Notes under the pieces: generated by a model
What the model saw: the letters and a program-made list of their open reading frames with translations, nothing else
The model's database searches: none
What the model was told of the DNA's origin: nothing
Translations under genes and position numbers: made by a program
In this document: positions 1-64,000 of the stretch, piece by piece
Layout: each line of letters opens with the position of its first letter
Position numbering within the stretch: the stretch's first letter is position 1
From: Vitrella brassicaformis CCMP3155
Taxonomy: Eukaryota; Protista; Chromerida
DNA: 64,000 nucleotides
NCBI GenBank assembly: GCA_001179505.1
Contig: CDMY01000318.1
Location: 59,215 to 123,214 of the forward strand
Direction of reading: 5' to 3'

Positions 1-168
1 GAGAAGACATGGGTCAACGTGACTGTCTGATATCGCCTCACAGGATGGTGAAGCGGCAGCGTCAGTTGATTCATGAATTCGATCCATCTCTCTTTGCGAG
101 CTCAATTGTGAGTTGCGAAGCGAAGGGCCAGAAGGGAAGCGCATTCCCGAGTCAATTCGCCGGCATAG

Positions 169-2361
169 ATGCTCATCTCGGCGAAGCAGCGCCTCACTGC
201 TATCCGGAAGGCTGCTGCGGAAAGCAGCGACTTCGAGCTTCGCCGCTTCCGCGTTGGCAAGGAGCGCCTCATCAAGCAAGGGAGGAAGCCGAGCAAACTG
301 AAGGCAACCATCCTCATCGAGCGACTCGCGAAGAAGGAGATCATTGCTGAGGCCAGAAGGACCAACAAAGGGGATGACAAGAGCAGCAACCAAGGAGATG
401 AAGGAGAGGAGCGCGAAGAGGAGGAAGACGGTGAATGGACTGACGACAGTGACCAAGATGACGCGGCTGACGATGTGAGTCGGGCAAGGATTCAGGCGAC
501 GAAGGCCAAGATCCTCTCGGCGATTCGCTCGCAGCCCGTTGCCCTTCCGCCATCCGAGTCCCCTGTGTGTCATGGCGTCCCTGGCAGCTCCCCCGCTCCC
601 TCTGCCCCCCGCCTGCGAGGCCGCGGCAGCCACCACCTCTACGTGCGTGACTACGTGAGGCAGGAGCTCAGCGATGCCCTCAACAAAAAAGTGGAATCAT
701 TGCTCCAAGAGCTCGCTCGCTTCCAGCAGCGGGCCAAGACGGACAACCCACAGCGGTTTTCCAAGCTGAAGCGCTACGTCGCCGGCATGAGCGAGAGCGA
801 GAGGGCCATCAAAGAGGACCGGGCCAAGGCGCTGGTCGTGGCGCCAAACGTCGAGCCGAGTGTGTCTGCCGGCGGCCTGGACGACATGATGCAGTCCCTC
901 TTGGCTGAGTGCGAGCAGAGGAATGTGCCCGTGATTTTCGCCCTGAGTCGCAACCTGCTGGGGCGGGCCATCGGCAAGAACATGCGGCAGAGCGCGGTGT
1001 GCATCGTCAGCGCCGAGGGCGCCCACCAGCTGCTCAAGGAGAGCATTCAGATGGCCAACGAGCAGAGGGACGCCTTTGAGAGGAAGAGCCGGGCTTCTGA
1101 CGCGACGACGGACGCGGGGTGCGCCTCTACACCAGCAGTGAGGGTGCACTACCCTTTGACGGAGGAGCATGAGCAGCCGGACGAGGCCGACATGACGCCC
1201 GAGCAGCTTGCTGCCATGGAGAGGCGTCGCGAGCACAACCGACGGAAGCGCGAGAAGAGGAAGGAGAAGAGGCGCAGCGAGGCTGCGGCTGCGACAGCAG
1301 TGGCAGACAACAAGACCGAGCCAGCACCCCCACCCTGCCCACAGGCACCCAGGACCCCCACACCCACCATGAGCGAGGCTCGACCGCCGCGGCCATCGGC
1401 GAGCAGCAGCAGCGTCGGCACGCGTCCCTCCCAGCCATCCAGTCTCGTCGACAGCAGCCGCTCTTTACTGCTCAACATGTATTCGTCGCAGCTGAGCAGG
1501 AGAGGCCGCAAAATGATCAAGCGCATCGAGTACAAGCAGCAGAAGGAGAGGGAGCGGTTGGCTGCTGAGGCCGAGAGCGGCCCAACGGGCGAGGGGCGTC
1601 AAAGCAGGAAGCGCACACGCAGGAAAACAAAGCGAGCGGCAGGTGCATGCGAGGGGGGGGAGTGGGATGAAGAGGTCGACGACCAAGAGTCTGGGCAGCA
1701 CGGCCGCGAGGCGCATGAGAGTGCTACCGCACCAGGCCCGCCAGTCCTTCGTCACGAGAATGGGCCTGCCAGCCGCGGTCGGTCTGGCGGTGTGGTGCGA
1801 TCAGCGTGGGACGCTGGGCCGCCCTGCCTGCCACCAAAACCACCATCTGCGCCAGGTACGCATCATGCACACGGGACGACCATACAGCTGGCATAGCTCA
1901 TGAATGCTATTCTTCTCTGCTCTGTGTGTGTGACAGCAGTGACAGCACGCGGAGCCAAGGCGCCGTTTGCCCCTGGCCGCCCTCCTTCCCTCCCCAGCAC
2001 CAGCTGGCCGTCTCTGATGTCGCAAGACACCTGTTCCGACTGGAAGCCCAGCCATGCGTCCTCCAGGACGCCAGCCTCTGCATGGACGAAAGACACTGCG
2101 CCGAGGGACGACAAGCCGACTGCTGGGCCAGCCCAACCACCCCCTTCTCGACACACCCTCGCCAACCGTGCGGACGACTTGTCGGCGACGTCAGAGGCGA
2201 TATCGACGACGTCTATGCCGGCGAGTGTGTCGTCTGATGGGCCGATCATCTTGCCGCCTCCCAAGTGTGGTGTGCCGTTCCCAGGGGGCGGCGGCCAGAG
2301 GGGGAGAGGGGCGGGCAGGGGACGGGGAAGGGGACGAGCGAGTCGGGGATGGGACGGCTAG
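169..2361 (+). CDS. SECISBP2: SECIS-binding protein 2 (SBP2)-like, L7Ae RNA-binding domain
   Basis: ORF 169..1896 has a K-rich motif (KERLIKQGRKPSKLKATILIER) and an SBP2-type L7Ae module (YVRDYVRQELSDALNKKVESLLQELARFQQR...KRYVAGMSESERAI...VVAPNVE...GGLDDMM...NVPVIFALSRNLLGRAIGK...SAVCIVSAEGA). Probable intron at ~1855-1935, then a last exon in the 1900..2361 frame ending in an RG-rich tail. The true start could lie further upstream. Confidence 0.88.
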
Positions 2362-2818
2362 CTGACTGACGTACTTCGTCTGCGTGCGGTGCTTCATGGC
2401 AAGACTCGATGTACATATGTGATTCTGACAATCCCGCATGAATCACGGTATCTCACCTCTCTCCGGTCAAGGTCCACATCTGGCTACCAGTCCTGAACCG
2501 AACGTCTCTTGATGATTCTCCCATCAGACGAGTCCAACCAAGCAGTCGGAAAAATTTTGTCAGTGCAAATGAGAGACCTAAGGTCAGTAGCACCACACCA
2601 TATACCACAAGCACTCGAACACGTCGTCTGGCGAGCATGTCATCCGCCACGAACGGAGAGCAGTGGATCGCTCGACCCTAACCCTTCCAAAAAAATCCGT
2701 AACTGTCCGACCGCAACGGTGCGCCATTCCTGTCCCTCCCTCTGCCAAAGCTTTCCCAAAGCTGAATCGTCCCTTCCCTTTGTCCCCAGCGTTGCGCTCT
2801 GTGCAGCTGTCGCTCAAC

Positions 2819-4304
2819 ATGTCATCAACAACAATAACAACTCTCGTCATTGCCCTCGCCCTGTGCCTTTCCCGTGTGGCTGGGCAGTCGGCGCCTCTCA
2901 GCAGAGAATCAACGAGGATGAGCGGCGTCCCACACCAGTGGGTGGAGTGGGACTGCAACGCCCAGGGTAGGAGTGGTCAAGGGTCACCAAACTGGCCTGC
3001 GCTGTTTGTTCAGAGGTGGGCACGATGAGAGAAGGAGATGAATGAGAACATCCATCCCCTGTGCTGTGTGTGTGTGCGTGTGTGTGTGTGTGTGTGTCCA
3101 AAGGGCCAACAACCCTAGCGCACCGGCCTCTGGCCTTGGTAGGCAAAGCGAAACAGGAAGCAACAGAAAGCAACCACACGCTTATTTGGCTTTCAGGCAG
3201 TATTGGGTGCGGCACTCAACTCTCTGGGAGAATCTCTCGCATTTATGCACACATTCTATACAGCCGGTATGATGTTCGACTGCAAGACTCGCGAGGCACC
3301 AGGAACGAGAAGGTGAGGGAGGGAGGGAGGGAGAACTAAGGCTTCGACACTCTCAGGGTGTTTGTCCTGCGTGCCGCCTGCCTGCCTGCCTGCAGCACGT
3401 GACTCCTGAGTTCAAGGCAGCAGCATACGACAACGTGAGGGGGGGGGGGGTNNNNNNNNNNNNNNNNNNNNNNNNNNNNNNNNNNNNNNNNNNNNNNNNN
3501 NNNNNNNNNNNNNNNNNNNNNNNNNNNNNNNNNNNNNNNNNNNNNNNNNNNNNNNNNNNNNNNNNNNNNNNNNNNNNNNNNNNNNNNNNNNNNNNNNNNN
3601 NNNNNNNNNNNNNNNNNNNNNNNNNNNNNNNNNNNNNNNNNNNNNNNNNNNNNNNNNNNNNNNNNNNNNNNNNNNNNNNNNNNNNNNNNNNNNNNNNNNN
3701 NNNNNNNNNNNNNNNNNNNNNNNNNNNNNNNNNNNNNNNNNNNNNNNNNNNGTATTTGGCAAAGAGCGGTCGGTTATGTCACTTTTCTGTTCGTGTTCAG
3801 TTCGCCAAGCTGGGTCTAACGTCGTTCCAATTGGCCCCTGAGGAGGAGGAGGAGATGGCGATGAGCACCCAGGAGGAACTAGAGAAAGAACACATCGGTA
3901 AGTAAGTCCAGGTGACTTACGCGCCCACCTATGTTCGCTTACGTTTGCCTGTCTATATAGAGGTGACGGCCCGCGACCTGCAGCGAGTGTTTCCCGGTGG
4001 GTGAGAGCTGCAACTCGGCAGGCCACCAGTATGATCCATCTTTGATGTCTTTTCTCCTTCAGAGGCCGTGACGTCGGACCCTCAGAGCGGCAACAACGAG
4101 ACAGACGTCTTCTACGTCGACATGGATTACATGAATTCCGTCCAGACTGTCGTGATCCAGCAGCTTCAGGAGCGCGTCAAGTCGCAGCAGGAGCGTCTCG
4201 AGGCTCTTGAGAAGAAGCTCGCCGACAATCAGTCGGAGCGTGAGAACGGCTTCATGAGCATGCTCGAACAAGCCCTGAAGGACTTCAGAGGCGGCCGGGA
4301 CTAA
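2819..4304 (+). CDS. Hypothetical secreted protein with C-terminal coiled coil, multi-exon, spans an assembly gap
   Basis: Signal-peptide-like start (MSSTTITTLVIALALCLSRVAGQ). After the gap, GT-AG-bounded exons read FAKLGLTSFQLAPEEEEE...EKEHI / EVTARDLQRVFP / EAVTSDPQ...QQLQERVKSQQERLEALEKKLAD...RD*. Joining the two halves across the gap is inference. Confidence 0.45.
3452..3751. other. Assembly gap (300 N)
   Basis: Run of N. Confidence 1.
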
Positions 4305-5961
4305 ACTGATCTCTATGACTTACTGCCTGTCATGCCCCCTGCCTGAGCGAAATCACATGTATGCAATGTTACTTTCCTCGTGATCTTGCCGGTGGGTCAG
4401 TCAGTCTATGACCAGTCACTTTACTCAACGAGCGGACTGCCCACATCTCTGCATGGCGTCATGATGCATGGATTCAGTGGATTATCTGACTGTCTGCCTG
4501 TCTGTCTGTCTGGCTGTCTCGTATTGTATTTGTCCGTCTGATACCTCCAAACACCCGTACATATGCATGTGCTTCGGATCAGTCAGGGTCAGCCAGTCGT
4601 TCGTTGTCGGTGCATGTCTGCACTGTGCGTGCGTTGGCTTTTCCGGCACTGTAGTGGGTGAGTGTGCCGAAATTAGGAAGGGCGCCAAGCCGGTTGAGCC
4701 GTACGAAGTCCGTACAACGCAAGAGGGGAGATGGGGGGGGGTTGGGGGGACGGGAGGGGGCCGGGTCAGTTGGAATGTGACGGAATGAGACATTGCGTGA
4801 GGATGAGACACCGGACGTAGGCAAAGACTTATCGTGAGTTTCGCGTTGAATTGTAGCGATCACTTGGCATGAGTAGGAACAAAAACACATGTCTCCTCAC
4901 ATCAGCGCCCCGCGATGTACAGCGCGGGGCGCTGTACCATTGAGGGAGATGGTGAGTTGCCTGAAGACATCACTCGGGCGCGAGTCGATGGGAGAGGGGC
5001 GTGAGGAATGTGTATTGGGTGCTTGTCTTGCTGAGTGGGTGGCGGGGTGCTGAGTCAGCATGTGACAGGTTTGCCGCTGTCTGCTGTTGCTTCGAGAAGA
5101 GATCCATGCATTCAGCCAGAGACTTTCTTCATGAACATTTTTGTTGCCGGCTGCGCGAACGCAAGCCAGCTCTGCCAGAAATTCCGCTGTTGGCAGGAGC
5201 ATAGCCCCCCCATGCCGCTTCACGTACGCCCGAATGCAATGGCAGCTCCACGACAGCACAGGGACCTTCTTGAGCGCCCCCGAGGCCCAGCCAGGTAAGT
5301 TTAATCAAGAGGTGACTGATACGGGTAGGTCGACACAGATCTGCAGTCGGTGATGGCTGACAAGCCTTTGGTGCTTGCCTTTTCAGCTGAGACAGATCTC
5401 GTGCTGATCTCTGCACATTCCTAGGCCTCGTGCATCCATCGTGACGGTTGTTGCGGCAGGGAGTCGACATCTCCAGCAATCGATGAGAGACAATCGTTGC
5501 TGCCCATCACCGACCGCAGATTTTACATCGGCCGGCCAGGAAACACTCAGGCGGGTACGCTCTCTCGGGTGTGACACGGGATTCACATGACTCGTCCCTC
5601 ATCTCATTTGGGATACCGACTGGACGGCGACATGTCAGAGTCCACAGACATGCAAATCATGGCATGGCATCGTTGATTCCGTCAGAAAGTGCGTGTTCAC
5701 GATGTCTGCCTTCGGCACTTCCTCGCCCTCATCACGGTGCCCTCACAGTACACGCAGCCTCACCTGCGCAGACCGTGACGTCACCGTCATGCACTTGAGG
5801 AAGCGCCACAAGGCACGCAAGAAAAGCACGGCAATCACAGTGTCACACACGGTGGAACCGGTCACACTCACGACACGCATATACATGCTACCCACCCAGG
5901 CCCTCGGACAGCTCTTAAAACGATCATCGGTCTTTCGATTAGTCAGACAGACACGGCACAC

Positions 5962-8900
5962 TCAGTCGTCTTCATCCCTTCTGCGACGCTTCCTGCACAG
6001 GCGCACACACAAAGCCACGCACACAGTGGCATGGTCAGTCCCGCCGGCTGTGCGTGTTTACCCACCTTCTGTCGTCTTCGCTACGGTCGTTCTCGTCGGC
6101 CGGCGGGCGTCTCCTCTCCTCGCGGTGGTCACGGCGGCGATCATAATCATCCTGGTCGCGGTCACGGTCGCGGCGTCGCATTCTCTCATCGTCGCCGTGC
6201 TCGTCATCCCTCGAGCGCTTCCGTGTGACTGTGTCGTTGTCACGCTCTCTTTCCTTTTCCCTGTCCCTGTCTCGGTCTCGTCGGCGGTCGTCATCCCTAT
6301 CCCTGCAGCCACACACACAACACAGCATCCATCGATCCATTCATCTGCGTGTCTATATACGCGTGTGGTGGGGTGGTGTACCTGTCCTTGTCATCGTCTC
6401 TGGTGCGGCCGGATCCGTCACGCCGGTCGTGTCGGTCATCCTCAAGTCGGTTGCGGCGGGGAGGCCCCTCCCTCTCCCTCTCCCTGTCTCTCTCATTCTC
6501 CCTTTTCCTCTCGTCCTCCTCGTCGTCACGGCTGTCCCTCGGTCGGCGGTCTCTCTCACGCAGGCTCGCACGCACCCGCTCACGCATTGCCTCACGCTCA
6601 TCCTGAACGATGGAAGAAGACTCATGCTGTCACACGGTGTGTATGTGCGCGTGTGGGTGAGCATACGTCCTCTCCGCGGTCTTCCTTGGGGCGCTCCCGC
6701 CGGTCCTCACGACGGTCTTCGTGTCGATCCTCGCGCTGCATCCATGGCACCCGACACAGACACGCAACCAGCAGTGAGTGAGTGTACTGTGACCTCCACT
6801 GTCTGCCGCTGTGTCGCCTTGCCTACCTCGTCGTCACGGTGGCGTCTGCGGTCATCGTCTTTCCTCTCCAGCTCCCTCTCACGCCGGCCGCGGTCGCTCT
6901 CCCTCACCCTGTCACCACCAGCCTCTTTGTCGGCCTCACGGGCATGTCGGTCTCGCCTGTCAGCCTGACGACCAACGGGTAAACACACAGGCGTGTGGAT
7001 TGACTGTGTGGTGCTTCTGGGCGCTATGCTGACCTCTTTCGGCCTATCTTCTTTCTGTCGGTCGTGTGTGCGCCGGTCCTCTCTATCACGCTGAATGGTC
7101 AATGAAGGAACAACGCACACAACGAGCAATGACATAGGGCGGCACACGCCCTTCGGTCAATCACTCATCGTCTCCAGCTTACGTGGTCGTCATCATGATG
7201 GGGCCGTGTGCGGTCGTCACGACGGTCCTCCCTGTCCCGGTCGCCCTCGTCCAGCCGACGCCTCTCGTCCACATGGCGGTCGCGGCCACGCTGACAAAAC
7301 ACACATACACGGACACACATTTTGCATCCCTGGCTTGCCGGCGACTCCCTGAAAGTCACATTACCTCCTGGTGCTTTTTGCGCGTGTCGTCGTCGTCCTC
7401 AGGCCGCTCCTCCCTGCCTCTGCCGCCACGGCCGCGTGTGTCCCTGTCCTCCTCTCTGTCTCTCTCTCGGTCGGGCCTCTCCCGTCGATCGTCGCGACGG
7501 CCCCTCTCGCCCTCCCGCTGCACACAGGCAGACAGGGGCGACATGGACACACGAGTGAAAGCCCTTGCCTCCTCTTGCTCACCTCGTCAGCGTGGCGCCC
7601 TCTCCGCTCTCCGCGGTCGGCGTCTGTGTCAGCATCACGCTCACTGGGGCACACACACAGGTGTGTTAGAGTCTGGAGCGTGTTCTGCCTTCTTTAGTCA
7701 CTCACCGTCTGTCATCCCGATCGCGCTTTCTGTCGTAGCTGTCAGGGCCATGTCGACTGATCACACACAGCAGACAGAGGGAAGAGTGCACACGCCAGCA
7801 GGTTGGTGGTGTCCCTTCCCTTGCCAGCAGCTTACCCGTCTCTGTCCTTCTCTCTGTCCTTCTCCCTCTCCCTGTCCTTCTCTCTGTCCTTTTCTCTGTC
7901 CTTCTCCCTCTCCCTCTTCCTCTCGGGCGCCCGCTCCTCCCGATCCACAGTGGCATTGTCACGACCGCCGGCCTCTTTGCGGATAGCCGTCTGCCGCTCT
8001 TCACCACCTGAACGATCCCTCGGCGGCCTGCCCCCCTCCTCCCTCTCCTCACGGCGGCTGCGGTCTCTGCGGTCCTTGTCGTCGTCATGGTCGTCAGCCC
8101 GACGGCCTCGGCGCACGTCGGCGCGTCGGTCGTCGTCCTCCCTCCTCTCACGGCGGTCCTTCCTGCCCGCATCCTCATCGTCGTCCCGTCGACGAACGTC
8201 AAGGTCTCGGCTGCGAGACCTGCAGTCACACAGAGGCAGATAAGAGCAATGATGCCTGCAGTGGTGTGTTCGTCTGTCTGCCCACCTCTCGCGATCTCTG
8301 CGTGCGGGGCGGTCCTTCTCTCGATCGCGTCGGGATGTCTCGTCGGCGCGGTCATCACGACGCCTGTAGAGGAGAGGAAAAGCTCAGCGAGCGAGCCTCT
8401 GGTCTACGTGTAGTGGGTATTTGTGCGTGCGTGCGTGCGTGCGTGTCGGGCCTCACCTCTTGTCGTCGTCCCTCTTGCGGCGGTCGTCGGTGTCGCCATT
8501 CTTCTCGTCCGTCTCCTCCTCCTTGATGATGACCGGGTGGTGCCGCTCCTTCTCCTTGTCCCTCTCCTTGTCCCTGCCCTTGTCCTTGCCCTTGCCCTTC
8601 TCCTTCTCCTTGTTCTTGTCTTTGTCTTTGTCCTTCTCCTCCCGGCCCCTCTTGTTGTCCCGCCTCTTGCGCCGCCGTCGGTCCGACTCATCTGACGAGC
8701 TCGAGGACTCCTCCGATGACGACTCGCTCTCGGATGAGCTGCTCTCGGAGCTGCTGCTCTCGTCCCTCTTACGGCGCTTCTTGTGCTTGCCCTTGTCCTT
8801 GTCTTTGTCCTTGTCTTTGTCCTTGCTGGCGCCCTCCCTGAGTTTGCGCTGCATGCGCTCCTCCTCCTTCTCACGGGCCTCCCTGTCCTCCCTGGCCTGC

Positions 8901-9503
8901 TTGCGCTGTAGCCTCTCCATCTCTTGTGCGTCTCGGTTGAAGGCGTGGCCCGGCTGGTGGTCGGACCTGAGCTTGAAGGCACCCGCCAGACGCTGCAGCT
9001 GCTCCTCCTTCAGCGCACGCTGCTCGTGGGTCGTCATCCTGATGACGACCCACACACACACACACATACACACACACATACACACACATGGATGCAGCAC
9101 GTGTGATTCCCACGTGTCTGTGTGTGTCTCCCCCTGTGTGTGTGGTGTGCCCTACTCACTCGTCGACAGGTTTCTGCTCGATTTTCCTGGTGTCGACCCC
9201 GATGGCCTCGAGTGCCGCATACCTCCTGCGCCTCTCCCGCTCGATGAAGTCCCTGACCTCGTCCTTGTCGCGTCCATCCTTCTCCATCTGCAGCTGCCTG
9301 GCCAGGAGGTCGGCCTCGATCTCGCGCTTCTTCTGGTGCATCAGGATGTCCTTGTCGGGCTTGCGCACCTTGACGCCCTCCTTGTCGAGCTCCAGCTTCT
9401 TGTCGAAGTCCGTCGGCTTCGGGCGGACGTACGACAGGTTGCGCTGCACGTAGCCACTCGTGCCCGACCCCCGGGGGGTCGTCAGACCTATCCCGTTGTA
9501 CAT
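5962..9503 (-). CDS. CWC21: CWC21/SRRM2-like spliceosomal protein with long R/D/S/K low-complexity tail
   Basis: Starts MYNGIGLTTPRGSGTSGYVQRNLSYVRPK, followed by the cwf21 motif ILMHQKKREIE...DEVRDFIERERRR. About ten downstream exons encode RD/RE/KDKD/SR repeats and end in RKRRRRDEDD* at 5962. Confidence 0.92.
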
Positions 9504-10011
9504 GCTGCTGAATGACCAGTCAACCTGGATGCGGCAAGGCCGACAGGACGACAGACAGAAATGTCGCTGTCAGGGGAAGATCCGGCTTCACGGTGAGAGG
9601 AAGCACGATGGAGAGGACAAGCCGTCTTTTCTTTCCTCCCCCCTGCTAAGCTCGCAGATCACGAGCTCGCAGAGAGACCGACAGCTTAAGGATGGGGATG
9701 GGCGGTATCTACGTATGGAGTCATGGTGCCTGACGCACGCACGCACGCCGCCTTCAAGCTGCTGCTGGGGTGGCGTGTGTGCGACGCTGTGTGCCTGCTT
9801 GTATGTGGCCGTCGTTCGCAGCGCATTGCATATCCTCCTCTCTGCTGCATCTGCCCTCTGCGTGCTGCGTGTTGCGTGTCCGGGTTGCATGTTAGGGTGC
9901 CTGTTTCATGTTGGACAGACCGACAGGGGACTTGGCCGTCAGGCCACCTAGGGTGCTCCCTGAAACCGCTGCGACCGACAGCTTAAACTGCTTTTGAGGC
10001 TCCAAGCTCCA

Positions 10012-10807
10012 ATGGCTGCTGTCCCCGCATCGTCACTCTGTAAGCGCACACAAAGATCCGAAGAGGCGGGGGGGTAGATGTGCGTCACGCGTTCCCTCGC
10101 GCCGTTTGGTGTCGGGAGAGGCGTGTGTGCTCGCTGGGGCGACGTGTGTGGCACTGTTGGTCCTCATCTTGGCTGTGTGTGTTGTGATCTGTGTGCGTCA
10201 GCTGACTCCGACCGTCAGGAGCTTCTGTGCTCCTACGCGTCCCTCGTTCTTTATGAAGAGGGCATCCAGATCACGGTGAGTGACCAACACAACACCACAA
10301 CACCACACAGCACAGCACAAAGCACCTCCTCTTCTCCCCTCGTGTGTCAGCGCGAGAACCTTGAGAAGCTCATCGCTGCAGCGGGCGGCAAGGTCGAGCC
10401 TTACATGCCGATGTTGTTCGCGAGGGCCCTCGAGGGGAAGGACATCAGCGCCATGATGATGAACACCGGCGGAGGACCTGCACGTAGGCACACACCACAC
10501 CCCATCGCTCACCGTCGTTTCTCCTTCGAATGTGTGTGGTTCTGTCGTTGTGTGCGCGTTGACGTGCAGCCGCTGCTGGTGCTGGTGGTGCGGCAGCAGC
10601 GGCGGGCGGTGCGGCCGCTGCCGGCGGCGGCGAGGCGGCCGCTGAGGAGAAGAAGGAGGAGAAGAAGGAAGAGGAGGAGGTAAGCAGCACAACCAACCAA
10701 GCCACAGACGACAAACCGATCAGTGTGTGACGGCGGGTATGTGTTTGGTGCGCTGTGTCTGTGTTCAGGAGGAGGACGAGGACATGGGCTTCTCTCTGTT
10801 CGACTAA
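10012..10807 (+). CDS. RPLP1: 60S acidic ribosomal protein P1
   Basis: Spliced product MAAVPASSLSDSDRQELLCSYASLVLYEEGIQIT-RENLEKLIAAAGGKVEPYMPMLFARALEGKDISAMM...AAAAGGGEAAAEEKKEEKKEEE-EEDEDMGFSLFD*, with the canonical P-protein C-terminus. Confidence 0.96.
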
Positions 10808-11421
10808 GCCCCGGTATGACGTCTGGCGGTCTGTCTGTCTTGTCTGTTTGTCTGTACGGACAAGCGAGATGGATGGATGGACTGCCACGCCATGTGTGGC
10901 GGTCGGGAGAGGTGTGGTGTCTGTTTGCCTCGTTCGTTCTTCCTTCTGTGATTTGACATCGATGCACATACACACATCAATATGCCACTTGGGTGCCTGA
11001 CTGACCACCTGATGCGACTACACTTGTTTGTCGCCTTAGTGAATCAATGCGAGGTAGATGCAACACAACCCACGAGAGCGATAGAAGTCCTTCAGCGGAA
11101 CAAAGAGGATGTCACAAATGCGTTCTTTGCCTGCCTTTGCATACTCACTCGCACCCACACACACAGACCCATCAAGACAGAGGCGTCCGTGACAGCCTGC
11201 CTCTGCACGAGCATTCCCTCCCTAGTCATGACACTCCCTCTCCCCCACATTCTCACGACAAACTTATTCAGCGCTGTCGACCCTCCACCCCCCCAGCCTC
11301 TTACGCACAAAACCTCTCTGCATATGCCGGTCTCGCATCCACCCACACACACCGATGTATGTATATAAACCACTCAGTCCCCTCGCCATTCTGCCTTATC
11401 CACATGTTCCTTCCTCTCTCC

Positions 11422-14400
11422 TCATTGGCCGCCAGCTGTGACTGGCACTCTCCGGCCACCCATCGCGGCCGCAGCAGCTGAGGGGAGGCCCTGGCTGGGC
11501 GGTTGGTCCGCCCTCGGCCGACCGCGAGTGGCCTTGGGCTTCACGGCAGAAGCCGACTTTTCCTCAGGCGCCTGCTCTTCATGTGGCAGAACACGGAACG
11601 TCTGATGCAGCACCACATACACCACAACACGCGGTCTGCACCTGCACAGCGCTGTGGCGGCCTCTCTCAGCTCAGATACCTTGATGTGTGGTGCGATAGC
11701 CTTGAGGCCCCCCCTGTAGCGCATGTGCAGCGGGGACGGCCGCGAACAGAACTCCTCAAACAGCGTGACCCTCTCGTCAACAGGGAGCAGCCGTGTGGCC
11801 TCCCCCCTCCCGGCCTTCTCACGCACATGGTGCGGCAGGTGCGGGTGCAGCAGACGGTCGAACAGATGGGGCAGCGTCAGCGAGTCGATGGCCGAGTAGC
11901 GCACCTGGTCTTTACTGAGCGGGCGGAATCCCCATGAAGAGCACTGCTCCGTCTTGTCCAGAGTGTGGCCGAGGATGGACCAGCAGGCGCCTTTCAGACC
12001 TTTGATTGCCGTCTTGGGCAGACCAATAGTCTTGGCCGCTGACCTGCACACGTGCACATGAACCGAGAGATGAGAGAGAATGCACGGCCGGCTGGCTCCT
12101 TTGTTCTCTTGGGTGCCTGCCGGTGTTTCACTCACTTGGACAGCTCGTGAAGGTCGACCAGTTTGTTGAGCCGCTTGAAGCACGACATGTGGGGATAAGA
12201 CGCCGCCAGACGACGGACCTGCCACACAGGGAGACAGACACATGTGCCCACAGAAAGGCAGCACTTGGTGTGTGGGTGCCCTTACGTCTCCGGCGCAAGA
12301 GTAGCCAACTTTGAGGATGCCATAGGATCGGAACAGCTCGCCCAGCACCTTGTCGAGCGCCGCCTCCCTCTCAGTCAATGTCACACCCTGACATCCAGCA
12401 CACAAAATAAGACACACACAACAGCCGCCGTCAATCACGCCACCCGCCCACACAGTAGTCCTGCCCACTCGCTTCTTACCTCCTGCTGCTGATCGTCGCC
12501 GGACGGCGAGTCCCCGTTGCCGTCTCGCTGCTGCTGGTCGACCCCAATGTGCCTGTCCACCCTCTCATGGTGCTCAGTCAGCACCGGCGGCTCATCGGCA
12601 CCCTCTCCCTCGGTCTGCCTCGTCTTCTCCCGGTCCCTCTCCCGATCTCGCTCCACCTGTGCCTTATCGCGGCACCACCATAGCATGTCGATGACCCACG
12701 CCTTGTCCCTCGTCGCCAGGCTGAGGACGGCAACCCTCTCAGGGTTGGCCATCCGGTGCTCGTGCACCCAATCGGACACTTGGGGGGCGTCCCATAGCAC
12801 AGCGGGGGGCATCGGCGTCCGCTTGCTGTGCGTGAGGAAGGTGGGCTGCCACTCGGCGTCGAAGCCGACGCATGAGGGGAGCCGGAGGGCCGTGTGTGTG
12901 AGCGAGTCGTTGAAGGGCGCCATCTGGTCTGCATCGTGGAAGCCGTTGGCGTGTCTCTCGCTGTGCCGCGTGCCGGTGCTGGTGAAGTTGGCGAGAGGAA
13001 ACCCCTCTTTGCGCTCGGCTCGCAGGTCGGCCCTCATCTGGCGCAGCTTCTGGAAGCTGTCAACGACCACGACGGCATCGTCCGTGAGACCCAGGTGCCC
13101 CAGCGTGAGGAACTCATCCTCTCCGCTTTGCTCATGCAACAGCATCGGCAGCTGCAGATGGTCGTGAGCATTGGCATGTGGAGGCCGTCCCTGACCCTCC
13201 TCCAGGCCCCTAGTTTCCCTGTCCGCTGCCACTGCGTCGGCAAAGAACCCCTGGCCACCAAACGCCGCCAAGAGGTCGGGGTCTTCGCTCTTCACTTGTC
13301 GCTCGGCCCTCGCTGCCGCAGCCGCCCTTGCTGCTGCTGCCGCTGGGCCCCACTCCTGCTGCGGAGCCCGCTGCTGCCGTCTTGCTGCTGGCACGACAGG
13401 GGGTCCACGGGGGATGGAACCGGGGGCTGGGGATGAGACGGGTGGTGCCTCGTCTGCCGGTGTCACAGGTTCGTCCTCATCCGTGACCGACAGATCGGCT
13501 TCGACGTCTTTGAGTATCTCGCAGCTGACGCATATGACGTCGAGAGCTGGAGAGGACGACGCAGGGAGGCCGTCCTGCTGTTGCCCCCTGTCACGATACC
13601 GGGGGATGCCCGTGATGTACACACGCTGCCCTGGGCGGAGCGACCTGACCAACGCACCGGCGGGAACGGACAGGCAGCATTGTGTGTGTGTGGGTGTGCC
13701 AGATGTCTGTACCCACCAGCTCACCTCATCAGCTGAGTTGCTCTGTCCTCACCCAGACGCCTGAAGAGCCCCCACAAGCAAACCAACATGTAGGTGCGAC
13801 TGATCTGAAGCCTGTCTGTGGGTCCCTCGTGTGCCGCGCCTGACCTGATGAGAGTGTGTCCGACAATAAGCTGCACCTCCATGCACTGGCTGGGGTCCCT
13901 GACGCTGCGCCATGCCTTGCGGCTGTGGCAGAGCTGCTCGCTGGCGGGGGCGTCGTCCTCGTAGGGGTCGGGGGGCGGCACCAGCTCCGCAAACACGAGA
14001 CGTTTCGACATCATCCGCTTGGACGCCACCACAGCCACCTGTGTCATCCATGGGAGGCAGAAACGGAGGGAGGGAAGAGGCCATGCAACCGTGCTGGGAT
14101 GAGTGGATGGCTTCTGTGGCTTGAGTGAGTGGCTGACCAGGTGTATGGTCTCTGAGAACACGTCGACCGTAGGCAGCCGCGCCACCCTCTCCATCCTCGT
14201 GGTCGCTGTCGTGTTCCCGTCACCTGGCTCGAACCCGTTGACCACCGTGGGTGCACTCACCACACCCTGCTGCTGCTGCTGCTGCTGAGGGTGCTGTGGG
14301 GTGAACGTCATGCCGGTCCACAGCCCGACAGCCGAGGAGCTCGCAGGGAGAGTGAACGAGCTGCTCTCCACAAACGGGTGGTCCTCCACAGTTGCATCTC

Positions 14401-15783
14401 CCCCATTCTCACTCCTGAGAGTGCTGAACACCGCCAAAGCCCCACTGACGCCACTCATCAGCACCGCTGCCCCTTCCTCTCGCTCGAGCTCTGGCGGATC
14501 GGGCGGCGTTTCTGCCCTCTCTTGAGTCTCATGTGTTGCGTCTTGTTGCCCCCTAGAGTGTGGTGGTGTCAGGTGAAAAGGCGGCCGCCGGGGAAAATCG
14601 TCAACGGGATCGCTAGATGAAGCTTCTGCTACTGGAGCTGCCTCTGGAGCCGCTCCTGGTGCTGCTGGTGGCGGGGGAGGCGGTGGTGACCTGTATGGTC
14701 CGCTGTCGGTGGCTTGCGGCACCGAATGGGGGACGGAGGAGGAGGGGGGCCGACGGATGACGTCACGGATGTCGGCGCGGGTTACCTCGGCCAGCAGCCT
14801 GGAACACAACACAGAGGGCTCATGAGTGTGTCATGCATTGATGCTGTTAGGTCAGTCATTCGCCTCGTTGCTCACTTTGGCGACAGTTGCATCCTGAGGT
14901 CTGGGTGTGCCGCCCCCGCGTATACGTAGGCCTCCTGCATCAGCCGGGTGTCGATGAGCGTCCTCAGCGGGGTCCGGTGGCCGAAGGGCGGCACAAGGCC
15001 CATCTTGCATCCAGTGATGTACTCGGCATACAGGGGGTCGGCGAGCTTGAGGCTCTCGGGAGCGATAGACAAATAAGAGGCTGCACACATGGCAAGGGGC
15101 AAACAGAAGCATGAGTCATATGTGTGTCCGTCTGCTCATAGCGCGTGTGTGCGTGTGCATCATTTGTCAGTCGCTGTGTGTCTTACCAAGACGGTCACGG
15201 TCGACGCGGTGGTGGGACGCCAGCACAATGAGCACAGGACACATACCCCACTCCTCCACTACAAACACCTGCACACACGATACGATACGCACTCTCTCTG
15301 TCGCATGTGACTGCACCGACATGACTTCGTGCCACCTACCAGTGACTTGGCCCTCTGCCCGCTGCTCACGTCCACCAAGTCCACCTCAGCCGCATCCAGG
15401 AACCTCACATAGCGCTCCTCAGACTGAGGAGACTCCTCCTCGTCAAACACATATGCGATGCCGTTGCTGTCAAGGAATCCTCTCATAAAATCCGGCAACA
15501 GGGCTGCCCGGTCCCTCCACTTGGTTCCCTGCACCGACTGCCGAGCCGCAGGGGACGCTCGCCGCCTCGGCTGCCGAGCCACGTTCGCGTGTGAAGGCAG
15601 AAATGCAATGACGCCGGATGGCCGAGAGAACCGCAGCGGCTTCTCGCCTTGCAACGCGGGAAGGATCAAGAGAAGGAAGAAGCAGAGCATCAGCGCTGTT
15701 CGTGATGGCGGCACAGGCAGGCAGATGGCCTTGCAGATCTTGGTCATCCGCGTATGTAACCGCCGCCTCCGTAGGCGATTCAT
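11422..15783 (-). CDS. Multidomain protein: targeting leader + YbaK/ProX-like tRNA-editing domain + OB-fold + DEDDy 3'-5' exonuclease (EXD3/Mut-7/RNase D-like)
   Basis: Exons join in frame across GT-AG introns: AKSL/VFVVEEWGMCPVLIVLASHHRVDRDRL/...LKLADPLYAEYITGCKMGLVPPFGHRTPLRTLIDTRL...YAGAAHPDLRMQLSPK/LLAEVTRADIRDV (YbaK); VAVVASKRMMSKRLVFAEL...EVQLIVG...SLRPGQRVYITGIPR (OB-fold); VGFDAEW, KVGYSCAGD and QVRYSAIDSL (Exo I-III). Confidence 0.85.
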
Positions 15784-15862
15784 CCATCAATTACAAGCAG
15801 GCTGCAGATCTCCTCTCCTTTTTCGTCGCCCACAGCGAGCTTGCCTTCATCCTCGACCGAAA

Positions 15863-18800
15863 ATGCACTCCTTTCCCGCATCAAATTTCGTCGTTCTCTT
15901 GATTGGGCTGTGGACGACATGTAAGCAGCTTCGAAGACAAGCAAACAATTCATCTCCCCCCCCGCGTTGCTGTGGCGCCTTGTCGTGTCATTTGCACTGC
16001 AGGCAACGCCACAGACTCAGAGTGGGACTTCCATTTCAGTACGGAACGCTTTGAAAGGAGGCGAGCCTCACAACATGCGACGCCTTCATGTGTGTCTGTG
16101 TGCAGAAGAGTTCCCAAATACTACCTGTGAAAATGATGGAGGGACCGGCAACCCGCCAGGGGGCAGATATTTCGAGTGGGCCGTAGACACAGAGGATGCT
16201 CTCTCGTCGGACACACAGCTAAGATGTGTGCAGGTATACAGACGGTATCCCACTTCATGGCGTCACGTTGGATCCGACCATTCCTGAGGTAGACACAGAA
16301 GACAGGAAGCAAGAATGCGCTGCGCTGCGCCTGGCACACCCCTGTTGCTCAGGCTTTGAGCTGCGTGTGAGGCCCTTGTACCTATGCAAGCAGGGACGCA
16401 CACGCATACATCTCTTCGTGTGGGTGCAGACGGACAGCGCGAGGATCTGCGAAATACATCACAGCGTCGCTACTCCCGCATCGACCCCCTCGCCCAACGC
16501 AACGTGCGTCCAGAAGAAAGAGAACGGCACTGCATCGACTGCATGTATGTCGCACACACATACATGTCACGGCAGACAATTACAAATCATACGCGTCACG
16601 AAAGATGATAATCATTACAGATGTGTTTGTGCAGTAAACAGGATCACGGGTTCGTGTCGCCATGGTGACGAGGTGCCGCTGTTCGCCCTCGCAGATGTGA
16701 GCTCCTGGGACATCGGTGATGCTGACTGGAAAAGGCGAATGTGGTGCTCAGAAGAGTGCTTTCAAGACAGGTACATCCGTTGAAGCTGACACATCACCAA
16801 TAATTGAGAGACATGTCCATGCAGGCGTTGTACTGGCATGGAGCACACAAGAAAAGATCACGCTCCCGAGTGTCGCCTGTATTATTCACTAATTGGCTCG
16901 GCTGATGGAGATTCCACCCGTTTCTGCTACTACAAAGCGCACCTGCCTGTGGCATCCATCGTGAATCCTCTTCCCATCTACAACGACACGCCGATCTGAC
17001 AATCGATTTCGGCGAGCCCGTGTCAGCTGGCTTTGCGACGGCCGATCAGCAGTCTAACGTGACCAACGGCACTTTGACTGACATGAGGTATATACAAACC
17101 TATCGTCACATGAGTGTGGCCAGTGTTCATGTGTGCAGGCCGGTGGCTGGCAATGACACGCTCTATGAAGCCGAGATTGTGCCTGACCCGCCAAATGGCG
17201 ACGAGAACGTGACCTATATGCAGCTGACCGTCATGCAGGGCATTGTGCAGGTACATTGCACGTCTTATGCGCACCTGCAGACATGAAACACTGTCTCACA
17301 CATGTCACTAATGCGCAGGACGCGTATGGCAACCCAAATTCTAACACCAACTTCACATTTCAATACGCCTACGGTACACGCAGCCCACGCCCTCTGCATG
17401 GACACACGTAGTGCGTCCTGGCTTCGCATTTGCCTGCCTACTATGCTATTGGGATGTGTGCGCATGCAGTCGCTCCATCTCCCACACCTGTCGTCTCTTC
17501 CACGACGCCGACGCCTATGGTACCTTATGGTGCTGAGAGAAGAGCTCGGTACATCTTTTAAATGTCTGTCTGTCCCTGAATTATAGGTCACAACATCTAT
17601 GCCTCCCGTTGTCTCCACTGTCACATCTGAATCCAGTCCTGCAAGGTGAACTTCATGAATGGGAAATAGACGGCTGAATATATTCCGAAATCCCTCATTT
17701 CTCAGCGCGACCCCCATGCCGGAGGCAACTACACTACTTGCCACGACCATAACACCCACCACGACTACCCCCATGCCCGAGACAACTACCTTACTCGCCA
17801 CGACCATAATACCCACCACGACTACCTCCATGCTCACCACAACCGCCTTGCCCATCGCAACCACGACCACTTCCACACCCACCACGACCAGCATACTGAT
17901 GCCACAAGATACAACTTCGACATCGTCCGAGATCCCACAGAGCACAACAAGTGGACCGACTTCTGCTCAGGCCTTCTCAACAACTGCTCTGCCAGAAACT
18001 ACAAGTATTTTGACATCTTCGGATATCCCACAGGGCACAACAGCTCTATGGACTTCTACCGATGATCCTTCGACTACAAGCACGCCGCCGGCAGCCACAA
18101 GTCCCTCTGCTCCAATTGAGACTTCCTCTGATCTCGCTGACCCTTTTCCTGACCTAACCACTACTACTCAGCCCAGCACAATCATCTTGCCCGGCACGAT
18201 TAGTTTGCCCAGTGCGACTACCCTGCCACAGGATAGCAGCTCGACATCGGCAGAGATTCCACAGAGCACAACAAGTACACCGAATTTTATTAACATCTCC
18301 TCACATACAACGACAATTATGCCAGAAGCTGCAAGCGGTCAAGAGCTTGTGAAAGAGCTGGACGAGATTCTTGATTCGGCCACTCCCCAACATAGCCAAC
18401 CAGACGGTCAGATCCTTGTCGCCCAACAGTTGCAGGACCTTGCTGTTAAGGCTGCCGAGAGCGACTTTGAACAAGATGAGCTGGTGGATTTCCTTGGCAA
18501 GCTGACAAGTATCATTGCGCCGACTGACCACACCAGCGCCAAGCTTCAGCTGAAAATATCGGCTCATGTGATGAATGCCGTTGTGGAAAAAGTCTTTAAC
18601 AATGCTACTGATGCCAAAGATGGCAATGGAACTGATGCCACTAACGTATTGTCCCTCATGGTAAAGGAAGAATGTGGCCTGTCAATCATTCCTCTGTGCT
18701 TTTTGATCCGCTGCAGAACACGGTGTACGAAGATATCAGTACACTCGCCAGGTAAGGGGTACGACACACCTTCACACTGGAACGTACGTACGTGTGTGTC

Positions 18801-21800
18801 GTCTGTGTGTGTGTGTAGGGATTACTCATTAGAATACGAGCATACAGACGGTAACTTTTCGATCAAATGCATGGTTCTGAAAGAGGACAACAAGACGAGC
18901 GGCATCAAGAGGGTGAGGCATGGAATGAGTAAGGCACAGACTGAAACACACTCAGACGATTGTACCCAGACAATGACTTTGCGATATGGGCTTTTGTCTG
19001 TAGAGACGCGTCTTCCTGTCTCCTCCAAGCTTGACTCATGCTACCCATGCCATAATAATGGAGCTCCCCACAAACCCGTATTCGGCGAAACACACCCCTG
19101 CAGACGCCTTGGTTCTCGATACAGCCATCACCGTGGACCTGTGGAGAAACAAGACCAAACTACACGACTTGGGCAACGCCTCGGTGGTGTTGACATTTCC
19201 TTGCGGAAACTCGACTGCTCAAGTTAGGAGAGGACAACCATTCTGCATGCAGTGGGATGAACAAGCCGAGCAGTACGTCGATGCTCATTGCGACGCGTCG
19301 GCGGCTAATGAATCGATTGAGGTCCGTTCTGCACCTGCATTGACAAACAAAATAGCGGACACCTTCGCGTTCTGTTTCTGCCAGTGTTCGTGTAGTCATC
19401 TTTCGACCTTCGCAGCTGCAATATTTGTGCCTGTGCCTACCCAGAGGCCAAGCGGCGCTTCGAATCCATCGATTATCTTCGACCCGGCAGCTCTGCTGGC
19501 TATGCTCAAGGCGGGTACGCTGGGCCAAAGAGTATATGTACACTTGTATACATTCATGCATCGACCGCTTATGTCGACAGGCAACATCGGCCTCTTGTTC
19601 GTCGCCCTTTCCTGCGCCTTTCTAATTGTCCCTGTTATGGCGCTGCTGCTGCGGGTGAATAACTAGTTTAGATGTGTCTGGGGATACACAATTATATGTA
19701 CACATATGTCTCTTCGCATATGCGCATACAGGATCGAAATGATTGGCTGCCGACGAAGGATCGACATCCATTCTTTTTCCATGACACCTTCGAGAGGAGG
19801 AAAAACTTCTCAAGTGGTATCTGTGTTCTGATGCCTGAAGTCAGATTTCTGGTAAGTACGTGTCGACGTGCACTGGGCACAGAGAACACAAACAAAGCAG
19901 CTGCTTATATGGTTGTCGTGGCAGGGGTGCTGCAGCATCGGTCCTCTCTACCTGACAACATCGCGACTCGTCATCCTACCCTTGCTGCCGCTCTTCCTTC
20001 TGTGCAACATTCTTTGGCCAGTAAGAGCACGAAAGAAGCAATCGGACTCAGGGGACCATCCGTCGGCGATCAAAGATGCTCTGGTGGCCATCCGAGAGTC
20101 GCGAAGGAAAGGCGGACATGAGAAAGCAGATGTTTTCACTTTGGCGGTCCTGAAGGAGATTGAGCAGCAAAGGCACAGCAAGACTGCCGTGCGGCTGTCT
20201 CGAGCCACCGTGGGGACCAAGAGACACCAGCGGCTGTCCAACAAGCAGAAGAGAGAGGAGCACCGGTTGGAGCAGCTCGATGTTCTTCTCATGCCGAGCC
20301 AGATATCCATCGACCACGCACAAAAATCGGAAAAGATGAAGACAAACACCCCACCGCAGGCAAGACGGCATTCGCGGCAGGAAGCGAGGAAACCAGAGAT
20401 AGAAGATATCCAACTTCCCCACCAGAGCGACATTTCGGTGCCCCCGCCCGCGGCTGTGAGTGTGTTTGTGTTGAGAGAGGAGACACAGGAGCCCTTCTAC
20501 ATGTGGACGTTGGAGCACGTAATCTTCCTCCATCCCGCGAGCCACTTTACAGACAGGAAGGTGGGCGAAGCAGACGAGCATACAACATGAGTCTGCTATG
20601 GCTTTTCTCTATGCTGTGTTTGGTCAGTGGCGTCACTTGATCGACACCAATGGAGTGAGCCATAGCCGCTGATCATCATTGCCTGTTCAATCTTGCCTTT
20701 CATGCTTGCTTGCTTTTGCAGCCACTCAAGGCGATAGAGCTCGACGACATTCACACAATCGAGCAGGATCAACATGCGGTGTCACTGTACGACCGAGACC
20801 ACACCCTGCTGCTGTCCCTCCAGCCGACCAACAACGACAGAGACCTGCTGATGGGCCGAGCCAGCGAGGATCAAACATCTAACATCTTAGCTAGCTGCTC
20901 GATGGCTCCGCCAGAACCGTTTCAAGAGACATCTGTCAAGCAGGACAGCCTCTTGATCCCACTTGCCTCCCAAAGTGATGAGCAGCTGAAGCCGTCGGTG
21001 TTCTCCTCCACTCCACCCTCCGTCCATGAGATGACCGAAGCGCAGCAGGACCCGCACGTAACGTTGGTCCCCAGCGGCGGAGCAGCGGTGGCCCAAGTCA
21101 TCCGTGCGGCGAAAGAGGCGAGGAAAATCCTGTTAGAGAGCTATGCGGGAGAAGCTGAGGCTGAGGAAAAAGCAGCAAGCGCCTTCTCTCTTGATGGCCC
21201 AGTGGTGTGTTCGGCCTGCTTCTGCATGGTCAATGATCAATGCGCACACATCTGGTGGACTCATGACGGATTGGTAAGCCCAACTGGTCCTCCAATATGC
21301 GGAGACAGGCACGATTCTTTTGGTTCAGGTGCTCAATGTGGCCTCGGACGATTCAGACCTGACCCACGGCTACTTCGTGGAGGACATGTCAGAACCGACA
21401 CTTGAGGAGACGGCCGTCTTCCTCGGCACCATGAGAGTAAGGGCGTATATGCTGAAACGAGATCCGTGTTTTCTGCTCTCTCTGTCTCACCAGCTGACAT
21501 TCACCGATCCCCTCACTGCCGAGTCCTTTAGCCGCGTCATCGCCTACCTGAAGTCCCAACAAATATCAGATGGCCAGGAGGGGGCGCTGCAGAAACAGAT
21601 ACGTGATACCATCAGGAGCTTCTACACGGGCACCGAGTCGCAGCGGCCCTCTGTGGCCTCTGACGGTGGCAAGACCAACACGCCACTGGTGATGACGCAA
21701 AGAGAGACAGTATTGGGGAGACGTGAAAGCAGTGCTGTGCCTTCTGTCAGGCAAAGGCCGCTGCTGATCGATTACAATACCAGCGGTGGAGAAATAGGAA

Positions 21801-23011
21801 GATTCTCACGCAAGTTGCGAAGAGGGATCATCCCCTGCTATCCTCGTGAGCGGACGACAAGAAGCGTGTCTGCAATGTGTCTCTTGCCTGTTGCAGGCTT
21901 ACATACAACCCCTTTTCCACTCGTGCTCAGCGCTTTGGGGCGTTGGAAGCATCTTTGATAGGCATGATCACCATCTCTTCCCTCTTCTTCTGGTCCAATT
22001 GCGCCACCGTCCATATTATCGGACACCAGATTGACCCGTATGTCGACTCGAGCTTCCTCCACTTGTCCCGCGCGTGTAACTCTCCCACAGTGAAGCATCT
22101 GCCGTCCGCTGCCACGGTGACTGTGTCGGTGTTGTCCTTTGTCATCGCCTCCGCTGTCGGCTTCGTCATCTATGCGCTCTTCGAGAGATTTGTGATTGAA
22201 GTGAGGAAAGAACGGAGAAAGAGAGATACGTGTGTGCTCGCGTATGTCTCGGTTCTCTTGCAGGATGAGATGTCTGCTGCAGAGAAGGAAATGCAGATTC
22301 ACCTTTGGAGGGTGATGGACTTGATTGGCTGGGCGCTCTGGACATCGTGGAATGTCGCGTGTGTTGGATGGAATGTCCTGTTTATTTCGGTAAGCAAACC
22401 GATAAGGCGCTATCTATGTCATGTCGTGAGTGTGCCCGCCTTATGCAAATGGATACATACCGGCTATCATGTGCAAACTGCGTGCACAGCCCAGTGAACC
22501 CTCCTCTCTCTCTTTCTATGTATGTGTTGCAGAACCAGCAAGATGTGTTGATCGGTCAGTGGATGTGGGCCTCACTTCTTGGTGGCGCTTACCGGTCAGT
22601 CAGTCAGCAGCCCGCACACGAGGTGTATGTGTCAACACGGTATTATCCCCGCCTTTGTTGGTTGGATGCAGTTTGCTCCTCTTCCCTTCCCTGAACATTT
22701 TGTCGATTTCTGTCGTCCTCATCGTCTCCAAATACACCCCTCTCTTCGACAGCATATTCATCTACATGCCCTCTGTCTCCAATTTCCCTTATATCCCCCC
22801 GCAGCAACAACCCCAGAGCACAGTCCGGAGGAGGTCTCTGGTCAGTGACAAAATCAGCGGGGCCAAGAAAAAGGACTCGTATGCGGAAGAGGAGGTAGAG
22901 CGGTCAGCGAGTGAGTTGAGTTCGGAGGACGAGAACACGACCAATCGAGGGAGAAGAGCGTCCATCGGTCAGCTGCAGCGGCTCTCCGTCGGCTCTATAG
23001 GCGAGATATGA
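15863..23011 (+). CDS. GPS/GAIN-domain polycystin-1-like (adhesion-type) multipass membrane protein
   Basis: Signal peptide (MHSFPASNFVVLLIGLW), Cys-rich PAN/Apple-like segment, Ig-like segment, Thr-rich stalk (17659-18350), GPS motif FCMQWDEQ...HC...CSCSHLSTFAA (~19240-19415), TM1 right after it, long cytoplasmic loop, then PKD1-like HPFSTRAQRFGAL and at least four more TM segments. Stop at 23011. Confidence 0.78.
17716..17850 (+). repeat. 57-nt coding tandem repeat (MPEATTLLATTITPTTTTP) in mucin-like stalk
   Basis: Repeat units begin at the ATGs at 17716, 17773 and 17830 (third unit degenerate). A second motif, PQDxxSTSxEIPQSTTS, recurs near 17900 and 18224. Confidence 0.85.
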
Positions 23012-23681
23012 ATGACACACACACACACTGTGCAGGCAGTATACGCATTTTTCGGTGAGTCAGTCGGTAGAGAGCATAGACTCTTGTAGTCTGCCTGGAC
23101 AAGTGTTCGGTTGTTCAAAAGCGTACAGAGAGGTAGCTGTTACTGTGTATGGTAGGCAGTCCAGGGTGTGTCTCTGCCTCTGCAGCTGTGTGTGTGTCTA
23201 TCTGGCCAGAGTAGAGGTTTGTTTGTGGGAAAGTAGCGCCCATGTTCGCTGGCGTGGCGTCTCGTACAGCACGCTCGCTGCATGACTGCACGTGACGTGC
23301 AGAGCACGCCTGTGTGTATCTGCCCATGTGTACGTACGTGTCTCTCGCTGCACTCGTGTACGTACGTACGGACGTTGCCTCTCTATGTATGTGCGCATAT
23401 GCAATTTCTCTGCAAGAGTGACAAAATCGCCCTTGTGCGTGCGACTAGCTACTGTCTGTACGGGGGAGGAGGTGCTTCGGGGGCTTGGTGTTTCATATAG
23501 GACTGAATTCTTGAATGCCGCGGCAAAGTCGATGAAGGTTACGGCAAATGCGAATTCGGAATCCTCTCAAGCGGACTTTTGTTAGTCAGGCAGAGTCTGT
23601 CGTCTCTCATGAAGTGAACTGTGCCAATCGACAAACTCTCAATCAGGCGAACATGCCAGCACCATCCTCAGCGCCCGTGTG

Positions 23682-23712
<31 letters not shown>

Positions 23713-23743
23713 TACACAAAAACACACACTTTCACGCCAGATA

Positions 23744-24170
23744 CTATCCTTTGCGGGCAGTCGGGAGCTCCGACGGCACCACCTCCATCGGTGACGCACC
23801 TGCATCAGACGTGCAAGGAAGACAGCTGTGACCTTTCTCTGTCCCCGAGAGAGTCGGGCCACAGTTGCAGTTCTGTTTGTGTCGATCTGCACCTATATCT
23901 ATTGGATTCAGCGTTGTGGCCTTCATCTTGACCAGCACCTGGTTGGCCTCCGTCGGCTGCATGCACACACACAGGCAGACACAGAGATGATGCGCAGCTG
24001 CGAAGCGTGCCTGCTTCAACGTACCTGCTTGTGCATATTTCTCTCTCTTCGTTGTCCAGACCAACCGCAGCTACTTGAAGGCAGAGAGGAGCAGCAGCGG
24101 TTTCAGAGGAGGAGCTTCGCGAGCTTGAATGGCAAGATCTCCCCATGATCTTTTGAGTTGAATGGCATGC
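23744..24170 (-). pseudogene. Fragment of a zinc-binding dehydrogenase / quinone oxidoreductase (MDR family) N-terminus
   Basis: PTEANQVLVKMKATTLNPID matches the MDR/QOR N-terminal motif. The upstream piece HAIQLKRSWGDLAIQAREAPPLKP cannot be spliced cleanly in frame, and no Rossmann domain follows. Confidence 0.4.
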
Positions 24171-24338
24171 ACACCGCCTACTGTTATCACCTGTTGCCCA
24201 TCGCAGCGACGACAGCTCTGGAGAGGATGGGATTGGCCACGGTTCCTGTCTGACACCATTGACGATGGGAGATGCACCACTGATCGCAAGATGCGTGCAG
24301 GCGTGAGTGATGAGTAATTGCACTGACCGTTCGTCTTC

Positions 24339-27300
24339 ATGGTGATGCCTCCGGCGGTCGTCCTTCTCGTCGTCTTCCTTGCCCTCTTATCGTCGTCCGT
24401 GGCGTCCTCGCCCCTCCAGCCCTCGGCGCTGCCGCCCCTCCCTCCAGGCTGGCGTGATCGCAGGCGGCTGAAGCTCTTGCAGCTCTATCGTGTCTTGCAA
24501 CCGGCTAATGATGAGGGAGGGTACAACATCCTTCCCTACACTGAGATGGAGGAGCTTGTGCGGTGCGATTCGTGTCAAGAGGATGCGGCGGCTCTGTTCG
24601 AGTGGTCTTACGAGGCTGGGTTGGTTCCCAACGAGACAAAGTCCATCTTTGAGGACAACCTGTGCGTCGTCCCCTTCATCACGTGTGTACGGCTGAGCGA
24701 GGCGCTGGCGGATGGCGGCCCGCGAAGGGCTACATCATCGGCCTGACGGGAACTGCCGAGGACAGGGAGATATCAGATGTGCCACAGATCCTGCAACAGC
24801 GACAGGCGGCGCCTTTGGTCTTCTCAGAGGCGTTTTATCGGCTGCGTCATGTGGTATGTTTCTGGGCCTATGAGCTACCTATGCAGGGGCGCTTAGATGA
24901 TGACATCGCCAAAGTGACCTCTTTGCGCGTTTTCTACCTGAACGCCGTGGTGATCTGCATCTGAAACGTATATTCATTCACCTGCATGCTCGTTTGTGTG
25001 CTTGTCATGCCAGAAGGGCGTGGAGGGGCCGCTTCCCACTACCATTGGCGAGTTGCCTTACCTGAAAGGGCTGCACATTTGGAGAGAGATGATCTCAATC
25101 AGCGGTCCCATCCCGGCCTCCGTCACCAATCTGTCGCGCCTCGAGGTCCTCGTGCTTGGAATGACAGGCCTCTCAGGGCCCATACCTGAAGACATCGGCA
25201 GCCTCCGACGCCTGCGAATCCTACTGATTTCGAGAAACAGACAGATGGAGGGGCCTTTTCCAGCGAGTGTGACGTCTTGCCGCAATCTGACCCACGTTGA
25301 CTTCGACCGCAATGGCCTGGTGGGTTCTCTGCCTGGCGATCTGGGCTCCCTGTTTCACGTAGAGTTGCTGGATCTGAGGAATAATCGGCTGGATGGGCAG
25401 CTGCCTTGGTCACTGGTGCGGCTAAGTCGGCTGCGATGGCTTACTCTGGAGAAGAATGAGTTCAGTGGCCCATTACCGGAAGACTTTGGCATCAACATGG
25501 ACAGCCTAGAATATCTAGATGTATCGTTCAACAACGTAAGCAGGACGTTATCAACAGACCCACGTGTGTTCCAAAGACACCTACTCTGTGTATGTGTGTG
25601 TCCATCAATGTGTATCTCAGTTTTCCGGTCCCCTGCCGGCTTCCCTGGGCAATGCTGGCAATCTCACGTACCTGTACGCGGAGAGGTCGGGTTTCAGCGG
25701 CGAGCTGCCTCGGTCACTAGTGCGGCTGACGCAACTACGGCAGCTGTTTCTGGAAAACAATGGGTTCAGTGGCTTGTTGCCGGACGGGCTTGGCACCAAT
25801 ATGGACGATCTGCACCTTCTCAAATTGTCACGCAATAACGTAAGACTCACATATGTATGCAAGTTGCCGTTGAGTCTACTCATATCTCTCTCCTATCAGT
25901 TCTCCGGTCCACTGCCGCCTTCCTTGGGGAACGCGGGCAATCTGACGTCTCTGTGGCTGCAGGATCAGTCACCGGGCTTCAGCGGCCCCTTGCCAGCAGA
26001 GCTGGGAAAGCTGGCCAATTTGCGGGAAGTTTGGCTGGCTATACAGACATATCTACATAGGCACATTCTCGTGACAATGTTTGTCTGTGCAGTTCTCGGG
26101 CGCCCTGCCGGATACTCTGGGGGGCTGGAGGTCGGTTGAGTACCTGGATTTAAGTGACAATGACTTCAGCGGCACCCTGGAGCCGCTCAGCAACCTCATC
26201 TCGCTCAGAATGCTCTGGCTAAACAACAACTCGGGGAGAAGCAAGAGAGGTGGGAGGGGGTGCGATTCGCCGAATAGTTATGTGTGTGTTTCAGTTCAAA
26301 GGCCATCTGCCCGTCGGCTTTCAGAGCTTTGTGAATCTCACCGAAGTTCATGCAGAGAACAACCAGTACGGACGCCGTGTACATGCCTATATGCAAACAT
26401 GCGAAATTCTGGCGTGTGTGTCAGGTTGGTGGCTTTAGTGGATCGCGACCCAAGTGGTCCGGGGTACAGGAGCCTTCGAAGGCTGGACCTCGCCTTAAAC
26501 CGTCTTAATGGGTCCATCGATCTGTCTGTCTTTCGAAACCTCCGGGTGGCCGACCTTGACGGCAACCTCATCACGGGCTTCGCCGGCAACGGCTCCGTGC
26601 CACAATCGTAAGGAGGACAGACACCAGTTTGAGAAAGATGGTGCCTAGGTGTGTGAGTGGGCATCGATGTGTGCATGGATCAGGTTGCAGATATTGAGTT
26701 TGAGAGACAACTTGTTTACCGCCCTGCCGGAGGGCTTCCGCTCAATGCCCAACCTCTGGGGACTCTACCTAGCTAACAACCACATCAGCCAGTGGCCCAA
26801 TTGGGGAGGCACACCGCCCGGGTTCTGCAATATTTGGCATATCGGTGAGGTGATGTTCCCCACATGATGAAGGAATCATTATGGTAGGAAACGAATTTCT
26901 GTATATCTCTGCGCTTCCGTCAATACGACAAACGAGTGGCAGGGGATGAACATTTTAGTGATTTGCTGCACGGCGAGCCCCCGCCCGACTGGGGGTCCCT
27001 GGCTAACCTCGACATCTCCAACAACCCCATCAACGTTGACGTGACCGAGTTTTTCATGCCCCTCAAGTGGCAGACAAGGTAGTCACGCAATACTGGCGCT
27101 CTGACAATTGCCTGCTTGTCTCTTTGGAACGTGTGATAGTCTGGTGAATCTGGACGCATCGAATTGCAGTCTGCACGGCCCATTGAGATGCGATGCCTTC
27201 TTCGCATTCGACAGAAACGATTTGGAGCGAATCAGCATGAACTCGTCGCGTTCGGTCTCCCCCTCTCCCCCCCTAAGCACACGCAAGTATCGCTGTCTGT

Positions 27301-30300
27301 GTTGTCCTGTGCAGTTTTCGAGCAGTGGTCTGTTCGTGTTGGATCCAAAGTGGTCCTTTCCCAACCTGGCGTACGTCTCTCTGAGTGATAACAAAATCAC
27401 CGCAATCGACACAAACAACAGCTGGTGGCTGGAACAGCTCTACCACGCAGACTTCCACAATAACTCACTCGTGCGCGTAACCAATGGCGGCGTCAATGGC
27501 GTGCCAATCGAAGGTCGCTCCTTGTTTACCGCCGACTACGCGAGCTTCACAGGGAACCCGGGCCTGAGAAGTAAGACAAGTGAACAGTTCGTGAGCCTTG
27601 TACCTATAGAGGTGAGCAAGAAAGCTCCGAGCAATGCTTCGGACGCATCATGTATATTGGTGGGTGTGCAGCTGTAATGTGTCTATGATCATCTGTATCA
27701 TTGCGCGTGGATGTCAGAAGTGCCAGGATTTGCGGAACTCCAGCGAGATCGAGTTGAGGTTTCTCGAAAAGCGAGAAAAGCTGTTTCACCAGGGAGATGA
27801 GGGAGATGCCTTCTATCGATTGGGCATTCATCGATTGGGCGAATCCAGACCACTGGTGCCCGACCCTCAGGGTGAGTTACATACCAGATATCACTTGTGG
27901 ACTGGGTATGGTTTGATGTAGGATATGTGGTGCAAAGAGTTGATGACGGTGACGAGCACTTCGAGTGCACGGAGTTGTGCTCCGAACTCAATCAGATTAA
28001 GGTCAGCTGCCATCGAGCAGCACATGCATGTAGCACGAGTATGCACGCATACTCACTGTGATTTTTGTGCCAGGTGGACTATACCTTTGATTCGGATGCT
28101 CTTTGTCGGTGTCTGCCTGGCTACGAGGGCACCGGCATCAACTGCACCAAATGCCCGGCGGGCACATACTCAAACAGACAAGCTGGCACTCAAATATGCA
28201 AACGATGCCCCGATGATGCTGGTCAGCATTTGAGGATAAGCTGCCACTGGGCGTCACCGTCGGTCTATGTGCATGTGTGTGCAGGTTCTGAGGAGGGTTC
28301 GGCTGCGTGTTACTGTCGCCTTGGTTACGAGAGGCGCGGCGACGAGCCGTGTGAGCCGTGCACAGCGGGGTCGGTCGGCGTGCGCAAGGGCGGCAGTGGC
28401 GGTGGCGGGAGTCGCGGGACGTGGATCTGCCAGAACTGTTTGTTTGGTGTCGACTGCTCGGTGCCCGTCAACTACAACGCGAGCGTGCTGCCGGGATTCT
28501 TCCAATTGACCGTTCACCTGTCGGATGCCTCATCCGTCAACGTCACACGAGAAGTGGCGACGTAAGCATGAGAGCCGACAACGACAACGTAGCCGAGAGG
28601 CAACAGACATGAGAGTGATATGTGGGTCCTCTGTTCAGGTACAGCGCTGGTTTGACACTGTTGCCCGTCGTGATGCCGTGTCCACTGCTGTCCGCATGCA
28701 GAGGCACCAACAAGACTAATGGGCTCAACATATGCTCGGTAAGATTGAGCGTCGCCTTTTCTGATGTGCGTATGCCTTTTCTGCGTGTCACGTAGGAGGG
28801 GCATGAGGGTTTTGTGTGCAATCGGTGCAGAGCGGGCTTCTCGCGGCAGACCCCCCAGCAGCCGTGCGCCCCGTGTGCCCCCCTGTGGCAGATTGCTGTC
28901 GTCAACGTGCTGCTCGCAGTCGCCACTCTGATGGCCTTTTTCATCCTCACCGCACTGGCGAAAAGGTTAGCACACAGCCGTGTATCCACCCCACAAGCCC
29001 ACCAATCGACATTCCTGCTATCTGTGTTCAGGGGGGCGGCGTCTCCGCGCGCTGAGGTTCCGTCCCAGCTGACCAAAATAGGGCTCTCCCACATTACCGC
29101 CGTACGCCGCGACAGATCAGGCACATGCACTCTTCTTTCATCATTCTTCTCTCTTGCCGTGTGTATGATTGTGCAGGTGTGTGGTTTGGCCTTTGTCGTG
29201 TTCGACGAGTCAATCTGGGGCGACCAGATAGCCTCGCTGGTCGGGCCATTCTTCGCGTGGGACGGCGGGGTGCCGCAGAGCTATCAGGTGTGGGAGTGCG
29301 TGCTGAGGCACGACAAATGCGTGCTGTATCGCCACGCCATGTGGCTGGCACTGCCTCTACTCTGGCTAACCATTGCGCCCCTCGTTGGTAAGCACATACG
29401 GACGCTGATCCATAGTGCCTCTGATCGGTGAACTGACACGCACGCACAGTCTGAGAGACAATGAGCTGTGCTCATCTATGCTCGTGTCGTGACTGCAGCG
29501 AGCGGTATTGACCGAGCACGTCGTTCGTTTAAGCCGAGACGGCGCATCGGCAACGACGACTCAATCTCTCTCGCCACCGACAGCTACCTCCGGTCCCTCT
29601 CGGCGCCGCCATCGGTGACCGATGGCAAACGAGAGGAGGCCGCCGCCAAGGGCCCTTACCAGCGATCGGTCACCTTCCAGGAGGACTCGCGGGCCGAGCC
29701 AGTGACACCGCCCTCCTGCCAGCACTCTTTTGTGCAGCGCAATTCCAGCCGATGGCGGCAGTTGTTCGACGACCGCGGCACGATGATGGTCGTAGTCCTG
29801 ACGCTAATCCACCCCACAGTCACCAAGAGTATGCTGGCCCTCCTGCAATGCCGACCATATCCCTTTGTGGACACCGTCATCCCCATCGCAGAGGGCGAGA
29901 GTGTCAGTCTGCTGTCCACTGACCCGGCGGATGTCATGAGGAGGAGAATGGACCTCGACTCGGACGTCATCTGTGGCTCTGCCGAACACGTGCCCTTCCT
30001 TTGGATCGCCGTGGCCGGCCTATCTCTGTGGACGTTAGCCCCTGTGGTATGCGGCGTGGCGTTTCTGTGGCGGCACAGAGACGGCCTGCAGGACCCCCAC
30101 ACGAGGAGACGCGTGGGCTTCCTCTATGCCGGCTACCGAAAGCCCTACGTCTTTTGGGATGCCGTCCTCGCCATGAGGCGTGTGTTGGTGCTGCTGATCG
30201 CCCAGCAAGCGACGGCGCAGCCCCGCCAGCAGCTGCTGGGCTGGACGGTGGTGGCCGCTGTGTGTGTGGCGCTGCAGCTCACTGTGTGGCCGTTCGACCG

Positions 30301-32046
30301 CGGCAGCATGGACATCCTGAATCGGACCGAGCTGCGTGGGCTGCTGGTGTGGCTCATGTCGCTCTTCGTGATGCAGTTCGTGGTCATGCTGCCCGAGGGG
30401 ACCTCTTTGGCACTGACGATCGCCCTCGTGCTGGCGGTCATTGCGGCTAACCTGGTGCACTATGTCATGCTGACGGGGCAGATATGCCGCTATGGTCTGC
30501 TGCAAGTGGGCTACAGATTCACCGCCCTCACCGACCGCAAGAAGGCCATCGGTGAGGGCGCGGAATCATTGTCTCATTCTGTCTGCTGACGCCGTCTCTG
30601 TGGTTTCATTCAGCCCGCGTGATGTCAGGTTGTGTGACGGGCCCGCTGGTGTCGTGGCTCATCCACCAAGAGGAGGACAGACGGCGGGTCTCACCGAAAG
30701 TATTCTATGACTGGTCGAGTGCGGCTCTCTCTGCAGCAGACGGTCCACGTGCTGCATCAGGGGGGTGCCGGCCCTCAAGTGGGCCGGTGTATCTGGTGGT
30801 GGCGGCGATGCAGCTGATGTCGGCCGCCGTGCAGGACGCCATCGAGACTCTCAAACTCACACACGTGCCCGGCGACTTGTAAGCACATACGCCCACAAGA
30901 ATCCACAGCAGACAAGAGGCCTGTTTGTCTGTTTGTATGTCTGTCTGTCTGTCTGTCCGTCTGTGTGGTGGGTCAGCCAGGAGTTTCTGTGGAGTCACGC
31001 CGTTCTCGTTCAGACCCTGCCGCAGAAGAGGGTGGAGACGCGCAGCCGCAGAGGGGGCCAGGTGGTCGTGCACCTGCCGAGGCCCGACGACCGCACAGCC
31101 AGAGTAGTAAGACAACGGAGAAAGAAGGGCACCGTGTTGTGGTGGTAACGGGGCGACTTGTGTGTGTGTGCAGGGGTTGCGGCAGATGGGCACAAGCGAC
31201 CTCTCCAATGCACTCCGAAGACAATGCCCCGACAGATGTAAGCTTTTCGTCAGTCCACACAGGTGCCGACAGGGTGGTGATGCGTGCAGCGTCCACCCTA
31301 TTGGAGGCCGGAAAGACCTATGATGATGAACCAAGTGGCCCGCTGGGGGCCCCCCACATCGACACACGTCCCGCAGACAGGTCCGGACGACACAGAGAAT
31401 TGCCATTGAGAACACTCTCTCACGCCGTGTCTTTGTGTGTCAGCAGTGGTCAGGCTGCTGTCGTGTCGGCGGGCATCACCTTATATGACCTGCAGGCCAA
31501 TTTGTGCTATGTGGTGGACGAGCTTGTCACCAGAGAGCAGCTGCACCAGGCGGCCCTTAGGCGGAGGGCCGACGGCGGCGACCTGGACAAGGCCGACACT
31601 GAGGGCCACACTGGCGGCTGGCGGGGGCTCTACGAGGCATTCCGGAAGGCCAAGCGGACGCTCATCGAGGCGGGCAGCCCGCCGGTTTGTCAGAGAGAGA
31701 GATGTACGCTCGTGTGTCTGTCAGTACTCATGTGTTGTTGGGCTGGTTGCAGGAGGCCATTCCGGAGATTCTCGCGAGCCTGGCGCCCACCGTGGTGGAT
31801 ACGCCATGTGGCGATAATGCAGAGTGCACGTCGGTGAGTGGGGCGGCGTCGCTCGTCGGCTCGACCCAATCGCGGCCGAGCGACAGCCCCGCCGCCCTGA
31901 CGCCCCCCTGCCACAGTCTCACGCGAGTGGATTGGCATCGGCTGAGCAGTGACGATAAAGACAGCCTGGCCGTATTGGTGTCCTCCGAGGCCGTCTATGA
32001 TGCCCTGACCACCATCAGGGCCGGCACTGATGAGGACGACAGCTAG
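24339..32046 (+). CDS. Large receptor-like protein: signal peptide + plant-type LRRs + Cys-rich (GCC2/GCC3, EGF-like) repeats + multipass TM domain + cytoplasmic tail
   Basis: Signal MPPAVVLLVVFLALLSSSVASS. Many LxxLxLxxNxLxGxLPxxLG repeats (25000-27450). CRCLPGYEGTGINCTKCPAGTYS, CEPCTAGSVG and CNRCRAGFS...PCAPC. TM block with VVVLTLIHPTVTKSMLALLQC and RRVGFLYAGYRKPYVFWDAVLAMRR. The tail exons 30620-32046 are less certain. Confidence 0.82.
25401..26000 (+). repeat. Tandem duplication (~304 nt period) of an LRR exon-intron-exon unit
   Basis: ctgccttggtcactggtgcggct...aacaac|gtaag...ag|ttttccggtcccctgccg at 25401 is mirrored by ctgcctcggtcactagtgcggct...aataac|gtaag...ag|ttctccggtccactgccg at 25705, with the intron at the same codon position. 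Confidence 0.8.
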
Positions 32047-33322
32047 CTGACCAGCCGACGGCAGACGCCTCGTGGGCACCAAGCAGAGAAAGATGTGCGT
32101 GCCTGTCCAATCTCTCCCTCTTGCCGTCCTTGTGGGTGTGTCCAGCGACATGGATGACATGTGTGTGCGCATGGGTGTATCATACTCATGGCGTGTGTGT
32201 TTGAGTGTGTGTCTTGTGTTTGTCCATTCTTATCTTTTGCCTCTTTATTCCTCGGCGTCGCGTCGATCGGGTGAGGCATCTGTATGCACGAGATTGTGCT
32301 GTGCATCATTGTGTGGCCGTAGTCGGCTTGTGTCTTTCATTCCGTCATGTATGCGACATGGTCAGTCAGCAGACGCTGTACCGCAGCTGTGAACTGCACG
32401 TGAGTGGGTGTCTCGTCTCTGCCTGCCAAAGCTGGCCCTGTTCCCTGCTGTGCAGTGAGAACACGTTCTCACGGGAAACAGACTCGAGCTCCTTCTCATT
32501 CAAACAGACTCGAGAATGGCCAGGAAGTGAATGAATGAATGAATGAGTCATTCACTTCTGAGACCTCTTTGCAATGGTGAATGGATGCCTGACTGATTGA
32601 TTGATTGATCAAGCTGAACATAGATACGAATCAGCCATTTGTAGACGGCGCTGAAATAGCTGACCCTGAGTGAGCGTGTCGAATGCCTCTATGTGTTCGT
32701 ACCTGGTCGTCTCATTTTCATTACCTCAACGCATAGCAGCACAAAGAGCGAAAATGAGCGCCTGTCTCTTATATCCATTTAATCAGCCATCCACCCATGG
32801 CCATCGATATCACTCACTCACTCACACAAAACAAGCAACCAGCAATCATGAGTCTCACCTATTGCTACCGGTCCTATCGAACTCATCTACACAGCCCGAA
32901 GTGACGATTGTATCTGTCTACTGGGTGATCCATTTCGCACGGATGACGAAAATGTACACGGTAGGTACGCCACGTGATTTATGCATTTGATTTGCGGCTG
33001 AAACTACCGCTGTGATCTGCTTCTTTACGTTGATATGTGTCCGCGAAGGGGGTCATGCGTGCGAGTGAGTGATGGAGTACATGAGTAGATGCCAGTGACC
33101 TCTCTCTTCCTGCCCTTAAATTTATCCGATACTGTCTCTCAGGGATGGCATTCCCAACTCTCAGCCTCTGGTCATTAGTCCATCCATCTAGTCACCACTC
33201 ACAGGCAGAGAGACGCATGAGTCGGTCAACCGCTGGTGGGTGTCTGGCAGAATTGCCAGCACCCGCAGCCAACCCAGCAGAGGCGGTCGTTCCTTCTCCT
33301 TCTCTCACGACGCGGGCCCTCA

Positions 33323-34775
33323 CTAGTCCACTCGCTGTAGCTTGATGCCCATCTTTCCTGTAGCAACACGGCGAAACACACAAGAGACACCATCACACCC
33401 TTATTGGGAATATTTGTCCACCATTACCCGTGTCGTCAAGAAACACGGGTTGGATGAGCCGGAGCCCTTCTTTTTCGACCAGGTGGATGAAGTAGTCGAA
33501 GAGGAGACTCAGTGCTTGAAAATCTCTGAGCCAGCAGATCTCGACTCCAAGCCTTATAGGGCGCGAACAGACCGTATTCGAAAGGGGTCTGTTACAGTGG
33601 CAGGCCTTGCCCTCGAAGAAAGCCTAACAAACCAATAACAAACCGCCCGCCGGCACCTATAAAGATGTGTCTCATTCAGTCAATGCCCGCATACCGGGAT
33701 GGTGTCGACGATGATCGTACCGGCCTAATGGGTTGTTGACACACACAGAGGAGAAGAAGGATCTATCAGAGGAGACACAGATTGCCGGCGCATTCTGACA
33801 CGCATTGGTCACCGGCGCGAGGAGGGCCCGCATATTCTGCCAGAATGAAGAAATGAGCTTGAAGTGCGGCAGAAACTCCCACATCTCATTGTAGTTCATC
33901 TGGGCCACTTCTGGATGGTCATTTCAGGACGGTTGCCAGAAGATATCTTGCGGGCAATACACGAGGACGGCGACATTGAAATGGTTGAGTGGAAGATGGA
34001 GGTTTTGGTGGGCAGAAGCCACCTGCACGCATTCATCAAGTGACTCTCCTTTCTTTGCCTTGACTCTTCACTTGACACTTCACCTGTTTTTTGTCGGCGA
34101 GGTCGAGCTGCCGGAAGTGTGGCAGACGGGACTCAGTGAATCCCTCCCAGAGCAGCCCCGGGTTACGCCGAGTGGTTTCAGTGAAGTTCCTGACATCATA
34201 GACGTAACGGTGGTCTTCCGTCTCATACTGCACTGCGCCCCTCTCTGTAAAGTATCCGCTGAGCTTTCGCGGCATTGTCTTCTCGGGGGGACCCCTGTCT
34301 TCTGGAGCGGCACTCGCATCCTTTATCCAGTCAATGAACGCGAGATCTCTAAGGTACGCGTCCCAGGTCCTGTAGAGAGACAGACAGACAGACGCAATGA
34401 GAAGATACACGTCGATTGCCATCTGTACAGGCAGGCACTGGACATGCGGACCAGCCTGAGATGTCTGAGGGCCCCTCCGGCTGCGAGAAGAGATAGACCA
34501 GCTCATTTCGAAGGTCGTGAATGGGGAAGTGACATCCTGCATGACAGCGTGCAAAGGAAAGTCGGGGCCATGCGCTCAACTTGCGGGAGCTCTTTTGTTT
34601 GCATACCCAGGAGAACGGTCGGGACCGGGAAATCCTGAGATCCGAGTATGGCCTGGCCAGGACCGATACCCGCACCGGCGGAGACGTTGTGGCGCCAACC
34701 GAGCGTCCCTGGGAGGCAGCTCAGCAATGCCAGCACATGGAAGGACGCCAGAACAACACAAGGATGGGGCAGCAT
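33323..34775 (-). CDS. Signal-peptide-bearing protein with class I SAM-methyltransferase-like C-terminal motifs
   Basis: Hand-spliced: MLPHPCVVLASFHVLALLSCLPGTLG...FRQLDLADKKQ/VASAHQ...HFNVAVL/MNYNEMWEFLPHFKLISSFWQNMRALLAP/AGTIIVDTIP/AFFEGKACHC...LRLIQPVFLDDT/GKMGIKLQRVD*. No clear GxGxG motif I was found. Confidence 0.5.
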
Positions 34776-35269
34776 GGTCCTCAAGCACGCACCTTCTCCA
34801 CGCGGACAGGCACTGGCAGTCTTGGCCCGCCGTCTCCCGCCCCCACCTACGCCCCCACCCTCTCGCAGCAGAAAAGGAAGCGTAAGCAAAAGCGAAGGCA
34901 GTAGTTTCACACAAACCGTGGGAGAAGGCTGCAAACCACAGAAAAGTCACCTCCTACGGCCTGCAGCCCGGCCAGGAAAATTTGCAGACTCGGTGCGCGT
35001 TGGCGGACAGGATGACTTGACAAATTCCTGAATCATCGCCCAGTTAGTTGTGAATGGGTCTTCATTTAATGAGTGTGGCCAAGGATGGTGAAAGGGTTGG
35101 TTGATAACAAAGAGAGAGACACACACATCCACAGAGATGCAACACAGACGGATAGACACACAGACAGCCACGGACGTCTCACAGTCCATCCGCCAAGGCA
35201 TTCAAGTAATTGACCACAGACAGGCAGGCAGGCATACAGAAGGTATGCGCCTCACTCAGGGACGCTCCC

Positions 35270-35400
35270 GTGACTGACTGACTGACTGACTGAGTGAGTG
35301 GATGGACACCTGCTGGCTGCACATCCACCCACCCACACACACATACAGGGCGGGAGAAAAGCCCCCGTCCGTCCGTCCGTCCGTCCGTCCGTCCGTCCAC
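35270..35400. repeat. Compound microsatellite block ((GACT)n, (CA)n, (CCGT)n), representative of many intronic and intergenic SSRs
   Basis: tgactgactgactgactgactgag...cacacacacac...ccgtccgtccgtccgtccgtccgtccgtcc is directly visible. Confidence 0.9.
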
Positions 35401-35538
35401 CCCTCTTCAGCCACTGGCTGACTCCATGACGCACGAGCCTATCTGCCGCCCATTGCAACCGACACGTTCAGTCCATCCCCCTCTGTCTGTCTGTCTGTCT
35501 GGCACGACCTTGATGCACTCATCCACTCACTCATTTAC

Positions 35539-38500
35539 TCACTCAGCGGTCTGTGCGGCGAGCCGCCTCCTCTCCTTGAGGACGAACTCGTGTGTCATCT
35601 CGCCGTTGTTCTTCATGACTTTGTTGTATAAGTCACGGTGGGTCTCGAACAGCTCAACCGACGGCAGCGGCACATCGCCATCACCCACACCACCGCCCAC
35701 ACTCGACGGTGACGCCGCATCAGACAAATGGCCCCCTGATGATGTGCCCAGAGGGGCTGCAGCTGGCGAAGTAGCGCCGGTGGGCTGGCTGGTGCTGGTG
35801 GGCCATCCGCCACCCTGGAGTGCCCTGACCCAATTGACCAGCTGTGGGTCATCCGTACTGCAGCGCGTCACGCGGCGGTAGCGGGCCATGGCGTCGCGAT
35901 GCCGCCCGACGTCCGGCACCCACCGAGTGAGGTACTCGCCCTTGCTGGCCATGCGGTTGACCTGGCTCGAGAAATGCTGCGAGTTCTGAAGCAACACACA
36001 CACACACAGGTAGTGTGTGTGGTACTTGACAGACTGAGTGTCCCGGTCAATAAACCGACCCACCTGGTTGATTTCGTCCCTGATGCGGAGGAATGGACTC
36101 TGTGATCGGATGATTTTGTTCTTGTGGTCCTTCTTCCAGCTGTCGGGCCACTCGATGACGTCCATCAAGCGGAAGTACACCTGCACAGACAGACAGACAA
36201 ACATCCATCCACACACACAAGCTAGCTGGCACAAACGAACAAGGGAGAGATCATGCACCTCCCCTCCCCATCTCTCTCGCTGTCTCTCTCTTGGTGTGTG
36301 TGTATTGAGGGAGGCACCGCACCGACCACAACGATTTTGCAGTACTCGTCGAACAGCTGGTCCTCAGGCGGCTGACTGCACGACAGACACAGTAGACACA
36401 ACACAAGAGCGACACATACATTCTCAGCCATGGCCTCTCTCCTTCCCCCCCTCCCACGATCGCTCTCAGTGTTACTTACGTGCTGAGCATTTCGAATGTG
36501 CAGTGGATGACGATGCTGAGCGCCAAAGTGACCTCCGTCTGCCGGTACTCGTCATGCGCAGGGGTCTCCTGCTGCTGCTGCTGGTGCTGGGCCGGGGTGC
36601 GTTTGAGCCCCTCCAGACAGGTGGCCCACAGGCAGGCCAGCATGGTGGCCCCGTCGTAGCACTGCCCGTTGACAATCAACTCGTAGGCCATCTTGGCCAT
36701 GTTGGCCGTGAAGAGCACGCCGCGGAACATGCCGTAGAAGTCACGCTCCAGCTCGGCAAGGGTGGGTGGCTGCTGGGCATAGCCGCGGTGCAGCTGGGCC
36801 CGCCGAGTGCTGCTGGCAACCACAATGGGGCTCTCGTCGGGAAACCTCTGCGGAACGGCCCGCTTCACCTGGTCCTGCAGACAGACACACATCCAGAGCC
36901 GGATGGGCCCATGGCTGGGTGGGTGGAATCATGTGTGCGACTGTGCGTGCATTATAGACAGACAGGCGAACCGACCTCCGTCTCCAGTAAGACGCTGTTG
37001 TCGCCGTGGGGGTCGAGGCTGACGATGACGGTTGTGAGCAGGTGGGTGAGCTCGTCGGGCTTGCCGGCCTCCTGCGGACGGAGGAGCGCCCTGATCTCGG
37101 GGTGCTGATGCAGCGCCTGATCCACCTGCTGCCGCAGCAAGTGACGGTCCAGCGTCCACGCCGCCAAGCTCCTGTGGATGGCCATCCATAGGTGAATGGC
37201 TGTCTGTCTGTCTGTCTGTTCGGGTGTGTGTGTGGGTTGGTTGCGTACAGGGTCGGCTGCTGAATGGTGCGTGCAAGTGGCCAGTGGTAGGCGACGAAGA
37301 GGTAGATGAAGCACTCGAGGCTGCGCAGCCGGGGGTCGTGTGCCTGGTCTTTGAGATTCTGCGCGTTGAGGGCGTTGGGCTGCCAGTGCCGCAGCATCAG
37401 GTAGCAGTCACCACCCTCCTCGGAAAACTCGTGCCGACGCTGGGCGAACGCCTATTCGTTCGTTCGTTCGGGGGACAGACAGACAGACAGACGGACGGAC
37501 AGGTGTCTGTGGGCGTGTTGAGTGCGTGGCTGCGTGCGTGGCTTTGGCTTACGATGTAGATCTCGTTGGCTTTGGCGAGTATTTTGTTCTTCCGCTCCTG
37601 CTCCTGCCAGTCGTCCTTCTCGCGCTGGAAGGCCTGATGTGGTGGATGGACACACGGATCCATCAGGGCAGTCTGTCTGTGTGTCTGTCTGTGTGTGTGT
37701 ACCAGGTGGTCCTTCTCGATCTCGTCAACGAGTGAGTGCGGGAGCTGCCGCTTGAGGTAGTCCACAATCAGACCCCGATACTCACGCGCGTCGCTCGCCA
37801 CCACATCCTGCTCCACCTCCACCTCCCCATCCGCACCCTCCCCACCGCCACCGCCATGCTGGTTGTCGTCATCCTCCTCCACCGGCCCGCCCTCATCTTC
37901 AAAGTCCAGCTCGCTCCCATTCCCCTGACCCCCGTCCATGTCGGCGTCTCTCGCCGTCGGGTTGAGGTCCATCTGTGGCGGCGACATTGCCGTCCCCGAT
38001 GCGCGCGGCTCGATGGGCGGGCTGGACACGGTGTCCATCGGGGTGGGGGCGGAGGGGTCTGATCTGCGAAGGGGGGAGGGGGAGGCGGCCGTCTCCTGCT
38101 TCTCCTGCTCCTGCTGCTCTTGCTGCTGCTGCAGCAGTTGTGTGTTGTGTGTGGGTCCCCCGAAGATGATGTGGAGGTTGTTGATGCATCGGACGGCGTA
38201 GAAGTGGTCGACGTAGACGGCGACGTAGGCGTTGGTGTACTCGGAGGGGCCGGTGGTGCCGTCGGCCGACTTGGTGCCCTGCGCGTGCAGCATCACCTGA
38301 TCGGTCAGTCAAAGGTGGATGGATCGATGCATCGGGTGGGTTCTGTTGTGTCGCTTTCTTTGTGTTGTGCGGCGGTGCGGTCCGGTTCTTTGGTGTGTGG
38401 TGGTGGTGGCTGACCTCTTCTTGTGGTACGACGGAGACGTTGGAGTCGTTGAACTTGTACCAGGTGCCCTGCAGGAGGTCACGCAGGTACGCCCAGTAGT

Positions 38501-39589
38501 GACCTGCACACACACACCCAATGGAACCACACACGCCCGTCAAGGAAGCCCACTCTCTCTTTTTCTCTCTCTCTCTGCGCGCGCGTGTGTGTGTGTGTGT
38601 GTGCGTGTCCATTGCTGTGCCTACTGCTCACACACCTGATCCAGCCACGCCCTGCCGACACGCCATCACACAAAAGTAAGGCACACCGAAGGTCCTGGTG
38701 CGTGTCTTGTTTGTTACCTGGTGGATCCAGAGCGCGTGCAGGTAGTAGGGGTGGTCATTCAGGTGCGCAAAGGCCTTCTCGATGTTCCGCCCCAGCGTGT
38801 TGGCCCGCCCCTCCAGCTCGCGCCGCTGACCCTCCAGCACACTAGCTGTCGCACGGATCTTCTCAACCAAACCGTCAACCACACCGCCACCGCCGCCCAG
38901 CCACGCGCCATAGTCGACAGCTGCCGTCGGAGTCGCCAGAGGCGGATGGATGGCAGCCGGATCGGTCAGCAAGGCTGCCGGCTCGACGCCGCCGTGGTGC
39001 TCTCTGTCGTCAGCGGCTGCCTGGGAGGGAATGGACTCGTTGCTGGCGACGCGAGAGTGGGTGTGGGTGTGGGTCAATTGGGTGTGGGTGGAGGGCAGGG
39101 CGAGGCCGGCAGTTGCGTTTCGCCTTTGTGTGGCATCCTTGACTTGTTCGAAGAATGTGGCAGTGAGACGGAGGATGGTGTCGATGGCGGGATTGGCCGG
39201 CTCGCTGAAGTGGTTGTACCGCTGCATCGTGCTCTCCAGCTGACATCCATCCACCCACCCACCCACCCACACAAAGGCTTGTGTGTGGGCCGGTGCGATC
39301 TCGTGTGTGTGTGTGTGTGTGTTTCGCTCTCCTCTCCTGGCCTCGACTTACTGACCATGGCTTTCTGCTCCTTGAGTTTGGCGCATGCCTTTCTGACGCG
39401 GAGTGCCTCGGCTCTGTTTGAGTACATGAATCGGTCGACGAAGATGTGGCTGTCGAAGTGGAACACGTCGTTGAGTTTAATCTGCCGCTCCGTCGTGTGG
39501 TCGAACACCACCCGATGCAGCTGGAAGAACAGCAGATTCGGCTTCCGCTTCAACCACCACTCAGTCCGTGCCTGTGCCAACCACACACA

Positions 39590-39627
<38 letters not shown>

Positions 39628-42600
39628 AAGAGCCCAAGACGGTCGAAATGACACACAGAGAGGAAAGGAGAGAGCGTGGCGTGGCGTCATGTCCGCAGTG
39701 AGTGACCTGGATGGTCAACCCTCCGTCGGGCATTTTGTATTCGACGTCGTTGAAGTTTTGGCTCTCCCAGCCGCTGTAGACGTCCTGGTTCTTGAGGTCC
39801 AGGAAGACCTGCTGGAACTCCCGCTTCTCGTGCTCCTCCTCATGCGTACGTGTCCGATCCAAACCTCCACCACCTCCACCGCCTCCACCAAGACCTCCAG
39901 CACTCGCCCCCTGCTGCTGCTGCTGCTGCTGCTGCCTCTCACAGCTGCCGCCCACACCAGAATCGGCCGATACTGCCGCCGCAGCGTCAGCCATGGTGGC
40001 CATGGCCCCCGTGGTCTCGCCGGTGTCCATGACGTCGGACTCTCTGCGGCTGGCGGGCGAGATGCCTGTGGGTGGTGGGACTGTGATTGGCGGGGGCAGT
40101 GGGGGGTGGGATGGCGACGAGTGTTTGCTGGAGGGGCGCGTGCGGCGGACCAGGGGCGTGCGGGACGACGCTGGCGCGTTGCCGGGGATCGTCAAAAACT
40201 GACCCACACACAGACACAGACACAAGACACAGGAGCGAAATAAGGGAGAATGGACACGGCGGGATGAGTGCTGTTAGTTCTGGAGGTTCTCTCCCACCCA
40301 CCTGGACGCCCTCTCCGAAGAAGACCTGTTTGAGCACCCTGATGCCCAGATCACCCGCCGCCTCACTCTCACCCACCACCTGATCCTCCTGCTGCTGATG
40401 CTGCTGATGCTGGTCGTCTCCCCCATTGCTGACGCTAACACTCACGTTCATGGCAGTGGGTGGCAAAGGCGGCAGGAGACCGCCCGCATCGTATGATGGC
40501 GCGGGGGGCGGTGCCGTGTAGTCTTCTGGGTGGGCGGCGTGCATGTGGTTGTCTTGGGGCTGCTGCTGCTGCTGCTGTGTGTTGGTGTTGGTGCTGGTGT
40601 TGGTGCGCGGTGATGGGAGGGGCGGCGAGGGATAGAGAGGCGGCGGGGGCGGGAGGTGGGTGCTGATGGGGCGGGGCTGGATCACCGTGCCTTGCATGAA
40701 ACCTGATTGTTGAGTTGATGCGACGCGAGCACACAAATCAAGGCAGAGAGAGATAGCAGGGCGATGCGATGCGATGCGTGAGAGTGCAAGGGCGGCTCTT
40801 CCGCTCTGTGTGCGTGTGTGTGTGTGTGTGAGTACCTTCTTCGAGTCTTTCGAAGAACTTGAGCGAGAACTCGCCCACGTCCTCCTGCGTGCCCAGGGGG
40901 ATCTTCTGACCTGAGTGAGTGAGCCACACAGACAGACAGCGCACACCACACGTGTCAATGGACACACACCAAAGTGACCCCACAGAGTGAGTGCAGTGAC
41001 AGTGAATGAGCGCACCCTTCTCATCGACAAAGTGCGCCAGGACGCTCCCGGGGCTGACGTACTTGCGCTTGGACAGCAGCATGTGCGCAAACAGACGGCG
41101 CAGCTCCACCACTGATGAGCGTGTCAGTGTGTGGCATAGCAACAGACACATAGTGATCACCAGACGTCTGACTGAGTCTTTATGTGTCACACGCATCACC
41201 TAGTGATTGCGACGCGGTCCGCCTCTTCCTCGCGCCGCTGGTGTCCCTGACAAACACACCAACACGCGTCACATCGTGTGTGAAGACCTCATGATAATAT
41301 GCCGACAGACAGACATTTCCCGCTCGGCTTACTTTTCGCCCTGGGGCGTTTCGACCCTCTCCGTGGCCGGGCTGGGCACGGCGTCCGCCGCACCGTCACC
41401 GCTCCCATTGCTGTATCATTCATATGCAAACAGACAGACACAACATCCCACAAGCATCATGTCCCACGAACACCCTGCCACTTACCCAGCAGTGGTCTCG
41501 GACGCCGTGGCCGCCGTGGCGGCCGTGGCGGCCTCGGCTGCACTGCTGCTGCTGCTGCTGGCCCCCGCCGCAGCCTCCCTCTCGGCCGCCTCCTGCTGCT
41601 GCCTCCTCGCCTCGGCCTCGGCGGCCATGGCGGCCTCACGCTGGCGCCGCTTCTCGCGCGCCTCGACGAACCGCTCCTTCTCGTGGGGGGACAGCTCACT
41701 CTCCTCGCGATAGCGCAGCACACAGTCGACGAACTCGGGGACCAGGAAGAGCGTCTGGAGAAAGGAGTTGACGTAGCACGCTGATTGCACAGTGCACAGA
41801 CATAGAGAGAGGGAGGGAGGATGGAGGCAGAGATGAGGAGGTGGAGGTGAGGTGAGCTGACTGTGTTCATTTACTGTTTCCGATGTTTTTGAGGCCGCAA
41901 GGTTCGCCTTCTTTGCGTTCCCGCTCGTATGGGTTGGACGTGTCGGCCACGGCCTGCGGACCAGAATCCACCATCGACATCTCCACAGCTGGTCAGACCA
42001 ATCCACCCCATCGCCACCACACACACACACACACACATCTGCCGGGTATGATTGCGTGAGGAGCGTCTGTCTGCCTGCCTGCCTGCCCACCTTTTGCGAT
42101 CTCCTTGTCCTCATCAGTCATGGCCGGACCTGTCAGTCGATGGACAGAGTCCGACAGACACACAGACAGACAGACAGACGAACACGCACTCGTGAGTGAT
42201 ATGGATGCATATATTGCGCTCGCTTATCCGTGTGAATGAATGACCGAATGTGTGTGTGTATGTGTGATGGGTTGCTGTGCTGTGCGCGAGTGATGTGTGT
42301 GCGCCTCGTCGTGTCACGACCTACCGCTAGCCCCCACCCCGCCGCCGCCTGAGTCAGGCCCTGCCTGAGCTGGCCCGATGGCCTGCAGAGTGGAGCCGCT
42401 GCCGCCGCCACCGCCAGCCGTCACGTCCACATCCATCGCCTGCTGACCTGCACCAACCAATGCACCCCACAAACAGACAGAGAGATATGGTTGTGTTTGT
42501 TTACGTGTGAGAGGTGCCCTGTCTGCCACGCACCTCCGCTATCATTTCCCTGCTGCGTAATCAGCGCGTTGACGGCCGCCTGGATGTCGCCTTTGTGATC

Positions 42601-42771
42601 GCGAAGCTTCTCCCTGAGGTGAAAGCAGCAAGAGGCTCAAGAGGCTCAGCATGCCCTCTTTTGGCGTGCCGATGCGTGTGTGTGTCTCTGATGGCTGGCT
42701 GACCTCGCGGCCGCCTCCGGGAAGCCCATTTCGACGATTTGCTGCACCAGATCAGGGGCTGGTTGCGACAT
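35539..42771 (-). CDS. Ubiquitin carboxyl-terminal hydrolase, USP25/USP28-like, with N-terminal UBA domain
   Basis: UBA (MSQPAPDLVQQIVEMGFPEAAAR...HKGDIQAAVNAL), Cys box GLKNIGN/TCYVNSFLQTLF, QEDVGEF, LFFQLHRV, coiled-coil insert, His box YYLHALWIHQ/GVAGS/GHYWAYL...WYKFNDSNV and NAYVAVY. The exact 3' end is uncertain. Confidence 0.92.
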
Positions 42772-43109
42772 GGCCGGCAACACGTCGACACACTATCTGA
42801 TACCGGCGCCCTCACGCAAAACCTGACAGCAATCGATTCAATCGGATGATGGCCGACCTCCTATCGCATCCTTCCCCAGCCTCCACTTTTCTCCACTCCC
42901 ATTTGGTTGCGAGCTTCCAGCTCGCATGGTCCTATCCTTCCCAAACCAACCAATTCTCTTTTTCCCCGCGATTCCGCCTTTTCCCGTCGCGGTGTCCGCC
43001 AATGTGGCCGAGAAGTGGCCAGATCTCCACATCTCCCCTCCCATCTGGGGGCGTTTCAGTCTGCCCCCACCCGTCTCGATCTCTGAGTCGACTCCCTCCG
43101 ACTGAGAAG

Positions 43110-44814
43110 ATGCTGTGGCTGTTGATCTTGGGAGTGATCGGCGCGTCTTACAGCGGTACGCAGCTGTTACAGTCCAAGCTGACCACGCTTGTCCATGTTG
43201 TTGCGTCCTTAATTGCACTGCATGATGGTGTGCTGCCCAGTGGATGGGGCATCCGCAGCGTTCATCAAACGCGCCCGAAGCAAGTGAGTGGAGGCAGTGT
43301 CGGACAACGCGTGAGACAGCCACCGCTGTGTCTCTCCCTCTCTCTCTCTCTGTCTGTCTGTCTGTCTGTCTGTGTGTCTGTCTGTCTGTGTGTGTGTGTG
43401 TGCAGTTTGGTGGCGAGTCACCCGCTCTCACGTGTGTGCTGCGTGTTCGCCAATACATCGTGGCTGGATGGTGCACTGGCGTACCGAGCAGAGAAAGCCG
43501 CGGAGACCGCATCAACTCTCATGGTATGTCGTCTCTCTTGTGCCCGGCTGGCTGCCATCTGTCCTCAGTGACCACACACACACACACACATACACACACA
43601 CATCAATCACACCGTATCCTGCCTGCATTCCTGCACTGCAGGAGGCGGCCGCCACACAACGGTCTCTCGCCGAGATCAGAGCGAAAGACACAAAGGAAGT
43701 CCACCACGACACCGTCGCGTGAGTGAGCGACATGACGACACTCTGTCTGTCTCGCTCTCTCGCGAATGTGTGTCTCTCGAATGTGTGACTGCATGCGCAT
43801 GACAGGAGAATCGGCGGCTCGCGCCGCCGCCATCGCGTCTTCCCCCGCTGTCCACTCCGCAACGATGAGTGCGTGGGAGGAGGCTTCTTTCGCGTGGGGC
43901 GAGACAGCTCAGGTCACTCCGCTAAAGGGAGGCTCCTCTGGCCACCCCAGGCACTAATCGCAGGGAAAGAGCCCGTCTGTGTCCTTGCAGGCAACTGCAC
44001 ACCTCTTGGACATGATCTTCATGCTCAAGAAGCACCCTTCACTGAACGCCAAGCTGGTCGGTATAGACAGAGGCAGGCAGGAGGGCAGGCAGACCGACCG
44101 ACAGACAAAGTGTCCCTGCCGCCACACACACTCGCTGTCCGTATGCCAGAACATGGAGAAGTGGGAGGCATCCGCCAAGCCGGTTAAACAAGCCCTGGAG
44201 GCCGCTGAGGCTGCGGGAGACGCCGCAGCGATGATACGGTCCGCTGAGACAATCAAGAACGCACAGAAGGCGGCTGACTCATTCGAGACGGCCACAGAGG
44301 TATGTCCCTGCACCACCAAACTCTACTGAACCTCGTCGTTTCTTCTTTGTCCACTGTTCCCTTCCCTTGCAGGCGGCAGCAGCGGCCCGTCTGTGGTGTC
44401 TCAAGGAGCCCACCGCACCCATGGTCGACATTTGGGACTCACCGATGTCGACCCTCACGGAATTCACATCTGTGCCGGGAGGGCAGCCCCAGATCGCCTG
44501 CCAGGAGACCCGTGCTGAGCAAGGGGTGAGTCGCCCTTTCTTGAGTCGAGGAAGGAAGCAATGAGGACAACCGACAGCCATCTGTTGATGATGTGGATGT
44601 GCGGGTGCGTGTCGGTTGTGTGCAGGTGCGGGAGAAGACGTGCGTCGGTTTGCTCGAGGAACAGTCAGATGAGATGCCGACGCCCGACTGGACGGTCAAG
44701 TTGTCCCATCTGGCTGTGCAGAGATGTGTCCGGCACCTTTCATGGCCTGAGCATGAGCAGCCCAGCGACGACAGACAAGGCGACGGATGCTCATTTGTTC
44801 ACGGTGACTCTTAA
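43110..44814 (+). CDS. Hypothetical multi-exon protein with N-terminal hydrophobic (signal-like) segment
   Basis: MLWLLILGVIGASYSG followed by GT-AG-bounded exons (WLDGALAYRAEKAAETASTLM / EAAATQRSLAEIRAK / ATAHLLDMIFMLKKHPSL / NMEKWEASAKPVKQALEAAE... / ...VHGDS*). No family recognised. Confidence 0.55.
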
Positions 44815-45135
44815 GACCGACGATCGCGCTGAAAGCATTCATCTACTTCGCAAAGGCAGGCAGGCATCGAGTGTCTCTCAGTTCGTTCGTCTCTCTCTGT
44901 CAACACGAAGACGGAAAAACGCCCTTCTCTCTCGCCTCCCGCCTCACGACATGCCCGCCAACCCACCCACGCTCGTATCCATCCATCCATCCATCGATCC
45001 ATCCATTCAGTCGATTCAGTCGATTCAGTCGCTGACAGACATCATCTCTACATCCATCCACACGGCAGGCAGGCAGCGAGCGAGACAGAGAAAGTCGGCT
45101 ACCCCGCAATCCAGCAACCAACCAAGCAAGCAAAC

Positions 45136-47379
45136 CTACACATCGCTAGCCGCTGCCTCTGACCCTCCCCCACCACCGCCGCCGCCCCCACCCCCAGAAC
45201 TATCGTTGCTGCCGTCCTTGGTGCCTGACGGCCTCTTCCCCTTCTTGCCCTTCCCTCGACGCTTCTCGCTCTTCCGCCGCCGCCCGTCCACGACAGCAGA
45301 TCGTCGAGATGACGGCAATGCTGTCCCCACCACTCCCTCCCGCCTCTGCACCCACGTCACAGGCCGCCTACGCCGTTTCGTCATGTCCATCACAGAAGAG
45401 TCGTTCAGTGGGTCAGCAGACGTGACGACCAGCCGCCCCCTGGCGCCGCTCAGCACGCGCCTCCACCTCTCGCGTCGGCCGACGAGGCGGCCCATAGAGA
45501 CGATAACCAGGTCGGTGTCCATGCCGGCGTGCTCCACCAGGTCCACCTCATCCAGTGCGATCCGCCTGGCCTTGACTGGCTCACCCACACGCAGGGACGG
45601 GGTCCGCCTGTGCTGATGCTGCGGCTGTTCTTCACGGGGGTGCGCATGTGTGGGGCGGGAGATGTCCTGCTGCGGGAGCCCCTCCTGGCCGTCCTCCTGG
45701 AGCACGATGTCCACGGCCGTGACTGGGCGGCGGTCGTGGAACCGCACCGGGCCCGTCACCCTCTCATGCGCCCGCTGCTCCTCTTGCTCACGAGCCTTTT
45801 TCTCCTTGACCTTCTTGCGCAGCACCTGCAGGGCGCTGGCCAGCTTCCCCTTGTGCGTCACGCCCTCGTCCCTCTCCTCGGTAACCGGTGCCGGCCGCCG
45901 CTTGACAAGCTTGGGCGGAGTGATGGGGAAAAACTCCTCAGGGGGACGCACGGGGGGGACGGGGGGCGGTGGAGGGGCTGGTGCTGGTGTGGGTGTGGGA
46001 GTCGGCACCTCCACTTCCGCCTCTTCTTCTGGCGGCGCTCCCCTTTCGGCGAGTCGTTTGGTCCTGAGCGCTCGTGCGGTGTCGTGCAGAGTCTGCATGG
46101 TGGTGGGGAGAGCCTGGGCGGTGAGGTAGGACGTCACCCACGACGGCAGGTTGACCCGCGGGTCGTCGAAGTGGTACATGACGTAGTCCATCCCGGGCTG
46201 GTCGATCGAGCCCGACTTGTGGCGTGTGAACAGCACCAGGTGCGACTTGAAGGTGCGGATGCGGACGACCCCTCCGATCTCCGGACAGTCCTCGCGAGTC
46301 ACCGCTTGTGAGACCGACACCAGGGCGTCATCGCCGTCCTGGCAGTGGTAGCGACGGAAGCGGCGCGCATAGACGAAGTCGCGGTCTTGCAGTGGCCAGG
46401 GGAGCTTGAACCGCCAGTAGATGGTCTCCTCCACATCCAGATCCACATCGACGTCCACCTCCTCCTCCTCATCGGCAGTGTCGCATGTAAGGCTCTGGAC
46501 CACCCGGACAGTGTCGATGTTGTCGTCCCACGACCGGCGGAAGTCGAGGTCGCCCGTGGTGATGTTGTAGTCGACCACCGAGATGTCGTCGAAGGAACCC
46601 ACAGCCATGTACTCGTACAGCTTGACGCCCCCATTCTCCCCGCTGCTGCCCACCCGCCGCCGCCAGAGGGTGCAGATCCTGGCCTCGTGCACCTTCTCCC
46701 ACCCCTCCTTCTCGAATGCGATGCCCCCGTCGCGCACTGAACGGGCCCTGTCGAGGCACTCCTGCAAAGACTCGTCGCTGATGGACGGCTCAGGGATGGG
46801 GGCAGGAGGGGGCGGCCCCTCCTCGTCTGGCGGCTCTGGCTCTGGCTCCTCCTCCGGCTCGATGGCTTCTTGATGCTTAGGAGGCGGCTCTGGCTCGGCG
46901 GCCGTGTCCGTCGAGTCTTCAGCTGGCTCTTCATCAGAATCCGCATCGTCGTCATCTTCATGCCCCTCATCACTATCGCCGCCCAAGAGCCCGAAAGCCA
47001 TCCCCAAGACCTCGTCGCCATCGTCAGGCTCCTTCCTCACCGGCACCCCCCGGCCACTTGTCTTCGTCTGCCGTAGGAGCGAAGCGTTGGCCTGCCTGTC
47101 CATGAGGTCCCAGAGGTCGCCGCTGAGCGGCTCCTCCCCCCTGGCGAGCTCCGCGTTGATGAGGGACGCGTTGACGGGCAGCAGGTGGGGGAGAGTGAGG
47201 TTGCCGGGGGGTTGATGCCCGTCGCGACATAGGTCGGGTGGCAGGAGGCCCTCGAGGCCGTCGTCCGCACAGGGAGGGGGCTGTGACGTGTTGGTCGGCG
47301 GGAGTAGTGTGGATGCCGCTGCTGTGTCCATCCACGGCAGCAGGACAGCAGGGAGTGGCAGCAGAAGGGCCACACGCAT
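45136..47379 (-). CDS. START-domain lipid-transfer protein (PCTP/STARD7-like) with signal peptide; apparently intronless
   Basis: MRVALLLPLPAVLLPW leader. START core LYEYMAVGSF...LDFRRSWDDN...IYWRFKLPWPLQDRDFVYARR...YFDDPRVNLPSW-type motif (YHFDDPRVNLPSWVTSYL). One uninterrupted ORF. Confidence 0.88.
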   Translation of the reverse strand: MRVALLLPLPAVLLPWMDTAAASTLLPPTNTSQPPPCADDGLEGLLPPDLCRDGHQPPGNLTLPHLLPVNASLINAELARGEEPLSGDLWDLMDRQANASLLRQTKTSGRGVPVRKEPDDGDEVLGMAFGLLGGDSDEGHEDDDDADSDEEPAEDSTDTAAEPEPPPKHQEAIEPEEEPEPEPPDEEGPPPPAPIPEPSISDESLQECLDRARSVRDGGIAFEKEGWEKVHEARICTLWRRRVGSSGENGGVKLYEYMAVGSFDDISVVDYNITTGDLDFRRSWDDNIDTVRVVQSLTCDTADEEEEVDVDVDLDVEETIYWRFKLPWPLQDRDFVYARRFRRYHCQDGDDALVSVSQAVTREDCPEIGGVVRIRTFKSHLVLFTRHKSGSIDQPGMDYVMYHFDDPRVNLPSWVTSYLTAQALPTTMQTLHDTARALRTKRLAERGAPPEEEAEVEVPTPTPTPAPAPPPPPVPPVRPPEEFFPITPPKLVKRRPAPVTEERDEGVTHKGKLASALQVLRKKVKEKKAREQEEQRAHERVTGPVRFHDRRPVTAVDIVLQEDGQEGLPQQDISRPTHAHPREEQPQHQHRRTPSLRVGEPVKARRIALDEVDLVEHAGMDTDLVIVSMGRLVGRRERWRRVLSGARGRLVVTSADPLNDSSVMDMTKRRRRPVTWVQRREGVVGTALPSSRRSAVVDGRRRKSEKRRGKGKKGKRPSGTKDGSNDSSGGGGGGGGGGGSEAAASDV

Positions 47380-47711
47380 GGGACATTGGCAGGCAGGCAC
47401 ACAACACCTGAAAGATCAACCAAGGGCAGAAGGAGGAGCACAACACAATGATCGATGAGGGCCAGAAAGCAATGTGTGTTGCCCCGGCCGGCTGTGCCGT
47501 GCAGTGCCTGCTGCTCACCGCCGCTGCAGCTTCGTTCAGCAAACTATCATCACCCGTTCGCTCTCTTGAACAAATCACCGCAGTTCTGACAAAATCTCGT
47601 TCAAGCACACTCTCTGCTGCATAGAATGAAAGGAGTTCAGCGACTTGGGGAGGAGAAACTGCGCGCTTGGCAACTGCGAGCTTAGCTGAAATCAGATCTG
47701 GCAGAGAGACG

Positions 47712-48555
47712 ATGGAGGATTGTTTGCGGCTGCGCGGCCGCCGCGCCCCTGACAACTACGGCTACAGCTACCATGGCGACTACAACCAGCACGTGCTGTG
47801 CGGCTCGGCGGTGTCGTCTGGTCAGGAGCCCATCAAGCACACGACGCGGCCCATAACAACCAGCTCCACAGTGATAGGGCTCAAGTTCAATGGCGGCACC
47901 ATCGTCATGTCCGACACGGGAGGTCTGCCTGCCAGCGAAAACACACACACACATACACACACACACACAAGACGAGGGCCGGGCCGGTCAGTGCAGCGTG
48001 CACATGTGTCGGTGGTTTGTGTGTGTGTGTGTGCAGTGTGTTACGGTAACATGCTTCGTTTCAAAAGTTGCGAGAGGTTCTGTCAGGTGGGCGACCGCAC
48101 TGTGGTGGCGGCCAGCGGCGAGTACAGCGACTTCCAGTACCTCACGAGAGACCTCAAGGAGATGGAGTGAGTTTGCAGACGCAGCAAAGACGACATCAAA
48201 CAATGAGAAAAGCCCGCCGCTCATCTGATCTGCCCGCCTGTGTGTACTGAACTCATCAGCACGAGGGACTGGGTGCAGGAGGATGGTTGCTCGCGCGAGC
48301 CGTCGTCAATCGCTGCATACCTCGGTATGCTCACGTGTGGCGCAACCGTGATGGTGATGGATCATATGCGGCTGTCTGTGTGGCTGTGTGGGTGTGTGTG
48401 TCATCGCGTCCCAGGTCGCACCTTCTACGGCCAGCGGAGCCGGCTGGACCCCTACTGGAACCAGATGATAATGGCAGGATGGCAGAAGACCTCCAATGAG
48501 CCGTACACATGACGCCGGAGAGAGGAGAGGAGAGGAATGGACCATGGGATGTATG

Positions 48556-48591
<36 letters not shown>

Positions 48592-49274
48592 TGCGCACAG
48601 GTATCTGGGTTACATTGACCTGTATGGGACGACCTTCCCGGAGGACTACATTGCATCAGGTCAGTGACGGAATGAGTCCATCCATCCATCCATCCATCCG
48701 CGCTTTGGTAAGTGCCTATCCTATGCGTGTGTGTGTGTGTGTGCCGGGCTGCAGGGTTCGGCAGTTATCTGGCCATCCCGCTGCTGCGCAAGGAGTACCG
48801 ACCAGACATGACCGAGGAGTGAGTGAGGACAGAAGCCATACACACACTTGCAGACAGACAGTCCACACACTGTGTGTGGACATCTGGTGTGTGTGCAGTG
48901 AGGCCAAGGCGCTGCTGCAGAAGTGCTTCATGGCCCTCTTCTACAGAGACTGCACCGGACTCTCTACCGTAAGTCAATCAACACTGGCACCAGCCACCGA
49001 CCACCTCGTCATCTCATGCGGCTGTTTCTTCCGCCTGTCAGGTGCAATATGCTGTGGCGACATCCGCGGGCATCCGGCTGAGCGACGTCTCCACACTCAC
49101 ACACAAATGGTGCGGGGCGGTGCGCTGACCAGCGGCCATGGTTCAACAGGTCCCTTGTCATGTCACCCTCTGTTGCTTTTCCCTGTGTTGTTCCGTCCTT
49201 GCATGTCTCTCAGGGACTACAAGCTGTGGCTGACGCCCACCTCGCAGCTGCCCGTGTCCGCGTCTTCCTGGTGA
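47712..49274 (+). CDS. PSMB4: Proteasome subunit beta type-4 (beta-7)
   Basis: HTTRPITTSSTVIGLKFNGGTIVMSDT, YGNMLRF, GEYSDFQYL, QRSRLDPYWNQMIMAG, YLGYIDLYGTTF, GFGSYLAIPLLR and LFYRDC, spread over GT-AG exons. Confidence 0.95.
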
Positions 49275-49739
49275 TCAAAATGGATGGCTGGATGGCTGGA
49301 TGGATGGATGGATGGATCAGCGGCGGGGAGGGCAGGGGAGGGGCAGCCGCTGTTTTGGCCTTTGATGAAGGACAAGAGGAGAGCCAGACTCGTTAAGTGT
49401 GACATACATACACTGATATCAGTTGAGCGTGCGTGTGCAGTGAATGCGACGAGAGGTTCTCTCGTCGTCAGACGTGTGCGGCTGGTGTGTGTTGGGGGAT
49501 CGCCTCTCCCCCAACACACTCCAGCCACAGCCGTATGATGACGAGAGAATCTCGAGCGATATCTAGCATACATACGTTCATTCACCACAAGGTATCCCTT
49601 TACCAGCCGACTGCACTGCACCGCGCCGCGCAACACAGCACAACACAACTCAACACTGCACGGGACACCGTGCCATGGTATTATCGTATCTACACTCACT
49701 TCCGAAAGTGCAAGAAGCAACGCACACAGTCACGTGCTT

Positions 49740-52700
49740 CTAGTCGTCATCGACATCGATGCACAGCGGTGTGCCGTCATCGGTCCTGAGCGGCCGGAAG
49801 AAGTCCTCGTTGAAGGCCTCCGCCTGACGCCGCGTCTGGACTATCAACACCCGCTGCTGACCACCCACACCCACACCCACACCCACACCCCTCCCTCTGT
49901 TTGCCCTTCGCTGGTGCCTCCCTCCCCCTTCCACAGCCGATGCCTCTCCACCACCAGGATCACCGTGGTTGTCAGGGGCCTGATCGGCAGCAGCAGCAGC
50001 AGCAGCAGCAGACGGCAGGGACCCCTCGTTGTGCCGCTGATCATCGTCTGCCTTCTTGTGTCGCTTGGGGGAGGGGGCGGGCGGGTCGCCTTCGTCTTCG
50101 GGGGCCTCGCCGCGCTGCTCTTCCTCCGCCATCTCCCCCTCCGCCTCCGCCTCCATCCGCTCGTCAGCGGCGCATGGCTGGTCTGAAGGAATGGGGGCCT
50201 CGGGCTGCTTCTTGAAGCGGTCGAAAAAGTTGTTGATGCGGCCTGAAGGATGTCCAGACACGTGCACATGGTGGGAGAAGCGTGACGCCTCTTGTGTTAA
50301 CTTACCATTTGGCTTGCGCCTTGACCCGTGTTTCTTGACTATCTGTTGCGCCTCGTCCTTGGCAGCCACGCTGCGCTTCACCTTGCCCAACTTCGACCTG
50401 GCCAACCAGCAGCCGATGAGACGGCAGATGAGTGCCGTGCAGAAAGCCCGTGTGCTTGTGCTTGTGCGTGCAAGAAAAGGCGCGTACATGGCGGCTTTGG
50501 TGGCCTCTTTGTGGTCTACGATGGGCGAGGGGTAGTCGCTGTCGATCACGCAGCCACACTGCACCACATGCACCAGCCCGCCACACCGCTTTGCGTGCAC
50601 GCGGCTCTCTCTGTGTGTGTACCTGCTCCTGGACGACCTTGGGCATCTTCCATGGCTCATAGATGTGCCGCTGCGGCACATTGGCGAGCTCCGGCACATA
50701 CTTGCGCACCTATAGGCAGAGCAAGACACACACACACATGGCCGTGCATCCCCCCGTCCACCCATCGCAGTGCATTCGTCGAGGAGGCCTTACGAAAGTG
50801 CCGTCCTTGTCATGGTCCTGCGCCTGCTTGACGGGCGAGTACACGCGAAACGTGTTGATGCCCGTGGTGCCGCTGCACATGCATGCACAAGAAAACAACA
50901 CACGTCACACGTCACACAGAGGGATGCACCGTGTGACAGAGGTCCTTGCCCACCTCTGCATCTGGAACTGTGAGTAGTGGATGCCCGGCTCGAAGTCGAG
51001 GAACAGCCTGGCCAGAAACACCGCCGGCCGCCGCCAGTGCAGGAACAGATCGTAGGCCGCGAAGGACACCAACATGGCGCGCATCCTGACCATTCAACGC
51101 AACAGAGAGGGAGAGGGAGGTGGCATTGGTGTGTCGGTGTGGGTGTGGATGTGGACCTGAAGTTGATCCAGCCGCCTTGGTGCAGGCACCTCATGCAGGC
51201 GTCCACCATGGGGTAGCCCGTCCGCCCCTCGCACCAGGCGGCGAAGCTGGCCTCGTCAAACTCCCCCTCACGCACACCGTCATACGCTCGACACATGTTG
51301 CCTGCCGGATGAGACACAGAGCACCACAAGTCGTTCCCGTATGTGTGTGGCATATGTGTGGTCGCCTCACTGTGTTCGATTTCTGGCTCGTCCTCCATCT
51401 TCTGAATGAAGTGCGAACGCCACTGTCGCAGACACCGACACAGACACACACACACACACAAGGAGAGACCCAGGAAAGGTGACGACTCACGTGTGACTGG
51501 GCTTGTCAGTGGTGCACGTACGTGGAGGCGCTGCCTGAAGGCCGACAGCGATGACCCCCAACGGCTGTCGAACGGGTCAACATCCGGCCCGCTGCATGAT
51601 GAGCCCCCTCCTCCTCCCTCTGATGCTGCTGACGATGCCGGTGCTGCTGCTGCGAAGGGTGGAGCGACCTTCTTGCCGTCTTTCTTGCTGTCCGCTGCCC
51701 GGCGGGCCTTGACCTGGTGAATGAATGTATGAATCGATCAAGCCAACATGAGGGCAGAGCGTGGATTCTTGTGCGTGCGTGTATGTCTGGCTTACTGCAT
51801 CTATGCGCTTCTTGGTACGGGAGAGGACGGTCCGCAGCGATATGCAGCCCCACGTCAGGTAGGGGCTCAGCCTACCCACCCAAAGAGAGAGAGGCATGCT
51901 TCGTGTCCGCTGATCAGCCAGCAGTCAAGACATCCATGTGTGTGTCTGTTCTCACCGAGAGCATCCGTCCCATCCCGTCACAGGTGAGCTAAGGTCTTTC
52001 GCGTAGTTGACGCCGCGACGAAACAGAAAACTCTCTGCACAAACCAGCCAGGCACCACGTCAGCGTGTGTGGGTAAATCTATACGTCCCGACATCCCTAC
52101 CCAGCTCGGCGAGTGCGAGGGTCTCTCCGCCAACTTTCTTCTCAGTGAAAGTGCACTCAGGAAGGCCCAGGTCACTGAGGGAGGGGAACACACCCGTGGG
52201 CTGCCATTGGGGGTCATCGATCTCCACAGCCGAGAGGCGGGCGGGCGGGGGGACTGGTGGAGCTGACCAACAGACACAAACGCGTGGACGTGGAAAACGA
52301 TGTGCCATCGCAGCTCTACCGTTCATGTGTTTGTCGAAGAGCTTCTTGCGATCGTCGCGGCTACTCAGGTCGGGAATCACTCCAGTCTGGACACAGCAGA
52401 TGATGCACATTTGCTGACGTGCGCCCTTTCTGATTCGGTACGTGCCGTTGGTGGGCTGACCTGCTGGAACTCGTGCCATCTGATGTTATTGCGTCCACAC
52501 CACTCCCTCACTGCCGTGTTGCGAGCCCGTTGTGTCGCCACCGGGGTCTCATGGTGCGACAAAAGCCGGAATCTTCCCACCTTCGCCAGCACCTCCCCCA
52601 GCACGTCAGTGGCTTTGCCCACTCGAGTGTGCACACCCACACCGTACTGCTGCATGAGGCGCCCGTGGAGGTCCTGCAGACTCTTGTTGATAAAGAGCAG

Positions 52701-53160
52701 ATGGGCGGGGTGGAACTCCTCAGCTTCAATCACCTGGCAGACACGCACAGTGGATGTGTCAGATCATTATACTCCTTGAGTGCATCAGTGTTAATGATAA
52801 TCAAGCCATCAAGAAGCATCTTCTCTCTGACGTGCGCTATCGCATGAGCCACTTCATGCAGGTCACTCGACGAGCGAGCGAGTGCCAGGCTTATGGTCAT
52901 GCAGATCACATGCTCTCCCTCCCTGATGATATGATCTCACCTCGGGCTCATAGACGTACAGCACCAACACTCTGTGGTTGCTCAGACCAGCATGGTGAAG
53001 CGGCAGGTGGTCCGCCAACCTGACAGCACACAACACACCTCGGATGATGATGATGCGTCGCCATCTGGTTGGTTGTGTGTTGTGATGTCCTTCTTCACCT
53101 GAAGTCCCGTTTGAGCCAGATCACATCCTGCGTCACGTCGTTGGACGCACCGCTGGCCAT
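49740..53160 (-). CDS. Cryptochrome/DNA photolyase family flavoprotein with charged C-terminal extension
   Basis: [16 protein letters not shown]...[64 protein letters not shown]...[14 protein letters not shown]...[33 protein letters not shown]...[14 protein letters not shown]. Confidence 0.93.
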
Positions 53161-53393
53161 CTTCCCTCAAGTCTTCCTAAGAATCAATGCGATAGTATCA
53201 TCCACTGCTGCGGAAAGGTTTTACGGAATGTGGTGACTCCGAGAGGGAGATGATCATTTGCAGTGAGCGGTGAGATCTCCCTCCACTATGCGCTCACTCA
53301 CTACACAGCGGATCAGCAGCAGCGGCCGTCAAGCATCACCTTTATTGTCACGGCTCTCCTCCCGAAATCGTCCGCATCCGAGTAGAGGCAGGC

Positions 53394-55001
53394 ATGAGAC
53401 CGCCCACGTTCGTCAGCGTCGCTCCTCCTGCCCCGGCTGATCCCCAAGACGTCCTCAGACAATCAGCTTCTGAATTGGATGTCACTGAAGGAGATCGCGA
53501 GGGCGGCGCTCGGCTCTCAGATATCCCCACCACCCTCTCGACATCGGTCTGCACCCCTGCAGTGGACTGCCGGGCTCCGCTTGGCGACGGGGATGCTTCG
53601 GCTGAGGAGGGTGATCTGTGGGGCTTTCTGGTGCTGCGGATTGGCTGTGTGACCTTATGGCTGACGGACTACCCTCTGAGGCATTTTCTCCTCGTCATCG
53701 GCCTTGTCCTGATCTACGAACTCTGGTGGTGGAGTGGCATCATCTACCTACTTTTCGATCCAGATCTGTTGCTTTTGCCTATCCTTAAGCACGGTGACGG
53801 TTGCTTTTTGCTCAATCCCACCCGATCTAGTCATTACTTGCTTAGTCTCATAGTGGCCCCGCCGTCTGTGATGGTCCTCGTTGGATTGGGAAGTCTGTGC
53901 GCGCCGCCTTTTCGGTGGGGTATCCGATGGTTCATCTATTTCTCTATCGTTCTGACCATCGTCGCATCCGGGAGCTTGTTCTCGACTGCGCTTTATCTGT
54001 CGGTGAAACCCGATCCCTTCGACCTGCGGTTAGGGACACTGGTGTGGGTGGCTGTTGCAGTCTCTCTGCAGTTCGCCGTCTTTACTGTCATCTCGGAGCC
54101 ACGCGCCATCCGTGCATCGACCAAACCGACGGGTGGAAGGGATCTCGACGTCGATGACGACCGTCTCTCATGCTGCGGCCGCCGGGCAGACTGGACACCG
54201 TCGGCGACGGCCGAGCGTATAGCCAAGGCTCGGCAGACAGAGCCCTTCCTCTACCGGTCGGTGACCAAGCGGTGGCTCAAGCGGGTGGACCTTCTCACCT
54301 TCACTCGTCTCTACAAACTTCTGGCCGTCGTGGGGATGGCCGTCGACTTCATTACTGATTGTGCCGTGGGGGCGGAATTGATGTTGTGCCGAACGCCGGT
54401 GTTCAGTGTATGGCGTCGTGCGATGTTTATTTGTGGCTCCGCCGAATTCCCGTGGGATGATCAGTGCCTGACTACTACGATGAGCCGTCTCCAAGAAGAA
54501 ACGCAAGGCTTAGAAAGAGAAGAGCGAGGCTATGTGGCTGTCGGCCTGGTCATCCTGGGTTTATCGGTAGCTGACCTTGTCTGACTATTTATTCACTATG
54601 CAATTCGTGGCTCTCCCTCACTAAGCCAACACATCTGGATTGCGGCCTTTGCCCTGCTGGAAGTGCCCATCTTGGTGCTGACAATCGTCTGGGCGCCGGA
54701 GGCTATCAATCCGATACTCGTCGTCGTGTCTGCCTTCTTCACTCTTGTGACAGTTCTATGTCGAGTCGGGTCGTTCGCATGGACCATTTATGTGCGGCGG
54801 AAGATCGGGACGGCCGCGAGCAATCCTCATGAGGTGAACGAAGAATCATGGGCGGGGAAAGAGAGTGAAGGCCAGAAAAGATGTCGTATGGCTTTGTGTG
54901 TTATGTCAGGGAGGGCCCCCCTTGGTCGTTTGACGGCACGCTCTTGGCCGCTTACGTATGTCTGGGGGAATTGTGGTATTTTCTCCTGGTGGATTGATTA
55001 G
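53394..55001 (+). CDS. Multipass membrane protein of unknown function, interrupted by one in-frame TGA (54582-54584)
   Basis: ORFs 53394..54584 and 54663..55001 are in the same frame, separated only by the TGA. Hydrophobic helices continue on both sides. May be a pseudogene. Confidence 0.6.
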
Positions 55002-55939
55002 ATTGACAAGTAGCTAGCTGGCTATCTATCTATTTTCCTCCCGGTCAATCGGACAGGGACGGAGGGAGGGACCCTATGTAACGATCGGTGGCTGTGTATA
55101 TATGTGCAGATGCATGTCAGTCAGTCACATGCTTGTTTGCGTTTTGCAGCGCATACAAAGGTGTGTAGTTTCATGCCTTTCGGTCGGCTGCTTTGTCTTG
55201 CCTTGATTGAGGCGCCCTTCCTTTTTTCATCGACGTGTCATGTATGTCTCTGAAGGTGACGTCGATGGTCGTCGGTCTGTGTTTCTTTTTTGACCGATGG
55301 CCGGGTGATCGAGTGGACGGATGTTGACGTGGTCTGTGTCTTGTTGGCAGCGATGTGATGGATGTCTGTTTAACGAATGGCCATCTCCCCATGTCTGCGT
55401 CTGTGTGTGGGGCAATGCATCCGGCCACCGATGTCCATTGCTCGGCTTTCTGTCTGTGTGTGTCGTAGGTGCGGGTGTGTATCATGTGTCCCCCCCAAGA
55501 CCCACTCGCACTCTGGCTGCACCCGTCGTGTGCTTGCCTCTCCCTCTTTATGTGTGCTGTGGGAGACTTTCCTAAGTCCTACAGACTTGAACATCAAGCG
55601 TTCATCTGTGTGCCAAACCGCACTTCCCATTCCCAATCCCCCACTAGGTATGTTCATTCAGTGGAAATGATGGCTCTCCTCCCGTCCGCCGCAGAAGGTC
55701 ATTTATTCATCTGTCATTTTATCAGTCCTCCCACACACACGCACACACACTGCGAGAGAGAATGTGTCTGTCGGGTACATTACATGAGTCAGCGCACGCA
55801 CATGACTCTGTACAGTCAGACACAGACGGCAGCCCATTCAGCGCCCCCACGGTATGTAGTCATATACACAGGCCCATCTATCACCCACGAGCACACGCGC
55901 AGTCAACGGCTAATACAGATCGATATCAGGACAAGATAC

Positions 55940-58555
55940 CTACGGCGGAACCGCACACTGCGCAGCAGCTGCTGCTGCTGCTCCGTTGCCCAGCTCCCCG
56001 CGGGCAGCACGCCACTCCACCGATCCCGTGGTTCGCCCAGGTAACACCGCAGCGCCGCTCTCGCCCTCCCTGGCCTGTAAAATGTGTGTGTTCACACCAA
56101 CGGACAGAGGGATGGATGGGCTGTGCAATTCTGTGTGTGGTGGTGTGCCTACCGTGGGATCTTTGAGGAAGTGCAGCAGCTGTTGTCTGTCGAGCCACCA
56201 GTGGTTGATGGCGGCTGCTCGCTCTGTAGTAGCTGGCAGGGCGGCCTGCTGCTGAATGGTGACGGTCTGCAGGAAGGTGTCGAGGTGCACCTCACTGCAG
56301 TAACCGCGATTGAGCTGACAGGGGCGACATAGACAGTGGACAGAAGACACATAGCTACATACAAGAATGGCTGGGTGCGTGGGCGGGTGGGTGTGGCTCA
56401 CCTGTTGGAAGTTCTGGGTGTATCTCGGCGTGACGTCGACGCATCCTTCCTCACTGACGGCGATGATGTAGGTCAGCTTCTTGCCCCAGCCCTTCTCGTA
56501 CAGCAACGGCCGGTCTGCACAGACAGACAGAGAGACAGACAGACCTTGACGCACAGACATCATGGGCAGGCTGTCTAAGTCTCGACGAAGAGATTGCTGA
56601 CCGACCTAGACAGTTTTCGCAGCAGTCTGCATGCACCCAGCGCTTCTCGGCATCGTCCCAAACCTCCACCCACACATGATCTGCACACACGCACACATGC
56701 GTCCATCTGTCCATCCACCCACTCATGTGGGTGCGTGTGTCGCATACAAAAAACGATTCACTGACCGGTGTAGTCATTGACGAGTCTGACGTGGTACCCC
56801 AGCGCCTTGACGATGAGCGTAAAGCAGTTGGCCCACTCGCCGCACCGCCCTTTCCGCCACGTCAGCAGCTTGACCGGATTGTTGTACCTTATAGACAGAC
56901 AAAGGAAACACGAGAAACACTCATCCATCTATCATTCCTGTCATCCCATCCATGTGTGTTGCCGTGACGTCACCTTGGGAATCGCGTAGTGTGGCCGCAT
57001 GTCAATGCCTGGCACTTGTGCAGCTCAGTCCTCCCCGCCCCGCCCTCCATCCTCTCAACAGCGGTCGGCTCGGTCGCACCAGCAGATGCCGTCTTGCCTC
57101 CGCAGCGCTCGCACGGCAGGGTGTTGACCCAGGAGAAGAAATCCTTCTTGAACCACTCCAGGAGAGCCTTGATCAACGCCAGCTGCTGGGAGAGCTCTGC
57201 GTGGGTGAGAAGGGGATATTTGGAGACTTTTGGACGATGGGAGGGATTTGCCTGGCTTCTCACCTTGGGCGAGTTCTTGCGCACGTTCCCTCAGTCGCGC
57301 CAGAGGAATGACACTCAATGCCTTGGGGAGGCGGACATCACAGCCACAAACGCAAACACATCCCCATCCACATCAACAGTCATGCACGCATCATCGGGCT
57401 GCCTGACGTACCGCCTGTTGGTTGTCCTTGTTGAGGTATTTGTTGACGAAGGACCGCAGGTCGCCTTGCACGCGCCGGTGCAGCTGTTCGGCGGGCTCGG
57501 ACACCATGAGTGTGCTCTTGGCCTTATCCCACTCTGGCCATTCGACACACAGGCGTGTGCATCCACCCACGCCACGCCACCCCACGCAGCCACTCACCTT
57601 CGAACATTCGACGCTCGATAAGCGCCTGCATGGTGGGAGAGACCTCTGCCGTCTCCTTGCAGCTCCTCTCAGCAAACAAACACGTACCATCGGCAGCACG
57701 CGCACACCCACACCGGAACGAAGGGGCGAATGGGTCTGGCTGTGGCGGGGGGGCGTCGGGTTGCGTCATGGCGAGCAGCTGGGAGCATGTGGTGCCGCAC
57801 GCCCAGCAGAGGATGGGGGAGGTGGGGGAGGGGGAGAGGCGGTACGCCCGCTGGAGGGTAGGGGTCTTGATGGTGATGCTCGAGCATGACTCCTGCCACA
57901 GGGAGGGGTCGAGTGGATCCGTCGGCGCCACGCACCCCTCCAGCGAGACGACCGCATTCTTATCACTCGTCTGGGCGCCAAAGCCAAGCTCGAGCAGCGA
58001 TGTCCTGCACACATTCACACCAGACAAAGGAACCACTCCATGACTGAGATCCGTGTGTGTCAATGGATTGACTGCCTCTCTGTGTGTGTCGCCGTACCGT
58101 TGCTTGAATGCGGGTAGGTCGACTGAGAGCGGTTCGCCAGTGATGGGATGCCGAAGCAAGAGAGGTTTGTCCAGTCCACTCGATAGACACGACTGCAGAC
58201 ACGCGCTGCAGAACCAGACAGACGGACAGGCGTCCTCTCCTTCGTTTCCACTCTTCCTTCTCTCCTTACGTCAGAGTCTCGAAGTCCTCCGACAGCTCAA
58301 TGGGCACAGAAACACACTCGCTCTCCGGCTCTCCCTCGCCCTCGGTGTATATGTTCGCCTCCACTGTGATCTCTTTGTGAACGACGTTGGAGGGCAGTTT
58401 CTCCTCCATCCCTGAAAGGCTGATTTTTTTCTTCGTACTGTGCGAATACGAAGGATAGATAGGATAGATAGATGGAGAGATAGCTACCTTTCCCTCTCCA
58501 AAGTTGCAGAAGCTCGCATGATTCTTTCTCCAAACTCCTGCCCCGCGTCACTCAT
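55940..58555 (-). CDS. PNG1: Peptide:N-glycanase (PNGase) with N-terminal extension
   Basis: [14 protein letters not shown], Zn-binding CERC...[18 protein letters not shown]...[20 protein letters not shown]...[27 protein letters not shown]...DVTPRY and [17 protein letters not shown]. Catalytic Cys-His-Asp present. Confidence 0.93.
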
Positions 58556-58948
58556 GGCCTTCATCGAGGCTTGTGATGAGCTCAGAGCGGCGCCAAAATC
58601 GCCGTAAAGGGCTCATTTGCCAATTGGATCGAGTGAGGATCGAATTGCCGGTTTTCTCGAACCTGGCAAATTCGTTTGGCGATTTTTTCATCTGAATCGC
58701 TTCCCAGGGAGACCACACACACACCCAGAGAAAGAAACGAGCGAAACGAAGGCCAGGAAGCAAATGCGAGCTTGAAGTTCAAGAGGCTTGAGAGGGGGAA
58801 GCGACCTCAGCACACTCCGAACCGCGGACACGTGAGACGAGCACACAGCACGAAGATCTGTATACGCGCGCGGGTTGTGGCTCCTTTTCGGCCTTCTCCG
58901 CTCCTCCATCTGTGCTGTACACTCGCCTCGGGCGAGTGAGTGCGGGCG

Positions 58949-60587
58949 ATGGGCAACACCGTCCCGCGGAAGACCACCGACGAGGCCTCGCCGTCCGTCC
59001 ACGGCCAGTGCCTTGACTTCATTCACCGCGACGACAGATACCAGCTCTACGACGAGGCCAAGGACATCGGCCGCCTCAGAACCGCAGCCCGCTTCGTCGG
59101 CAATGACCACTTCCCTGCCCAGACGCTCCGCAGCCGACTGAATTGGTCACTCCATCGCATTCGACTCGCCGATGGGACTCAACTGGACACCGTGATAGCC
59201 TTCGACCCGCAGTCGGTGACCGAGGCGCGGCTGCTGCTGGCGGCCATGTGGATGGTGGAGCAGCAGAGGTGGCAGGAGGTGGCTGAGGTGCTGCGGTGGG
59301 CCAGCCAGTGTGGCTGCTGCACGCTGCCCGTCAGCCTCACTGCGGCCGACATCAACAAACACGCCGACAAGACGGTGGGACTAACAGGGCGGGAGGGAGA
59401 AATGGCCCTCATTTGCTCATCCATGTGTGTATGTGTTGTCCTGCGTGTAGGCGTATGTGTCGCTTCCCCGTGTGTTGGCGCAGCTGATGGTGGTGGGGCG
59501 TCATGTGGACTTCGGTGACGGCAGCCGGCTGGAGCTGTTCCGCCATGGCCATGATGAGGTGCGGGCCATCAACGACCAGCCCGGCTTCCGGCTGGAGGTG
59601 GACCCGCCCCTCCCTGCCGGCCACCTGTACCGGCAGCACCGACTGCAGGATCACCCTCCTGTGCATAGCCGCATCTACTCGAGCCTCGGCTTCACCTATG
59701 CGTCGGCGTCGTCGTGCGCCAAGCGTTTGATCCTCGACCATTTCGTTCAGACTCGCCAGACCAATCTCAGATGGAGACTCCTCAACAGGTACCCACCGAT
59801 GGCACCAGTGGGTGAGAGGGGTGCGTGTCTGATTGTGTGTGCGTGTGTGGTGTTGTTGCTTTAGGTATGTTGGCGGCGGTCGTCTGCATGCCCTCCTCAA
59901 CCAGTCGCCCCACACACTGATGGACGGATGCACCACCACATTCAGCCAGGACGGTGATGAGCGATACCTGGTGCTCACCAACAGCAGCCACACCTTCGTC
60001 GTATGGATTCACATCAGCGACTATGGCAACAGCGGTCAGGTCGACAGACAGGCAGCTCTGCTAGTCACGTGCCACTAATGTTCTCTCCCTTGTGTGTCTG
60101 CAGTGTGGGTGAGTGTCCATACGACCGAGGCGCCTGTGTCTGGTGTGCATGTGGGTGGTGCCTTCAAGGGCCGCTTCCCCCAGACGACCGCCCTGGCTCG
60201 TGTGGTGCTGGAGGCTGTGGGGCCTTACGTGTTCGACGGACAGCAGCCGCCGCAGCAGCCACAGCAGCCGCCGCAGCAGGGGGGCGACGACGGTGACGAT
60301 GGTACGGACAGACAGAGGGAGGGAGGGAGAGAGAGAGGGAGGGACACACACAAGAATGGATGGATGGATGTGCCTTCTCTGTTTCTGCGGTGGTGTAGAT
60401 GAGGACGGCGGTGGTGAGAGTGAGGCTGATGACTATGACGACGATGACGGTGGGGAGAGAGCAATGCACACACACACACACACACACACACACGTGTGGA
60501 TGGATGGATGGATGGATGGATGGTGCAGATGGAGACGTTGATGATGGTAGCGATGACGATGACGATGATATGGATCCCAACGACTGA
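58949..60587 (+). CDS. Member of an expanded lineage-specific (Vitrella-type) hypothetical protein family
   Basis: MGN start, then LPRVLAQLMVVGRHVDFGDG...FRHG..EVRAINDQPGFRL...PPLPAGHLY...HPPVHSRI...YASASSCAKRLILDHF, which I recall as the repeated motif of a Vitrella family (not verified by search). Acidic tail exons. Confidence 0.65.
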
Positions 60588-61990
60588 CAAGACGGCAACG
60601 GAGGTACGCATCACAGCACAGCACAAATTCCCTGGCTCCTGTCGATCTGCCTCACTTGTGTCTGATTGTGTGTGTGTGTGTGTGTCTGTGTTGATCAGGT
60701 AGCGACGAGTACTCGGAGTGACTCGTAAGGCGGACACGGCAATGGGGGCAAGAAGAGCTGTCGAGGCTGTCGAGTGCCCACATACAGACAGTGTGATGAT
60801 ACGTGCATCGGTGCGTGGGGGTGGAGAACAGATGGCCTTCATGGCTGGCTGGCTGTTGGGGGCTATGGTGTGTGAGAGTGTGGCCGCATGTTGAGAAGAA
60901 TTGAGCAGCCCACCAGCCGAGCCGCTGCGTGTGGGTCTACACACGGGTTTTGTTTTGGCAGTGAGAGTGCGAGGCGCCACACAGACCCATATGGACTGTC
61001 TGACGAGGGAGGGAAACCAGGAAGGGACGCAGCACGTCCCTGACCTTGTCTTCCGACACACACACACACACACACAGAGCATCCTCTCTCTCTCTCATCC
61101 ATACGTCGACTCTTTGTGTACAGCACACACACGCGTTAGAGCTTTGTATGTATGGATTGGATGTCCATTTTTGGCGGGGCCGACTGTGTGCGCACGGGTG
61201 CAATTGACCGGTTGAAGCACTCATCTATCTTTTAATGAGGGGTGTGTTAGACTCAGAGGACAGAGGAGCGCACCCAATCGATGTAGGACCACCTGCTGAC
61301 AGAGAGGGAGGGAGGGAGTGGTGTTAGCAAGACCATCCATTCATCGCATTGTTTGCTCCATACAGACAGACATGGCAGTGTGTGTTTCACACTCGTTGCC
61401 CATCCACTCACACTTCACCACACCACACAGACAGACCGCGGCCATGCAGTCAGTCATTTTTGCCTTAGTGTTGGTCGGGGCGGCTTCCTCTCTCTCTGTG
61501 CGTGTCGCTTTGACTTCATATCTTTGTGACCCTCTGCATGGCACTCGGTACGGTCGCCGAGGCGCTTTTGCTGAGGGCTTTCGTGTGCACAGCCAGACAC
61601 ACTGACTGGAGTGATGCGCTCCACTCCTCCTTATTGCTCGTGGTGTGGGGATGGATGGCCATGTGCTCATGACAGGTGGGTCTCTGCTGCCTTGATTGCC
61701 TCAGTTTGGCTCTCTCCCGTCCCCCTCCCTCTCTCCCTCCCTCCCTCCCTCCCTCTGTCTGTCTGTCTGTCTGTCTCTGTGTGTCCGTATTTGTATGTCC
61801 TCTGTACACCAATACAGACGTATGTACATACGAACACACATTAGGTGTATACACATCACACATTCCTGCGTCCACGACCTCCTTCTCGGACTGTGTGGCC
61901 TGTTCGTGGCTTCCTCTCTGCTGACGATGGCTGGCTTCTCTCTCTCTCTCTCTCTCTCCGTGAATGAATGGCTGGATCGGCCTCTTTCGC

Positions 61991-62290
61991 NNNNNNNNNN
62001 NNNNNNNNNNNNNNNNNNNNNNNNNNNNNNNNNNNNNNNNNNNNNNNNNNNNNNNNNNNNNNNNNNNNNNNNNNNNNNNNNNNNNNNNNNNNNNNNNNNN
62101 NNNNNNNNNNNNNNNNNNNNNNNNNNNNNNNNNNNNNNNNNNNNNNNNNNNNNNNNNNNNNNNNNNNNNNNNNNNNNNNNNNNNNNNNNNNNNNNNNNNN
62201 NNNNNNNNNNNNNNNNNNNNNNNNNNNNNNNNNNNNNNNNNNNNNNNNNNNNNNNNNNNNNNNNNNNNNNNNNNNNNNNNNNNNNNNNNN
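61991..62290. other. Assembly gap (300 N)
   Basis: Run of N. Confidence 1.
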
Positions 62291-62829
62291 GGCAAGCTTG
62301 GATGGAGTCTCCAAGTTCTTGTTGAATCTCTCCAGCTCGCATGCAGAGAAAGAGCCCTTTCACTCCATCCTTCTCTTCTCGGCGAGATTTCTCGACGCGA
62401 GAGACAAGACACTTTATTTGATGAATGTAGCCCATTTCTTGAGCACCGCCGCGCTTTTCCTCCTCATCGGCCTTCTCGCGGCCACAGCTCCTCCATTTCC
62501 TTTTCGTTCGGGCTGCTTGTCGTCCTATGTGGCTCGCCTAAGCCCCTCCCAAGCCTCCAGCTTGTCCGGATGTCAGCCGTCACTTCTTCCTTGCGCCTCC
62601 AGCTGACGGGGAGCCCTCAGACCTTGGTGCGGCCGCCTACCCAGAGCCTGGCGACTGTTGAGAGCGCGGTGTCTTCTTTCTCCCTCGTGGAAGCCTCCGT
62701 CAGGTCAGTTTATCTGTCTGTAGTGATGTGGTGGTGCGTGCGCCTTGTGTGGGGTGGTGCACAGTGACCGTTGTGTGCACACGCCTGTTGGTCACTCCTG
62801 ACGTGTGCGCTCACACACCTGCCTGCTGC

Positions 62830-63940
62830 GTCTGTGTGCAGATGAGTTTTTGAAAAAAGGCCGTCTCATCTCTCGACACAATCTCTCGGTAAGTGTATCA
62901 GTAAGCCGATTCTTCATTTTCCAGTGTCGAACAGAAAGCTTGATGCCGCTGGTCTCGCCTCAGGTGCACGCACCAGTCGTGTTGAGAGCTCTTGGAGGGA
63001 GCTCAGCGTAGCCGCGGATCATCGCACTCGAAAGCCTGTCAATCTGCATCAGACCTGCGAGGTGCGCATAGAAGAGCTTCTGTTTGCGGAGGGGTGGGGT
63101 GCACGAGCAGGACAGTGCTGTATGTGGTGTGTTGTCTTAAGTGTCTGTGCGCGTGCCGCAGCTTGATATTGGTGTTGGTTTGCTGAAGAACCACAAGGTG
63201 ATCCGCCCACAGTGCCCTCCCTCAAAGCAGCAGAACATCCTCAAAGCAGCAAGAGAAGGAGAAGGAAAGAATGTCTATTCAGACGGATGTTCCAAATCAC
63301 CAAAGAAATCGACAGTGTCCGACGCCGGCAACGGCTCTCAAAGAAATTGTCAGATTCACATCCTGTTCCACATCAAGAAGCTCAGGCGAGAAATATTCCT
63401 GTGGAAGAGACCGTCAGAAAGATGAGGCGACATGGTATGGTCTGGGTTGCGGAGACATCGGCATCAGGCTGGACAAGCGGGACTTCGCCACCGACGTAAG
63501 AAGCATGCTGCAAAAGGCTCTGTATGTATGTGTGTCCAGCGTCCCCGGCTGGAAGTTAGATGTGGAAGTCAGACGCAATGACGAAGAGGAATCCACCTTA
63601 AGGCGGCTGGTTGCAAGAGACACATGCACAGCACCGTCGGCTGTGTTGCGTACAGGTCGGTGAATGAGAAACTAGCAAGCACAGGATACTCACATCCAGA
63701 CCTCTTATGCTCGCTGTTCCTTCTTTCCTTCTGCAGGATGGTGACGCGACGGCCGAGGCCGGAGGTCATCAGGCTGAGGCGACGGCCCCCACCGCTCCCC
63801 CAACTGCCCGCCTGGCCAGCGGGAGCAGCGCAGAAGCTGGCTTGGGCAGCTGCTGAGGCCTTGTCGGTGGCCTTCCCGAAAACCACCGAGTTCGTCAAGG
63901 ACGCCTTCCCCAGAACTGCCGCCCACCTGCGAGGGGTACG
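62830..63940 (-). CDS. Possible exons of a gene entering from beyond the window end
   Basis: AG/GT-bounded segments with protein-like translations (WAAVLGKASLTNSVVFGKATDK...RRVTILQKERRNSEHKR; LMQIDRLSSAMIRGYAELPPRALNTT). No consistent model could be built. Confidence 0.3.
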
Positions 63941-64000
63941 ACAGATACACACGTGAATACATCACGGAACCACCACATCCATTCGTGTATCCCTGCACTC

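Follow-up and report, generated by a model that had tools for sequence, protein, structure and literature searches.

Gene structure and transcripts

A gene on the minus strand of the window (the whole stretch of 64,000 nt of Vitrella brassicaformis DNA that was analysed) encodes a protein of 1171 amino acids, in which a YbaK-type domain and an exonuclease domain are parts of one transcript and one polypeptide. Transcript contigs place this gene where the first-pass annotation had located it, and their ORF runs from an ATG at 15783 to a stop codon at 11424-11422. The 11 exons, including a 36-nt microexon (exon 6), are joined via 10 introns of 67-106 nt. All 10 joints read CT..AC on the plus strand, i.e. 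GT..AG in the sense of the gene, and the resulting reading frame of 3.5 kb is uninterrupted. RNA-seq evidence for a single transcript, initially put forward as a check, is provided by contigs of runs X5 (4226 nt) and X6 (3799 nt), which come from different samples and different studies: both span the whole locus and exhibit the same 10 joints; partial coverage from a third run, X1, has six of them. The transcript begins at 15837 or further upstream, and its 3'UTR extends to at least 11184. The initial claim that the exons splice in frame into one polypeptide stands with the 1171-residue ORF, but the exon model that accompanied it does not, as three introns (14039-14137, 13761-13844, and 11602-11679) and the microexon had been overlooked. 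These introns pass as ORF because each of them is in frame and stop-free. No paralogue of the gene was found within the 64,000-nt window. The coordinates of the gene and of its modules are gathered in Table 1.

Table 1. Exons and predicted modules of the gene, in positions of the window.
Feature	Residues	Positions	Strand	Basis
Coding region, 11 exons	1-1171	11422..15783	-	spliced contigs X5, X6, X1
Exons 1-4 (high..low)		15783-15340, 15268-15187, 15080-14876, 14798-14138	-	transcript contigs
Exons 5-8 (high..low)		14038-13845, 13760-13725, 13644-12480, 12387-12286	-	transcript contigs
Exons 9-11 (high..low)		12218-12136, 12043-11680, 11601-11422	-	transcript contigs
Leader	1-95	15499..15783	-	Kyte-Doolittle scan and composition
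Predicted YbaK/INS-superfamily aminoacyl-tRNA editing domain (exons 1-4)	~96-262	14744..15498	-	Pfam, PDB, HMM
Linker 1, Pro/Ser/Ala/Gln-rich, low hydrophobic	263-455	14165..14743	-	composition
OB-like region (end of exon 4, exon 5, microexon, start of exon 7)	~456-592	13491..14164	-	profile comparisons
Linker 2, acidic, Pro- and Ala-rich	593-744	13035..13490	-	composition
Predicted DEDDy 3'-5' exonuclease domain (exons 7-10)	~745-1060	11836..13034	-	Pfam, PDB, alignment
C-terminal tail, no recognisable domain	1061-1171	11425..11835	-	Pfam

The leader

The N-terminal leader resembles a bipartite signal peptide plus transit peptide. A basic N-region with a net charge of +8 precedes a single strongly hydrophobic core (residues 28-45 in the Kyte-Doolittle scan), which is followed by a basic Ser/Ala/Pro-rich stretch containing 11 R+K versus 2 D+E. 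The organelle targeting that had been proposed for this protein would fit the two elements seen in hydrophobicity and composition, a signal-like core and a basic stretch behind it. The basic N-region, 27 residues in length, is long for a signal peptide, but translation could also start at the internal Met13 or Met32. No Phe is present at position +1, the first one after the core being F52, ~6 residues beyond the likeliest cleavage site. This absence is weak evidence, since according to the plastid-targeting rules of chromerids the Phe at the cleavage site shows lower conservation in Vitrella (PMC6668581). The protein would enter the secretory route and most likely continue to the complex plastid, this onward route being suggested by the position of the basic stretch behind the signal-like segment.

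The YbaK/INS-type domain

The module that follows the leader had been described at first sight as YbaK/ProX-like, with a conserved Lys (AKSL) and a loop, and its assignment to the YbaK/INS type is solid as a sequence prediction. A Pfam scan of the exon 3 ORF returned PF04073 (tRNA_edit) with 34.6 bits against a cut-off of 25.5, and PF04073 is present in 100 out of the 100 Atlas clusters nearest to the domain. An HMM built on nine bacterial relatives scores 92 bits over residues 137-259 of the spliced protein. Upstream of this segment, residues 96-136 were aligned in MAFFT only, with gaps, and exon 1 alone has no Pfam match. The catalytic hallmarks of the INS superfamily are a strictly conserved Lys and a GXXXP loop (PMC11286415). 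Lys146 (RAKSLVF, codon 15348-15346) aligns with the invariant Lys of all nine bacterial relatives, and the loop G203-L-V-P-P207 (15000-14986) aligns with their G-G-V-A/P-P. As both hallmarks are kept, a role limited to binding is improbable for the domain.

The best PDB matches, 2cx5 (T. thermophilus TTHA1699) and 2dxa (E. coli YbaK), are trans-editing proteins of the YbaK/ProX type, and belong to the same domain family as relatives from uncultured Chloroflexota and Actinomycetota (L001-L011). Such bacterial proteins share with the Vitrella domain the invariant Lys, the GXXXP loop, and the motif TPLRTLID; 39-48% of the C-terminal 55-67 residues are identical. Whereas they are stand-alone proteins of ~160 amino acids, the domain is here the N-terminal module of a 1171-residue eukaryotic protein with a leader. 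It falls far under the NCBIfam equivalog cut-offs for YbaK sensu stricto, a Cys-tRNA(Pro) deacylase: with exon 3 as a query, it reaches 18.7 bits for TIGR00011 and 20.4 bits for NF007951, as compared to 153 and 243, respectively. The closest bacterial relatives are also under these cut-offs; among those scanned (all except L010), only L006 reaches TIGR00011.

The OB-like region and the linkers

Two linkers flank a central region that had been described as an OB fold resembling the anticodon-binding domain of class IIb synthetases. That reading has weak support from a local-profile signal, but neither Pfam nor PDB supports it on exon-wise pieces, and the region may tentatively be assigned to this fold. 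The profile gathers 74 OB domains of LysRS, AsnRS, and AspRS and draws on viral contigs for 71 diverse synthetases. The HMM derived from it has its sole match in the protein at residues 507-561, where the 7.2 bits obtained with HMMER were reached by 1 of 2000 shuffles. A comparison with hhalign yielded P = 1.4e-4 and a probability of 52%, and when 300 open frames from the window were compared, this region had the highest class IIb OB score. When added to the alignment with MAFFT --add, it shows over its full length a sequence layout consistent with the five OB strands, with a loop insertion of ~27 residues. Its GC3 of 0.78 and GC2 of 0.45 are similar to those of the two folded domains and differ from those of the linkers.

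Other searches gave no signal. Exon-wise pieces of the region match neither PF01336 (tRNA_anti-codon) nor any other Pfam family, and exon-wise halves have no phmmer match in the PDB. Pairwise Smith-Waterman z-scores against E. coli synthetases are below 1, hhalign against a 3-sequence profile shows no signal, and the Atlas features of exon 5 are under the recognition threshold. Linker 1, the GC3 of which is lower than that of the domains, has no Pfam family in scans of ORFs and exon pieces, nor does linker 2 have a family match in the scan of exon pieces.

The exonuclease domain and the C-terminal tail

The third module was initially proposed to be a DEDDy nuclease with all its catalytic positions. 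All five fall, in an alignment, where E. coli RNase D and other members have their catalytic residues: D803 and E805 (Exo I) in GFDAEW, at 12860-12852; D963 (Exo II) in SCAGD, the final codon of exon 8; Y1040 and D1044 (Exo III) in YSAID, at 11898-11884. For the Exo III segment the prediction is solid: PF01612 (DNA_pol_A_exo1) is reached with 35.1 and 32.3 bits against a cut-off of 23.6, over profile positions 106-168 only, which correspond to Exo III, and the Exo III residues are matched in PDB alignments as well. The putative Exo I and Exo II assignments are those given by the alignment, the corresponding pieces alone having no Pfam and no PDB match. Large insertions occur after Exo I and before Exo II.

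The best solved relative is a Mut-7 homologue (7jw2 and 7jw6, E 9e-7 and 1e-6), over only ~45 residues. Further PDB matches comprise NanoRNase C and, more weakly, DNA polymerase I, WRN, and EXD2. The Exo II part also matches, by tblastn, the metagenome locus L096. A metagenome scan with an alignment of exon 10 and RNase D returned mostly bacterial RNase D, together with two eukaryote-like contigs (L096 and L104) in which no YbaK or OB module lies near the exonuclease. Pfam scans identified no polymerase or helicase domain attached to the exonuclease.

The exonuclease shares its DEDDy motif set with the MUT-7/Nibbler/EXD3 proteins, the best solved relatives of its Exo III segment. It differs from them by the large insertions described above, and by the lack of a MUT7-C domain: no Pfam family was found in the tail, either with the read-through ORF or with exon pieces, whereas most members have a C-terminal MUT7-C domain (PMC11347159). 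Compared with Mut-7, the N-terminal partners are the YbaK domain and the OB-like module, in place of the Mut-7 N-terminal domain.

Comparison with other tRNA-handling proteins

The fusion of a YbaK-type deacylase with a Mut-7-like exonuclease behind an organelle-type leader is confirmed at this locus, and its two enzyme parts have separate parallels. INS domains are known on protist tRNA-handling proteins, as in the N-terminal ProXp-ala-like domain of the T. brucei and P. falciparum ProRS and in T. brucei MCP3 (PMC11286415). These proteins likewise fuse or tether a deacylase domain with the Lys and GXXXP hallmarks to further components that handle tRNA, but no exonuclease is among the partners, which are a synthetase or a dimerisation helix; moreover, they are cytosolic members of multi-synthetase complexes, whereas the Vitrella protein bears a leader. 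On the nuclease side, nibbling of the tRNA CCA end by a DEDD exonuclease is a form of quality control, for which RNase T offers a functional analogy (PMC6961547). RNase T, however, belongs to the DEDDh subfamily and acts on uncharged tRNA only, without an attached deacylase, while the enzyme predicted here is a DEDDy one carrying a deacylase domain.

Exon 7 (residues 542-929), which holds the most divergent parts of the protein, has no match among 1.84 billion protein representatives, the gene itself included. Neither did the exonuclease ORF (exon 10 region; whole ORF, E up to 10; length window 0.55-1.75x) retrieve any homologue. No orthologue of the YbaK–OB-like–exonuclease layout was found with exon-sized queries, a design in which, owing to the 0.55-1.75x length window and the word index, full-length relatives could not appear. 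The literature yielded no paper on a protein of this architecture and no experimental study, in agreement with the first-pass annotation, for which no such protein had been characterised. The fusion suggests an unstudied enzyme that would first remove the amino acid at an RNA 3' end and then shorten that end.

Possible mode of action

From the domain content, we infer a "deacylate and trim" mechanism, in which all of the following are predictions: the OB fold, the location of the protein, the two enzyme activities, and a coupling between them. Long, disordered linkers would connect three modules: a deacylase of the YbaK/INS type, a probable OB-type module for binding nucleic acids, and a Mut-7-like DEDDy exonuclease. 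The OB-like module would help to hold a tRNA or a tRNA-like RNA; the YbaK domain would then bind the aminoacylated CCA end and hydrolyse the ester bond; the freed 3'-OH end would finally be handed to the exonuclease, to be trimmed or degraded. INS-family domains target the 3' end of an aminoacylated tRNA; DEDD exonucleases require a free 3' end. Attaching a deacylase to an exonuclease would hence follow a simple logic for the breakdown or resetting of charged tRNAs, as the aminoacyl group blocks the very end that the nuclease needs.

A nuclear-encoded, plastid-routed enzyme of this kind, which would turn over organellar tRNA, charged or mischarged, or keep it under surveillance, is the reading that we favour, tentatively and at slightly under an even chance. 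In its favor are the single transcript and ORF, the YbaK hallmarks, the DEDDy residues, the OB signal at the expected place, and the bipartite-like leader; to these is added the fact that exonucleolytic turnover of tRNA ends is a known quality-control route (PMC6961547). Counted against it are the significance of only the Exo III third, the tentative status of the OB fold, the lack of an orthologue in the searches, and the absent Phe at +1. So are the properties of the relatives: small RNAs, not tRNA, are what members of the Mut-7 family are known to trim, and WRN-type and EXD2-type relatives act on DNA.

A different arrangement, rather unlikely in our view, would place the same activities in the same compartment without any sequential chemistry. 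The exonuclease would mature or degrade organellar transcripts, for instance by trimming plastid mRNA, rRNA, or RNA with poly(U) tails at the 3' end, and the YbaK domain would serve as a trans-editing factor for the organellar ProRS or as a binder of RNA 3' ends. Mut-7/Nibbler relatives, the best PDB matches, do trim RNA 3' ends generally, the long flexible linkers would permit the modules to act independently, and protist INS domains have been appended without sequential chemistry, for example in ProRS and MCP3 (PMC11286415). The catalytic Lys and the GXXXP loop, both kept, argue against the binder version.

A bolder form of the favoured deacylate-then-trim reading would be a dedicated plastid "uncharge-and-destroy" pathway for surveillance or regulation, in which deacylation is coupled to 3'-5' exonucleolytic loss of the tRNA, either of its CCA end or in full, and an anticodon-binding OB derived from a class IIb synthetase selects the tRNAs. 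We consider it unlikely, a little more so than independent action of the modules; to our knowledge, no such pathway for charged tRNA has been described in any organism.

That the enzyme is directed to DNA appears improbable. It would then associate a proofreading or repair exonuclease of the WRN, EXD2, or PolA type with an OB module binding ssDNA, for the needs of organellar DNA, the YbaK domain being unrelated or regulatory. PF01612 is indeed the exonuclease family of DNA polymerase A; DNA polymerase I, WRN, and EXD2 are found among the weaker PDB matches, and OB folds of this type bind ssDNA too. However, the best PDB matches, the Mut-7 homologue and NanoRNase C, are RNA enzymes, no polymerase or helicase domain is attached, and we know of no role on DNA for a conserved aminoacyl-tRNA deacylase domain.

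Finally, an artefact, i.e. a read-through or chimeric contig over two adjacent genes, or a decaying gene with inactive domains, is scarcely credible and was rejected: a contig spanning two genes is in itself no proof of one transcript, the long middle exon has no homologue among the representatives searched, and the insertions in the exonuclease are unusually large, but the joints are identical across separate studies, the single frame stays open throughout, so that neither a second promoter nor a second start could fit in, the catalytic residues of both enzymes are all kept, and each of the three domain regions has a high GC3.

Significance

Trans-editing deacylases and 3'-5' exonucleases are each well known, and no study of both joined in one protein was found. 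A real coupling of the two activities would mean an additional step in tRNA quality control; failing that, the gene would still be a clean, transcript-verified case of a lineage-specific RNA enzyme with several domains and an organelle-type leader.

Gene structure and transcripts

All the open frames bearing the motifs named in the first-pass annotation were found, and they belong to a eukaryotic gene on the minus strand. Eight public sequencing runs contain the stretch, four of which were compared with window positions 11000-16600. In X5 and X6, two runs that differ in sample and study, the whole locus is covered by single assembled contigs (4226 nt and 3799 nt, respectively), extending from ~15837 to past 11184 and skipping ten segments. 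Each of these begins with CT and ends with AC on the plus strand and thus corresponds to a minus-strand GT..AG intron; their lengths range from 67 to 106 nt. Six of these joints recur in X1, RNA data from a third study. X7 contains the locus in unspliced form. The spliced exons form a 3992-nt mRNA with one ORF of 1171 amino acids, the ends of which match exactly those first proposed. A contig spanning two genes is not proof of one transcript; the single polypeptide is taken as established because the frame never closes over 3.5 kb and ten junctions, and because the third codon position is GC-rich (GC3 of 0.74-0.81 in each domain region of the spliced gene). The locus is therefore one gene encoding one polypeptide.

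The original observation is confirmed, although its gene model had to be corrected: three introns and a microexon had been overlooked. These introns resemble coding sequence: their lengths are divisible by three and none of them interrupts the coding frame with a stop, so that a raw ORF reading passes through them. To note, if retained, two of the three would place their insertions within the OB-like region. The microexon, present in the X5 and X6 contigs, contributes 12 residues to the helix part of the OB-like domain. At the 5' end, two start codons overlap: the upstream ATG is followed by a 105-residue ORF lying entirely inside exon 1, and the main ORF starts 4 nt further. A purine at -3 is absent for both, so the leader may be affected by leaky scanning or by initiation at an internal Met (Met13, Met32).

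The gene is flanked by close neighbours. A divergent gene starts less than 100 nt from its 5' end, and Pfam assigns no family to the two largest open frames of this neighbour. A convergent gene lies downstream; since in X5 the studied gene's contig extends to ~10766, the 3' UTRs of this pair may adjoin closely or overlap. No paralogue of the studied gene was found within the window.

Coordinates of the features discussed (window positions, except for the metagenome contig in the last line)
Feature	Position	Strand	Remarks
Studied gene	11422-15783	minus	ATG at 15783, stop at 11424-11422
Overlapping start codons	15783-15790	minus	ATGGATG
Upstream ATG	15787	minus	out of frame
Overlooked intron	14039-14137	minus	would add 33 aa in frame if retained
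Overlooked intron	13761-13844	minus	would add 28 aa in frame if retained
Overlooked intron	11602-11679	minus	would add 26 aa in frame if retained
Overlooked microexon	13725-13760	minus	36 nt
Divergent neighbour	~15860-16600	plus	
GT..AG joints of divergent neighbour (X5)	15920/16003, 16038/16106, 16175/16234	plus	
Odd joint of divergent neighbour (X5)	16289/16430	plus	TA..AG; 13 unmatched letters between
Convergent neighbour	10078-10683	plus	60S acidic ribosomal protein domain (PF00428, 29.4 bits)
Closest exonuclease relative found (L096)	5542-6150		contig Ga0209390_10000386, 86 kb, very GC-rich (74% GC)

The YbaK-type domain and the leader

The proposal of a YbaK-type module holds. The exon 3 ORF scores 34.6 bits with Pfam tRNA_edit (PF04073), against a cut-off of 25.5, and the same family is carried by all 100 of the nearest named Atlas clusters; the nearest solved structures are T. 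thermophilus TTHA1699 (2cx5) and E. coli YbaK (2dxa). Exon 3, searched against 185,579 prokaryotic genomes, yielded 12 loci, mostly from uncultured Chloroflexota and Actinomycetota, which share the motif TPLRTLID and mostly show 39-48% identity (range 39-68%). The ORFs of these relatives are ~160 residues long, and an HMM made from nine of them matches residues 137-259 of the spliced protein with 92 bits. Lys146 (RAKSLVF) aligns with the invariant lysine of the bacterial relatives and G203-L-V-P-P207 with their GXXXP loop; every characterised deacylase of the INS superfamily is marked by the conserved lysine and this loop (PMC11286415). Both the algal domain and its closest bacterial relatives fall well short of the NCBIfam YbaK equivalog cut-offs, and by these scores the domain is not a YbaK sensu stricto. 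Those nearest relatives (L001-L011), from uncultured Anaerolineales, Ktedonobacterales and Actinomycetota and marked by KSLvF and GH-TPLRTLID, may represent a so far uncharacterised cluster within the INS superfamily, from which the algal domain could derive.

Ahead of this domain, residues 1-27 are strongly basic (net charge +8), residues 28-45 constitute the only strongly hydrophobic stretch of the whole protein, and residues 47-95 are basic and rich in Ser, Ala and Pro. Chromerid plastid proteins carry a signal peptide directly followed by a transit peptide; in Vitrella, the Phe that follows the cleavage site shows weaker conservation (PMC6668581). The composition of the leader fits this plastid-targeting pattern; it may instead be a signal anchor or direct the protein to the mitochondrion.

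The OB-like region

The claim of an OB fold of the class IIb synthetase type is the weakest element of the first-pass proposal. No match was obtained with Pfam on exon-wise pieces of the region or with phmmer searches of the PDB using its two halves; pairwise alignment to E. coli AspRS, AsnRS and LysRS and comparison with a 3-sequence profile gave no signal, and the Atlas features on exon 5 did not recognise an OB. An OB-domain profile of 74 sequences, 71 of them from diverse class IIb synthetases encoded on viral contigs, did yield, with filters off, a sole match in the 1171-residue protein, at residues 507-561 within the proposed region. On the region alone this profile scores 7.2 bits, a value that one shuffle in 2000 attains; none of the 300 open frames of at least 100 residues in the window scores as high as the region, and hhalign gives P = 1.4e-4 and a probability of 52% over strands 2-4. 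When added to the family alignment, the region lays out five strands, with a ~27-residue insertion in an early loop, and the first strand is formed by the true exon 4/5 junction. Its codon-position GC is like that of the two enzymatic domains and unlike that of the linkers. An OB fold is thus probably present, and a synthetase anticodon-binding domain is a candidate origin; OB modules of the PF01336 type are also found in nucleases and polymerases.

The exonuclease domain

Pfam DNA_pol_A_exo1 (PF01612) matches exon 10 with 32.3-35.1 bits (cut-off 23.6), over profile positions 106-168 only, at Exo III. The best solved-structure matches are chains 7jw2 and 7jw6, "Exonuclease mut-7 homolog" (E ~1e-6), followed by NanoRNase C and diDNase, then DNA polymerase I, with RRP6, WRN, EXD2 and RNase D far weaker. 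The Exo I and Exo II segments, searched separately against Pfam and solved structures, gave no match. Alignment with E. coli RNase D, RNase D-like ORFs and one PolA exonuclease (the ORFs and PolA from metagenome loci) brings all five catalytic residues named at first into register: D803/E805 (GFDAEW), D963 (SCAGD) and Y1040/D1044 (YSAID). It also reveals an insertion of ~35 residues past Exo I and an acidic one of ~75 residues ahead of Exo II. In addition, tblastn gives a match in the Exo II region of locus L096, from a metagenome. We conclude that the domain is a predicted DEDDy exonuclease whose closest affinity is with the Mut-7 group; support for its N-terminal half is no more than moderate. 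Pfam scans of the C-terminal tail identified no MUT7-C and no other domain.

L096 shares 48% identity with the algal exonuclease in Exo III and 36% in Exo II; about 260 additional bases separate these two matches, and the open frame that contains them is 1296 codons long. Within 6 kb of it, nothing similar to YbaK or to the OB-like region was matched.

Proposed function of the fusion

No study joining YbaK-type domains to Mut-7-type or other exonucleases was found in the literature, and YbaK is not mentioned in a survey of chromerid synthetases. Exon 7 found no homologue among 1.84 billion protein representatives, and two exonuclease queries found none in a 5.8-billion protein set; these blanks carry little weight, as exon-sized queries cannot reach proteins of such length.

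Domains of the INS family recognise the CCA end in its aminoacylated form and cleave the ester bond, and DEDD exonucleases require a free 3' end. Judged from domain content, deacylation followed by trimming is the simplest reading of the fusion, proposed tentatively. The first-pass interpretation is partly supported. Both activities may instead work independently in organellar RNA 3' processing, which we regard as rather unlikely. An exonuclease directed at DNA is improbable. With a frame open across the spliced contigs, an artefactual fusion or decaying gene is very improbable.

A bacterial quality-control route in which the tRNA end is nibbled exonucleolytically has been described (PMC6961547). 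Under deacylation followed by trimming, the deacylase domain would unblock the tRNA 3' end, the tethered exonuclease would then trim or degrade the freed end, and the OB-like module would add RNA affinity.
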